64,000 nucleotides of DNA from contig BQFW01000012.1 of the NCBI GenBank assembly GCA_020891255.1, positions 2,356,001 through 2,420,000 of the forward strand. Direction: 5' to 3'. Below, piece after piece: positions 1 to 64,000 of this stretch (position 1 is its first letter; each line of letters starts with the position of its first letter). The notes beneath the pieces are model-generated. The model did not search any database and was not told the origin of the DNA. It saw only the letters and a list, made by a program, of their open reading frames with translations. Made by a program: the position numbers and the translations under genes. This DNA comes from Entomortierella parvispora E1425 (taxonomy: Eukaryota; Fungi; Mortierellomycota).

Positions 1-1647
1 TGCTCTGCTCCTTGGAGAGCTGCCACGCCTTTGCTGAGACATGCCTTGCAGACTGTGCCATCGAGCCTGGTCTCGCTTTATCATTTCTCAGTCTGTGTCT
101 CTCTGTATCTGTCTGTCCTCTGTCTGATTGCATGTCTGCTTTGCCCATCTGCGAGCTCGTATGTCTGTCAATGCAATGCCTACCTGACTGCCTGGTTGTT
201 TGTCTGTCTATCTGTCTATCTGTCTGTTGACCAACCCAAGCTCCCTTTAAACACACAGGCATATCGGTCATCCATTCCTTCTGTCGACCACAAGGTCTGG
301 CCGTTTTTTTTTATTCATTCTTTTTTTTTTTCTTTTCGCCAGCCCAAAGTCAGGCCAGGGTCAGCTCTGGACGCCGTGACCCAAAGCCAAGTGCTTTGCG
401 CATTCGTTCATTCTTGTTTCCTTGTTTCCTTGCTTGACTCCAACACTCCAATTCCTTCTTTATTCTCGACAAGCTCCTGTTGACTGCAGGTCGTCATAGG
501 TTGTGGTATTCAGTCATCCCCAGTGCACCATTTTCAATTGGATTGTTGTCGACAGTGCATGCTCAGTCTGCTTGCCTGTTGACCTGTCGCCTTCTGCCTG
601 ACCTTTCCTTCCTGTCCCCTTCCCCAGCTCTGGATCGATCGGCCTTTCCCTTCCAGCCCAGTCGTTCACCCGCGGATCTTTTTCCACCCACTGCCTCGTC
701 TGCCTGCCTTCTCCCGTGGCCCCATGTCCCATCCCACCCGACGCACAAACACCTTCTCCATCTTCCCTCGCGTTGTTTCCATCCTCTCTTTTTTGTTTTC
801 CCTCGCTTTTTCCTCTCCCCCCCGTTCTCCTCTCTCATTGTGTTCATTGTCCATTTGTTGTTTGTCCTCCCCCCACTTTGTTCTCTCTCTCTCTCTATTC
901 CTCTTTCTCCTTCCCCCCCCCCCCCCATCTCTCCAATCGATCCTTGCACTTGTCCGCCAACACAAAAGACCGCTTCCTTGCGCTACTGGCTCACAACTCC
1001 ACTCACTCCTCCATTGCCCTTAACTCATTCTCAACTTTGTTCTCTTCTCCATTGGCACATTCCCGTTCTCCTTTTGGCCGCAATTGTGCCATTTGCTCTC
1101 CTCTGCTCTGCTCAGCTCTTCTCCGTCATTTCACGTCTTGCCACTTGCCCTGCTCGCAACCCGCAACCACGCCCCCTCTCTTTTGTTCCTGCCCTTTTTT
1201 TTGAGCTCTTTTTTTTCACTTTATTTTTTTTTGGTGTCCATTCCTTCGGTGTATCATATCGTAACCCTTTTTCCCTTCGTCGCTTCAAGTCAGCAAAGGA
1301 CCCGTTCAGATACACCGAGTCAGACGTCTACAAAGACTGAACAGCAACGACAGCAACAGAAACAACAGCGGACGGCGATAACAGGAATCAAGGGCAGCTG
1401 GCATCAACACGGGAAACACTGGACTTTTCGCTCTTCCTTTCCGTTCCCTCTGCCTCCTCCTCCTCCTTTACCCTTTTCCCTATTCTTCCCTTTTCTTTTT
1501 TATTTCCTTCCTCTGCTCCCAGCGATCCCGTCCTCGGTCGACGTTAGTCTCTCCCTCTCTCTCTCTTTCTGACGTCCCTCCCATCTTCCCCCCCTTTCTC
1601 TTTCTTTGTTAAAAAAAAAAAAAAAAAAAGAGAATTATACGTGCACG

Positions 1648-8707
<7,060 letters not shown>

Positions 8708-10160
8708 TGATTGTTTTTTTTATATATATAAAGATTTGGGTGTCATTTGTTTCAATTATAGACGTGTATGTACGTGTAGGGGTTCTTGAGGGGTAAAAGT
8801 ACATGATTTGGACGCAAAAGCCCTCTAAATGCACACGGGAAGGAGATTAAGGATGTTCCCCGGATGTTTGTGGACCCTGCTGAAAAAGGTTGTCCCTAAT
8901 CCAAAAAATTTTGTCCGAGGTCGCGCGGTCTTCCCAGAGTCCAGACAAACGGGTCATGGGAACGAAAAGAGAAGGGAGAGAGAGACCGAGGAAGCCCGTT
9001 CGTCGTTCATGTGTTTCTTTTTTTGTTGCTCACAGGCAATTGAGAGGACGACAACAGAAAAAAAAACCGCTCCTTCCACTGATCAAGGCCCAATCGCACC
9101 AATACGCTTTCTCGCAAGATCTGCCGGCAAATTCTTTCAGACCAAAAAGGAAACAGGTGTTCTGCTGGCCCTGCTCTGCCCTGCCAGAAGGCGGGCTGTC
9201 ACACCACCGCTTTCACCACCACCACACCCTTCCTCTCTCTCGTCTGCGTGTGTGCATGTGTGCGTGCTGACCCTCTCCTGCGCCTCTGTCGTGACAATTT
9301 GCTCTTTTTTTTTTTTGTTTTTTTGGGCCTCTGCTGCGTTTTCATTTTTGGGTTGTGCTGGTCCTTCTCCTCTCTGAGGATATTTGTTCCGGGTCAACTT
9401 CTGTCGAAAGCTAATTGATTGCGTGTGGACAATCAGTGCGTGTGTGTCCGTCTGTGTGTCTGGGAACAATGTTGTTTGGCAACGATAATTGTCCGTCTCT
9501 TTTTTTTCTCGTCTGTCACCTTTTCACAGCTTCATATCTTTCCTTCTCTCTCTTGTCTTTTGCCTTTTCCCGGTCCCCTTCCCTTTTCCCTTTTTTCTTT
9601 TTTGGCGCACCTCCCGTTCATTGTTCCTGTGCCAAGTCGTTCCCTTGTTTTTCCTTGCCTCGTCTTCAGATCACGCTTGTCTGCACTCTCGTCCTTTCTA
9701 TTCTCTTGTCTTCTTTTTTCACCTTCCACGACTCACTCGCGAGAGACAACTCTTCTTTGCTTTCTTGCCCTTCACCTTTCATCCCACCGACAGCAACAAC
9801 AACAACAACAAGAACAACAGCAACGAATCGAAAGACGATCTTTGACGTAACTATGACCTTGTCATAAGAAACACACCCGTCCTTCGTTTCTTTCTCTTTC
9901 TTCGATCCAGTCGTCTGTGCCATTACCTCGCGTGTTCATCACTGCCACAACAAAACGATATCTATTTTTTGCTTCCCTCCCCTTCATTTCAAAAAACGAC
10001 CTCCTTCCCCTTTTACCAGCTCGCGGGCCTTTTTTTCTCCTCTCTCGCTCGCCCTGTTCCTGCAGACGTCTTTTTCTCTCCCCCCACTACGGCAACCCCT
10101 CGCTCCTGCTGCTCAGACACAGCAACAGACAACCACTACGACACCACACGATCACATATC

Positions 10161-13036
10161 ATGACCAGTCTACACACCATGACGATACCCCAACTGCTCT
10201 ATAACAACTTCCGTCGTTATTTCCCGACACACGCGAAATCGCTCGGCCTTGTGCTCGTGGTCGTCTTTATTGCGCTTAACCTCCTGGCCTTCTTCAGCTT
10301 TGACTCGTTGAACCTGTTCTCGTCCGGGGACTGGAGCTCGGCGGGTGGATCCATCCCCATCGATCGACGCGAGACGTCCTTGTTGTTGAGTGAACCCAGA
10401 GGAGGCCAAGGTCAAAGGCTGTTCAAGACAAGTCCGACCTGGATTCAAGAATGGTTTCAATTTCAGCGCCTGAACCCTGAACTGAATGCGGAGAATTACG
10501 ATGTCTGGGAGGGGGAAGGTGATCTGGGCTCCGTACCGTCGTCGTCGTCTTCTTCCTCCAACGAGGGTGGTGAAGAGAAAGGAGCAACAAGAGGGAGCAA
10601 AGGATTGAAGATCGATGTGGTTTATACCTGGGTTAATGGCACGGACGAGGCTCTGCAACTCGTCAAGGAGCAATACGAGGACCTCTCTCCGTTGTACCAG
10701 AGCGTTCGGGAGTACGAGCAGAGAACGGGTCGCCCCCCCACGGTGCCTCCTCCTCGAGGAGGTCGCAATGCCTTGAATCGGTTGCTCCCGGATGGGAGCG
10801 TGCCGCCATCCGCGAAACAAGGAGAGGCCGCAGCTGCCTTGCGAGGAGGAGCCAGCAGGACCACACAGGACGCGACGGCGAATCGATTCAGAGACATGGA
10901 CGAGTTGAAGTACTCTGTGCGGTCTGTGGCTCAATACGCTCAGGGCATGTTTGACCGGATTCATATCTTGACAACCGAAGTCGATCCAGCCAGGGATGAG
11001 GCCCAAGTGCCCAGCTGGCTAAACATGGAGGCGAGTCAGGGGGTCATTGAACTCGTGCACCATGACCAGATCTTTGAGAAGACTGAAGATTTGCCGTCGT
11101 TCAATTCCCTCTCGATCGAGAGTCAAATCCACCATATCCCCGGTGTTACGGACGTGGTAAGTCAAGAAGGGCGAGAAAGCAACACAGAGGGGAGGACCTT
11201 TCAGGGTAGTCTGGGCTTTTGCGACATGTTTCTCCATAATGTGTTTTTGCATCCTACACCTTCTCCGGGTATTCTTCTTTTTTATGTTTCTTTTTTTATC
11301 CACCTTTTCTTGGCGATATCCTGATAACTGCCCTAGTCTCGCGTACTTTTGTTGTTCCTTTTTTTTTCTGTTGTTCAGCCTTGGGGCGAAGGAGGAGGTC
11401 AATGTGCTAAGGAAAGACGGATGATGTTTGCATGATGGTCGACTTTTTCTACCCCACCGAGGATAGCACAGAGGGTCGTGTGCCTGGGTTTCTTTTTTGA
11501 GGCCGTTGGGAAAATAAGTTCGTTCCTCATTCAAAACATCTCTATCAACACAACGAGGGCTGCTCTCGACCCAAACAACAACCATTCATTCGCCCAAGAG
11601 GTTCTTCCGTGTTTGCTTGCTCTCGGGTCTCCTCCTGCGGGACACCCCCAGGGCAGGGGGCAGCATTCCAGTCCATCGCGCTACCTGACTTAGTGCCTCA
11701 CAAGACCATTGTCGCTTTGCTGTCAAAGCATACAAGCACATGTCCTCTAACCGCTTTATTTCATCCATCCTGTTCTCTCCGTGATCATCAATAGTTCCTC
11801 TACCTCAACGACGATGTCTTCCTGGGCCAACCTATGTCTGCGGCCGACGTCTGGACACCCCTCTACGGTTTTGTCTTCCATATGGAGCCTACACTCCTCG
11901 TTCCTCCCACTCCTCTGGTCTCTCACGGAGAGACATTGGCCATTGGCGAGTGGAACTCGCTGCAATACTCGAACCATCTTTTGTCCAAGCAATTTGGAGC
12001 CCGTCATCGATCCTACATTGCTCACGTACCCCATGTCCTCTCTGCACCCATGTTGCACGAGATCCAAACCATCTGGCCGGATGATATCCAACAGACTGCA
12101 TCTCATCGGTTCCGTGGTGAGGGCGAGGCCAAGGATATTCAGGTCTCGTTCTTTATGGCCCATTACGTGATGGAACGGTTACGAGAGACCCAGCTGGAGT
12201 CGTTCTGGAAATACCGATTGGACGCCAACCAAGACGGGATGTTGGATTGGGAAGAGCGGGAGGCCTTGGTGCAAAAGATTGAGCGATGGAATGAGGTCCA
12301 TGTCAAGAACCAAGGATACTACCCTCGCCCCCCTTATAACAGCGAGTTCTCGAGTTTTCTCAACGGATCCGACGAAAAATTGGAGCAGTTGGGTATTGAG
12401 ATCACTGGCTCGTCTACGTATAGTCTGTCTGGTCAGGATGGGTACCCCTTCATGCTCGAGTACGGGGATACCAGTCGAGGAAGCCAGGCGCAGCCAAGAA
12501 AAGATCCTTACTCGTACTTCGTTCCATTGGAGGAGCGGTCCTGTTACTTCAATCTGGAGTTTTGTCTCGGACCCGAGTTCCTATCCAACGACACGGATTC
12601 CAATGGCGTGAGCAAGGGTCTGGACATGATGACGAGCACCAACATCTTCCAACGACTCGCCTTTGTCGAGTTCCATTGCGGTGACTGTCTCCTCCATATC
12701 TTGCGCCAGACAGGTGGACCCGAACCCGGTCTCCAAGCCGCATTCTTGCCCCTCGAGGACAAGAACCCCGACGCCTTCAAGACCGTGACCTCGGATCTCG
12801 CAAAGTACAACTATGTGATTGCAGACTCGGATTACTCCTTTACACAGTTGACAGAACCCTTTGGATCTCAAAGAGAACTGAGCAAGATCATGTTGAACAG
12901 GGACACACATGCCTTCTTTTGCATCAACGACAACGTCAACTCCAACTCTAGAGTCGTCCAGCAGGTTCAACAAATCTTTCATCAATTCTTGGAGAACCGT
13001 TTCCCAATTCCATCGCCCTGGGAAAAGAAGAACTAG
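10161..13036 (+). CDS. Stealth-family glycosyl-phosphotransferase (Xpt1/GNPTAB-like), type II membrane protein; 2 exons
   Basis: Exons 10161-11156 and 11795-13036 (phase 0). N-terminal TM segment. Stealth conserved regions IDVVYTWVNGTD, RFRDMDELKYSVRSV, FNSLSIES, FLYLNDDVFLG and FFCINDNV. EF-hand-like DANQDGMLDWEE. Confidence 0.88.
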
Positions 13037-13464
13037 ACCTGGTCAACTTTCTCCCCTTCCCTTGTAAAAAAAAAAAGTTCCCCTTCTCCTCCTCCTCGTC
13101 CTCTCCTCACATCTCACATACCATCTAAAAAGAATGTTGCCTTTTGATTTATTCAAGAACAAAAAATAAATGTACAATAGATCCTTTCGTTATTTTTAAC
13201 AATGTGGTATGGACAGCCTGCAACATCCATGTCTCTTGTTTCTTGTGTTTGTCCATCTATTCTGGTGATCAAATCCAAAACATGGGCGTTGAGGAAACTA
13301 TTAAAAGTATCATGTCTTGTTTTATTTCATTACAGAGACAAGAATCATATGGTACAGGAGACAGGGGACAGGGGACAGAGGACCGAGGACCGGGATTGAA
13401 AGTTAGTGGCGTTTTAAAAATGGCCCGCCAAGATTCATATCCTAGGCAGACGAAATCCTGTTGC

Positions 13465-14760
13465 TCAAGGTAACGTATCCATTTCGTCCGATATGCCAAA
13501 GTTGCGGTTGAATTCTTGCCGATCCACGTTGAACTTGTCCACGCAATAAGACTGGAAAGTGAAGATGTTTTCTGCAGATTGTCGTTCAAATGGATGGAGA
13601 ATATGTGTCAGTTTCAAAGATTTTTTTTTTCTTCCTCTCACACCACCGATTGTCAAGACAAGGATAGTATCGCGTCTTACCTGTCCAGCGATTAGCAGCA
13701 TCTTTGGCAATGCCTGAGAATTTTTCTATTAAGTTCACATCCGGATAAGTTAGACACCATACCAAAATCCTCTGTCAATGGGAAGCACGCACGATCAAAT
13801 CTTCAAAAAGGGTCATACTCTGCGCTTCGAGGAGTGTAGGATCACTATCAGCAAATTGCTTGAGCTCATTCTGCAAATCCCGGTCCACTGCTTCTGCCGC
13901 TGCAAGTTGCTTCATCAATTCGTGGCGATCGCTCTATAGAGTAGGTATCCTTTGGTTAATATTTGACACCAGTGATTGTTTCTTCATCACGTAGGACGTA
14001 ATACGCCACTTACGCTGTCTTCTCGGCCGCCACTCGCTTGGCGAAGTTTGGCCTCCAGTTCTCCATTAGACGATTCCAGTCGTTGAAGCTCTTCTCTCAA
14101 TGTCATCAACTTTGCGTTTTTCTAAGGAGGCATGTCCAACAAAACAAATTAGTGTCGAGAAACTACGAAACGGCATCCGAGTGAGATTGACTTTTCCTGA
14201 CTTACTGTTTGTTGAACTGCGCTTGGGAAGGACCAGTAATAGTTGGATGTCCCGATTTTCTCCACTGTTACCAATCCATCGTCGACTAATGACTGCAAAA
14301 CATCCTTGACCGATTGAGCGACTATTGATGTACCAAGAAAAGTCACTTATCAGCCTTTGTCCATGAATAATACGTAGCTCTAGCTCTAGTCCACTCGTGC
14401 CATCTTTCCTGTCAGCTCGATGGAGTGCTAAATTCAATAAGGCCCTTTACCGATTCCTTTCAGCTTCGGAGCATTCTTTTCCAGTTCTTGTAGCTTGTGA
14501 AATGTTCCCTGTGCAAAGAAAAAAAAAAAAGGATCATTATCTACGAAAGGCCAGGTGGAGCCGGGGCTACATCCATGTTGGCTATGTATTCGACCCTTAC
14601 CGATTCGTGCAATAGCTCCAAAAGCTTGATACGTTTGTCAGCTGCGGAGAGTCCTTTCCGTGACTAAGAGGAGCGTTGAAAAAGGAGAGCCAAATCTCTG
14701 TCAGACTCCTTCAAATGCAACCAGGAAGAATGTGTTTAATGACAGGCTCGCATGTACCAT
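13465..14760 (-). CDS. MND1: Meiotic nuclear division protein 1 (Hop2-Mnd1 complex); multi-exon, first exon is the ATG alone
   Basis: ATG at 14760-14758 followed by a GT intron. Exon 14663-14601 gives SRKGLSAADKRIKLLELLHES. Later exons give KLQELEKNAPKLKGI and QSVKDVLQSLVDDGLVTVEKIGTSNYYWSFPS, the hallmark Mnd1 motif. Last exon ENIFTFQSYCVDKF...DTLP ends at TGA 13465. Internal exon boundaries were only partly traced. Confidence 0.92.
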
Positions 14761-16166
14761 GGCGATGGAAGGTAATATATTTAGCGGTTGAATGTGAGGA
14801 AGCTCGAAGAGAGTACTTGAATAGAGGGTCGATGGGAGTGATGAAAGAGAGAATGAGCAAAGAGAACGATGATTTGGTGGCAAGGACCATGGGAGAAAGA
14901 GCGCGCGCACAGGGGTGAATGAGTTGCCACCAAATGAAATCGTGTTAAGGGTGCAATAATGCCTGGAAATAATTTTCAGCGGATGGAAATAAAGGATATG
15001 CTGGCGGACCGTTGGAAAAAGCAGGGCCTTCCTGTGGGTCAGTTGAACCCACATGGGAACATAGCGTCCTTCGTACATTCTCAAGCACCATGACGTAGTT
15101 TCACCTCGCCCAAGAATCATCTTGCGCAACGTAAAGCAGTTCCGAAGAGGTTCCAGTATCTGAAGTTCACCCGGAGGGGCTGTGGAGCGAGGCAAATACA
15201 TGAGCGCAGGGAAAAATAACAACCTTCCTCTGCCCCTGCACCAAAGTGAGACCATGTGGACACATGTATGTTCAGTTCAGGCACAGTGAGGGAGAACTTT
15301 TTCTCAGCCCTCGGATCAATTGAGATTCAAGTGAACGAATACGGAGACAAGAAGTTGCATCCTATGATTCTAGGGCAAGAAAGAGTCACCAAACACCTAA
15401 CAAACAAATTGAAAAAAAAGAGTAATCCATGCCCGTCAGATGTGCTCCAGTAAGTTCCATGGCTAAATACTGAGAAAGAACGGAAATAGCAAAACGGGCA
15501 GCGGTCTTGTGGAGGGGGATGAAGGGACACGGAGAAAACTTGGGCTGGACGAGCATCTATGACGGAGCCAGAAGCGCAGGGCGGACAATGCCGCCGTTTC
15601 GGTTCAGGGAGAAACGCACCGAACCAAAAATGACTCCTGAGTGGAGGAAAATCGAAGGGCGCAAAAACAAAAAGAAAAAAAAATTTAGGTTGACAGCAGT
15701 GTGTACCGCATGGCACTCGAGTCAGAAGGTGCGAAGTAGGAGTCTGAAAGTGCAAAAAAGAGAATGAAATGCGCTGCACAGACTGAGGGCGAAGGGTTGG
15801 ACACGGAAATATTATTGGAGAGACTGTCGGATGCACTCTTGGGGACGAATGACTGAGAGTGAGAAAAAAGAGTCCTTGACACAGTTGAGACCTCTGCAAA
15901 ATAACTCAAATAAAAGGGCCGTCAAAAACTTCCTTTTTTTCTCTTTGCATCTTATTTTCCCTTTGCTTTCTGCCGTTGGTTCCCTGCACTCTTTTCTCTT
16001 TTACCTTCACTCCACCTTCGTCCCCACCTCCGTCCCCCTCTTTCTCCACCCCCACCTTATTCTTCACCCCCACCGCCCCTTTATACACCCTTTATACCTC
16101 TCCGATCCATCGCTCTGTTCCTCCGTCTCTTCTTGCCCGATCAGCACACACAAACACACACTTAAT

Positions 16167-16281
16167 ATGGCGTCAGAACAAACAACTCGTGTGCGGCGCC
16201 CCTCCGCAGGCGTCAGTCCTTCGCTGCTCATGATGAGCTCCTCTAACCCCATGGAGTCTATCGACACCCTTGTTACTTCAG

Positions 16282-16312
<31 letters not shown>

Positions 16313-18655
16313 CGACATTCCTCTGAGAAACCAGCGTCGCTCACTTTCCATTTCTGTTGCTTCGTCCACCGAGTCGCACCCTAATAATACCCACAGTGGC
16401 GACAGCAAAAAGTCTTCTGGAAACGTCAACAACGAACCCGACGACGACAGTAAGGGCCTCTCCAAAAAGGATACCGCACCCAACACCTTCTTGACCCGCC
16501 ACCCATGGCTGATGGGCTGGAACCATGAAGATTGGTGGCCCTGCTGGATTGGTCTCTTTCTCTTTGCCTTGGTCGCCATCGCCGTCCACAAGGGAGTTCC
16601 TATGGCTCAGTTTTTGCCTTGGGGCAGCAATCCTTTTGACTCGCTGAAAGGCACTGGCAACTATGGCCTCCTGGTCATGTTCCCTCTTCAGGGTCTCCTG
16701 GTCTGGTTGGCTCTGTGGATGATCAAGGCCAAAGCCTGGGAGCAATTCTACCTGGGCTTTATTGTCGTCTATGTCATTTCATTATTCAGCAAGTGGTTGG
16801 CAGCCCAAAACAGCATCAAGAGTGCCAGTTTGGGAGACTCCATCTGGGCCATTTTGTTTGGTGCTATCTTGAGAAACGTCATGGCAGGAGCACCCTTGCC
16901 TGATGGTCGATCCAAGCCTTTGCCTCCCTGGCTCAAGGTCGCGCAGCAGACGGAGCTCTACATTGCCATCTCGTTGGTGTTGCTTTGGTAAATATTCCTT
17001 TTCGTTGATCTTGAGCCATTTCTTGCTTTTTTTTCCCTATGCATTTTTGTTTATTGCTGCGATTTGTTTGCTGGGCTGGGGTGATCCGTGTTCTATGTGC
17101 GGATATATTCAGGTGTGACCTTCCCGGTATTCTCCATTGCTACAGACACAAAGTACCACATGCCTTCCCATTTTTCGAAAGGGCGAGCAATTGAAAAAAG
17201 CATGGAATGGCGCACAGAGTAAGGGGGCAAAGGAATTGAGGTTGACAGAAAACGGAGGACATGCCGATAGATACCCCGGCCTGACGGCGAAGACTAGGAG
17301 AAAATTGCGAACTGAAAAAAGGTTATTGTGGCGGATGAATGGACCCGGACCAACAATGAATGAAATATTCGCATAGGAGGAAGTATCGATCACAAGTTAG
17401 AACAGGCACAAGAGAAAACGACTCGGAGAGTCAAGAACTGGGCACAAGGACGAAAGAGGGGACCGGAGGAAGGCCCGATGTTCAACGTACAATAGTGTCG
17501 ATCTTCTATGATGGCGTCAGATGGTACCATCCCACTTTTGGGCGCACAGACTGAGCACCGCGGGAGAACTGTTGGCAAGAAAGAGGGAGAGGACAGGAGA
17601 GGAGGTGCATCCGAACGGCCATCCACGAGGAATCACAACTCTCACGCCCATCGGAGTGAAAATCCCTCGTACTTCCCCTTTGGGGCTCAATCTCTCCGAA
17701 CCTTTTTTTTTTTTTTTTTTTTTTTGACATGTCTTCGCTCCACTTACTCACTCTGCCAAACTACTTTATTTGCGCCTTCCTTGTTTTCAACAGCATTAAC
17801 TTCGATGTCCTCAAGCCATTGGCTCCCCGTGCGCTCTTTGTCTCATGGCTCGACACTCCCTCTCTTTTTGTCGTCGTCGCCATGATTGGTACGAGCTGGC
17901 TCAAGATTGATCTCCAGACTAGTATGATCATGTCCGGAGCCACTTTCATCTGTGGTTCCTCCGCCGCCATTGCTCTTTCAGCCTCGCTTGGTGCCGGAAG
18001 CAAAGCCGATCTGCCTATTGCTATCATCTCGGTCTTCACCATCCCCTCCATCATTGCTCTGCCGTACATTGCCAAGGCCATTGGTATCAGTGCCAAGGTT
18101 GCCGGCGCGTGGTTTGGAGGATGTGTTGATTCTACCGGAGCTGTTATTGCCGCTGCTACCATCTACGGTGACCCTGGCAATGTCGCTGTCCAGACCTCTG
18201 CCGTGGTCAAGATGGTCCAGAACGTGCTTATCGGTCCCATCTCTGTTGGTGTTGCTGTCGTTTGGACCCAGCGTGAGGAACGTCGTCGCCGAGCTGTCAT
18301 CAGTACCTTGGAGGACGAGAACTTGAGATCAAAGTCGGATTTCAAGCCTGTCCCTTACACCACATTGTTGTGGAGCCGATTCCCCAAGTTTGTGCTCGGA
18401 TTCATTGTCACGGCCATCCTGTTCAATACGGTCGTGCCCTCAGAGGATCGCGAGAATGTAAACAACTTCGCTTTCATGGTGGGCGAATGGTTCTCCACCA
18501 TGTCATTTGTCAGTATTGGATTGGGACTTCAGTTCCACGAGTTGAGACGGGAGGCAAGGTTGTTGCTCAAGTTGACGACACTCTATGCCATCGCTCAATT
18601 GGTCGATATTTTGAGTACCTTTGCCCTTGCCTACGTTGCATTCGAACTCTTTTAG
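16167..18655 (+). CDS. YeiH/UPF0324 (putative sulfate exporter, PSE) family multi-pass membrane protein; 2 exons
   Basis: Exons 16167-16987 and 17794-18655 join as TG|C giving LLCINFD. About 10 hydrophobic segments. Family motifs GATFICGSSAAIA, AGAWFGGCVDSTGAVIAAA, KMVQNVLIGP and FPKFVLGF. Confidence 0.8.
16284..16313 (+). repeat. (AAC)10 repeat encoding poly-Asn in the YeiH N-terminal extension
   Basis: Perfect aac run in frame. Confidence 0.95.
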
Positions 18656-18977
18656 AGAATATGTCACAATAGATACCATACAGTTTTTCCACTCTCTCAT
18701 CTGCATTGTGCTTTTTTTTTTTGCACTGTTGTATCCTGCTCTTTCTCAAAGAATAAAAAGATTATATTGCCGATATTTTCCTGGCTGCAGAGAATGACCA
18801 TGAAAGACGCGTCTTTCTTCCTGACAAAGATGAAAGAAAGTCTTGATTCTCCATCGGTGACAAACAGAGGAAAAGTGAACAGATCTCCAACCCGACATTG
18901 ATGCTCTTGACCAAAAGACTGTTGATCGTCGACGGGGTTTTTTCTGCTTTTGTTCCCAACTCCTCCATTTTTGATGA

Positions 18978-20706
18978 ATGGCTATTATGAGCTCCACCAG
19001 CGTCGGCTCCAAGTCCTCATCTTCCTCCACCTTACCAGCCCTCAACTTGACTCAGTTCGGTGAACATCCTGGCACGACTACCTCCGGATCTACTGTCAAT
19101 TTCGGATGGGTCTTGGCAACATCCTCTTCCAACTGGTACTCCATAGTTCCAAAACTGATTGCTGACAGCACAGAGGGACAGACCACTACAAAAGTCCTCG
19201 CCGTCTGGCCAGAAGTATTTGAAGGCATCGGGGTCAGTCAGGTCTCTGTTGCGCTGCCAGATACCAAGATCAAGGTACCGCTCAAAAAAAAAAAAAAAAA
19301 AAAAAAAACTCGATAATCATATGTTTTTCAGGCGGCTGCTAATCCATGGATCCAAAAAATCCTCTCTTGCCCACGCTCCCCAGTTAATAGTCCACATCGA
19401 GCTCTGGTGCACGACTCCGTCCAGTCCCGACGCCTCAGCCTGTTGTGGCCAGTCACCGTCCTTCTCGCTGATGCCCGTACTGTCCACATCTGGTGCCATG
19501 ATAACGACAACACTATCCCTTTCTCCATTCACATCCCGATCAAACACAGTTGACACTACGAGCCATTCTGTGCCGAGTCCTTCCCCTTCCACGTTGAACT
19601 CCCCGACATCTCTACCAGATTCTAAAGCCCTCCCAACAGGATGGATTGTATTCATTGCAATCGTGCTATTTCTCCTCGTGTTTTCCTACTTTTGGCTCTC
19701 TTACCGCCGGAGGCAGGATCAGGAGCGGAAGCAGGAACTCAAGAGGTCGATTTCGCGACCAAGCCTGATCACTTCCTCAGCGCCCTGGCGACTGGGAGGA
19801 GAAGAGAGACCGGCAGCACGAAATCAAAGACATGGGTATGTTGAGAGAGGAACGACTGATCTTTTGACAATAATGAGGCCGTCGGAGAGACGCGTTTTAC
19901 CATATCGGTATACAAGAAAATCACTCGATGGAGGCGATCCTGGGATATCGCCGCCCTTGATGACGGACCATGAGCCAGAAAGTCAGAAACGACAACCTTG
20001 GTCGGTTCTACTACCACGAAAACCACCACCTGTTGCCAGTCGATCTATAGGAGCGAGAATAGCTGGAGCAGGGACACCATTGGCCATGATGCGTACGCCA
20101 ACTCGCCAACAAGGAGAGGCCAAAATATATGTGCAGGGCAGATACCCAACGAACCAGGCAGATAGTGATCCTCTTTCATTTTTGGATATGTCCAGTGATC
20201 GAGCTCAACATTTATATCAAGGGTATCGAGAAGAGAGGCACCATTGCGAGGATCGACACCAGCAAAGAAAACAGCAACAGCAACAGCAGCATGAAAGAGA
20301 AGAGGAGCAGAAATGCCTTCGGGGGCAGCTTCAGCGTCAAAGGCAAGAGTGCGAGGATGGCCTCGTTCTACAAAAAGCCTCATCTCCTGTGGCACATCCT
20401 TCCTCAAGGATGTCATCTGTTTCGGCGATAGACTACTTCCGAAATCTTACGCGCCACCAGGAAGATCAAACCCTCGCCAGCACCACCACCCACAGCAACA
20501 GCCTCGGCCTCGAGTGTGCGGCAAACGTGCCACCCAGCGCCAGAGCAAGAGCGCGAGCCAGAGAGCGAATTCAGGAGAAGAAACCGGATACGATTGACCT
20601 GGAGAGCTACTATCATGGATTAGGTGATGGCGACTGCAATCAAAACGACAATGGCGCGAGTGGCGGTGATGCCCTGACCAGTTCACTTCGCCCGCGGTAC
20701 TTCTAG
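18978..20706 (+). CDS. Uncharacterised single-pass membrane protein (beta-rich N-domain, S/T stalk, TM, disordered tail); 2 exons
   Basis: Exon 18978-19274, intron with GT donor, gctaat branch point and ccccag acceptor, then exon 19384-20706 in phase 0. TM segment WIVFIAIVLFLLVFSYFWL followed by basic RRR. Start codon uncertain. Confidence 0.55.
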
Positions 20707-20872
20707 CGGACTGTTTTTTTCCCTGGGTAACATCGTGTCTGTTCTTTGCCAAAAAAAAAAAAAAAGAAAAAAAAATCCACAGATTGCTGTTTTCAACGTT
20801 TCACCATTTCCTTTCCACACTCCACCAAGCCCCGGCCCTTTTTTTTCACACACACATACACATTCATCGAGT

Positions 20873-21763
20873 ATGACCTCCCATTCTGGACAAGGGATCG
20901 ATCAACGTCTCCCCGCCGAAGTTTGGAGAGAGATCTGCAGCTATCTCTACCTTTCTCAGCTCTGTCGCCTCTCCATGGTCAACCACACTCTTGATGCCAT
21001 TGTCGGTCAGCTCCCAATCTGGCGCTATCTATACAACAGCTTCAGTCCCAACAAACGACTCCGACTCCTCTTCAACAAACCAGCATTGAAAAGCTACATG
21101 CTGTACGTTTGTGCCAACAGTCTTCATATTTGCGAGGAATGTTACTGGTACGCCAGGGCAGCTACCTTGGTCTATTTCCCATTACCAGTACTGGTTCCAC
21201 TGCCAAAATTTTGTCCTTCCAACGAAGAAGATTATGTTGATGACCTGAAGGTGGCCGCAAATACAAGTGCCCTTGGGACTGGAGAACTTCAGGACCATCG
21301 ACCCGAGTTGATGTACCGCATACCATCTATCCATGGTGACGGCCCGATTGAATATATGAATGATGACGGAAATGAGTTCTTGACAACAGAAGGGATCCAA
21401 GACGTCGGAACCCCATTGAATACTACCTGGACTGTTCGAAAATGTCTCGACTGCCGAAAAAAGCAAAGAGAGAAGGGAGGTCCGAGGGAGATCATAGGTA
21501 TACCTATTCCGAAAATAGTGAATAGTTATGATCGAATGACTGTTTCAGAGTGGCGCCATCTATACCCTGGATATGGGCTTGATGCGAGAGGGAGAGCAAC
21601 CTCCAGCATTCACTTCAGTTTTCCGGTTCACGAAGACACCGTCATTCACGATCTAAAGCAGAAGTACGGCGGAGCTGAGGACGTGCAAGCATCTAAAATG
21701 TCGTCCAAAGAATCTTATGCAAAAACTAAGGCAAGGATCCTGTGGTATCGACAGCAGGACTAA
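20873..21763 (+). CDS. F-box protein, tandem copy 1
   Basis: N-terminal F-box-like LPAEVWREICSYLYLSQLCRLSMVN...IWR. CxxC pairs HICEEC and KCLDC. Single exon. Confidence 0.8.
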   Translation: MTSHSGQGIDQRLPAEVWREICSYLYLSQLCRLSMVNHTLDAIVGQLPIWRYLYNSFSPNKRLRLLFNKPALKSYMLYVCANSLHICEECYWYARAATLVYFPLPVLVPLPKFCPSNEEDYVDDLKVAANTSALGTGELQDHRPELMYRIPSIHGDGPIEYMNDDGNEFLTTEGIQDVGTPLNTTWTVRKCLDCRKKQREKGGPREIIGIPIPKIVNSYDRMTVSEWRHLYPGYGLDARGRATSSIHFSFPVHEDTVIHDLKQKYGGAEDVQASKMSSKESYAKTKARILWYRQQD

Positions 21764-22075
21764 AGAATCCTAGTACATCTTTGACGACGACGACAATGAC
21801 GACGATGGCCAGCAGGATATGTTGAACAGGGGTGAAGTTGGTGATGACTGCAAACATCAGGACGAATACAAAATAAAAACTGAGGGTCGCTCCTCCACCA
21901 ATATCAACAATATCAACTGCAATGTGCTCTCCACACTCAAAAGTAATGGTAGCACCGCCAGTTCAGAGTGTACGAGAAGTATGCCACGCAGTGCCAGAGC
22001 AAGAATGTGAGTCAGAGAACGAGCACAGAAGAAGGAGCCGGAAAAATACAACATACAACTATGGATTGGGCGGTG
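21764..22075 (+). pseudogene. Decayed 5' fragment of the downstream IES2-like gene
   Basis: acatctttgacgacgacgacaatgacgacgatggccagcaggatatgttgaac aligns with IES2 exon 1 acacctttgacgacgacgacgaagaagacgatgaccaggaggatatgttgagc (about 23333). There is no ATG and similarity decays downstream. Confidence 0.75.
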
Positions 22076-22324
22076 GTAAAGGCGATAAAGCTGACGAGGG
22101 TGGTGGTGATTGGTGATACCTTTGCCGCGGCAATTTTTTAATGGTCTTCTCATCCACAGCTTTATCATATTTGAAGGGCCTCTTTCCTCCTGCGTGACTT
22201 TGTGTTCGTTGCCAAAACCACATGGTAACACGTTTTTATTTGTTCCTTTCCTTTTTTTCTTCTTCTTTTATTATCCCTCAACCAAGTGCCGACACCCTCT
22301 CTTCGCAGCGCTCACCATCACAAC

Positions 22325-23191
22325 ATGGCTGCATCTTCTGGACAAAGGATTGACCAGCGCGTCCCTATCGAGGTTTGGAAACATATCTGTAGCTATCTTT
22401 ATCCTTCTCAGCTCTGTCGTCTTTCCATGGTCAACCACGCTTTCGACGCCATTGTCGGCTCGCTTCCAATCTGGCGTTATCTCTACATCAGCTTTAGTCC
22501 CGACAATCGACTCCGACTCCTTTTCAACAAGCCAGCATCGAAGAGCTATATGTTGTACGTGTGCGCCAACAGTCTCCACATTTGCGAGGAGTGCTACTGG
22601 TATGCCAGAGCGACAACTTTGGTCCACTTCCCGCTACCTGTGCTGGTGCCTCTGCAATTTCGACCTTTGCAGGAAGAGGATGAAGATGTTGACAAACTTA
22701 AGGTGACCTCCAGCACGAGTGACTTTCGGCTTAGACAACTTCGATACCTTCGACCTGAGCTGATGGACCGTTTGCATGGCATCCATGGTGAAGCGCCAAT
22801 TAGTTATATGACTGACGACGGAAATGAATCCTTTGTGAGCGAGCAGATTCAATACGTCGGAACCCCATTGAATACCACCTGGACTGTCCTGAAATGTCTT
22901 GACTGTCGGAAGAAGCAAAGAGAGAAGAAGGGCCCATGCGAGATCATAGGGATAACCCCAACAAGGCCTTCCTCTCAAGCAATGAGTGCTCTAGGGTGGC
23001 GCCGGATATACCCTGAATACGACCGTTCAAGGAGATCAGCTTCTTACGATTCGATCAAGGAGGAAGTCGTCATTGATACACTGAAGAGACATTATGGTGG
23101 AGTTACGGATGTGGAAGCGTCCAAAAGATCGTCTCGCGACTACTACCTGAAGACCAAGATGAGGATCAAGTGGTATCGGCAGCAGGACTGA
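22325..23191 (+). CDS. F-box protein, tandem copy 2
   Basis: Clear paralog of 20873-21763, sharing the start SGQxIDQR and the end RIxWYRQQD. Confidence 0.8.
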   Translation: MAASSGQRIDQRVPIEVWKHICSYLYPSQLCRLSMVNHAFDAIVGSLPIWRYLYISFSPDNRLRLLFNKPASKSYMLYVCANSLHICEECYWYARATTLVHFPLPVLVPLQFRPLQEEDEDVDKLKVTSSTSDFRLRQLRYLRPELMDRLHGIHGEAPISYMTDDGNESFVSEQIQYVGTPLNTTWTVLKCLDCRKKQREKKGPCEIIGITPTRPSSQAMSALGWRRIYPEYDRSRRSASYDSIKEEVVIDTLKRHYGGVTDVEASKRSSRDYYLKTKMRIKWYRQQD

Positions 23192-23296
23192 GGGTGGTGT
23201 CCGCTCGCCGTGGAAACGGCACGTGACTCATGATTTTGAATAAATATTCAATGCATGCTTCACATTTTCATTCTTTGCACATCTGCACATCACATC

Positions 23297-25342
23297 ATGT
23301 CTCGACGAGCAGCAGCACAGCAACCCCAATACACCTTTGACGACGACGACGAAGAAGACGATGACCAGGAGGATATGTTGAGCGGGAGCGAAAACGGCGA
23401 TGACGACGAAGATCAGGACGATGGCGAGTCAGAGGATGAAGATGCATATGGAGATCGCCCCAAGGGTCGTTCCGCCTCCTCGTCTTCCTCAGCCAAGAAC
23501 ACAGCTGCCTCTGCATCCTCCAGGAGGGGCAACAACTCGAAGCAAACTGGTGCTGGATCAAGGACAAAAGCTCCCGCACCCCCGCCAGCTCGATCCACTT
23601 CCAGCCGCGCGTCAGCAGCTGCAGCGGCAGCTGCTCTGCCACCCGCCACCAAGGCACAAACACGCGGAGGCAATGTTACAAAGCGGACACAGTTCGTAGA
23701 GCCACCCTCGAGCAGGACACGGAAAGCGGCTGTCAACTATGCAGAGCCTGAAGAGGATGATCTTGAGGACGAGGACGAAGAGGATGAAGAGGATGAAGAG
23801 GATGATTTGGACGATGACGAAGAGGATCAGGTCCCACCCGCCAAATCAACCTCGTCTTCCTCCAGGCGAGGCGCTGCAGCCCCTGCACCAGCACAACGAT
23901 CCTCAACTAGGAGAACCGCTGCGACGACACAGGCCAAGCAAACCTCAAAGAGGCGAGGTATTTTTTTTTTTTTTTTTTTTTTATTTTTTTAAAAAAGCCT
24001 CTATTACCAGGTAAATTATGAAAAACTCCTAACAGCCCGTTCGTGGTCTTGTTTTTTTAGCGTCCACACCACTTAGTTCAGAAGACAACGAAGATGACGA
24101 GGACGAGGATGACGAGGAAGAAGAGGAAGAGATCTCGCAACCAGTATCACCCACGAAAAAGCGTGGAGGACGGCCTTCCAAGGACGTTGACATGGACTCT
24201 GTCACATCTTCACAACGTGGTAGTAGCCGTACCGGCGACGATGATCTAGATATGGAGATGATGGAGGATGATGACGAGGATAATCGGAGCCTCGGCGAAG
24301 AAGAGGATGAAGAGGATGAGGACGAAGAGGACGAGGAAGAGGAGGACATTGATGTGGAGGATGATATTGACATGAAGGACGATGACGATGATGAGGATGA
24401 CATCGAGAACACAAAGCCGTTGGTACCGAAACCTGGCCTGCCGTCCTCTGCAAACGCCAAGGGCAAGAAGGTCGACCGGAGTCTGATGGATATGGAAGGA
24501 GATGACGATGATGACGATGATGACGAGGAAGAGTTCAGTGACGACGATTTCTCAAATCCACAGATGGGCATGGGTTTCGGTGGACTGATGACAAAGCGAC
24601 AGAGGTCAAAGTTGGATGTTCATGATGTCTCCTTGGAGCTCTTTGAGTTACCTGTTGGTATGTCTTGCGACTACATTTGGAATGGAATGGCCTTCACCTC
24701 TCACTTGTTCCCTAACACAATCAACTTTTGGTTTTTGATTTAATAGCCGCCTCTCGCAAACGCCACCACACGGAGGAAGAAATGGCACTGAAAAAGAGTG
24801 AAATCACTCGTCGACGCAAGAATCAGTCAGCACAAAGGGCGGAGCAGGACAAACTCGAGACCATCAACCGATTGCTCAAGAAGCAGGCTGGAAAGCGCAA
24901 GAAGGGTGCTCAGGACGATGACGAAGGAGGCGATGACAAAAAATCGAACGAAGTAGATGGCGCCAACGATCGATCAGGACGAGTGAACAGATTCATGACG
25001 CCTTCGAGCTATGTTCGTATCAGGTACGACGCTGACGGAACGACCCTCTCCATACCCGAGGAGTCGTTGGAGGATATTCCATCTTGGATCCAGAAATCGA
25101 TCCCTCCAGTGACACCACGGGTCGACTTGTTGAAGCTTGATGCAAATGGAGTCAAGAGAGGGCCAGTTTCGATCGAGGTCCTGGACACGCCCATGGTTCC
25201 CTTGAAGGAACCCGCATATCCTGCACCAAGGGGAGCGTGCGAAGTAACGCAGTGCCATCAACCTTGGAAGTACCGAGGGACCAAGAGCAAAAAGGTTGCA
25301 TGTGGACTGGAACACTTGAAGTTGGTCGAGGCTGAGGCATAG
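23297..25342 (+). CDS. IES2: INO80 complex subunit Ies2/INO80B (PAPA-1 domain + HIT-type zinc finger); 3 exons
   Basis: Exons 23297-23957, 24061-24657 and 24747-25342. Long acidic N-terminus. PAPA-1-like TEEEMALKKSEITRRRKNQSAQRAEQDKLETINRLLKKQ. C-terminal CEVTQC...KY...ACGLEHL. Confidence 0.85.
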
Positions 25343-25498
25343 GTCCTCAATCCCACATTGTCCATGCATGACGATCTTTCTCGTCTCACTTTCAGTTGGG
25401 TTATTTGTAGATAGAGACGAAGAGGTGCAAGAAATATATTCCCCATAATGAAAATTAACAAAGTACTGCAAAAGACATGAGCAGTGTTGTAACGGATC

Positions 25499-26997
25499 TC
25501 ACTCGACTTTGACAGAGAAAGGCTCCTCCTCTTGACCGTCAGATTCAGCTATCCACTCTCCTTTCTCCCCCACTGGAGAAGCCTGGTTTTGACTACATGG
25601 GCTGGAAAACAAGCTGACACGACTCACATTGCCCACATTCGACCCTAGTCCTCCAGAGCCGCCCACGATCTGGCCACTGGCAATATTGGCAGCAGCCCCA
25701 GATCCTGAGCCGACACCTGTTCCGCCACTTATACTTGTCGCAGACCGATTACTGTTGACCGAGAATGCGGCGGTGGATCGATTGTTGGAGACTTGCCCCA
25801 TGATGGCATTGATGGCTGTGCTATCCAAAGCAACATTGGCCAATCCTGCAGAGGTTGGGCTTGGATTAAAGGACATTGTCATATTGGGTGACATGGATGA
25901 AGAAGGGCTCATGGCCACGGAGGTCGATGTAGCGGCATTGTAGCTTGTAGTGGTTGCTGCTGTAGTCGTGGCGGGAGGGGGAGAGAGCGTTGCAGGGTTG
26001 TACGTTGGCACAGCGCCATTCGAGGTCTGAGTGGACTGAGCTGTCTGGGGGACGACCATGAGTCCAATAGAGAGGGAAGGGTCATCGATCCAAAACATGG
26101 CGATAAAGCAACAAATCACCAACAGGATAATCTGTGTAAAGACAAAGATCCAGGGCTTGATGCTTGGGAACAAGCATTGACTCACCGAGGCCGAGAACAA
26201 GGACAACGTCCCAAACGCCACAAACGACAAGAGCGCATGGCCCCAGATATGGGTGTCTCCAAAATCCAGGTAGTAATAGTTGCCCTCTGCATAGACGATT
26301 CCTGCTCTGTATTTCGGTTTTGCGGGCTCCTTCTTTTTCTTGTGATGGGTCGTTGTCGCTGTCGTGGATTTGGAGGTGGAGGTCTTGCGTTGGACGAGCG
26401 TGCCAGAAGAGGAGCCATTGACTCTGGTCTGGGTGCTATTATCAGTCGTTTGCTGTCCCTGACTCACTTCGCCATTGCCGGTGCTGGTGCCAGTGCTGTC
26501 GGCACTGCTATCTTCGTCGTCGCTGTCGTCGTCAGTGTCGGCCAGCGGCGGCGTGCCTCCAGGAGGCACTTGTTTCAAGAACGAGAGGAAAACCGCCAAA
26601 AAGAACCCAATGCACAATGAGATCTCCAAGGCATTGGCTTGGTCGTCGGTACAGGTCGTATACGTGAACGAGGCCCCTGGAACATAATAGCACGTATAAT
26701 TGCTCGATGGAGTCTGAACAATGGTCGTAACAGGCGTAGGGGTGGCTCCTAATGAAAAGGAATATGTTTCTCTGAGAAAAAAAAAAGGGACGAAACGAGA
26801 AACAAGCACGCTGTCAGGCTATGAACCAGATGACATCCGTTGGGCACTAAGAATCCGATCTAAAACAAAAAAGTGAACTAGAAACGGTCAAGAGGGGGGG
26901 GGGGGAGGTAGACTTACAAAGCAGTGTAGATCACATAAGACCCCAAAGGCATGTAGTTTGCCAATTTGGTGATCGAAGACACGACCTGGACATCCAT
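25499..26997 (-). CDS. DUF679/DMP-like four-TM membrane protein; at least 2 exons
   Basis: Exon 26997-26918 (MDVQVVSSITKLANYMPLGSYVIYTA, GTAAGT donor) joins exon 26771 onward in phase 2. Helices align by eye with plant DMP motifs (KLANxxPxG, C, FLSF, GHALLSFVAFGTLSLF...QCLFP, final TM then SIG). The 3' end is uncertain because of a possible extra donor at about 25627. Confidence 0.7.
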
Positions 26998-27800
26998 CCT
27001 TGAACAGCCACGATCCTGTCGTCAAAGGTGGTCTACAGAAAGGAAGTTGAGATGAAATGAGTGGAAGGGTGTTGGCGTCAAACTGATCGTTAGCGAGTGA
27101 GAGTGAAAGAGTCTGAAAGGGTCAAGGAGCTGAGGGGGCCGGAAGAAGCAAAGACGAAGAAAGCGAAAGAAAATATAGGAATCAGCGACAGGCAGAAGCT
27201 GGGTCGAGGGGAGCAGACAGGGGACAACCAAAAAAAGAAATCAGAAGGACAGGGAGGAGATGAAAAGGTCAAAAGAAGTAGAGGGGAAACCGTGGCCCTG
27301 TGGCTTCCCCACGAGAGGAGAGGGTGGACAGTGGGCACTCATTCCAAGGTCATCTGGTACTCCAGGCAAGAGCAGGAGCAAGAAATAGCAGCAAAGCTGC
27401 GTTGTGTTCAGGTCAGGGTCAGGGGTTCAGTGAGGACAACAACTGAACGTTGCGTCCACGGCGCGTGAGGGGGAGAGGGCGAAATAAACAGGCACAAAAA
27501 AAAAAAAGGGAAAAAGAGGAAATAGGGGTCTGGACGAGGGCAGATGGGAGGCCCAAGCAACTGCACCCCACTTGTCCCTATTGAGCGGAACACAGGTAGT
27601 CGGTGCCTGGACCGGAGAACCCGGGGTTCTACAGACAATGCACAGATGACAACGGCGCTTGTCCTCTTTGACCCGCGTCCAGTCGCGTCCAACCGCTTTG
27701 GGACTGGACTGTCAAAAAAGGCTCAGCCACCAAGAGGCGCGGACATGCTGCGAAATGGAGCCAATGCATTTTATTCTTTTCCATCCCACCCCACCCCACA

Positions 27801-29558
27801 ATGTCCTCATCAAGAGATCACCGATCAGGAAGCGGCAGCAGCAGCCGCAAGCGAGACCGCTCACCAGAAGACAGGGCTTCCAACACCAAGCGTTCGGAGC
27901 GTGACCGTGATTATGACAAGGAGAGGGATCGCGGTGATGTGGGTCATTCCTCTTCCTCCAGCAGACATCGATCCTCACGCGATGCCGACGACGATGAATC
28001 TAGGAAAAAATCCTCCTCCTCCTCTTCTAGAAGGGAGGACCCATCTTCTAGCCGGAGAGATAAGGGATCATCATCCTCTACTACAGACAGGCACGATCGT
28101 TCTCGTGATCGGGACAGGGATCGTAGTCGCAGTCGTGACCGTGATCACGGCTCCAGAAAGAGTTCTAGACGCGATCATGACGAGAAGGAAAGCAGGCGGG
28201 ACAGACGAAAGGAGAGTGATAGGAAGGATAAGGGGAAGAGCAGCAGCAGTCGTTCCTCCAGACACGACGGCCGATCCGAGAGCGACGACGATGACAGTGG
28301 CAGCGGATCAGAGACCGGCAGCAGCAGTGGCAGCGAGGATGAGAGCGAGGATGAGCTGATCAAAAAAGCCAAATCCATGATTCAGAGTAAGCAAAAATAG
28401 GGATGGACAGACAGATGATCCATTTCTGTTTCGCAAAAGAGGAAAAAGCTGCTGACCCGACCGCGATTTTTTTCTTCTTTTCCCTTTGTTCACAGCCATT
28501 TCTGAGGACGACTACTTCAACAAGTCAACAGAGTTCAGGCTATGGCTTCGCAAGTCCAAAAAGAAGTATTTCGAAGAGTTGACTGCAGACGAAAATCGAA
28601 AGTACTTTCGCAAATTTGTCCGCGCTTGGAACGACTACGATCTCGATGGTAAGAACAAGAAAGGTTGAGAGTAAGCTTCACCCAGTATCACAAAGAGACT
28701 AACCGTGAATTGCCTTCCCATTTGAAAACCACTCTTAGAATCATACTACAAAGGAATCCGGTCCTCACAGATCCCCAGCAGGGAGACGACGAAATATCAG
28801 TGGGGATTTGCCAAGAAGATTGGCAAGGATGATCAGTACAAGGTCGACAGCGTTCGCGACACAATTGATACTATGACGAATACTCGTTTTGCCAACGAAG
28901 TCAGTCGACTGACTGGAAAGTCGACCGCTGCAGGATTGGAGCCTTCAGCGTCGGCTAGGAGAACGGTTGGACCTTCCATGCCTCCTGGACCATCTTCAAG
29001 GAGACCTTTGACAGCGGATGAAGGTATGGTGCTTTGAAGAAAATGCACATCGTTACTGTTCTCAGCCACAGTATTCAACATATTCGTTCTAATACATGTG
29101 TTTCTCCTTGAAAAACAATAGTCGCTCAAAAGGAAGAGCAAGATGAACAGATGCGGCGCCTTCATCGCAAAGAGCAAAAAGATTACCGTAAATCAAAGGA
29201 GGTCGTCATGGAGGAACTTGTTCCTAAAGCAACAGGGCGGGAAGCCATGCTCGAGAAGCGGAGAGCACAAACGGCTTATCATCGACGGGAGCGGTCGCCG
29301 GATGTGGAGTTACCCGAGCAGGATCTTATGGGCACAGGCGATGACTACAAATCATTGCTTATGGCTGAGAAGCGCAGAAAGGAGTCGAGAGAGAATCGAC
29401 GCTATGGTGCACCAGCTGGACCAGATCAGGGCCCTTCTGGTGGCAATGTCGGAAGTGTTTTGGAGGCCAAGCAGGCAGCTTTCAGAGAAAAGGAAGAAAA
29501 GCAATTGGAGGCATTCAGACAGCTTTGGGCGCAATCACAGGCAGCCAAGGGTCTCTGA
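27801..29558 (+). CDS. RS/RD-rich nuclear protein with SCI1-like (style cell-cycle inhibitor 1-like) conserved domain; 4 exons
   Basis: Exons 27801-28386, 28496-28648, 28739-29023 and 29122-29558. Core ISEDDYFNKSTEFRLWL...YFRKFVRAWN..LDESYYKGI. C-terminal EELVPKATGREAMLEKRR. Confidence 0.7.
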
Positions 29559-29769
29559 ATTGACTTGAATAAAAATAGCATCCAAAAAGTCTTTTTTAAA
29601 AAAACGAAGAGCACTTCTTTTTATGTTGTTTGTCATTGTCTACGTTTACAAGCTGTTGATAAAGAAACATTTTGAAATGGAAGGGTGCGGGAAGAGGTGT
29701 GGAAAGGGTGAAAGTATAAACATTATCGTCGTTGAAAAAAAGGAGTCAAAACACAGAACTCTGGACAAT

Positions 29770-30790
29770 CTACTTCTTGCAGGTGTTCTTGTGAGTAGAG
29801 TTCCAGTGGTTGATCTGGCAGGGTCTGGAGCAGTAAGCGACCTTGTTGCACTTGGCGCACTTGATCAAGGGCTTGGGCTTCAACTCCTGAGAGCGACCCT
29901 CGTTAGCAACGTTGTCAGCACGACCGCAGTTGGCGCAAGAGGAGACGCCGGGAGCCTTGAAGGCCTTCTTCAAGGCCTCAGAAGCATCGATCAAAGCGGG
30001 CATAGGGTCAGTCGAGATCATACCAGTGCGGGTGGCGGAACGGGCACTGAAAGCCTGGTAGGCGGTGCGCTTGATCTCGTTGAAACCAGTCTCAACACCG
30101 TAGAGCTCCTTGAAACGAACATCGGCCTCCTGAGCCTTTGCGAAGTATGCCTGGGCCTCCTTGATGGTGCTAGCCTGCTTCAAAGCCTGGTTGCTCTTCT
30201 TCTTGGTGGCGTTGGTAGGGGCGGACTGAAGAGTCAAGGTGGCGATGGCATAGTAGGCGTTGGGGAGGGTACGAGAGTCGGGGTGGGCAACGGCGACAAA
30301 GGACTTGAAGTGGTGAAGGGCATCCTGAGCGTTGTGAGTGACGTAGTAAATGTTTCCAAGGGTAGAGTGGTTCTCGACGTTGATGGGCTCGCAGGTCAAG
30401 GCCTCCTCCAAATCCTCGTTGCAGAGCTGAGTGAGATTGATATTATAAAAAAACACACATGTGAATATAAGAACGCCTAAAAGAGATATTCATACAGGTT
30501 GCCTCCAATGCCTCCAATGCCTCCAATGCCTCCATGACAGTATCAAGAATGTTTACCTTGAGGTTGCGGAGAGCCATGTGGCAGGAAGCGCGAAGCTCCA
30601 ACATGCGACCCTTAATAGGAGCAAACTCCTGAATGGCGAAGGTAAGGGTCTGGACGCAGTGCTCGAACTGCTGACCGCACCAGAGGATCATGATGACTAT
30701 TGGTGCAGTTGAGGAGAAAGAGAGAGTAGGTTGATCAGCAAACATTGCAAACAGTGCGAGTCATGGTCAGAAACAAAGTTCGTGCGACAT
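29770..30790 (-). CDS. TPR-repeat protein with C-terminal MYND zinc finger (3' part; probably continues upstream into 31147-31803)
   Basis: Last exon 30426-29770 with CANC...KCAKCNKVAYCSRPCQINHWNSTHKNTC. The previous exon ends at 30557 (LELRASCHMALRNLK|LCNEDLEEAL, TPR-like). The 5' boundary is unresolved. Confidence 0.7.
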
Positions 30791-31146
30791 TGAGTTTGCT
30801 TGTGAGGAATGGGATGTTGGTGGAGGTTTGTCAAGTGGGAAGGAAGCCTGCGCGAAATAGACCTGAGAGCCGTTCGAATACGCCAGCAAGCTAGCAAATG
30901 ATTCTTCCCATCCAGATTAAGCGCGATTCCTCAAAAGAGCCCTCTTCTCTTCCTGCCCCATTGAATCATAAAAAGCGTTGCTGGTGACCCGTGGACATGT
31001 TCAGATCAAGATGGCAGAAACAGGCAAGGCAGAACAGAGACCAGCTAATGCTGTTGATGGCAAAACCATGCACAGTCTTGCCTTGTGCTCCACAGTCCTC
31101 CCAGTGTCACCGATATCAGTTGCAGGCGAAACGTTCAAAAACTTAC

Positions 31147-31803
31147 CAAAGACAACAGAGTCGCGGGTGTAGATGGTAGTCTGCTGCTCAGCACCCTCTT
31201 CGTCAGAGTCGACGGTGGCAGTAGAGGTGCCCTCGGGGTTGTAGGTCTGGACGTACATCTCGTACTGCTCAGCGAGCTTGAGGATACGCTGGTTCATCTG
31301 GGTAGCCTTCTCGTCGAGGAGGAAAGCAGCCATAAGATCCTTGGTGACCGAAACAATCTCGTCCTTGTGCTTCTCGATCAACTCGGCATCAGCGCCCTCA
31401 GGGATCTCGTTCAAGCGCTCCATGGCCTTGGAAAAGAGCTCCTTGGCCTCGAAGTAGTTCTGGTAGATGAGGTGAAGTAAAGGATTAGGTTAGCGATCCG
31501 AACGATGCGATGCGATGCGATGAGACATGGATCCCGATGATCCTTGCGCCCATCTTCAAGACTGCACTGATCCTTAGGGCTTTGTTTACGAACCTTGACC
31601 AAGGGGTCGGTGGTCTTGTCCTTGGTGCCGTTGGCCTCGAGGAGGTCAAAGTCGTTTTTCTGGACGGCCTGGCTCTGCTCCTGCTCGTGGGTATGGTCGT
31701 GGCTGCAGTCGGGACCGTGGACGTGCTCCTCGGAGGTGGCAACGACGTTATCGACAGGGGTCTCCTCGACAGCGACAGCGGGGGCGGGGTTAGAGTCAGC
31801 CAT
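31147..31803 (-). CDS. Helical acidic coding exons, probably the 5' part of the TPR-MYND gene
   Basis: Exon 31803-31594 (MADSNPAP...DPLVK) and exon 31459-31147 (NYFEAKELFSKAMERL...TRDSVVF) with strong coding codon bias. The second exon ends in a GTAAGT donor rather than a stop. Confidence 0.65.
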
Positions 31804-32521
31804 TGTTGATCAGATGTGATGTAGAAAGGTGGGGGGGATTGGGATGAAGAATGAAAGGTGGATTGATGAAGGAAGCAAGATCAAGTCTCTTTCCCCTTGG
31901 GCCGTCATCGCGCCCCGTTGCGTTTCCCAGCTGATGGGAAAGGTGGGGAGTCAGTGGCGGTGGCTTGGAAAGGATCACGTGATGGAGCACAGCGGCGCTG
32001 CCACTGCCAGCTGGAGTACTGTGAGTGGGGCAGTGGGCGGTGCAGGTGGGAGTGTGTGTGGCACTCGGGCTGGACCGCAGATGGATGGCTCCTGGAGCCC
32101 TCTTCGATCCAGCCAATCACGGAGCTTGGTCCTGCAGACAAGAAGAAGGAGGCACACTCGACTCGATGCACGCTCGATGCACACACTCACACTCACACTC
32201 ACACTCACACACAACACACCCACAACGCGCCCACAGTGACCGACTGAATTGGGCACCCCTTCCGCACCGCACACCCCTCGCCTCCTCCCCCCCTCTTCTC
32301 CACGCTGCTGCACTGCTTTGCTCTCCCTTTCGGTCGTTTCTGTTCCTGTTCTTCTTGCCTCTCCACCCCTGTGCTCTTCTCCTCTCCTCTCCTCTCCTCT
32401 CTACTCATCCTCTCCCTCCTGTCTTTCCATCGCTTCTTCTTCCTCGCGCCTTCTTCATTCATTCATTCATTCATTCATTCATTCCCCACCTTTTCTTGAA
32501 AGAACCCCTTTCTTGCTGCCG

Positions 32522-34873
32522 ATGCTCCGACTAGCAAGGTCCCTTCCTTTCTTCAACCAACAGGAGGCAAACCCCGCCCAGTCCTTCATCCATCCAGCAA
32601 ACGGCTTCTCAATCTCGGTCCCCACCAAATGCAGTCTTGACAACTACTATGGGCCTGGCACCGTCTTCAACGGACAGCTGAACCTGCAGCTTGTCAAACA
32701 CATCTCTAGCCCCTGCCGTCTCAAAGTCATTCTCACCTGTTATCATACCATCCCCGAGGCACTTTCTCCCGCAGCGACACTGGAACATCAGCATTCAGAT
32801 ACTGTTAACCCCTCGTCTGCTGCTTCTGCTCCTCGCAACTCTTCGTCATCAGCTTCTTCGAGCCTATCCGCAGGCTCTGGCTCTGAGCACTATCAACAAC
32901 CGCACTTGCAATTGTTTACAGTTGAGCATGTTCTGGTCGAGGACCAGGCCCTCGTTGCAAAAAGACATTCTTATCTGTTCAACATCAAATTTCCTCGAGT
33001 GAACTTGCCGGCCTCGATGACCGTATGTGAAGAGACCATCACTTCACCCCCCACCCCCCATTGCTCAGTTTGTTGTTTGCTCCTGTTTGTTCTTTGGGAG
33101 AAAGAATACTAACTTTGCGTCATCTTTTTACTTTTCATTACTGAAAAATAATAGGATGGAGATCGGTCAGTCGCATATAGCATTCATGGAGAGCTTTCGT
33201 TCGAAACCAATGCTGGCGATATTGCAAGCAAAGGCAGCGTCTGCTCCCCTGCAGTGCACCTGAAGTATCTGCCTTTGGTGCCCACCTCGATTCCCCACTT
33301 TCCAGTGATCGAGATGGCACAGGTGCAAGACCCATACACGGGCCAGACTCTGTTCAAGGCCACGCTCCAGAGCCCTCAGCGTGGAATATGTCCAGGTGCG
33401 TTTGGTTTTTTTTTTGTCGACATCGACCCCATACTCTACTTTCTTGAGCACGAGCAAAAAAAAGAAGGAAAAAAAAGAGAGTTGAGGAGAGACCGGGCAA
33501 GCGGGGGAGGTGCTTAAACAGTGACTGACAACAACAACAAGAGCACAAAGTATAGTTGTAATGCCAGGAATTGGCTGAACTGGGGCGAGGATGGCGGCGA
33601 AAAACACAAAAAAAGTCCACATGCCCAAAATGCACAGAAAAGGGAGCAACGTTTTTCCTGGTAGCGCCAAAGCATGATACGGATTGGATTTGAGACATCG
33701 TCATTTCTTTTCATACCGTGGGCGCTTCTATCCATCAACATTCTGTTCATCCGTTCATCCTGCTTACCGCTTTTCACGTTTTCTCTTTTTAAACCAACTG
33801 TAGGCGAGTCCCTGCCACTGTCCATCACCCTAGCGAACGAGTCTGACACGGAATTGCAGTTTGTGCACCTTAGTCTCGTGCGTGTCATCTCTTACCCGAA
33901 TGCCGCGCCGACTCAAACCACACCCGCTCCAACCCCTGAACCCGTCACCGTTCACTCTGTGACACTCCCCATTACAAAAGCCAACAACAAGCAGTCGACC
34001 TGGGTCGAGGCGATCCAGTTCAAGGTCCCTTCCAATCTCGGATTGATCCCCACCACCAACAAAGTGATTACGCCACTCTACAAAGTCGACTATTACATAT
34101 CTGTTTCTTTGCCGGTGGCTAGTCGTCATACTGGACTCGCCAGCTGGTTCACTCCTGCCATAAAAGGACCTCCTCCCGTCGACATCTCTCTTATCCGCCC
34201 CAACACGGATGCTACTGCCACTGCGGGATCCAATGGAGCTGAAAGACGTCCCACCAGGAAAACCTCGGGCGACAAATTGATCAGGATCAATCTGCACCAG
34301 GATCGTATTACGACTGTCAACTCGTCAATGAAGTGGCCGACCCTGATTCAATTGCCTTTGGTGCCCGTCATCATTGGAACGGTGCCTTACAACGTCACTG
34401 AGCGACAGCTTCGGTGGCCTATCCCCAACTATCTGGACGTTATGGACCGACCCCGATTTGTGCGGGATCGATTTGAGGAGGAGATGATCCAGCACCTAAA
34501 GAGTCTTGAAAACATGATTGTTGACGAGGATGATGAGCAGGATATCGAGAATCTTGTGCGTGCAGCCACACGATCTGGTTCTTCGAGCGAAAGTGATGAT
34601 GAAGAACAGCAGAAGGCCAGCACGCGGATACCCCTTCGATTCAGGGACAGAGTCGCTCATCGTCCGGGATCGGGAGCTGGATTGGGAACACCGCCCCCTT
34701 CGCCTCCTCAGGGGTCGCCCATAGATACTATTGCGTCCGGAATACATACTCTCCCGAGAATGACCCGTCGATCCATGAGTCCCAGGGCAACTGGATTGGG
34801 AAAGGAGCTGTTGTTGGAGATGCATCATTCCAAGCTTCAGCAGTCTATCCAATCAGGACTTCATGACATGTAA
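32522..34873 (+). CDS. Arrestin-fold (alpha-arrestin-like) protein; 3 exons
   Basis: Exons 32522-33022, 33155-33395 and 33804-34873. Motifs YGPGTVFNGQLNL, YLFNIKFPRVNLPASM, GESLPLSITLANES, VDYYISVSLP and LVPVIIGTVP. Confidence 0.75.
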
Positions 34874-35335
34874 AGCCCTTCCATCTCTTTTCTCGCATTC
34901 TTTTATTTCTCTTTTTCTCACGATCGTCGTCCTTCTTTTGAATTGCTCCCCGATGACTGCATACCCATTCACCCACCCACCCTTCGCATTCGTGCTCTGG
35001 CAAGCAAACTAAGCGATTAGATATCAAGTGTACATGTATTGCCAGTTCTGTATTTTTTCTTCCCTCCCTCCTTCCCCCCATGTCCGACGACACCCATTCC
35101 ATCACATTGTACATATTAAAAAATGGATTCACAACAAAAATACCAGAACAAAAATGAGTACTTTGGATTGTTTAAAGAAATGAACAAATCGCTCAGAGCA
35201 GTGCAGCCCACATCTCATCCCCATTCCTCGGTTATCAACATTTGTTATTGCGAGATCAAAAAGTCGATCGAGTTTATTGCAGTGAAATGAATGAATGGAA
35301 AAAAAAAAAAAATCTAAAAAATTAGGTACAGGAAC

Positions 35336-38300
35336 TTAGAACCAAGCGCGGAAGAGGCGCAGGTACATCATCTTGGCGCCCTGGGTGACCAAGAAGTAGG
35401 AGCAGAGGGCTCCGACCAGGTAGGCGTAAAAGATGGCAGGCAAGCGAACAAAGCTCAAGAGCTCAGCAAAGACGTCAATATACGGCAAGACCACGACAAT
35501 GGTAGAGATCACGGCCGAGCCGACCATGACGGGCCAGGCAGGCATTGACTGAATAAAGGCAATCTTGGGCGAACGGATGACATAGATGACCAAGAGCTGG
35601 GACAAGGCTCCCTCTGTGAACCAGGCGGTCTGGAAAAGAGTCACCAAGGGAGAATCGGCAGTCTTGATGTCAAACTTGAACCACATGAAGAGGTAGGTGG
35701 TGATATCAAAGATGGAGGACCAAGGACCCATAAAGATCATGAAACGCAAGATGGAGCGAATGTTCCAACGATGAGGCACACGCAAGAACTCGGGGTCCAT
35801 GTGATCCCATGGGATGGTGGTCTGAGAGATATCGTAAAGCAAGTTCTGAGTCAAGATATGGATGGGCTGCATGGGCAGGAAGGGCAACCAGGAAGAGGCG
35901 ACCAGCATGGAGAAGACGTTTCCAAAGTTGGACGAGATGGCCATCACAATGTACTTCATCGTGTTTCCGTAGGTGGTACGGCCCAGCAAGACGGACTCCG
36001 CAATGACCAAAAGCGACTTTTCGAGCAAGATCACATCGGCAGACTCTTTGGCAATATCGGTGGCAGTGTCGACCGAGATACCGACATCGGCCTCGGAGAG
36101 AGCAGGGGCGTCATTGATACCGTCACCCAAGAATCCAACAACACGGTCCCTGCGCTTCAACGCGCGGATCACGAGCGACTTTTGAAGAGGAGTGAGCTTG
36201 GCAAAGATGGTGCCACTCTCGGCCAACTCGGCAATCTGTTCATCATCGAGACCGATCAAGTCCTCGGTCGAGACCACAGACTTGACGGGAAGGTCGATCT
36301 GCTGGCAGACCTTGCGGCAAACGGCGGCAGAGTCACCGGTGAGGACCTTGATCTCAACACCGAGCGACAACAGTTCCTTGATGGCGGGTCCAGTCGACTC
36401 CTTGGGAGGGTCCAAGAAACCAATGAGACCTGCAAAGACCATGTTGCACTCATCCCTGATTCCGTACTCGGTCTTGGTCTTCTCGATCGTGCGGTAGGCA
36501 ACGGCAACGACACGGAGACCATCCACGTTCAGGCCCTTGTTCATCTCGACCAAGTGAGCAATCATCTCGGGAGTCAAAGTCTGAACCTGGTCAGCCTCGG
36601 GTCTGTCCAAAAGATCCAAGGACAGCTGAGTGTCATCGGTAGTCTTGCGGTCAGCCATCTGAATGTCAACAGAGGCGCGTCCCTCACGGGGGATCACAAT
36701 CTTGGTGCAGATGCTCAACATCTCCTCGACGGCACCCTTGGAAACGAGCATAGCAGACTCATCAGAGATATCCTTCAAAACGACTGACATGCGGCGGCGC
36801 ACGAAATCAAAGGGGATCTCGTCCAACTTTTCATAGCGGGAAGCAAATACGACGGCAGCAGGGGTCAAGCCGGATCCCATCTCGTGCTCAGTCTCCATCA
36901 CCTCGTACGTGGGCAGAGCTGAGGCAGTCTTCTCAAAGTACTCGACAACGGCGACATCCAACAAGTTCTTGAGACCCGTCTGGAAGCGCGAGTTCAAGAA
37001 GGCCAATTGCAAAGAGTGAATCGAGGCCTTGCCGTGGTAATCCAAATGACGGACCAAGACGACTTTGTTATCAGTCAATGTACCAGTCTTGTCGGTGCAG
37101 AGCACGTCCATGGAGCCAAGGTTGATGATAGCATCCAAGTTCTTGACAATGCAACGCTTCTGGGACATCAAGTAGGCACCACGGGCCAAGTTCGAGTTGA
37201 CAATCATGGGCAACATCTCGGGGGTGAGTCCGACAGCGACCGAAAGGGCAAAGAGGGCAGCGTCTTTCCAGGACTGGTGAACAAATCCGTTGATCAAGAG
37301 GACAGGAGGGACCATGAGGGCCATGAGACCAAAGAAAACCCAGGAGATGTTTCGGACACCCATCTGAAAAGCGTTCTCGGGACGACGCTTCGCGAGCTCC
37401 TTGGCCATAGAGCCAAAGAAGGTCTCGGATCCAATCTTCTCGACCATGACCGTGGCAGTGCCAGAGACGACCGAGGTACCCATGTAGCACATGTCGGGGC
37501 GGCTGAGATCAATGCTCTCGTTCTCGTTGCTGGACTCGGGATCGAAGCGGCGGATACCCAGGCAGCGGGCGAAGGATCCAAGGATCGAGTTCTTGAGCGA
37601 AGAAGAAGAGGAGGAGCTCTCCTTCTTGGCCGACTCTTCAAAGGGCATCTTGACAGACTTGATCTCCTTGCTCATCTGGATAGCGGACGCACCCATAGGC
37701 ACGGCATCGTTGGCGGCGGTTTCATAAGAGTTGTTCTGGTTATGGATCCAAGAGTTCATGGCCTCGGAGGTGGCGCTAAACTTCTCGACGGGCATGGCCT
37801 CACCGGTCAAAGCAGCCTGAGAGACAAAAAGGTCCTTGCTCTCAATAACCTTGACATCGGCGGGGATCAAATCACCAGCCGAGAGCTGGACCCAATCGCC
37901 AGGGACAACGTCCTCAATATGGATATCCTTGCGGATCGTCGCCTTGTTCATGATACGGACAACATCTTCGGGGGTTGGGTCACGGGTGTCGGGGCAAGAG
38001 TACAAACGGGTAACGGTGATCAAAGTCGAGACCATGCTCTTCAAGCTCTGGGCCGCGGCAACTGATTTCCATTCCTGCCAGAATCGCAAACCGGTGGACA
38101 AGACCACCATGAAGTACATGACCGACGCGCCCTGGACATCGTCCGAGAGGATCGTGGCCGTACCCAAGATGGCCAAAAGAATATTGAAGGGGTGAACCAA
38201 AGCACGGAACAAGACCTTGTACCAGACCTGATCGTTACCAAACGAGATCACGTTCTTGCCATGGATCTCCTTTTGTTTTTCGACCTGCTCATTGTTGAGA

Positions 38301-38461
38301 GGACACAGGCCGTAAAACTCGGAAGAGGTGGGAAGAGCGGAAGTGATGGTGGTGATGGAGTGGACAGTGTCGTAGACAGTACCATGGTGGTTGCTGTAGT
38401 TGTTGTTGGTAACAGTGTCAGCGGCCTGGGTGGCACCAACTTTCTGGACAGAGGGGGACAT
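35336..38461 (-). CDS. mgtA: Magnesium-translocating P-type ATPase (P3B, MgtA/MgtB-like), intronless CDS of 1041 aa
   Basis: DKTGT phosphorylation motif, LTGE actuator motif, the MgtA-typical AVGLTPEMLPMI, KGAVEEML, GDGINDAPAL and NFGNVFSML. Confidence 0.92.
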   Translation of the reverse strand: MSPSVQKVGATQAADTVTNNNYSNHHGTVYDTVHSITTITSALPTSSEFYGLCPLNNEQVEKQKEIHGKNVISFGNDQVWYKVLFRALVHPFNILLAILGTATILSDDVQGASVMYFMVVLSTGLRFWQEWKSVAAAQSLKSMVSTLITVTRLYSCPDTRDPTPEDVVRIMNKATIRKDIHIEDVVPGDWVQLSAGDLIPADVKVIESKDLFVSQAALTGEAMPVEKFSATSEAMNSWIHNQNNSYETAANDAVPMGASAIQMSKEIKSVKMPFEESAKKESSSSSSSLKNSILGSFARCLGIRRFDPESSNENESIDLSRPDMCYMGTSVVSGTATVMVEKIGSETFFGSMAKELAKRRPENAFQMGVRNISWVFFGLMALMVPPVLLINGFVHQSWKDAALFALSVAVGLTPEMLPMIVNSNLARGAYLMSQKRCIVKNLDAIINLGSMDVLCTDKTGTLTDNKVVLVRHLDYHGKASIHSLQLAFLNSRFQTGLKNLLDVAVVEYFEKTASALPTYEVMETEHEMGSGLTPAAVVFASRYEKLDEIPFDFVRRRMSVVLKDISDESAMLVSKGAVEEMLSICTKIVIPREGRASVDIQMADRKTTDDTQLSLDLLDRPEADQVQTLTPEMIAHLVEMNKGLNVDGLRVVAVAYRTIEKTKTEYGIRDECNMVFAGLIGFLDPPKESTGPAIKELLSLGVEIKVLTGDSAAVCRKVCQQIDLPVKSVVSTEDLIGLDDEQIAELAESGTIFAKLTPLQKSLVIRALKRRDRVVGFLGDGINDAPALSEADVGISVDTATDIAKESADVILLEKSLLVIAESVLLGRTTYGNTMKYIVMAISSNFGNVFSMLVASSWLPFLPMQPIHILTQNLLYDISQTTIPWDHMDPEFLRVPHRWNIRSILRFMIFMGPWSSIFDITTYLFMWFKFDIKTADSPLVTLFQTAWFTEGALSQLLVIYVIRSPKIAFIQSMPAWPVMVGSAVISTIVVVLPYIDVFAELLSFVRLPAIFYAYLVGALCSYFLVTQGAKMMYLRLFRAWF

Positions 38462-40182
38462 TTTCAGCGTCTTAAGGAGGCTTGTAGGAGGACTGTGGGA
38501 GGATCATGGGAGAACAGACATGAAAATATGAGCCGAATGTTCAATTGAATGTAGGATCTGGAGTATAGGAAGTGAAGGTCTTTCTATCTTACCTTGATGA
38601 CACAGACGAGTTCTGTGCTGCGGGAGGATGTGAAGGTCGCCAGTGCTGAGGGCGAGGAACGGGTAAGGGGGCAAGTCGACGCCAATTCTTGGATACGATT
38701 TGATGGAGACTTGTGAGAAAAAGTGTAGCAGTGAGGTTTGCTGAGAGTAGGCTTTCTAGGAGTTGTGAAGGAAGGTGCGTGGGTGCTGCGTAACGTGTGT
38801 ATTGAGCAAAGAAGAAGAAAAGAGGAAAACAAAAAAAAGGAGGGGGATTCTCGTCGTTTTTATGAATACATAGTTCAATCAACAAGGTTTCCCCGGTGTC
38901 AGCTAGAGGGCGTTCCTGACAAGTAGCAAACAATGCTTTCCGAGATTTCCATAGCCAAATTCACCGGTTCTTTGCCAGGGTTGACCACTGGTGTCTCTCC
39001 AGAGTGACACCCTGATGTCCACTGCGGTACTCATCTTCCTGGCGTTCGACTGTGCCTCCCCCAGGTTTCACCTCATTTTCTACCCTCTCCGCCATTTTCG
39101 GGAGGGGTTTTTTTTGTTGTTTTTGGACCGAAGCTGGCTCGGTGCCTTGTTTCTCCCTTCGTTCTTGCTCGGGCTTGAATTAGGGTGTTACCCCAGGCGC
39201 ACAGGACAAGCAGAAATGTCCGACTCTACGCCCACGTTTTTCTTTGGTCGACTTTTGCTAGCTCGCCAGGTCAGCGACATGTTTCTGACTAAAACCAGAG
39301 AAGGTTTTCTTGCTCACTGCGGCTGCATCCAAAATAATCTGGGCGTACAACGCACGTTGCAAGGTCTCACTTGGGGCAAGAAACCAATGTTTGGTCAAGC
39401 CATTGGACGCCTAGACCCCATTATCGATGTCTGCACATCATCGAATTCCAGTAGTTGAGCTGTTGGTTGACTCTCCGAACTTGAAGAACGCCCTTTTTTT
39501 TTCCGGCCATGCTCGAGAAGGGTAAACCCATTAATGCTGCACTGTGCTTGAACCCAAGCATGAGTTGCCTAGAACCATTGGCGCGACTTGCCACCAAAAA
39601 TAACCCTCCCCCCTTTACGCCTTTCCACCAGTGTTTTTCTCTTTCCAGTTTTCACTTGTGCACATTCAGGCGGACCGCCAGGTGCGCATTCTCGATCAAG
39701 GGAGTGATGCAGACCTACTCCGAATAGGTTTTGTACGCCCCGGTTTGTGGTGTCAGTAGATCTGGAATCGAGGACAGAGTGGAACGGCACGGGTAGAGGA
39801 AGGCGCCATGGTCAATGGTCGATTCTTTTTTTTCTTTCTCTCCTGATATTCGATCATCACTCGCACACAAACTCCCCGATAGACATCATGCAATGAATGG
39901 GAGCAGCAATAAGCTCTCTGGTGATTTGGCGCGCCTCCTTCCGGAGGCTCAGTTCGGGCTTTCAGCCCCTCACGCGCAGAGTACTAGGAGTAAATCGGGG
40001 GACTCTCCGCTTCGCGCACTTGGGACTCCTTCTGAGGATTAGCTCGTGCCGTCGCGCTCACGTGATATAGCAAGTCACTATTGTAATTTTAAGTAAGGGT
40101 GGCTGCCTGCAGCATGCAAGGCACGTTGTTTCTCCATTCACATGCACAATACGTTTCATTGACAGCAAAAGCAGGAACGACC

Positions 40183-43100
40183 ATGGCCGCAACCTCACTC
40201 AAGATTTTCTGTATCATGAACGGCGACTCCATGTCGGAATCATTCTATGTCAAAATATCCCCCAACGATACAGTCGCTGATCTCAAGGTCGCCATTCGAC
40301 TAGCGAAATGGAATATATTGGAACACGACAACGCCTTCGACTTGAGGCTATGGCTCGCTACAGTCCCCATTGGAGAGGAGGACATGATGGAAATGAGTGA
40401 AGATAACGCACAGGAAAAGAGTGTCACCGTTACTCTCGATGGTCTGACCGACAAAGAGCAGCTATATTACCCGAGGAAAAGGCTTTCTAAAATCTTTTCC
40501 CAAGATCCTGACGACCACACGTACATTTTTGTTGAGAGATACAAAGGTAAGTTTGAGGGTACCCCAACTGGAGGGCAGCACAATGGTTGCCCAGGAGGTT
40601 TGATCTCATTTTGGACGCGCGGTCGTTTACAAAGTTGTGTTCAACGGCCAGGACTCGAAAGATAGTTCTGCTACTAATATGATCCCGTCCCCTTGCGCTG
40701 TCACCATATTTAGGGAAGAACGTGCAAGGTGCTCCGGTCCACGCAGATTTTCTAATGGACGTTGATTCAGGTAAGCGCATGGGTTCAAAGATGTTGAATT
40801 GGACATACAAAAGGTTTTCGACATGGCGATTTACTTATACCTCTACGCCTTGTTCATTCCTCTTTATCGCAGCTGCATCATCTTCTGGCTCACAAGGTTC
40901 TGGTTCTAGTCATCGGGTCGTTGGTAATTGTCGACTCACATTTTGAATCGCCTGTATTTGGCTTCTGCAACTCGTATCGGAATTCTAAACGCATTTCACT
41001 CTTTACACTTCTTTACATAGACGAACAGTGGCAACGGTATATTACGGCGCTTGAACTTGACTTTTTTGCGCTAGAGTCGATACACTACAAAAATCTTGCC
41101 AGTTTCCTGAAAAAGGATGCCAAGATTCCAACAACAGGCGGAGAAATGGACGGCTTGCCTTGCATACCTTCGAGGGATGACATAGGCGTCAGTCGGCCCA
41201 GTTTCCTCTTCCTCAACTTACCAGAACCGACCACGAAAACCAACTCTTCCAGCACTTCTGACAAAGCACTAACGAGGATACGTCGAAGTGCATTTCCTCT
41301 GCTTCCAATGTTTGGTGTCTCTGGGAGTGGGAAAACGAGGACAGCCATTGAGATGCTATGCAAGAACTGGGGCTTTTATTTCAACGGAAGCGACACAGAT
41401 TTGGGCTCTGAAGATTTGCTCAGTCTTATTATGACAATTCAGAACAAACGATACCGAACGAACGATCTGGAGGGCGTTACCCACGTTAAAATCCTGGCGT
41501 TGGCACTTGTCCTTGCTCGTATCATTATCTTGGATCGCTGCCTCGACATTGCACAGCAGGAAAATGTGGCGTTCACTTGCCGAGACTGGATGCTGCTGCA
41601 AGTGACTCCTATGGACACCGATGACATATTTTCTTCGCTTTTTATGCGTATTATGAATGACATCCAGAAGTATTCTCCAGACATCACGGCTGTAGCCCCC
41701 CTCACTCAGAAGCGCTTCTTTGATCTTCGCCATCGTCTTATGGACTCCTTCGAGATGCCCCAGAAAAACGGCTACAAAATCCTGATAGTGGTAGATGAGG
41801 CTCAGAATCTCGGCAAATACGCTTTCGGAGAGTTTCTTTCACAGAGTATGTCTGTCACAGATGAACAACGAGCTGCCGGTGCTGCGGTGCGACCGATTCT
41901 CTCCCCGTTTGTGCATGGGCTCTACCAGGTCTCTGAAACCCGGAGTCTGCTTTGCGTGGTCCCTTGTGGAACCGACCTCAGCATTTTTGATTTGGAATGG
42001 CTCACGGATTCAGCACCAATCGCAAAAGGCCAAGTAAACCGAGGACCCTTCATCGATTTCCAAGGCTGGGGATTGCTTAAAAGCGTAAAAGACTATCGAG
42101 ATTGCGTACGTCGCTCATTACTCAGTGAACATGCCAGAAGTGTTTTTGACGTCCGGGCGCCGGAGGAATCAGTGCCAGAGCTCTACAAACGTCTGCGTGG
42201 CCGCTTCAGACCCATTGTTTCCGCCATTGGTATGTACATTTGAACATCCGCAGACTTTGATATTTAGACAAAGAAAGTATGTAAGGAAATCTCCAAAGCA
42301 GGAGGGCTAACTGACTCAACTAATATGGATGACAGAGGTGATGCTTATGCCTAGTACGAACGATTGGAGAGACGCGATCAAGCAAATTGAAGAGAGGCTG
42401 ACGGTACCAGAGGGCATTTATTTTTACAAGGGAAATATCGCCTACGACATCAGCCGAATGATCAAAGCAGTTGCCTGTAATCCTCAACGATACGCCATAT
42501 ATCAGAACGTACAGACCGTTCTCAAGACCTTTGTTTTGCAACATTACTTGACCGGAAATCCTGTACTCTTAAACACACAGGAAGCACCACTCGTGGAAGC
42601 CTCTGTCGGGAGAATCCTTCTTTCTGACAGTGGAGTGGAGACGGTCCTTGATGAGCCATTTGCACTGCTCGCAGCCAAGAACTATTTCGAGAAATTTGAT
42701 CCGCAATTTCACAGTTGGATTGGTACGATGCTCAGTTCAGGAAGAAATGCATCAGTGCATGGAAACCAATGGGAATTTGCAGTGCTGCCAAGCCTGGCAT
42801 ATGCTTTCCATGGCAAGATTCTGTCCCAGACGGCGTTGGTACCAGAAGGATCTACTTACGATCCCATTCTGGGTGGCAGGGCCGATATTGTTGGATTCGC
42901 CAATCACCGTACTCTTGGAGTCACCCATGGAGGCGGCCATCGCGCACTGAACCTGGAACAATTTCTGGAAGCCCATATTTTCAATGGCTCCTACAGAGGC
43001 GGAGAGCAAGTGCCTCCTTTCTTCAGTCCACGTGAAGACATATCAGGACCCGATGTCGTATTTGTTCTTCATGTTGAAAGCCATGGCTACTGTCCTGTGT

Positions 43101-43564
43101 TTGTTCAGTTGAAGTTGCGACACTCCATGTCGGCAAAAAACACCAAAGGTGCCTTCAACACAGTCAATTCAAAGGCAGTCCAATGTCACATCGAGGTGGA
43201 CCTCGAAAAATTTTGTACCGGTCCTTCCCCAAGGTTCCTTGGTGTTGTCATTGCCTACCCGGCCGGGATTCCAACTGTTGACGGCACTTTCAAAGAGATT
43301 AGAAGAAGTCCGCGAAATCATCCTGCACCCGGAGAATTACGCAACGCACCCAAGTGTGTTTCCCTCAGAATTGACGAAAGTAACATTCGTCACCTTTTTC
43401 CAGAAAATCATATAATTATGCTGGATATTTTGAAGGATGTCAAGCGAAAACGGGAGGGCTATGAGCTGGTGGTGGATGAACCCAAGGCTAAGCGACTACA
43501 TGGTGACAAAAAGCCCAAGAAAGCGAGACAAACCCCAAAAAAACAGCGAAACCGACGCAGTTAG
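40183..43564 (+). CDS. Crinkler (CRN)-type protein: ubiquitin-like CR N-terminal domain + P-loop NTPase + PD-(D/E)xK REase-like domain; 5 exons
   Basis: Exons 40183-40546, 40714-40770, 40873-40923, 41021-42229 and 42336-43564, all phase 1. N-terminus LKIFCIMNG..SFYVKI...TVADLK...LRLWLA...TYIFVE. Walker A GVSGSGKT, Walker B ILIVVDEAQ, nuclease-like GPDVVF...VFVQLKL. Confidence 0.85.
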
Positions 43565-44210
43565 TACTGGGGATCGATATCAAGTTAATGGCACATAGCA
43601 AATCACTTGGGCTGAAGATTCCTTTATGGCAAGATCCTTCAAAACCAAGAAAATGACCAACGCTTCAAAATAAACTGCTCGAACTGCTCGAACTGCTCCA
43701 CGGAAAAAAAAAAAAAAGAGTCCTACAGTAAGCCCTGTTTTTTTGGGTCCCCCTCCCCAGGTTCCTTAGTATTCCCACTGTCCACCCAACCAGGCCTCCA
43801 GGTATCGAGGGCCGACTCATCAGTGGCGACTCGCTCTGTTCCTGAAAAAAAAAATGTCCAAGGCCTTCAAGAGGGGAGTTCTATTTTGGGGGGGAGGGGG
43901 GGGGGGCACCAAGTAGGAGCGAATGTGATTTGAGGCAACCCAAGTATCTTGACTGAAACGCCACTCCTCTTAGGCTGCGGCAGCCCAGGGGTGCTTCTGT
44001 CCGTGCCAATCTAGTCAGAGGGCTGCAGGCACCTTTGATCGAAGAGATCACGAAATAAATGGAAGAGGGGTCGCGTTGTGCCACGAAAAAAAAAAAAAAA
44101 AAAAAAGTTCAAACTGCGCCACGATGATGCGTGGCAACATGTCCTTCTTCCAGAAATGTGAATGGGGGCATACATGCAACATCTTTCCTCTCCTTGCATC
44201 TCCATCCACA

Positions 44211-45812
44211 ATGCCCCGCGCCCTTGACATCCCAGAGATACGGGTGCAAATAGGGCCTTACTTGAGATGCTCTGCCTTGGCCAAGTGCGCTCTTGTCAGT
44301 CGTGCCTGGTACGCGACCTTTGCGCCGCAACTCTGGCGAGATAGCCATCTCGAATGGGACAAGAACGACAAACCTGACAACCCAGGACTTCAACTCATTC
44401 GCAAAAACTCGCCTTCTATCTGCGTTCTCAATGTCAAACTCTCCTATGGCCCCATCCTCCCTCTTTTACACTTTCCATTTGTACGCGACCTCACCGTTAG
44501 ACTCCCCTCGCAACATCTCTATCTCAGCCATTACGAGGATGCCGACCAAGACCCAAGCCCAAGAGGGGATCAGGACATTGCCGACTTTCTCATCCGACAC
44601 CAGCCGTCCAATGGCGGCCGAGTTTCAAAATTGCAAATTGATTTTGGACTGCACGGAGAGTCCACAACTCTGCTCTGGCCCACGATTACGTGCTGGAGGA
44701 ATCTGACCCTTTGTGAGATCAAGAATGGACGTGTTCGTCGTCAGGACTGGGACATGTGCTGGGAAATGTGGTCCGGGATTGAGACTCTCTATTTGGACTT
44801 TGTCCAGTTTGAAGAGGATGTGCATCTCTCTTCCGATGAACCAGGAGAAGGAGGGCCACCGGTGCGCGTCTATCCCTCAAAGACAAAGTCGCTACGACTG
44901 CAGACCATTGGTCTCCACTATTTGGATCAAATCCGATGGATCGAGCTCTGCCCTGATCTCGAACAACTGGATTGGAGATTGCCCCATGACGAGACTTCGA
45001 ACTACGCCGTCTTGGAATTGGAAGAGTGTCTGAAAAACGGCGCCTGTCCTCGGTTGACTCGATTGATTCTCGATTCCCCAAAGCCCCACTGCTTCTCCCT
45101 AGAGTCGACATTACCGGGGCTATTGCAAACTGCACAACCACTCGAGGTTCTCTCATTGGAGGGACGGGAGCTAGGCATGCCATTTTGGCAATCGCTGTCA
45201 GCGATGCAGTGGCAGAGACATTTTGCGACGCTGCGAGAGCTCACCGTCAATGAATCTGGAGTCATTGTGCAGCGAATGCTCTGTTCTTTGCCAAGTTTGC
45301 AAACGTTCCAGGCCAAGATGTTGTCTTTTTCAGACATTCTCGACTATAGACACCCCTGGCTTTGTAAAGACCTCAAGACCTTGACACTTTTTTTCGTTTT
45401 GGATACAAAACCTCCGACATCGTGGTTCGCCTCGGCTTTTAAAAACGGTCATTTACCCTCAGACTTCCCGTCCCTTTTGGATCAACAGGACCAAATATTT
45501 GATCGCTTGGCCGAGTTGACACAGCTGCAGACATTGGACATTGGCTGTCGTTCCTGGGAGGTTTACGATCCGCCTACGCTCGATTTCAGAGTGTCGTTGG
45601 GCTTGAAAAAACTGGGGGCCTTGAAACAACTGACGGCTCTCAAGTTCTTGCATACGAAGCAGGACCTTCAAGAAGAGGATGTGCAGTGGATGTTAAGTCA
45701 TTGGCCATGCCTGGACTACAAACTTGGGTCGTCCAGCCGCGATCGGGCTATGGAAGAACGGCTCAACTCAATGTTTCGACAAGCTGGAGTGGTTTCAAGA
45801 GCTTGCAAGTAG
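44211..45812 (+). CDS. F-box/RNI-like leucine-rich-repeat protein
   Basis: MPRALDIPEIRVQIGPYL...ALVSRAWYATFAPQLW followed by irregular LRRs (CPDLEQL, CPRLTRL, PWLCKDLKTL, LQTLDIG, VQWMLSHWPCL). Single exon. Confidence 0.85.
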   Translation: MPRALDIPEIRVQIGPYLRCSALAKCALVSRAWYATFAPQLWRDSHLEWDKNDKPDNPGLQLIRKNSPSICVLNVKLSYGPILPLLHFPFVRDLTVRLPSQHLYLSHYEDADQDPSPRGDQDIADFLIRHQPSNGGRVSKLQIDFGLHGESTTLLWPTITCWRNLTLCEIKNGRVRRQDWDMCWEMWSGIETLYLDFVQFEEDVHLSSDEPGEGGPPVRVYPSKTKSLRLQTIGLHYLDQIRWIELCPDLEQLDWRLPHDETSNYAVLELEECLKNGACPRLTRLILDSPKPHCFSLESTLPGLLQTAQPLEVLSLEGRELGMPFWQSLSAMQWQRHFATLRELTVNESGVIVQRMLCSLPSLQTFQAKMLSFSDILDYRHPWLCKDLKTLTLFFVLDTKPPTSWFASAFKNGHLPSDFPSLLDQQDQIFDRLAELTQLQTLDIGCRSWEVYDPPTLDFRVSLGLKKLGALKQLTALKFLHTKQDLQEEDVQWMLSHWPCLDYKLGSSSRDRAMEERLNSMFRQAGVVSRACK

Positions 45813-46148
45813 ATTTCAAAAGCTGCAATTTGGTACACAATAATAAAAATAACGGCTCCTATTGAGGTTGTTGGAAGATCGGATGCAAACTTGACCAGAG
45901 TTCCCTCTCGGCCATCTTCCGAGCCTTCATCTGGAGGCGTCTGCCCAAAAATGTTGACTGGAAGCCAGTTTAGCACAAGTCTGTTTTGAAACTATTTTAT
46001 TCATTCTTCGAGTTCTTCAATAAAAAAAAAGCTATGGATCTTTGGGCCTACTCTCGGTCAACTGTCCCTCTTCTCGAAAGAAAAGGGCCAAGCTGTGCAG
46101 GGCGCGCCAACGAGCAGGCGGCAGGCCATCGCACCCCAATAATATTGG

Positions 46149-46217
46149 CATGTCAATAAATTGACATGGTTTTGTCAGTCATGACTTTTAATGTCAATGA
46201 AAGACCTGTAATTGTCA
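46149..46217. promoter_or_regulatory. Cluster of TGACA/TGTCA motifs with a perfect 9-bp inverted repeat and a 10-bp palindrome
   Basis: catgtcaat-aa-attgacatg at 46149-46168, agtcatgact at 46177-46186, and five TGTCA/TGACA copies within 70 bp. Function is inferred only. Confidence 0.3.
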
Positions 46218-47101
46218 GAGACAAACAATAGATTCAGATTCAGGTTGTATTGGGAGAACCCCACGCGAGTGATAGTGCCTGACTATGGGGTGTGTTGATT
46301 GGCAGCGCAAGAAAACATACCGCCCAGACATGTAAGAGCTACGCTCCCGCTTCATCATCTGCAGAAACATAACTCGAACACCTTGATCTCTCCAAGCATC
46401 TCCGTCAAATAACGCACTATCGACAAAGGCACTGTCCCCTACTCGCAAAAAAGCAAGTAAAAGAAAACGCACCAGCTGCACGGGCTTTTCAATGCAAAAC
46501 TTTGCCCTCATAGCCGGTGGGAACTACCTTCCTTCTCATCCAACGACGCGTCAAGGATAACAGACCCTAAATGCTCCGAGACGACGACCGAAAAGACTTC
46601 AAACGAAAGCGGGCAGAACTCCGTAAAATCAGAAGATACTTGAATCACAACACAGCCAGACATATCCCCACCCGACTTGCTATCCCCGAACGTCTCGCAG
46701 CGTAGTCACAAGCCAGTGGGAGAAGGGGAAATGTGGCACAGGCGTCTGCCGCCGACCAAAGGTTTTGAGTACCCCCCATCACCTTCGAGAGGAAACCTCA
46801 ATGACGGGTTGCTGATTGATGCAACGCGTTGAAATCAACTTTTCCCTCAAGCGGTACTAGTCTCATTGACCTCAACTCCTCCTTTCGCTGGCCTTTGAAG
46901 AATAAAAGCCAAGAGAAATTCAATTGGAGACCCTCATTCCATGTCCAGAGTCATGACAACAGGAAAATGTAAACAGCGTTCACATGGAATCAGGAGAGGA
47001 ACACCACCTGCACTCCCAAGACCCGACGTGTCCATTAGGTCTCTTTTCCGCATGCCAGAGAGACATTTAGGGGATAATGCTCTCGTTCTGCACTTGGAAC
47101 G

Positions 47102-47653
47102 TCACTTAAATGGCCGGTCCTTCCCCACTGCATACCCCTTCAATGATGACTGCGCACAGTACCAGCCTCTCGACGAGAGCCACTTATACTTACCTCGATA
47201 CTTGCAGGCCATGGGCAGGTGAAAGAGGAGGAACAGTGGCAACTCGCGAAGGCGCAGTCGTTTTTGGCACTTGCCACCAGAATTCAAGCCACCCAAAATT
47301 TGAATTTGAATTTGACAGGGTCCAACCTGTCTGTGCGGGTCGTTCATTGAACAAGTGGCCCATCCTGATCAAGATATTGCTGCTGTCCAACGTGGCAATG
47401 GACGGGGGTCATCATATGGACCGCAAGAAATCCCCATATCCAAGATCTCCAGCCCCTCACTCATTCGTCGTGGTCCGCACAGGATAGTCTTGGTTTTCAA
47501 CTTCAAATGGTCACTGGCCACATCCAAGGCGCTTGTGTGCAAACTCGGTGGACCGGTGGGAGGCCAGGGACTTTCAGAACGGACTCGATACGTGATACCT
47601 GAGTTGATTTGATGCCACCCAAGGCGGTGACAACTCTTTCGCAGCAGCAGCAA
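47102..47653 (-). pseudogene. Probable decayed C-terminal fragment of an F-box/RNI-like gene
   Basis: ORFs 47369-47653 and 47102-47347 lie in one frame separated by a single TGA. The translation (SPW...LEILDMG...ILGGL...RLRLREL...KWLSSRGW) parallels the C-terminal motif order of the neighbour at 44211. Confidence 0.4.
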
Positions 47654-47823
47654 CTTCTGAGGGCCAGAGAAACAAAGATTAAAGTGGGATAGTCATGGTC
47701 ATCGAACAATTTTTATTGTTCTTTTGCAAAGCCAGAGATCCTTGTTTTGAAGATTCTGTGATGAAAAGTCAAAGCTGATGGAACAATCGATTCTTGAAAA
47801 GAAGGCGGCCATCGGCTCATTCT

Positions 47824-48534
47824 TCAATACACAATGGGGGAGGGCATCTGTTCCTCCGGAGTCGCCTCGCTGAATGGGATGGGTCCCGACGAGTAGCAGA
47901 TGGGATCCGTGGCAGGAGCACTGAGAGCCAGGGTGTGGCAAAAGCGCCCATGGTTCTCCAAATCGTTCGTCTCGCATGCAGTGGTGCAATAAAAAGCCTG
48001 TTTGCACCTGTTGCACCGGCGAATGCAGAATACTCCGCACTTGCTGCAGACCCGTTGTGCTGCAATGGACCCATGGGCTTCCAATATGGATGCCAGCGTG
48101 CAGGGAACAACATGGACAAGGTCTGGTCGTTTGTGAACCAACACCGCCGGCGAAAAATTGAACTGACCACTGTTGATCCAACGCTGGTAAGCATATCGAA
48201 CAAAGACGGTGCTTCCGTTCCTCAAAAGGGGAACGATGCTCTCTCCGGAATAGGCCTCGTTTTCCTGAATACAGAGGAAGGCGTCGTTGCCATCACGGTC
48301 TTTGATAGAGAAAAACCGACATGGATCGGTGGGTGGGAGGGTGTCGTTGGTGATCTCGGCCATGAAGGACCAGTGATGTTCTCGGGTCGTGGGAGGATAG
48401 AGGATAGCTTCCTCGGGCACCCAGTCAGGGAGAGCGCTGAACAGGAAGAGCAGCCTCCAGTACATGAGCGTTACTCCATCGCCATCCAGCTGCCTATAAG
48501 ATGGAAAGTGCTGATGTTCAAGGACAAGGCTCAT
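47824..48534 (-). CDS. Fungal MYND-type zinc finger protein with N-terminal beta-rich domain
   Basis: HWSFMAEIT...IKDRDG...GSTVFVRYA followed by CSKC...RCNRCKQAFYCTTACE...HGRFC. Confidence 0.8.
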   Translation of the reverse strand: MSLVLEHQHFPSYRQLDGDGVTLMYWRLLFLFSALPDWVPEEAILYPPTTREHHWSFMAEITNDTLPPTDPCRFFSIKDRDGNDAFLCIQENEAYSGESIVPLLRNGSTVFVRYAYQRWINSGQFNFSPAVLVHKRPDLVHVVPCTLASILEAHGSIAAQRVCSKCGVFCIRRCNRCKQAFYCTTACETNDLENHGRFCHTLALSAPATDPICYSSGPIPFSEATPEEQMPSPIVY

Positions 48535-49319
48535 CGTGCGTCGCGAGTCGTAAAGAGTGAAGAGCAGAGCAGTAGGAAAGTGAGCAAAAGATCGTTGTCA
48601 ACATGGTCACACACGCGCACCCACCGAGATCAACAAATGGCTTAGGAAAAGAAGGTTCTCTAGAAACGCCATCGATGGACTTCAGACTATGTTCGTGGGT
48701 CTCGATCATTCCTTGACAAGGCAGCGCACGAGCAACGGGCAAGTGCAGGTACGAACAAAGCATGTTGCCTCTTGCCACTGACTCTTCCTCGGCAGTATCA
48801 TACATGGTATATGGTATATCGATCGTTCTTTTATTTGTTTGTTTGCTTGCATGCATGCGACATTCCTTGAGCAGGGGGACAGGGATCGTCAGTTGTCCTG
48901 TTGGACAAAGGGAAAAAAACAACAAAAAAACAAGCTGCCACACCTACGACCATAACCCCACCATGACAAAACGCGAAGGCGCAGGCTTCGATCTGATTCC
49001 CTCCCAACCCGCAACCGTAGTGCCTTCCTTGCACCCCTTTCTTACACTTTTTCTTTCTTCTCCTTGGCAAGTAGGAGACAAGGCGAACGAAAGAAGGGAA
49101 AAAAAGAACTGTATCACACTACCACGAACCCCCTTCCATACTCATTATACCATTGCATCCCTTCTGCCCTCTGTCTCCGTTCCTGCTTCTCTTAAACTCC
49201 AACGAGGGTTTTTTTGATCCTTTTGCGTACCTTGTTTCTTTACTGCCAGTCAGCCTGCCTTCTTTTTTTTTTTTTTTTTCTTCTTTTTTTCATTTCTCAC
49301 ATCTCAACCTCCTTCAACA

Positions 49320-51525
49320 ATGTCAGCTTCATACACACCGTTGAGTCAGCGCCCTTCCAATCACCGGGCAAGATCCATCGATGACCTCGAGAGTAATACC
49401 TCGAGCGAAGATGGCTGCTCCACCACATACGAAAAGCCCTATCAAATGACCATCCCCCAAAAACAGCTCGCAGGGTTTCTTGCATTTGTTTGGTGCGTCT
49501 GCGTCTGGATTGCCCTCAAAGTCATGGTAATGATCCTCGGGATGCCTGTTCATCGTATACAACAAACAGGCCCTGCACGTTTCCCTCTCCCTAACAGGTA
49601 TCTGGCTCTTTGTTTTTCTTTTATCACCGAAAAAATAAACCACGATAGGAGACATCGGCGTCCAGGAATCAGAGCCCATTGCTGGCATCCACCAACGCTC
49701 TTCTTCACACGTCGGATCTTTTTCATGATTTCACAGTACCCTTATTGGAGATTGTTAACAGGACCCACTTGACCCATATGAGATGCGGAACAGGATCTCT
49801 ACCGCCTCATCTACTTTACTTTCTCGCCAATGGACTCACAGATATGAAAGCGGTGCAAGGAGAGACTGCAGAGCCAAGCAGCACCGACGACGAGTACCCG
49901 AGTGATTCCATCGACGATAAGGAGTCAGAGACAAACGGAAAAGACGATGAGCAGAATGACGTCGTGCGGACGGGATCTCCAGGAGCTTCTCCGCGCCGAT
50001 ACCTGTTGGTGTTGTCGGTGCAGGATGCAGAGTTGGTCCTCCCTGATTTGTTGATTCGGATTATGGAAGTGATTGCAATCCTGGGGCCAGAGAATTGTCA
50101 TTTGTCCATTGTGGATGAGGGGTCGCAGGACCAGACGGGGCCCCTCCTGGCCTTGTTTGGTGAATTGGTGGAAAAATTCAACAGGGGCGCATTGCAGGAT
50201 GCGTTGGGGAATGGCCCCAGCCAAGGAAATCAGGAGAAGCTGCAAGGGATGGGGAGCAGGAGACAGGGCAAGCTGGTGTATACCCTCACGACGGTGTCCT
50301 CGCGTGATCCCTCAAAAGAGAATCCAGAGACGGAGATTATTCCAATCGGCCTGGAACCCTTGCTGCAACAAAAAGACGCCTTGGCCTTTGACCGCGTCGT
50401 GCTCTTGAGCCCTGTCTTGACTTGTGCAGAGGACATCTTGGAGATGATTTACCAAAGCCATCTTCAAGACTCGGAGATTACCTGCGGAATGGACATTAAC
50501 GAGGATGACGGTGCCCCCAATCCCGGAAAGGAGAAGGGAGCACATTTTGTGTATGACAGTGTAAGTTGGACCAGGGGGGGATTTTTTTTTTTTGGCTCTT
50601 TGATCCTCAGAAACGTCCATGATCGTCCAGTTCCCTTACACCCCAACTTCTATCTTGTCCACAGTCTGCAACGCGAGACTTGGCTGGGCAGCCATTGTTT
50701 GTAGAAGATACGTTCCCAATCGCAGATCAAGAGATTTACGACCGATTCCAGAAACGACTTCCTTTCCAAGTCGAATCCTGCTGGAGTTCTGTCGTTGTGG
50801 TCAAGAGTTCCTCACTTTTGAAGACGGTACCATCGACGACGCTGGCCGACGAAGGCGAAGAGCCATGTTCACTTGACCGACGATCCATGTTTTGTCAGCA
50901 GCTTTGGGGCATGTCTCCTTTGCCTTCACCATTTATTCCGGGAGAGGATCTCGTAGCACCCAACTTGCCCCCTTCGGAAACCCAAGAGGACAACAGCAAT
51001 GGCATTGCCAAGATCATCATTGTCCCTTCAATCTTATTTACATCCACTGCAAAGAACTACGCGCGCCTGGGCCTCTTTAACGGTTGGGGACTCTGGCCTA
51101 AAACCGAAAAGCGGTACAGAGATGATCAAGAGAACAAGATCCAGGCCGCAAGTCGCCGACCCCTCTATGGCTATAGGCCCTCCACTGCCAACTATGGATA
51201 CATTCCCCGCGACGAGGAAGCTCAAGTCGATGACGAGCATGAGCAAATTTCAGAGATGGACACGTTGTTGAACGAGATTAATAGTGGCTCACTCACTGAA
51301 TCGATGTCAGCATTGGCCGTTGCGATCCAAGAGGGAAGACTCTCCGAGACAATCATACCCTTGCTGAGGGAACGGTTGGAGTCCATCAATGCTGTCTTTG
51401 GAGTCCAGGACATCCAAGAAGCAATGTTCATCAAGCAAGAGACTGAGCGGATCCAACAATGGAGACCCCGGTCCGTCCCGCAACCTTCCACTTGCTCAAC
51501 AGATGTCACCTCAAGCACGCAATAA
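49320..51525 (+). CDS. Glycosyltransferase family 69 (CAP59/Cmt1-like) protein with divergent motifs; 3 exons
   Basis: Exons 49320-49526, 49649-50560 and 50665-51525, all phase 0. N-terminal TM. Motifs LGPENCHLSIVDEGSQDQT, FDRVV...CAEDILE, TCGMD, YD..TRD..G and PFQVESCWSSVVV. Confidence 0.8.
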
Positions 51526-51707
51526 AATGGTGGTTCAATGATCACTTTGTACAATTTTTCTTCATTTTATTTTTTCAGCTTGAAGAAACCTTTTTTTCTT
51601 CTTCTTGAGGGGTGAGGGGTGAGGCGTGGGAGAGAGATAGAGAGGCGACATGCAGGGTAAAAAAGTAGAGTGGGGGAGTTTGTTTGTTTGGGAATAATGG
51701 GGTTCCT

Positions 51708-52467
51708 TTAAATCTTGGTGGTCGTGATGGGGATATTGTCCTTCAACGCGTGGGTGAACGGGCAAATCTCATGAGCCAACTTGACAGCCTTGTCAAAATC
51801 CGCGCCTTCCAATCCCGTCTTTGCCACTCGAAGCTCTACTGCCAACTGGAATCCCTTGGGCTTGGGTCCAATGCTGACCAGACTGGTGATGGTGGTATCG
51901 GCTCCCAACTTCAACTTCAATTCATTGGCTGCCACACCCAATGCGCCTCCAAAGCAGGCTGCGTACCCACCTCCCAAAAGCTCCTCGGGGTTGGTGCCAG
52001 GTCCACCTACAGTGAAAAAAAGAAGTGGAAAATGATAAGTGGTAATCCAAACGTCATTCGAAGTTTCATGACAAGAAATCTCATGTGTCTAGTCAGACGA
52101 TGACAGGTAGCAATTACCCTTAGTGCCAAACTCCTTGGGCATGTTAAGGTGAAGATCCAGGCTTCCGCTCTTGGTAGTGAGGTGGCCGTTTCTATCAATT
52201 GATCAATTTATAGGAACAGGGTCAGCGTGGGAAAAGCGATCCTTGTAAAAAAAAAAACGTCCCTATATCCTCGATGCCAAACTCTGTAGGAAGCATCCAA
52301 AAACTCCTAATCCACATCTTTTGGACCTATTCTTACCTAGCACCCTTGACAGTTGACTCTGCAGTGTAGATGGGCTTGAACGAGAGCTGACGAACAGCCA
52401 TGGTGGCGACAGGGGCGGCGAAACGAAGACGCGCAGCGGGGCGAATGGCAGACTGAAGAAGGGACAT
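51708..52467 (-). CDS. ohr: Organic hydroperoxide resistance protein (Ohr/OsmC family) with mitochondrial-type presequence; 3 exons
   Basis: Exons 52467-52337, 52191-52118 and 52006-51708. Motifs YTAESTVKGARNG, PKEFG, TNPEELLGGGYAACF and AHEICPF (two catalytic Cys). Arg-rich, acid-free N-terminus. Confidence 0.9.
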
Positions 52468-53199
52468 GGTATCTGATTGTGTATGAGAAGTGTAAAGTTG
52501 GGGTAATAGGGAGCTAGATCTGTGCTGATGAGAGTGAGATTGTCGAGAGAAAAATGGCCTTGAAGAGAGTTGAAGTTGAAAGAGAAGATGCAAGAAAGAG
52601 GAGGCCTTCAACGATGCGTTTTTATGTCAACGCGCAACATGCGATTGGCAGTCACCTCATTTTGCGCTCGTGGCTCGGGCCGTCGTTGAATCGATCGGGA
52701 GGCTCTCCATCCGCCTTGTCGCAAATCGCAAATCTGGCCCCAGAAAGGATGCTGGTTGCACGCACTCTTTCTTCGATCATTGGTTGCATATTCTTCCCAT
52801 GACGCATATTTGCGAAAGGCTGCGCAGTTGCTGTCTACGAGAACCGTCTCGGTAACATACTCCTAAGCTCTTATGATGTAGTTGACATATTGTGGAACGG
52901 AACAACTTGTTTTCATCTCTCTATCAAGAGGCGGATCTTTTAATACGAACACAGTAGGGAGAAAAAAAAAAAAAGAGTCGACACGGAATGCAATTAACGT
53001 AGACATGGAGATATGAAAATGGAATGCAAAAATGTCGAAAGGATATGGTATGAGAAATGTGGTATCAAGTAATAACAATGTGCGGGATAAACAAGAGCTT
53101 CAATGAGCGTCATCGGTCTCTGGCGCGAGTTTCTACGATCGATCCATGGAGGCCATTGCACGCCACTCCAAGCCCGCTCGTGGGGTTCTCCTACTTCCT

Positions 53200-54690
53200 T
53201 CAATAGAACTCTGCTCCGTCTTGTTGATCAGCACTCCACTCAGGTTGTCTCCAGGGCACAGTGTTGTTCAGTTTTGCAGATGCGGAATCCATTTGTCCAG
53301 CCTTCTTGCCCTTGGGCTTCGATCGGATCATCTTGTAGTACATCCGCTTTTCGATCTTGGCCTGCGTCCTTGCCTCGCGGGTGTCCTTTCTTTCAGCCTC
53401 GGCCTTGTCCTCGGCTCTGAAATCACTGATGTGCTCCTGTGGAAGGGGCTCGTTCAAGGTGATTGTCTGAAACTTTTCGGGCTTCTTGGAGGCAGGTCTG
53501 AACATGTTGAAAATGCAACCACGTTAGTAAGTGGGGAGGGTCTTTTTGGTTTCTCTTCTCACGAACAGGGGAGCAGGGGAAGAAATTGGGGATAGGGGAA
53601 GGAAGAAGCCATCAAAAGGGGCTTTCCCTTCTCCATTGATATTGAAAAGCTGAGAGGGTGAAGCTCAAACTCAATTGTCCGAACAAGGGTTGGTCCGAGT
53701 GCTCCAAACAATGTTACGGCAGGGCGCAGTGCGAGATTGTCCCTGGGCGAGTTTTTTTCGTCCACTCTTTGGGTGTCTTTCGCTCCACATGGGAAGGGAG
53801 GACAAAGAAACCATCAACAAACAAGCGAGAAAAAAAAGTTTTTGTATCTTTTTCACTCACCCAACTTGGCTCAAAGACTCCAATGGATCCTCTCCGTTAC
53901 CCCGAAGGATGGTATCGACGTAAATCTTGCACCAATTCTTTTTCCTATCAGCCCGCTTCATGACCTTGACTGTCGTGCCGGACGAGAGCGTCTTTCCGGA
54001 AGCCTCCTGCTTCTTGACCAGCAGTCTCTTAGCCTGCTTCGAAATCGGCGTCCCATTCTCATCCCCGTATCCGCCATAGGAAGAGCTCGACATATTGGAC
54101 GAAGTCGATGAGTTGGAGAAAGACCGCATCATCTGCACGCTCCGGTGCTCTTGCTCCAGCTTCTTGAGTTTGTACCATTCCAGTCGCTTCTTAATCTCGG
54201 CCTCCTCGGTCTTGACGAGTTTGAACCAGACCTCGTTCATCTCTTGACCGAGAACAACAAAATTGTAAAACGTTCGAGAGAGCTCAGAGATGACGAGCAT
54301 CTGGAAAGGAGGAAGACGAGCGAGGATGGCCTGAAGGACAGTGGCGGGTAGGATGGAAAAGTAGTCTCTCTTCTTTTTCTTTTTGCGTGGGGTTTCCACG
54401 AGAACCACTTCACTTCCTCCAGCGGTCGCTTCCTCGGTATCAGACTCGAGAAGTTCAGAGCTGTCGTCTGAGAAATCGAATTCCGACTCGAGCTCGGAAT
54501 CTGAATCGGCAGGCTGCGCATCGGAAGCCAGGCGAACGGTTGCAGTGGTAAGTGGGGAAGAGTGGTGAGGGTGTGTAGAGGAGGCATGAGTCCCATTGTC
54601 GAGAGCTGGAGTTGAGGAGGGAGCATGTGTCCCTATTCCTGCGGTGGTGGGGCCTGTCGGTGAGGGCATTGCTTCAACTAGGTGTGGCAT
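53200..54690 (-). CDS. F-box domain protein; 3 exons
   Basis: Exons 54690-53861, 53742-53563 and 53497-53200, both junctions phase 2. F-box-like DYFSILPATVLQAILARLPPFQMLVISELSRTF. The separate ORFs 53200-53505 and 53559-53765 are explained as exons. Confidence 0.65.
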
Positions 54691-54926
54691 AATATGTTTG
54701 ATTTCAAATGAGAGTGTGGGCAAGGTGGACGAGAAATGTGAGGGAGGAAATGAAGGAGACATGACAAAAAAAAGAGAAAAAAAAAGAAAAAAAAAAGGCC
54801 CAAAGAGGACATCCAAAGTGGAAAAAAAATCCTTTGTTGTCACGTCCCCACGCACATGCCTTTTTTTTTCTTTTTGATCCGTATCAGTGTTTGTTTGTAC
54901 AAATACATTATCCTTTATTGCAGGAT

Positions 54927-56301
54927 TTACGAGAACCGAGAGGGTCTGGCCGGTTTGCTGGAAGAAGGGCTGTCCACGTCCATCGGTGTCGACGCAGCTT
55001 TCCGCTGACGTGCCAGATATGGTTCCACCTCCTCGATCCGCAAAGGCAGATCTGGGATAGGAAGGGTTTTATAATACAGGGACTTGATGTGTCCCGCGAT
55101 GTTTTCGATGTCCTCCAGATTCGAATCCAGTACCTCCCACCATGCAGGGTTCGTTGGAAGTCGCACGCCCGCTTCCCTGGCCGCTAACCAGATGACACTG
55201 GCAGCAATGGTCGGTGGTTGGTAGCAAATATATACACTCGTCCTCAGTCTAAAAAAAATAGAACCGATCAGCTACTTTTTCTTTCTACTTGACAAATTGG
55301 ACAATAAAACATCGACCTAAACCCTACCCGTCGTTCAGAAAACTCCATGCCCGCTGAGGAATCGTAGAATGGTCCGTCAGGTCTAGCACTCTTAGGTAAT
55401 TAACCATGATGGCGTAAGGAAGCTGCACATGAACATTGAACGCCAATTTCTTTAGGATTTGCATCTCGGCAATGACGGTTGCATTCTTCAGATCGTAGAA
55501 CTCCTAAAATGACAAAAGATAGGCGTTAAGTTAGTTATAGAGCTTTCTCCCCCTTGACTTTCTCAATCTCTGCCGTCATTCATTGAGAATAATATGTGCC
55601 CTTTTTGTGCCTGTCGTGCTTTTGCATTTTTACCTGACCAAACTGTGGGAGTGGATCCAATGCCTTCCGCCTGAACTTTTTGCACAGGTGATCAATTACA
55701 TTGATCAGGTCCGATAGTCGACAAGGGCACTCTTCTACTTTGGCCGCCAAGAATATTGATCCCATACTGATATCCTATTATCCATTGAAGTCCGAGTGCA
55801 TGCGATGAGGAGTGAAAATAGGACAATATTAGAACGGCTGAGCTGGTTACGTCGCTTTGAGAATAACAACATTCAAATTAGATACATACCCGAACAGCGA
55901 ACTTTTGGAGAGAAGCCTGGTAAAAGAAGCGCTGGAACAAGATCTGAGCTGTCGCCATGGCTACTTGAGGTCTAAAAATGGTCGAAGAATAATCTCGTAC
56001 TGTCAACCGCTGTTCCTGAAAGTGAAAGCCGCTGCTTCATTTGACATTCAGACGCAATTGCTGGTAGCGATTTGCATCACTTCTGCAAATGCTTATTGTC
56101 TCTGATTTGCAACTCTTCCTGGCCATGTCGTGGATTGGCTTACAGTTTCATGAGCATTCCTGCCGTCTGGATCAAATGGCATCCTAGTTGGCGAAGATTG
56201 TCTTCCTGTTCCTCTGAAATGCCATCTGCTCGTGAAGGTGTTTGCTGCAGTTGCTCAAGGGTTAGAAGCGCGTTCTGCAGCGACAGCTTGTTCTCGGCCA
56301 T
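54927..56301 (-). CDS. Cyclin L-like transcriptional cyclin; multi-exon
   Basis: MAENKLSLQNALLTLEQLQQTPSRADG...[70 protein letters not shown] and LPTNPAWWEV. Confidence 0.88.
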
Positions 56302-56570
56302 GATGTCGTGTGGTTGTTCCTTTGTTCCTGTTGAAGAGATGGAGCAAGCTGCATGGTCCTGGCCAACAAAAAGGGATGTAATGTTGGTGGCAAGCAGTCA
56401 CTTTTGCGATCTTTTGGCTGGGCCGCGCCGCGTCCCAAAAACCATCCAGATCCAACGAGACGCGAAGGCGATGCTTGGTTTCAATCAAAAAGCAATTGGT
56501 TCATTTATTTATATTTGACTATGTACAACATACGCTCTGTATGTTCATCCTCTTCTATCATCTCTTTCTT

Positions 56571-57637
56571 TCAAGGAACAGGAGTCTTACGCTCAGAAGT
56601 GTAGAAACGAGTCGAGCTCCAGTCAAGCAAGAACAAGAGGCCATCGTTCGCGTTGTCCGTCATGACGCGGTCCCAAAACTTATCGCTTGCGTTCATCTTC
56701 AGTGCCTCCTCATACGTGGCAATGTACTTGATCGGATAATCCAACATCTGCTCGGTCGTCCATTTGTGTCGGTTGTCGAGATGACCAGGGACAACACTGC
56801 GGTTGTTGGCCATCACAAGCTTTTTGACATCCTGGCAATTCTTGGTCCATCGGTTGCGGGCAGCCTGGGACTCGACTTCATCCATCAGGAAATGGATGCC
56901 TGAGATAACGACATCGGCTCCCCAGTAAGTACCGTTTGAGGGCATCCAAGTAGTATCGCGCTTATACTTGGCACCGTATGGTCTAGACATGATCAATAAA
57001 GATGAGAGGTAAGTTCATTGTCAGTAAAGAAAATGGGAACGACTTCATGAAGTATTGGTATTGAGTGTTAGAATACCTGAAGCTGGTGCCTTTTGAGGGA
57101 ATGTCCAAGGTGGTAATGTAGTCGGTCTCACCTTGGCCGACGGCGATCAATTGAATTTTCTCGCCATCCAGCTCGTAGGTGTCTTTGGTGTAGGCCTTGG
57201 GGGCCTTGGGGATGATCACTTTTGTAGCCGCTCCTGCATTATCGGGAAAAGGTCTCAATCCGCCACCATTTTTCCTGATCGACTGAGGAGCCTCCAGACT
57301 CATCTTGTCAACCGTCTGTTGCGATGCAATGATCTCGGCCTTGGGGAAAGCCGCGGCGAGTTCCTCGAGACCCCAGTAAATGGTCCGCATGACCATGGGT
57401 GATGAAAATGGCCTTGACTTCCTTGTTCAAGGCTTTGACGCGATCTGACAAACGTTTACCGTAGAGAGGCGAAAGCTGGGCGTCAATGATCATGACAGAA
57501 TTCTTGCCAGAGACAATGCCAGAGTTGACAAAGTGACCCTCCTCATTGGGCTGGAACACCTCGACGTTAAGGCCCTTGACAACAGGAGCCACGGCACAGA
57601 AAAGCACACAGGCAGCGGCGAGCGTGAGGAACTTCAT
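56571..57637 (-). pseudogene. Secreted metallo-beta-lactamase-fold hydrolase, copy 1, with one +1 frameshift (pseudogene or sequencing error)
   Basis: Signal peptide MKFLTLAAACVLFCAVAPVVKG, then THGHADH. An extra base in the A-run at 57378-57380 shifts the frame, and the product resumes YWGLEELAAAFPKAEII. One intron (donor at about 57076, acceptor at about 56985). Later motifs GADVV and VVPGH. Confidence 0.8.
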
Positions 57638-58472
57638 TGTTGGAGAATGGGGTAGAGAGATTGAGAAAGGTTGCGAGGGAGCGAGAAGGGAGTGAGAGTG
57701 AAATAACTATGTGCTGCAGCACTGGGCTTTTATAGAGAATTTGGAGGATTGGGAGTGTTTTTTTTTCTTCTCTTGGACTGTACATGTACATGCCGATTGT
57801 CGCGACTCCAATGGATTTTCGGCGATGTGCCGACGATCCTCGACAAACTCTGGCGAATTGGACGCTCTGGACGCCGGGTCTCCCTCAAAAATACAGGTGC
57901 AGGTTTGTCAGAACCTAAATGGGAGGCCGTTTCTGTCATCTTGCATTACTGGTTTCATCTTCCATTGGATCCGTTTTGGTCTTGCGAAGGAAGACGGCAA
58001 AGCGTTCTTGCGTTGGGACGTATCTGGTGTCACTCTCTTGCACGAACAAAGTGAGAAGGTAACAAATCTGCAATTCAAGCATTGCTGTCTGGTAATACAA
58101 CTTTGTCTCGCTCGACTTGAGGACGCCACCATTCTGCGCCACTTCACCATAGCAGGAGCTCTTCCAGAGTATCTCACGGATCTGCCTACGGTTTCATGAT
58201 AATCCTGCCATGTAGATCAAATGGCATTCAAGAGTAAGCTCTCCCCCTTAATCCTCAACCATCTCTTTTCTGAAAACCCGTCCAATTGGGATCTCAGAGC
58301 ATGTCCTGACTCAAAATACCTAGGTATCCTAGACAAGAGGACCCTGGGTTGTCGACGCAGTAGGTGCCCGCTAGGAGATCTCCAGGGGTTTTTAGAGACT
58401 ACAAGTCATTCTCATGTAAAATACTTCTCGGAGAAAGATCAAAGGAGGCGCGGTCTGTGATCAATTGTTTTT

Positions 58473-59595
58473 TTATTTGGATGAGCATGTACAAGAGTAC
58501 GCGCTGTATATAAGCCGGCACGTCTTCTCTACCATGTCATTCCTTTTTAAAGGAATAGGAGCCTTGCGCCCAGAGTTGTAAAAACTGTCCACACTGTAAT
58601 CCGCGTTGTCCTTCATAACACGACCCCAAAATTTTCCTCTCGTCTTCAACTTCAATGCCTCTTCGTACGTGGCAATGTAGTTGATTGGGTCGTCCAAGAT
58701 CTGTTCTGCCGTCCAGTTGTGTCGGTTATCCAGATGACCAGGGACAATACTACATTTGTTGGCCTGCACAAACGATTTGATATTCTGGCAATTTTTGGTC
58801 CATGCTTCGCGGGATGCCTTGGGCTGGAGTTCGTCCATATAGAAATGGATGCCTGAAACGATGACATCAGATCCCCAGTAGGTGCCGTTTGAAAGCACCC
58901 ACATGGTGTCGCGCTTACACTTTGCACCGTATGGTCTAGATACATTCAGTGGTAAGGAGGAGAGAAAGCGAAAAGGAGAAGCGCGTGCCTCATCGCGTAA
59001 ATTAAAAAAACTTGCCGTTGTTGCCTCTTGCAATGGGTACCGAGGCATACGCGTCCATTTACCTGAAGCTAGTGCCCTTTGAGGGAATGTCAAAGGTCGT
59101 AACATGACCCATGTCGCCTTGACCTTTGTAAATCATTTGAATGATCTCGTCATCGAGCTCATACGCGGCACTAGTGTAAATCTTGGGGATGACAGCCTTT
59201 TTAGGTCCTCCCAAATAATCTGGGAACGGTCTCAATCTGCCTGGCTGGATCAAAAATGGGGTCCTCGACTTTCATCTTGTCAACCGTTTCTTGGGATGCA
59301 AGGACTTCAGCCTTGGGGAATGCCGCCATGAGTTCTTCGGTACCAAACTAATGGTCGATATGACCATGGGTAATGAAAATGGCCTTGACTTCCTTGTTGA
59401 CGCGATCTGCCAAACGTTGACCATAGAGAGTCGAAAGTTGGGCGTCAATGATTATTGCAGATTCTTGCCAGAGATAATGCCAGAGTTGGCAAAGTGACCC
59501 TCCTCATTAAGTAGGAATACCTCGTTAAGGCCCTTGACTGTAGGGACCATTGTACAGAGAAGAAGACAGGCGGAGGCCAATGTAAGGAGCTTCAT
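58473..59595 (-). pseudogene. Secreted MBL-fold hydrolase, copy 2, multiply disabled
   Basis: Paralog of copy 1 with the same intron. Lesions: 1-nt deletion at about 59461, TAG at 59350-59348 directly after HGHIDH, a second frameshift at about 59235-59260, small in-frame deletions, and loss of the original stop. Confidence 0.85.
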
Positions 59596-59652
59596 TGTCG
59601 GCGAGCGACGGAGAGTGAAGGTGGGATGAATATGATATGATTCTTATCGATG

Positions 59653-59653
<1 letters not shown>

Positions 59654-59681
<28 letters not shown>
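59654..59681. repeat. Long poly-T homopolymer
   Basis: Uninterrupted T run upstream of MBL copy 2. Many similar A/T runs occur in introns throughout the window. Confidence 0.9.
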
Positions 59682-59687
<6 letters not shown>

Positions 59688-60552
59688 TTGTCGAAAGGGA
59701 TAGCATCTTATGGATAGATGGATTGACGCAAGCTAAATGTTGTCGCGTGCAGGAGTACTGTACCGACAAACGGGCGCCGTCACTTGAATGAAAGGTTTCA
59801 CCTACCATTAGGTCCGTCTGGCCATGCAAAGGTGTGGGACGCGTCTGGTGTCACTCACCTAGTACGAAGCATTGTGAAGAGATTAGTGGACGTCGAAAGG
59901 GGCTTTGACGATCATTTGTTATGGTGTGGCTTGCTATGGTGCTTTGTCTGGTTACCCGGTTATCTCCCGTCCTCGTGTCTTGTCAATGGGGCCCGACGCC
60001 CACACGAGTGGGCCACGATGCAAGAAAGATCTTGAACTGATTTCCACTCAATGAGGTCACCACCAATTGAATCTGGCTAGCGCCTCCAAGACGCCTCATT
60101 ATTGTGTCGTGTGTGTGTGCGCGACCGAGTTTGCGCGTGATGACGGACGACCGTTGTCATCGCAGCAACGCGTTGGTATAAGATCCAGCAGGACCTCTTT
60201 CGCCTATCCCCATCCCCGTTCTTCCCTTCCTTGTTCTTACCACAACATCAACCCCCTGGATACAAACGAAGAACATCAAGACTCCTTTCCTCCCCTTCAT
60301 CCCGCCACGCAAAAAAACTGGTCCCCGTCTGTCAGTGCATCCACACCCACCGCACACGCACACGCACACAAAGCGAAGGGGGCACGACACGCAACTCGAT
60401 TCCAAAAAAACACGGACCCAGCACCTCCTTTTGCCTCCTGTCGGGTCGACTCCCGCTTCCTTTTTCCCATTCTCTTTCTTCTCATTCCGTCCCAGCTTCA
60501 TTCATCTCATTTCCCTCAACTTCCATTACTCACTTTTTTTCACCTTCAAGCA

Positions 60553-63500
60553 ATGTCGTCCGGAAAATCAAAGCGGTCTGGCGGCCGCAAGAGTAACGTA
60601 AGTCAAGGAACTCACTCCAGGGTGCTCTGGAGCTAGCAGCAAGAGAGAAAAAGAAGCAGGGCCCACGGTCCAAATGCTCTTTTTTTTTTTACGTTGCACT
60701 CGTTTGACTTGCTTGCAGGCGGCTCTCAACACAGCAGGACACACGTTCGCTACTGCGTGCTTCTGCTACGTGGAACTCATTCTTTCTCTGGTTCTTTTTC
60801 TCTTTATTCTGGGATATCAGACTTCACCTTCTGGATCGCCACCCATGCCACCTGCACCGAATCAGTCCAGCAACCGAGAGAAGGCTTCTCCTCACCACTT
60901 TCAAACAGAGCTCGCCAGATCAGCAAACGCACCATTTCTCGTCCCCGCAGGATCGAGCACGTCAACAGGAGGATCAGACTCCATGCGGACCAGGTCTTCC
61001 AAGAACAAAGGAAATAGCAATGGAATGCCTGCTCCCCCCATCTCTGCCAAAGGGTCGGTTAAAGGGTCCGAAACCCGTGAGTCCAACCCCGCCAATGGGC
61101 CTTCAGATGTCCACGCGCTCTCTGCTGCTGGTGCCCACGCTCATCGCGCCACGAGAAGAGCCAGAAGAAAGGGCAACGCGTTCCGTCGACTCATTGCCCG
61201 TATCTTGCTGTTCTATCTCGGCTACACCTTGATCTTTGTCTGTCCCAATCTCAAGGACTCGGGCTCTGACGCCGTCTGTGACGGGATCGTACGTCTTCAG
61301 GATTGGTTGAGACCCTATTTAGACCCGGTGGTGGAGCGCATCGATGAGACTTATCGAACCTATGGAGAGCCCTTGGTGGACCAGTACGGACGCCCTCTCT
61401 ATGAGCAGAGTCAAAAGTACTATGACACCGTTCTCCAGCCCTCTTTCAAGGTTGCCTCGGTCAAGGCCAAGGAATCTTATGATCAGTTTGCGGCCCCACA
61501 TGTGAACAAGGCCATTGACGCCCTCTACACCGATAACATCAAGGCCCACGTGAACCGTGCACAGTCCACTTTCCATGTTTACCAGAACCAGGCTCAAGAC
61601 CATCTCAACCAAGCACGCATCTGGTCCAAGGATACCCAAGATCAAGCCTGGAAGCTCCATGAGGCTCATGTCCAGCCTGTAGTCAAGAAGGTCCAGCCCC
61701 ATGCCCAGGCGGCTTGGGAAAAGGCCTCGGTTGGCGCCGGTAGAGTGTACGATACTGCCAGTGTCATGTACAAGCAACATGTGGATCCCCACGCACAGCA
61801 GTCCTGGGCCCTGGTTCTGGAGGCAGCCGGGAACGCAAAGGAGTCGTTTTTGAAGCAGACAGATGAGATCTGGGGTACGAGCTTAAGCAAGAGCAAGAAG
61901 AGGACGGCACCCGAGCGTTTTTATGACAGTGCTGCTGAAAAGGCACGCCACGCCAAAGAGAGCGCCCAGGCTGCAGCAGCCGCAGCTGCAAAGTCCGCTC
62001 AAGATGCAGCCAAGGCAGCTCAAAAGAAGGCCCATCTTGGCAAGCAGCCTGAGCCAGAAAGTATCAAGGATCAAATTCTGAAGAAGGCCTCGGAGGCGGA
62101 AAAGATTGTGGAGGCATACGCCGAAGAGGCCAAGGAGGCGATTGCCGAGTCTGTCAAGGGTGCTCAGAAGGTTGCTGGAGAGTATTCAGACACGATTAAG
62201 GCCGCCGTTGCTGGTATGGCTGCCGGAGGTGTTAAACACGCAGTCGATTCTCACCACAAGGTTCCCGGCACTGAAGAGGTCAAGAAGGCAGCCGAAGTCA
62301 AGGGCCAAGGCGCCCAACACGCCGCTGAGCAGTTTATTGAGAATGTGGCAGAGACCGTCGCCAAGACAGCCCATGATGCCCAAAAGGCGATCGTAGACGA
62401 AGCGGAGCAGATCAGACACTATGCCGACGATAAAGTCAAGGAGGCTGGCAAGATCTCTGAGCACATCAAGCAGCAGGTTATTGAAAAGGCCCGCGAGGCT
62501 CAAGAGGCCATTCTTCGTCAGACTGAAAACTTCCAGGAGGCTGGCACCAAGTTCAAGGATTCTGTCGTCGGTTCTGCCAGCGATGCCCAGGACGCTATCG
62601 AGAAGGAGGCCAACGCCGCGATCAAGGCCGCACAGATCAATAAGCACAAACTTGAGAAACTTGCGAAGCAAGAGGCTGCAGCTGCCAAAATGGCGCGCGA
62701 AAAGACGATGGAGGAGGCATGGAAGGATATTGAGGATATCTCGAACAAGGCACAGAAGGCATTCCATGCAGCTGAACACGAGGCAGAGGCCATCAAGGAT
62801 AAGGTGGTCAAGGCCGGCCATGACGCTCAGAAGGCCGCCTATGACCAATACGAAGGTGCCAAAAAGGTGGTTCAGGATCAGATCAAGCATGCAGAGGAAG
62901 TGATTGAGGACGAGGCCGAGTATATCCGCAAATCTGCAGAGCGTATCGTCAAGGACACCAAGAAGATCGTGGATCATCACACTGGAGAAGCGCAAGAGTA
63001 CGCGGCACAGCAGGTCAAGGACTCCAAGGACCAGGTTGAGAAGGCCAAGGACTTTGCTGCTCAAAAAGCAAAGGAAGCTGGTGATCACATTGAGCAAGCC
63101 CGTGGCCATGCCAACCAGAGAGTAAGGGAGGCCAACGAGCAGGCCCGAGCCCACGCGCACCAGAAGGCAAAGGACGCCAAGGAGTATGTCGACAAGAAGT
63201 CGAGCGAGGCCAGTGATACCATTGAACATACCAAGGATACGGTCAAACATAAGGCTCATGATGCCCACACCGCCTCCAAGGCTTCCCTGGCCGCAATGCT
63301 TGCTGGCATCGAGGCAACTTTTGGACAGTTTTATTCTTACGAGGAGAGTGAGACTGAGAGTCTGTGGAACAAGTTGCAGTCTGCCATTGACGAACACCTT
63401 GAAGCTGCCAAGAAGTCTGCCCAAGATCTTGAGAAAGCCAACCGCGAGGCCTACGAGTCTTTCGAATCCTATGTGAAAGATTGGTCCAAGGAAAAATCTG

Positions 63501-64000
63501 GGGATATGGAGGATCACATCTCTACTCTTGGTCAGCGATCAGTTCAGTCGATCAACACCATTGGACAGCGAGCCGAACATGATAGCAGTGCGGCCAAGTC
63601 CAAGGCTGAGGTCCTTGCCAACAACGTGGAGGTTTACCTTTCTGGCCTCAAGGACTTTTTGTCGGATCGTCTTGCCGCCTCCAAGGAAACTGTCGCCGCA
63701 GAATTGAGTGTCTTCAAGGACACCAGCAGCGAAGACGACGAGAAGGCAGCTCGCTCAAAGTTGGCACAGCTGGAAGCATCAGCAAGAGCGCGATTGGAGG
63801 AGGCCGGCAGCGGTGCTCGCACGAAGGCCCATGAGTTGTTGAAGCAGGTGGACGAGGTCTGGTCACAGTCTGAGGCAAAGTCTCGCGACTATGTAGAGCG
63901 CACAAGAGAGCTGTACAAGAAGACAGCCGAGGACGCCAAGGCTTCTTTGAAGGCCGCAACAGACTCAAAGACAGCTTCGACAGAACCAAAGGCGGAGGGA
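60553..64000 (+). CDS. She10/Osw7-like membrane-anchored protein with long LEA/apolipoprotein-like helical region; truncated by the window end
   Basis: Exon 60553-60597 (GTAAGT donor), then an exon from 60821 whose frame is open wherever I translated it and still in phase at 64000. It is absent from the ORF track, presumably because no stop lies in the window. TM plus two Cys: RRLIARILLFYLGYTLIFVCP...VC...PYLDP...YGEPLVDQYGRP, followed by A/K/E-rich amphipathic repeats. Confidence 0.7.

What the first reader, a model, noticed from the sequence alone, without database searches (positions are those of the whole stretch)
25499..26997. Fungal DUF679/DMP-like gene, from a family usually described as plant-specific membrane remodelling and gamete-fusion factors
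A hidden 80-nt first exon (26997-26918) encodes SSITKLANYMPLGSYVIYTAL, matching the DMP TM1 signature (SxAxLANLLPTGTVLAF). It is followed by a Cys-containing loop, TM2 ending FLSF, an expanded acidic/Thr-rich loop, TM3 GHALLSFVAFGTLSLF...QCLFP (plant: HAxxSxxVFxAVALxD...xCFYP) and TM4 followed by SIG (plant GIG). Plant DMPs act in ER and tonoplast remodelling during senescence, and DMP8/9 assist HAP2/GCS1-mediated gamete fusion. A counterpart in a zygosporic fungus points to a possibly undescribed membrane fusion or remodelling function, or to plant-fungus gene transfer. The role is speculation; the motif match was made by eye.
Basis: partly seen in the sequence, partly recalled or inferred. 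Interest (0 to 1): 0.75.

Follow-up and report, generated by a model that had tools for sequence, protein, structure and literature searches.

The report
Fungal relative of plant DMP proteins
This soil fungus (Entomortierella parvispora) carries one real, two-exon gene for a four-helix membrane protein that is a distant, enlarged relative of the plant DMP (DUF679) family, which the literature calls plant-specific; what it does in fungi is untested.

Summary
On the minus strand an 80-nt exon (26997-26918), a 146-nt GT..AG intron and a long exon (26771-25499) encode 450 aa. This is letter for letter the public protein EMPS_09108 of Entomortierella parvispora. The gene is single-copy and conserved across Mortierellaceae, with the same exon-1 boundary in two other genera.

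The match to Pfam DUF679 (PF05078) is real but marginal: 25.6 bits against a cut-off of 25, and only TM3-TM4 align. Homology over the whole four-helix core rests on bridges. The Mortierellaceae profile aligns end to end with basidiomycete proteins (hhalign 99.3%, E 5e-20) and with a compact 188-aa protein (98.5%). Both halves of those proteins hit PF05078 in the right order. The loop-1/loop-3 cysteine pair known from Arabidopsis DMP1 is conserved.

Differences from plant DMPs: a 107-aa acidic/Thr-rich loop 2, a 187-aa disordered tail ending in a conserved short motif, and no HAP2 in the genome. A DMP8/9-type role as HAP2 partner is therefore excluded. Recent plant-to-fungus transfer is unlikely. 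Function stays inferred: a disulfide-stabilised endomembrane tetraspan scaffold. No RNA evidence could be obtained. No paper found describes fungal DMPs.

The parts
26918..26997 (-). Exon 1 (80 nt; Met1 to the first two bases of codon 27). Encodes most of TM1, including L12-A-N-Y-M-P-L-G-S-Y-V-I-Y-T-A-L27.
   Evidence: identical to the N-terminus of P0001. Conserved boundary in L002 and L003. Matches positions 1-30 of the family profile on its own in the six-frame genome search (that profile includes P0001, so the test is partly circular).
26772..26917 (-). Intron, 146 nt, GTAAGT..CTCAG, phase 2, with a poly-pyrimidine tract before the acceptor.
   Evidence: Introns at the same position in two other genera are 113 and 223 nt long and only 40-56% alike.
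25499..26771 (-). Exon 2 (third base of codon 27, residues 28-450, stop TGA at 25501-25499).
   Evidence: 100% identity and coverage to P0001.
26648..26749 (-). Loop 1 (residues 35-68), predicted luminal/extracellular. It has no Lys or Arg, an invariant N51-Y-T sequon, C54, and C67 (TGT at 26653-26651).
   Evidence: C67 is Cys in 29 of the 29 aligned rows that cover the column.
26576..26647 (-). TM2 (residues 69-92), ending FLSFL, followed by near-invariant K93.
   Evidence: Hydropathy 2.3. AF2 helix 69-90 with pLDDT about 90.
26255..26575 (-). Loop 2 (residues 93-199), predicted cytosolic. An acidic/Ser/Thr-rich low-complexity insert is followed by a Lys-rich stretch and the conserved Y-Y-L-D-F-G-D lead-in to TM3.
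   Evidence: pLDDT below 50 for residues 121-171. Absent from the compact relative P0055.
26096..26320 (-). Stretch aligned to Pfam PF05078 positions 88-149 (residues 178-252).
   Evidence: 25.6 bits for the whole protein. (22-22.7 bits for exon 2 alone).
26171..26254 (-). TM3 (residues 200-227) with near-invariant H205, invariant S209 and F213, and C226 (TGC at 26176-26174) in Q-C-L-F-P.
26087..26155 (-). TM4 (residues 233-255) with near-invariant Q240.
26063..26086 (-). Post-TM4 motif D-D-P-S-L-S-I-G (residues 256-263), the counterpart of the plant G-I-G-Y ER-export motif.
   Evidence: Plant motif from PMC5383025.
25502..26062 (-). C-terminal tail (residues 264-450): Ser/Ala/Thr/Gly-rich, poorly conserved and predicted disordered. 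It ends in the conserved motif F-S-V-K-V-E (25519-25502).

Best explanation
This is a single-copy, two-exon, protein-coding gene of Entomortierella parvispora (public model EMPS_09108). It encodes a 450-aa tetraspan membrane protein that is a true but distant homologue of the plant DMP / DUF679 family.

Shown here:
- The gene structure.
- Conservation across Mortierellaceae.
- Four helices.
- Family-level homology.
- Conservation of a Cys in loop 1 (C67) and a Cys at the TM3/loop 3 border (C226).
- Conserved polar residues inside the helices (H205, S209, Q240, D257).
- Absence of HAP2 from the genome.

Inferred from Arabidopsis DMP1 (PMC5383025):
- The N-terminus, loop 2 and the tail face the cytosol.
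- Loops 1 and 3 face the lumen and are linked by a C67-C226 disulfide that is needed for folding.
- The S-I-G motif after TM4 helps ER exit.
- The protein self-associates.

Most likely mechanism (inference; my odds are about 0.3-0.4 for this specific role): an oligomeric endomembrane, vacuolar or plasma-membrane scaffold that shapes membranes or escorts partner membrane proteins. The fungus-specific acidic/Ser/Thr-rich loop 2 and the long disordered tail with its conserved C-terminal motif would serve as cytosolic regulatory or sorting handles.

The confidence given below is for identity and family membership, not for the cellular role.
For: Gene model:
-.
- Single copy: only this locus matches PF05078 or the family profile in the 38.9-Mb genome.

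Pfam:
- P0001 scores 25.6 bits, E 1.3e-5, against PF05078. No other family appears at E below 0.1.
- Orthologues score 24-34 bits.

Bridges to the plant profile:
- A profile of 17 Mortierellaceae cores, searched against 1.84 billion representatives, gave only 35 hits. Among them are Ambispora (E 9e-61) and Agaricomycetes (E 7e-17 to 8e-11).
- Those basidiomycete proteins score 28-43 bits on PF05078.
- Their N-terminal halves alone hit profile positions 2-65 (E 3e-5 to 3e-3), and their C-terminal halves hit positions 88-150.
- hhalign, Mortierellaceae vs basidiomycete profile: 99.3%, E 4.6e-20, 200 columns from TM1 to TM4.
- hhalign vs the compact 188-aa P0055: 98.5%, E 2.3e-15, TM1 to TM4. P0055 itself scores 38.6 bits on PF05078 with two stretches.

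Other support:
- ESM Atlas nearest clusters by features are all DUF679 of Streptophyta. The Atlas model's best structural match is a DUF679 cluster (TM 0.61 by the target, residues 1-267).
- AF2 with the 33-sequence alignment gives four helices; TM2-TM4 have pLDDT 87-93.
- Cys conservation: C67 29/29, C226 32/33. These correspond to DMP1 C58 and C147.
Against: - The direct Pfam match is marginal. It covers only TM3-TM4; exon 2 alone falls below the cut-off (22 bits), and residues 1-100 alone give nothing.
- The fungal profile found no land-plant DMP at E <= 0.001. That profile has low diversity (Neff 1.8).
- I could not obtain plant DMP sequences, so no direct fungal-versus-plant alignment or tree was made.
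- My own AF2 model did not retrieve DUF679 clusters in the Atlas shape search. It has no meaningful PDB match.
- TM1 is only weakly hydrophobic.
- There is no expression data.
- The functional part rests entirely on analogy with plant proteins that are half the size.
Confidence: 0.85

Rival explanations
1. The family is ancient in eukaryotes, or at least older than the plant/fungal split, and was lost many times. The fungal proteins would then be vertical descendants rather than transfers. This concerns origin and is compatible with the best explanation.
For: - Present in three deep fungal lineages: Mortierellomycotina, Glomeromycotina (Ambispora) and Agaricomycetes (Phallomycetidae and Auriculariales).
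- The lineages have diverged strongly from each other. Each has its own intron positions, and these are shared within a lineage.
- A streptophyte alga (Closterium) has a domain closer to the fungal type than to PF05078.
Against: - The distribution is very patchy. Only 35 representatives out of 1.84 billion were found, none of them from Ascomycota, Mucorales or chytrids.
- That pattern requires many losses.
- No tree was built.
Confidence: 0.45
2. The patchy distribution comes from old horizontal transfer: between a streptophyte alga or plant and a soil or root-associated fungus, and/or between fungal lineages.
For: - The taxonomic range is patchy and limited to soil and plant-associated fungi.
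- Closterium proteins match the fungal profile (E 2e-7; hhalign 97.7%).
Against: - No close plant relative was found.
- The gene is single-copy, has an intron, and is present in every Mortierellaceae genus sampled, so any transfer predates that family.
- The Closterium match covers only TM3-TM4 in hhalign.
- A recent plant-to-Entomortierella transfer is effectively excluded.
Confidence: 0.3
3. This is an unrelated four-helix membrane protein. Its hydrophobic TM3-TM4 hairpin gives a borderline, composition-driven Pfam hit, and the motif matches are chance.
For: - The score is 0.6 bits above the cut-off, and only 62 of 163 profile positions align.
- The N-terminal half gives no Pfam hit.
- Shape searches with my own model are non-specific.
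Against: - Colinear two-part PF05078 hits at up to 43 bits occur in proteins that align with this one at hhalign E 5e-20 and 2e-15 over all four helices.
- The conserved positions are specific polar or special residues (P17, G19, C67, H205, S209, C226, P229, Q240, D257), not general hydrophobicity.
- No competing Pfam family appears.
- The Atlas feature search points only to DUF679.
Confidence: 0.06
4. The open reading frame is not a working gene: a pseudogene, or a model artefact in which exon 1 does not belong to it.
For: - No RNA evidence was obtainable.
- Some public models of orthologues miss exon 1 or start inside the intron (P0002, P0007).
Against: - The frame is intact over 450 codons.
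- Core identity across genera is 52-82%, with invariant motifs in both exons.
- Synonymous changes occur within exon 1 while the intron is free to diverge.
- The donor, the phase and a stop directly after exon 1 are conserved in three genera.
- TM1 is required by the four-helix fold seen in all relatives.
Confidence: 0.03

Closest known systems
Arabidopsis DMP1 (DUF679 membrane protein 1; PMC3438137, PMC5383025)
   Same: - Four transmembrane helices in the same order.
- The TM1 motif with Pro-x-Gly.
- One Cys in loop 1 and one at the TM3/loop 3 border (DMP1 C58 and C147; here C67 and C226).
- H-A-x-x-S-x-x-x-F in TM3 and C-[LF]-[FY]-P after it.
- A small-residue x-I-G motif after TM4 (plant G-I-G-Y; here S-I-G-L).
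- Matches the same Pfam model.
   Different: - More than twice the size: 450 aa against DMP1, which I recall to be about 200 aa.
- A 107-aa acidic/Thr-rich insert in the cytosolic loop 2.
- A 187-aa disordered C-terminal tail with its own terminal motif.
- The tonoplast dileucine motif ETSLL of DMP1.1 is absent from the 11-residue N-terminus before TM1 (read from P0001).
- One intron. As far as I remember, plant DMP genes are mostly intronless; this was not checked here.
- The direct Pfam score is only marginal.
Arabidopsis DMP8/DMP9, sperm proteins that escort HAP2/GCS1 (PMC9659367)
   Same: Same Pfam family and tetraspan architecture.
   Different: No HAP2/GCS1 domain is detectable in the fungal genome, so the known partner is missing. 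Nothing here links the fungal gene to mating.
Uncharacterised DUF679-matching proteins of Agaricomycetes (Ramaria, Sphaerobolus, Hysterangium, Clathrus, Auricularia, Exidia) and of Ambispora gerdemannii
   Same: Closest homologues outside Mortierellaceae. Same four-helix core and the same conserved residues.
   Different: - The basidiomycete proteins have a TM1 closer to the plant type (L-Q-T-Y-L-P-T-G-T-W).
- They carry a conserved 130-150-aa insert in loop 2, probably folded, instead of the low-complexity loop.
- They have long N-terminal extensions and different intron positions.
- All are annotated only as hypothetical proteins.
Fungal tetraspans of mating and fusion or of the cell cortex (Fig1, SUR7/PalI, claudin/PMP22-like)
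   Same: They work alike only in the loosest sense: small four-helix membrane proteins with Cys-containing extracellular loops, some of them needed for membrane fusion in mating.
   Different: No sequence relation. No Pfam family other than PF05078 is hit at E below 0.1. This is a functional analogy from general knowledge, not tested here.

Membership tests
DUF679 / DMP (Pfam PF05078) | Whole-protein score at or above the curated gathering cut-off (25 bits) | tested here: met
   P0001 scores 25.6 bits, E 1.3e-5, which is marginal. Exon 2 alone scores 22.0 bits and 22.7 bits in the six-frame genome search, both below the cut-off. Orthologues score 18.6-34 bits. Basidiomycete homologues score 27.8-42.9 bits.
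DUF679 / DMP (Pfam PF05078) | Colinear match of both halves (TM1-TM2 and TM3-TM4) to the family profile | tested here: inconclusive
   Directly, only profile positions 88-149 align, and residues 1-100 give no hit at E <= 10. Indirectly it is met. The N-terminal halves of P0039, P0040, P0043 and P0055 hit profile positions 2-65, and these proteins align with the Mortierellaceae profile from TM1 to TM4 (hhalign 99.3% and 98.5%).
DUF679 / DMP (Pfam PF05078) | Four transmembrane helices | tested here: met
   AF2 helices at 3-34 (kinked at P17-G19), 69-90, 200-227 and 233-254. Hydropathy peaks support TM2-TM4; TM1 is weakly hydrophobic.
DUF679 / DMP (Pfam PF05078) | N-terminus, loop 2 and C-terminus cytosolic; loops 1 and 3 luminal (shown for AtDMP1, PMC5383025) | not testable with these tools
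   Consistent signs only. Loop 1 has no Lys or Arg and an invariant N-Y-T sequon. Lys/Arg clusters flank loop 2.
DUF679 / DMP (Pfam PF05078) | Conserved Cys pair, one in loop 1 and one in loop 3 (AtDMP1 C58 and C147, proposed disulfide) | tested here: met
   C67 is Cys in 29 of 29 rows that cover the column. C226 is Cys in 32 of 33 rows of alignment A3. Formation of the bond itself was not tested.
DUF679 / DMP (Pfam PF05078) | Conserved G-I-G-Y motif after TM4, needed for ER export of AtDMP1 | tested here: inconclusive
   The fungal counterpart is S-[IL]-G (S261 in 23/33 rows, G263 in 25/33). The first Gly and the Tyr are not kept.
DUF679 / DMP (Pfam PF05078) | Small protein with short loops (plant DMPs are described as small integral membrane proteins) | tested here: not met
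   450 aa, with a loop 2 of 107 aa and a tail of 187 aa. The compact relative P0055 (188 aa) shows that these are insertions into a DMP-sized core.
DMP8/9 subfamily (HAP2/GCS1 partners) | A HAP2/GCS1 fusogen present in the same organism | tested here: not met
   PF10699 gives no match at E <= 1 in the six-frame search of the 38.9-Mb genome. The search is exon by exon, so a highly fragmented gene could be missed.
DMP1-type membrane remodelling factors | Expression triggers remodelling of ER and tonoplast; self-interaction | not testable with these tools
   Known only for AtDMP1 (PMC3438137, PMC5383025).
Other four-helix membrane families (claudin/PMP22/SUR7/Fig1, MARVEL, tetraspanin, CALHM) | Significant sequence or fold match | tested here: not met
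   No such Pfam family at E <= 0.1. Best PDB fold matches have Z 6.0-6.7 (CALHM Z 6.0), within the noise range for helical bundles. Foldseek against the PDB found nothing at E <= 0.001.

The most novel reading that the evidence does not exclude
DMP-type tetraspans are not a plant invention. They would be an old eukaryotic module that makes membranes competent for fusion or remodelling. In fungi, which lack HAP2 and whose gamete/gametangial fusogen is unknown, this protein would act with the still unidentified fusion machinery (hyphal, gametangial or vacuolar), using its fungus-specific cytosolic loop and tail as regulatory handles.
Probability: 0.1. Interest if true: 0.8.

Novelty: new variant of a known kind. 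Interest (0 to 1): 0.45.

Why it matters
All the DMP papers I could read call the family plant-specific, or report no relatives in fungi (PMC11477165, PMC5383025, PMC12849587, PMC10514519). Here a real relative is shown in three fungal lineages, though it is distant and enlarged. This has three consequences.

1. It corrects the stated taxonomic range of the family.
2. It identifies the residues that survived more than a billion years of divergence: the P-x-G kink in TM1, the Cys pair, H/S in TM3, Q in TM4 and D after TM4. These are the natural targets for working out what DMPs do at the molecular level, which is still unknown even in plants, where DMP genes are used for haploid induction in crops.
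3. It offers single-copy genes, in fungi that have no HAP2, in which the HAP2-independent core activity of a DMP could be studied.

The practical weight is limited. The Pfam match is already precomputed in public databases, the proteins are merely labelled hypothetical, and nothing yet ties the fungal gene to a phenotype.

Tried and rejected
- **RNA evidence for the splice.** I did not try another route, and read laying was not used.
- **Joining the exons.** The exons were searched separately. The full-length tests used the public protein P0001, which a search returned.
- **Fetching plant DMP sequences for a direct alignment or tree.**
  - The word search with the mixed alignment A2 returned only 5 fungal or unknown proteins.
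  - The search with the compact P0055 returned only P0055 itself.
  - The exhaustive profile search reached no land-plant DMP.
  - So no plant-fungus tree could be made.
- **Structure prediction.**
  - AF2 on the shallow Mortierellaceae alignment was poor (pLDDT 47.6).
  - The deeper alignment gave pLDDT 66 and pTM 0.56.
- **Fold searches with that model.**
  - The Atlas shape search gave only unspecific bacterial helical proteins (TM by query 0.22-0.31).
  - Foldseek against the PDB gave nothing.
  - VIA-align wide gave a best Z of 6.7, generic helical bundles.
  - This says nothing against the fold, because no DMP structure has been solved and the long disordered loop lowers the scores.
- **Shared introns as a sign of vertical descent.** The Mortierellaceae intron position is not shared with Ambispora or the basidiomycetes, so this test gives no answer.
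- **Gene neighbourhood.** Neighbours differ between Entomortierella, Linnemannia and Actinomortierella, so context gives no functional hint.
- **Recent plant-to-fungus transfer, and a role as HAP2 partner.** Both were considered and rejected.
Full report
**What is in the sequence.**

On the minus strand, an ATG at 26997 follows an in-frame stop 10 codons upstream. After 80 nt the frame meets ..GCT TT|GTAAGT, with TAA in frame directly after it. A 146-nt intron ends in a pyrimidine tract and CTCAG. From 26771 the frame stays open to the TGA at 25501-25499.

Exon 2 alone (423 aa) hits Pfam PF05078/DUF679 at 22.0 bits, E 1.7e-4, below the 25-bit cut-off. Exon 1 alone (26 aa) hits nothing.

The word search with exon 2 returned a public protein, P0001. 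It is 'hypothetical protein EMPS_09108 [Entomortierella parvispora]', 450 aa, 100% identical over the whole of exon 2, and begins MDVQVVSSITKLANYMPLGSYVIYTAL|ETYSFSLG. All full-length tests below used that stored protein.

**Is exon 1 real?**

The comparative evidence is good.
- Seventeen full-length proteins from about ten Mortierellaceae genera share the N-terminus, with residues 12-27 invariant.
- In the genomic DNA of Linnemannia elongata and Actinomortierella wolfii, exon 1 is again 80 nt and ends with the same GTAAGT donor in the same phase. The stop right after the exon is also kept.
- Their introns are 113 and 223 nt long and 40-56% alike.
- Exon 1 is 69-79% alike and carries 7-9 synonymous codon changes per pair.
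- Several public models miss the exon or start inside the intron (P0002, P0007), so 'hidden' is a fair description.
- The gene is single-copy: PF05078 and the family profile match only this locus in the 38.9-Mb assembly.

**Is it a DMP/DUF679 protein?**

The direct evidence is thin. P0001 scores 25.6 bits (E 1.3e-5), 0.6 bits over the gathering score. Only residues 178-252 align, to profile positions 88-149, which is TM3-TM4. Residues 1-100 alone give no hit.

The case rests on intermediates. A profile of the Mortierellaceae cores was searched exhaustively against 1.84 billion representatives and found only 35 proteins at E <= 0.001. Beyond Mortierellaceae these are:
- Ambispora gerdemannii, a glomeromycete (E 9e-61);
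- Agaricomycetes of the Phallomycetidae (Ramaria, Sphaerobolus, Hysterangium, Clathrus) and Auriculariales (Auricularia, Exidia) at E 7e-17 to 8e-11;
- three Closterium proteins;
- some unnamed metagenomic proteins.

The basidiomycete proteins score 27.8-42.9 bits on PF05078. Cut in two, their N-terminal halves hit profile positions 2-65 (E 2.8e-5, 1.6e-4, 2.7e-3) and their C-terminal halves hit positions 88-150. That is a colinear two-part match.

Profile against profile, Mortierellaceae and basidiomycetes align at 99.3% probability, E 4.6e-20, over 200 columns from TM1 to the motif after TM4.

A compact, intronless 188-aa protein of unknown origin (P0055) scores 38.6 bits on PF05078 in two stretches. 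It aligns with the Mortierellaceae profile at 98.5%, E 2.3e-15, again from TM1 to TM4. That alignment shows the Mortierellaceae loops to be insertions into a DMP-sized core.

Leads in the same direction:
- The nearest ESM Atlas clusters by language-model features are all plant DUF679 clusters, both for residues 1-275 (0.80-0.83) and for residues 1-100 alone (0.77).
- The Atlas's own model of this protein matches a DUF679 cluster best (TM 0.61 by the target, residues 1-267), against 0.21-0.40 for the other rows.

I rate family-level homology at about 0.85-0.9.

**Anatomy.**

With a 33-sequence alignment, AlphaFold2 gives four helices: 3-34 (kinked at P17-G19), 69-90, 200-227 and 233-254. TM2-TM4 have pLDDT 87-93 and TM1 64-80. 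Residues 121-171 and 261-275 are disordered.

Conserved across all lineages:
- L12, Y15, P17 and G19 in TM1;
- C67 in loop 1 (29/29 rows);
- K93 after TM2;
- Y194 and D196 before TM3;
- H205, S209 and F213 in TM3;
- C226 and P229 at its end (32/33 each);
- Q240 in TM4;
- D257 and an S-[IL]-G motif after TM4.

For Arabidopsis DMP1, Kasaras and Kunze showed that both termini and loop 2 are cytosolic. They also found that C58 in loop 1 and C147 in loop 3 are needed for correct folding and targeting, probably as a disulfide. The conserved G-I-G-Y after TM4 is needed for ER export, and the protein self-associates (PMC5383025). C67 and C226 sit at the corresponding places.

The charge distribution fits the same orientation. 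Loop 1 has no Lys or Arg and has an invariant N-Y-T sequon. Lys clusters lie at both ends of loop 2.

**What differs.**
- The protein has 450 residues. Plant DMPs are described as small; I recall about 200 residues.
- Loop 2 holds a 107-aa acidic, Ser/Thr-rich, low-complexity insert that varies in length between genera.
- The C-terminal 187 residues are Ser/Ala/Thr/Gly-rich and barely alignable. Yet the last six or seven residues are conserved in most genera (FSVKVE, HVSVKMD, HIAVKME, HLSLKME). This looks like a short linear motif for sorting or binding.
- The genome has no detectable HAP2/GCS1 domain, as expected for fungi. The one molecular activity known for a DMP, escorting HAP2 to the sperm surface (PMC9659367), therefore cannot be what this protein does.

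**Mechanism, as far as it can be argued.**

Shown here: a conserved, single-copy gene for a four-helix membrane protein of the DUF679 family, with the family's cysteine pair and intramembrane polar residues.

Inferred by analogy with AtDMP1:
- insertion in the ER with the termini in the cytosol;
- a luminal C67-C226 disulfide;
- ER exit helped by the motif after TM4;
- self-association;
- action as a scaffold that reshapes endomembranes or escorts partner proteins to the vacuole or cell surface.

The fungus-specific loop and tail would serve as cytosolic regulatory or sorting elements. I put about 0.3-0.4 on this role. Nothing here tests it.

**Origin.**

A recent plant-to-fungus transfer is very unlikely. 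The gene is in every Mortierellaceae genus sampled, in a glomeromycete and in two orders or subclasses of Agaricomycetes. It has fungal introns that differ between lineages but are shared within them. It also has no close plant relative.

I could not decide whether the patchy range reflects ancient descent with many losses or old transfers, because no plant DMP sequences could be fetched for a tree.

The Closterium proteins are a lead worth following. Their N-terminal four-helix domain matches the fungal profile (E 2e-7; hhalign 97.7% over TM3-TM4) but matches PF05078 only at E 0.19.

**Novelty.**

The library's DMP papers state that the family is plant-specific, or that BLAST finds nothing in fungi (PMC11477165, PMC5383025, PMC12849587, PMC10514519, PMC11403964). 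No paper links DUF679 or PF05078 with Mortierella, Mucoromycota or the basidiomycete genera.

On the other hand, the Pfam match is already precomputed for these proteins in public collections. What is new is the recognition and the supporting argument, not the data. I class it as a new variant of a known kind, of moderate interest.

**What led nowhere.**

Shape searches with my own model were unspecific: Atlas TM 0.22-0.31 by query, Foldseek against the PDB found nothing, and the best VIA Z was 6.7. There is no solved DMP structure, so this is not evidence against the fold. Gene neighbourhoods are not conserved between genera.

Noticed in passing
window 25502-25519 (minus strand); C-termini of P0001-P0024: The last six or seven residues are conserved across most Mortierellaceae genera ([HF]-[VILS]-[SAT]-[VL]-K-[VMI]-[DE]-COOH), although the 187-aa low-complexity tail before them is hardly alignable. 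This may be a sorting or binding motif.
   Followed up: partly
P0039-P0045, P0061, P0062, P0070, P0071 (alignment A4); L005, L006: Basidiomycete relatives carry a conserved 130-150-aa insert in loop 2 (FVYD..G..YPPP..TDPxTxxxFP..W), probably a folded domain. They also have long N-terminal extensions. Sphaerobolus and Exidia each have two near-identical copies on the same contig. Three intron positions around TM1 are shared between Sphaerobolus and Auricularia.
   Followed up: partly
P0051-P0053 (Closterium spp.), residues 1-160 of P0051: These streptophyte-alga proteins of 686-898 aa begin with a compact four-helix domain. It matches the fungal profile (E 2e-7; hhalign 97.7%) much better than Pfam PF05078 (E 0.19). 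The rest of each protein is low-complexity and may be over-predicted.
   Followed up: partly
L004:1826-2392 (P0055; SRA-derived contig): A compact, intronless 188-aa DUF679 protein of unknown organism bridges the fungal type and the Pfam profile. Its neighbours resemble a fatty-acid hydroxylase and a patatin. It has no relatives in the word search.
   Followed up: partly
P0002, P0007, P0035 (L007), P0033: Public gene models of orthologues are often wrong at the 5' end or fused. P0002 starts inside the intron. P0035 (Ambispora) is fused to a HAD-type hydrolase across a 620-nt 'intron'. P0033 (Mortierella claussenii) joins the DMP-like N-terminus to a PF01534-bearing protein.
   Followed up: no
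window 24728-25342 (+): The convergent neighbour, whose ORF ends 157 nt from the stop of the DMP-like gene, carries a PAPA-1 (INO80B-like) domain (73 bits).
   Followed up: no
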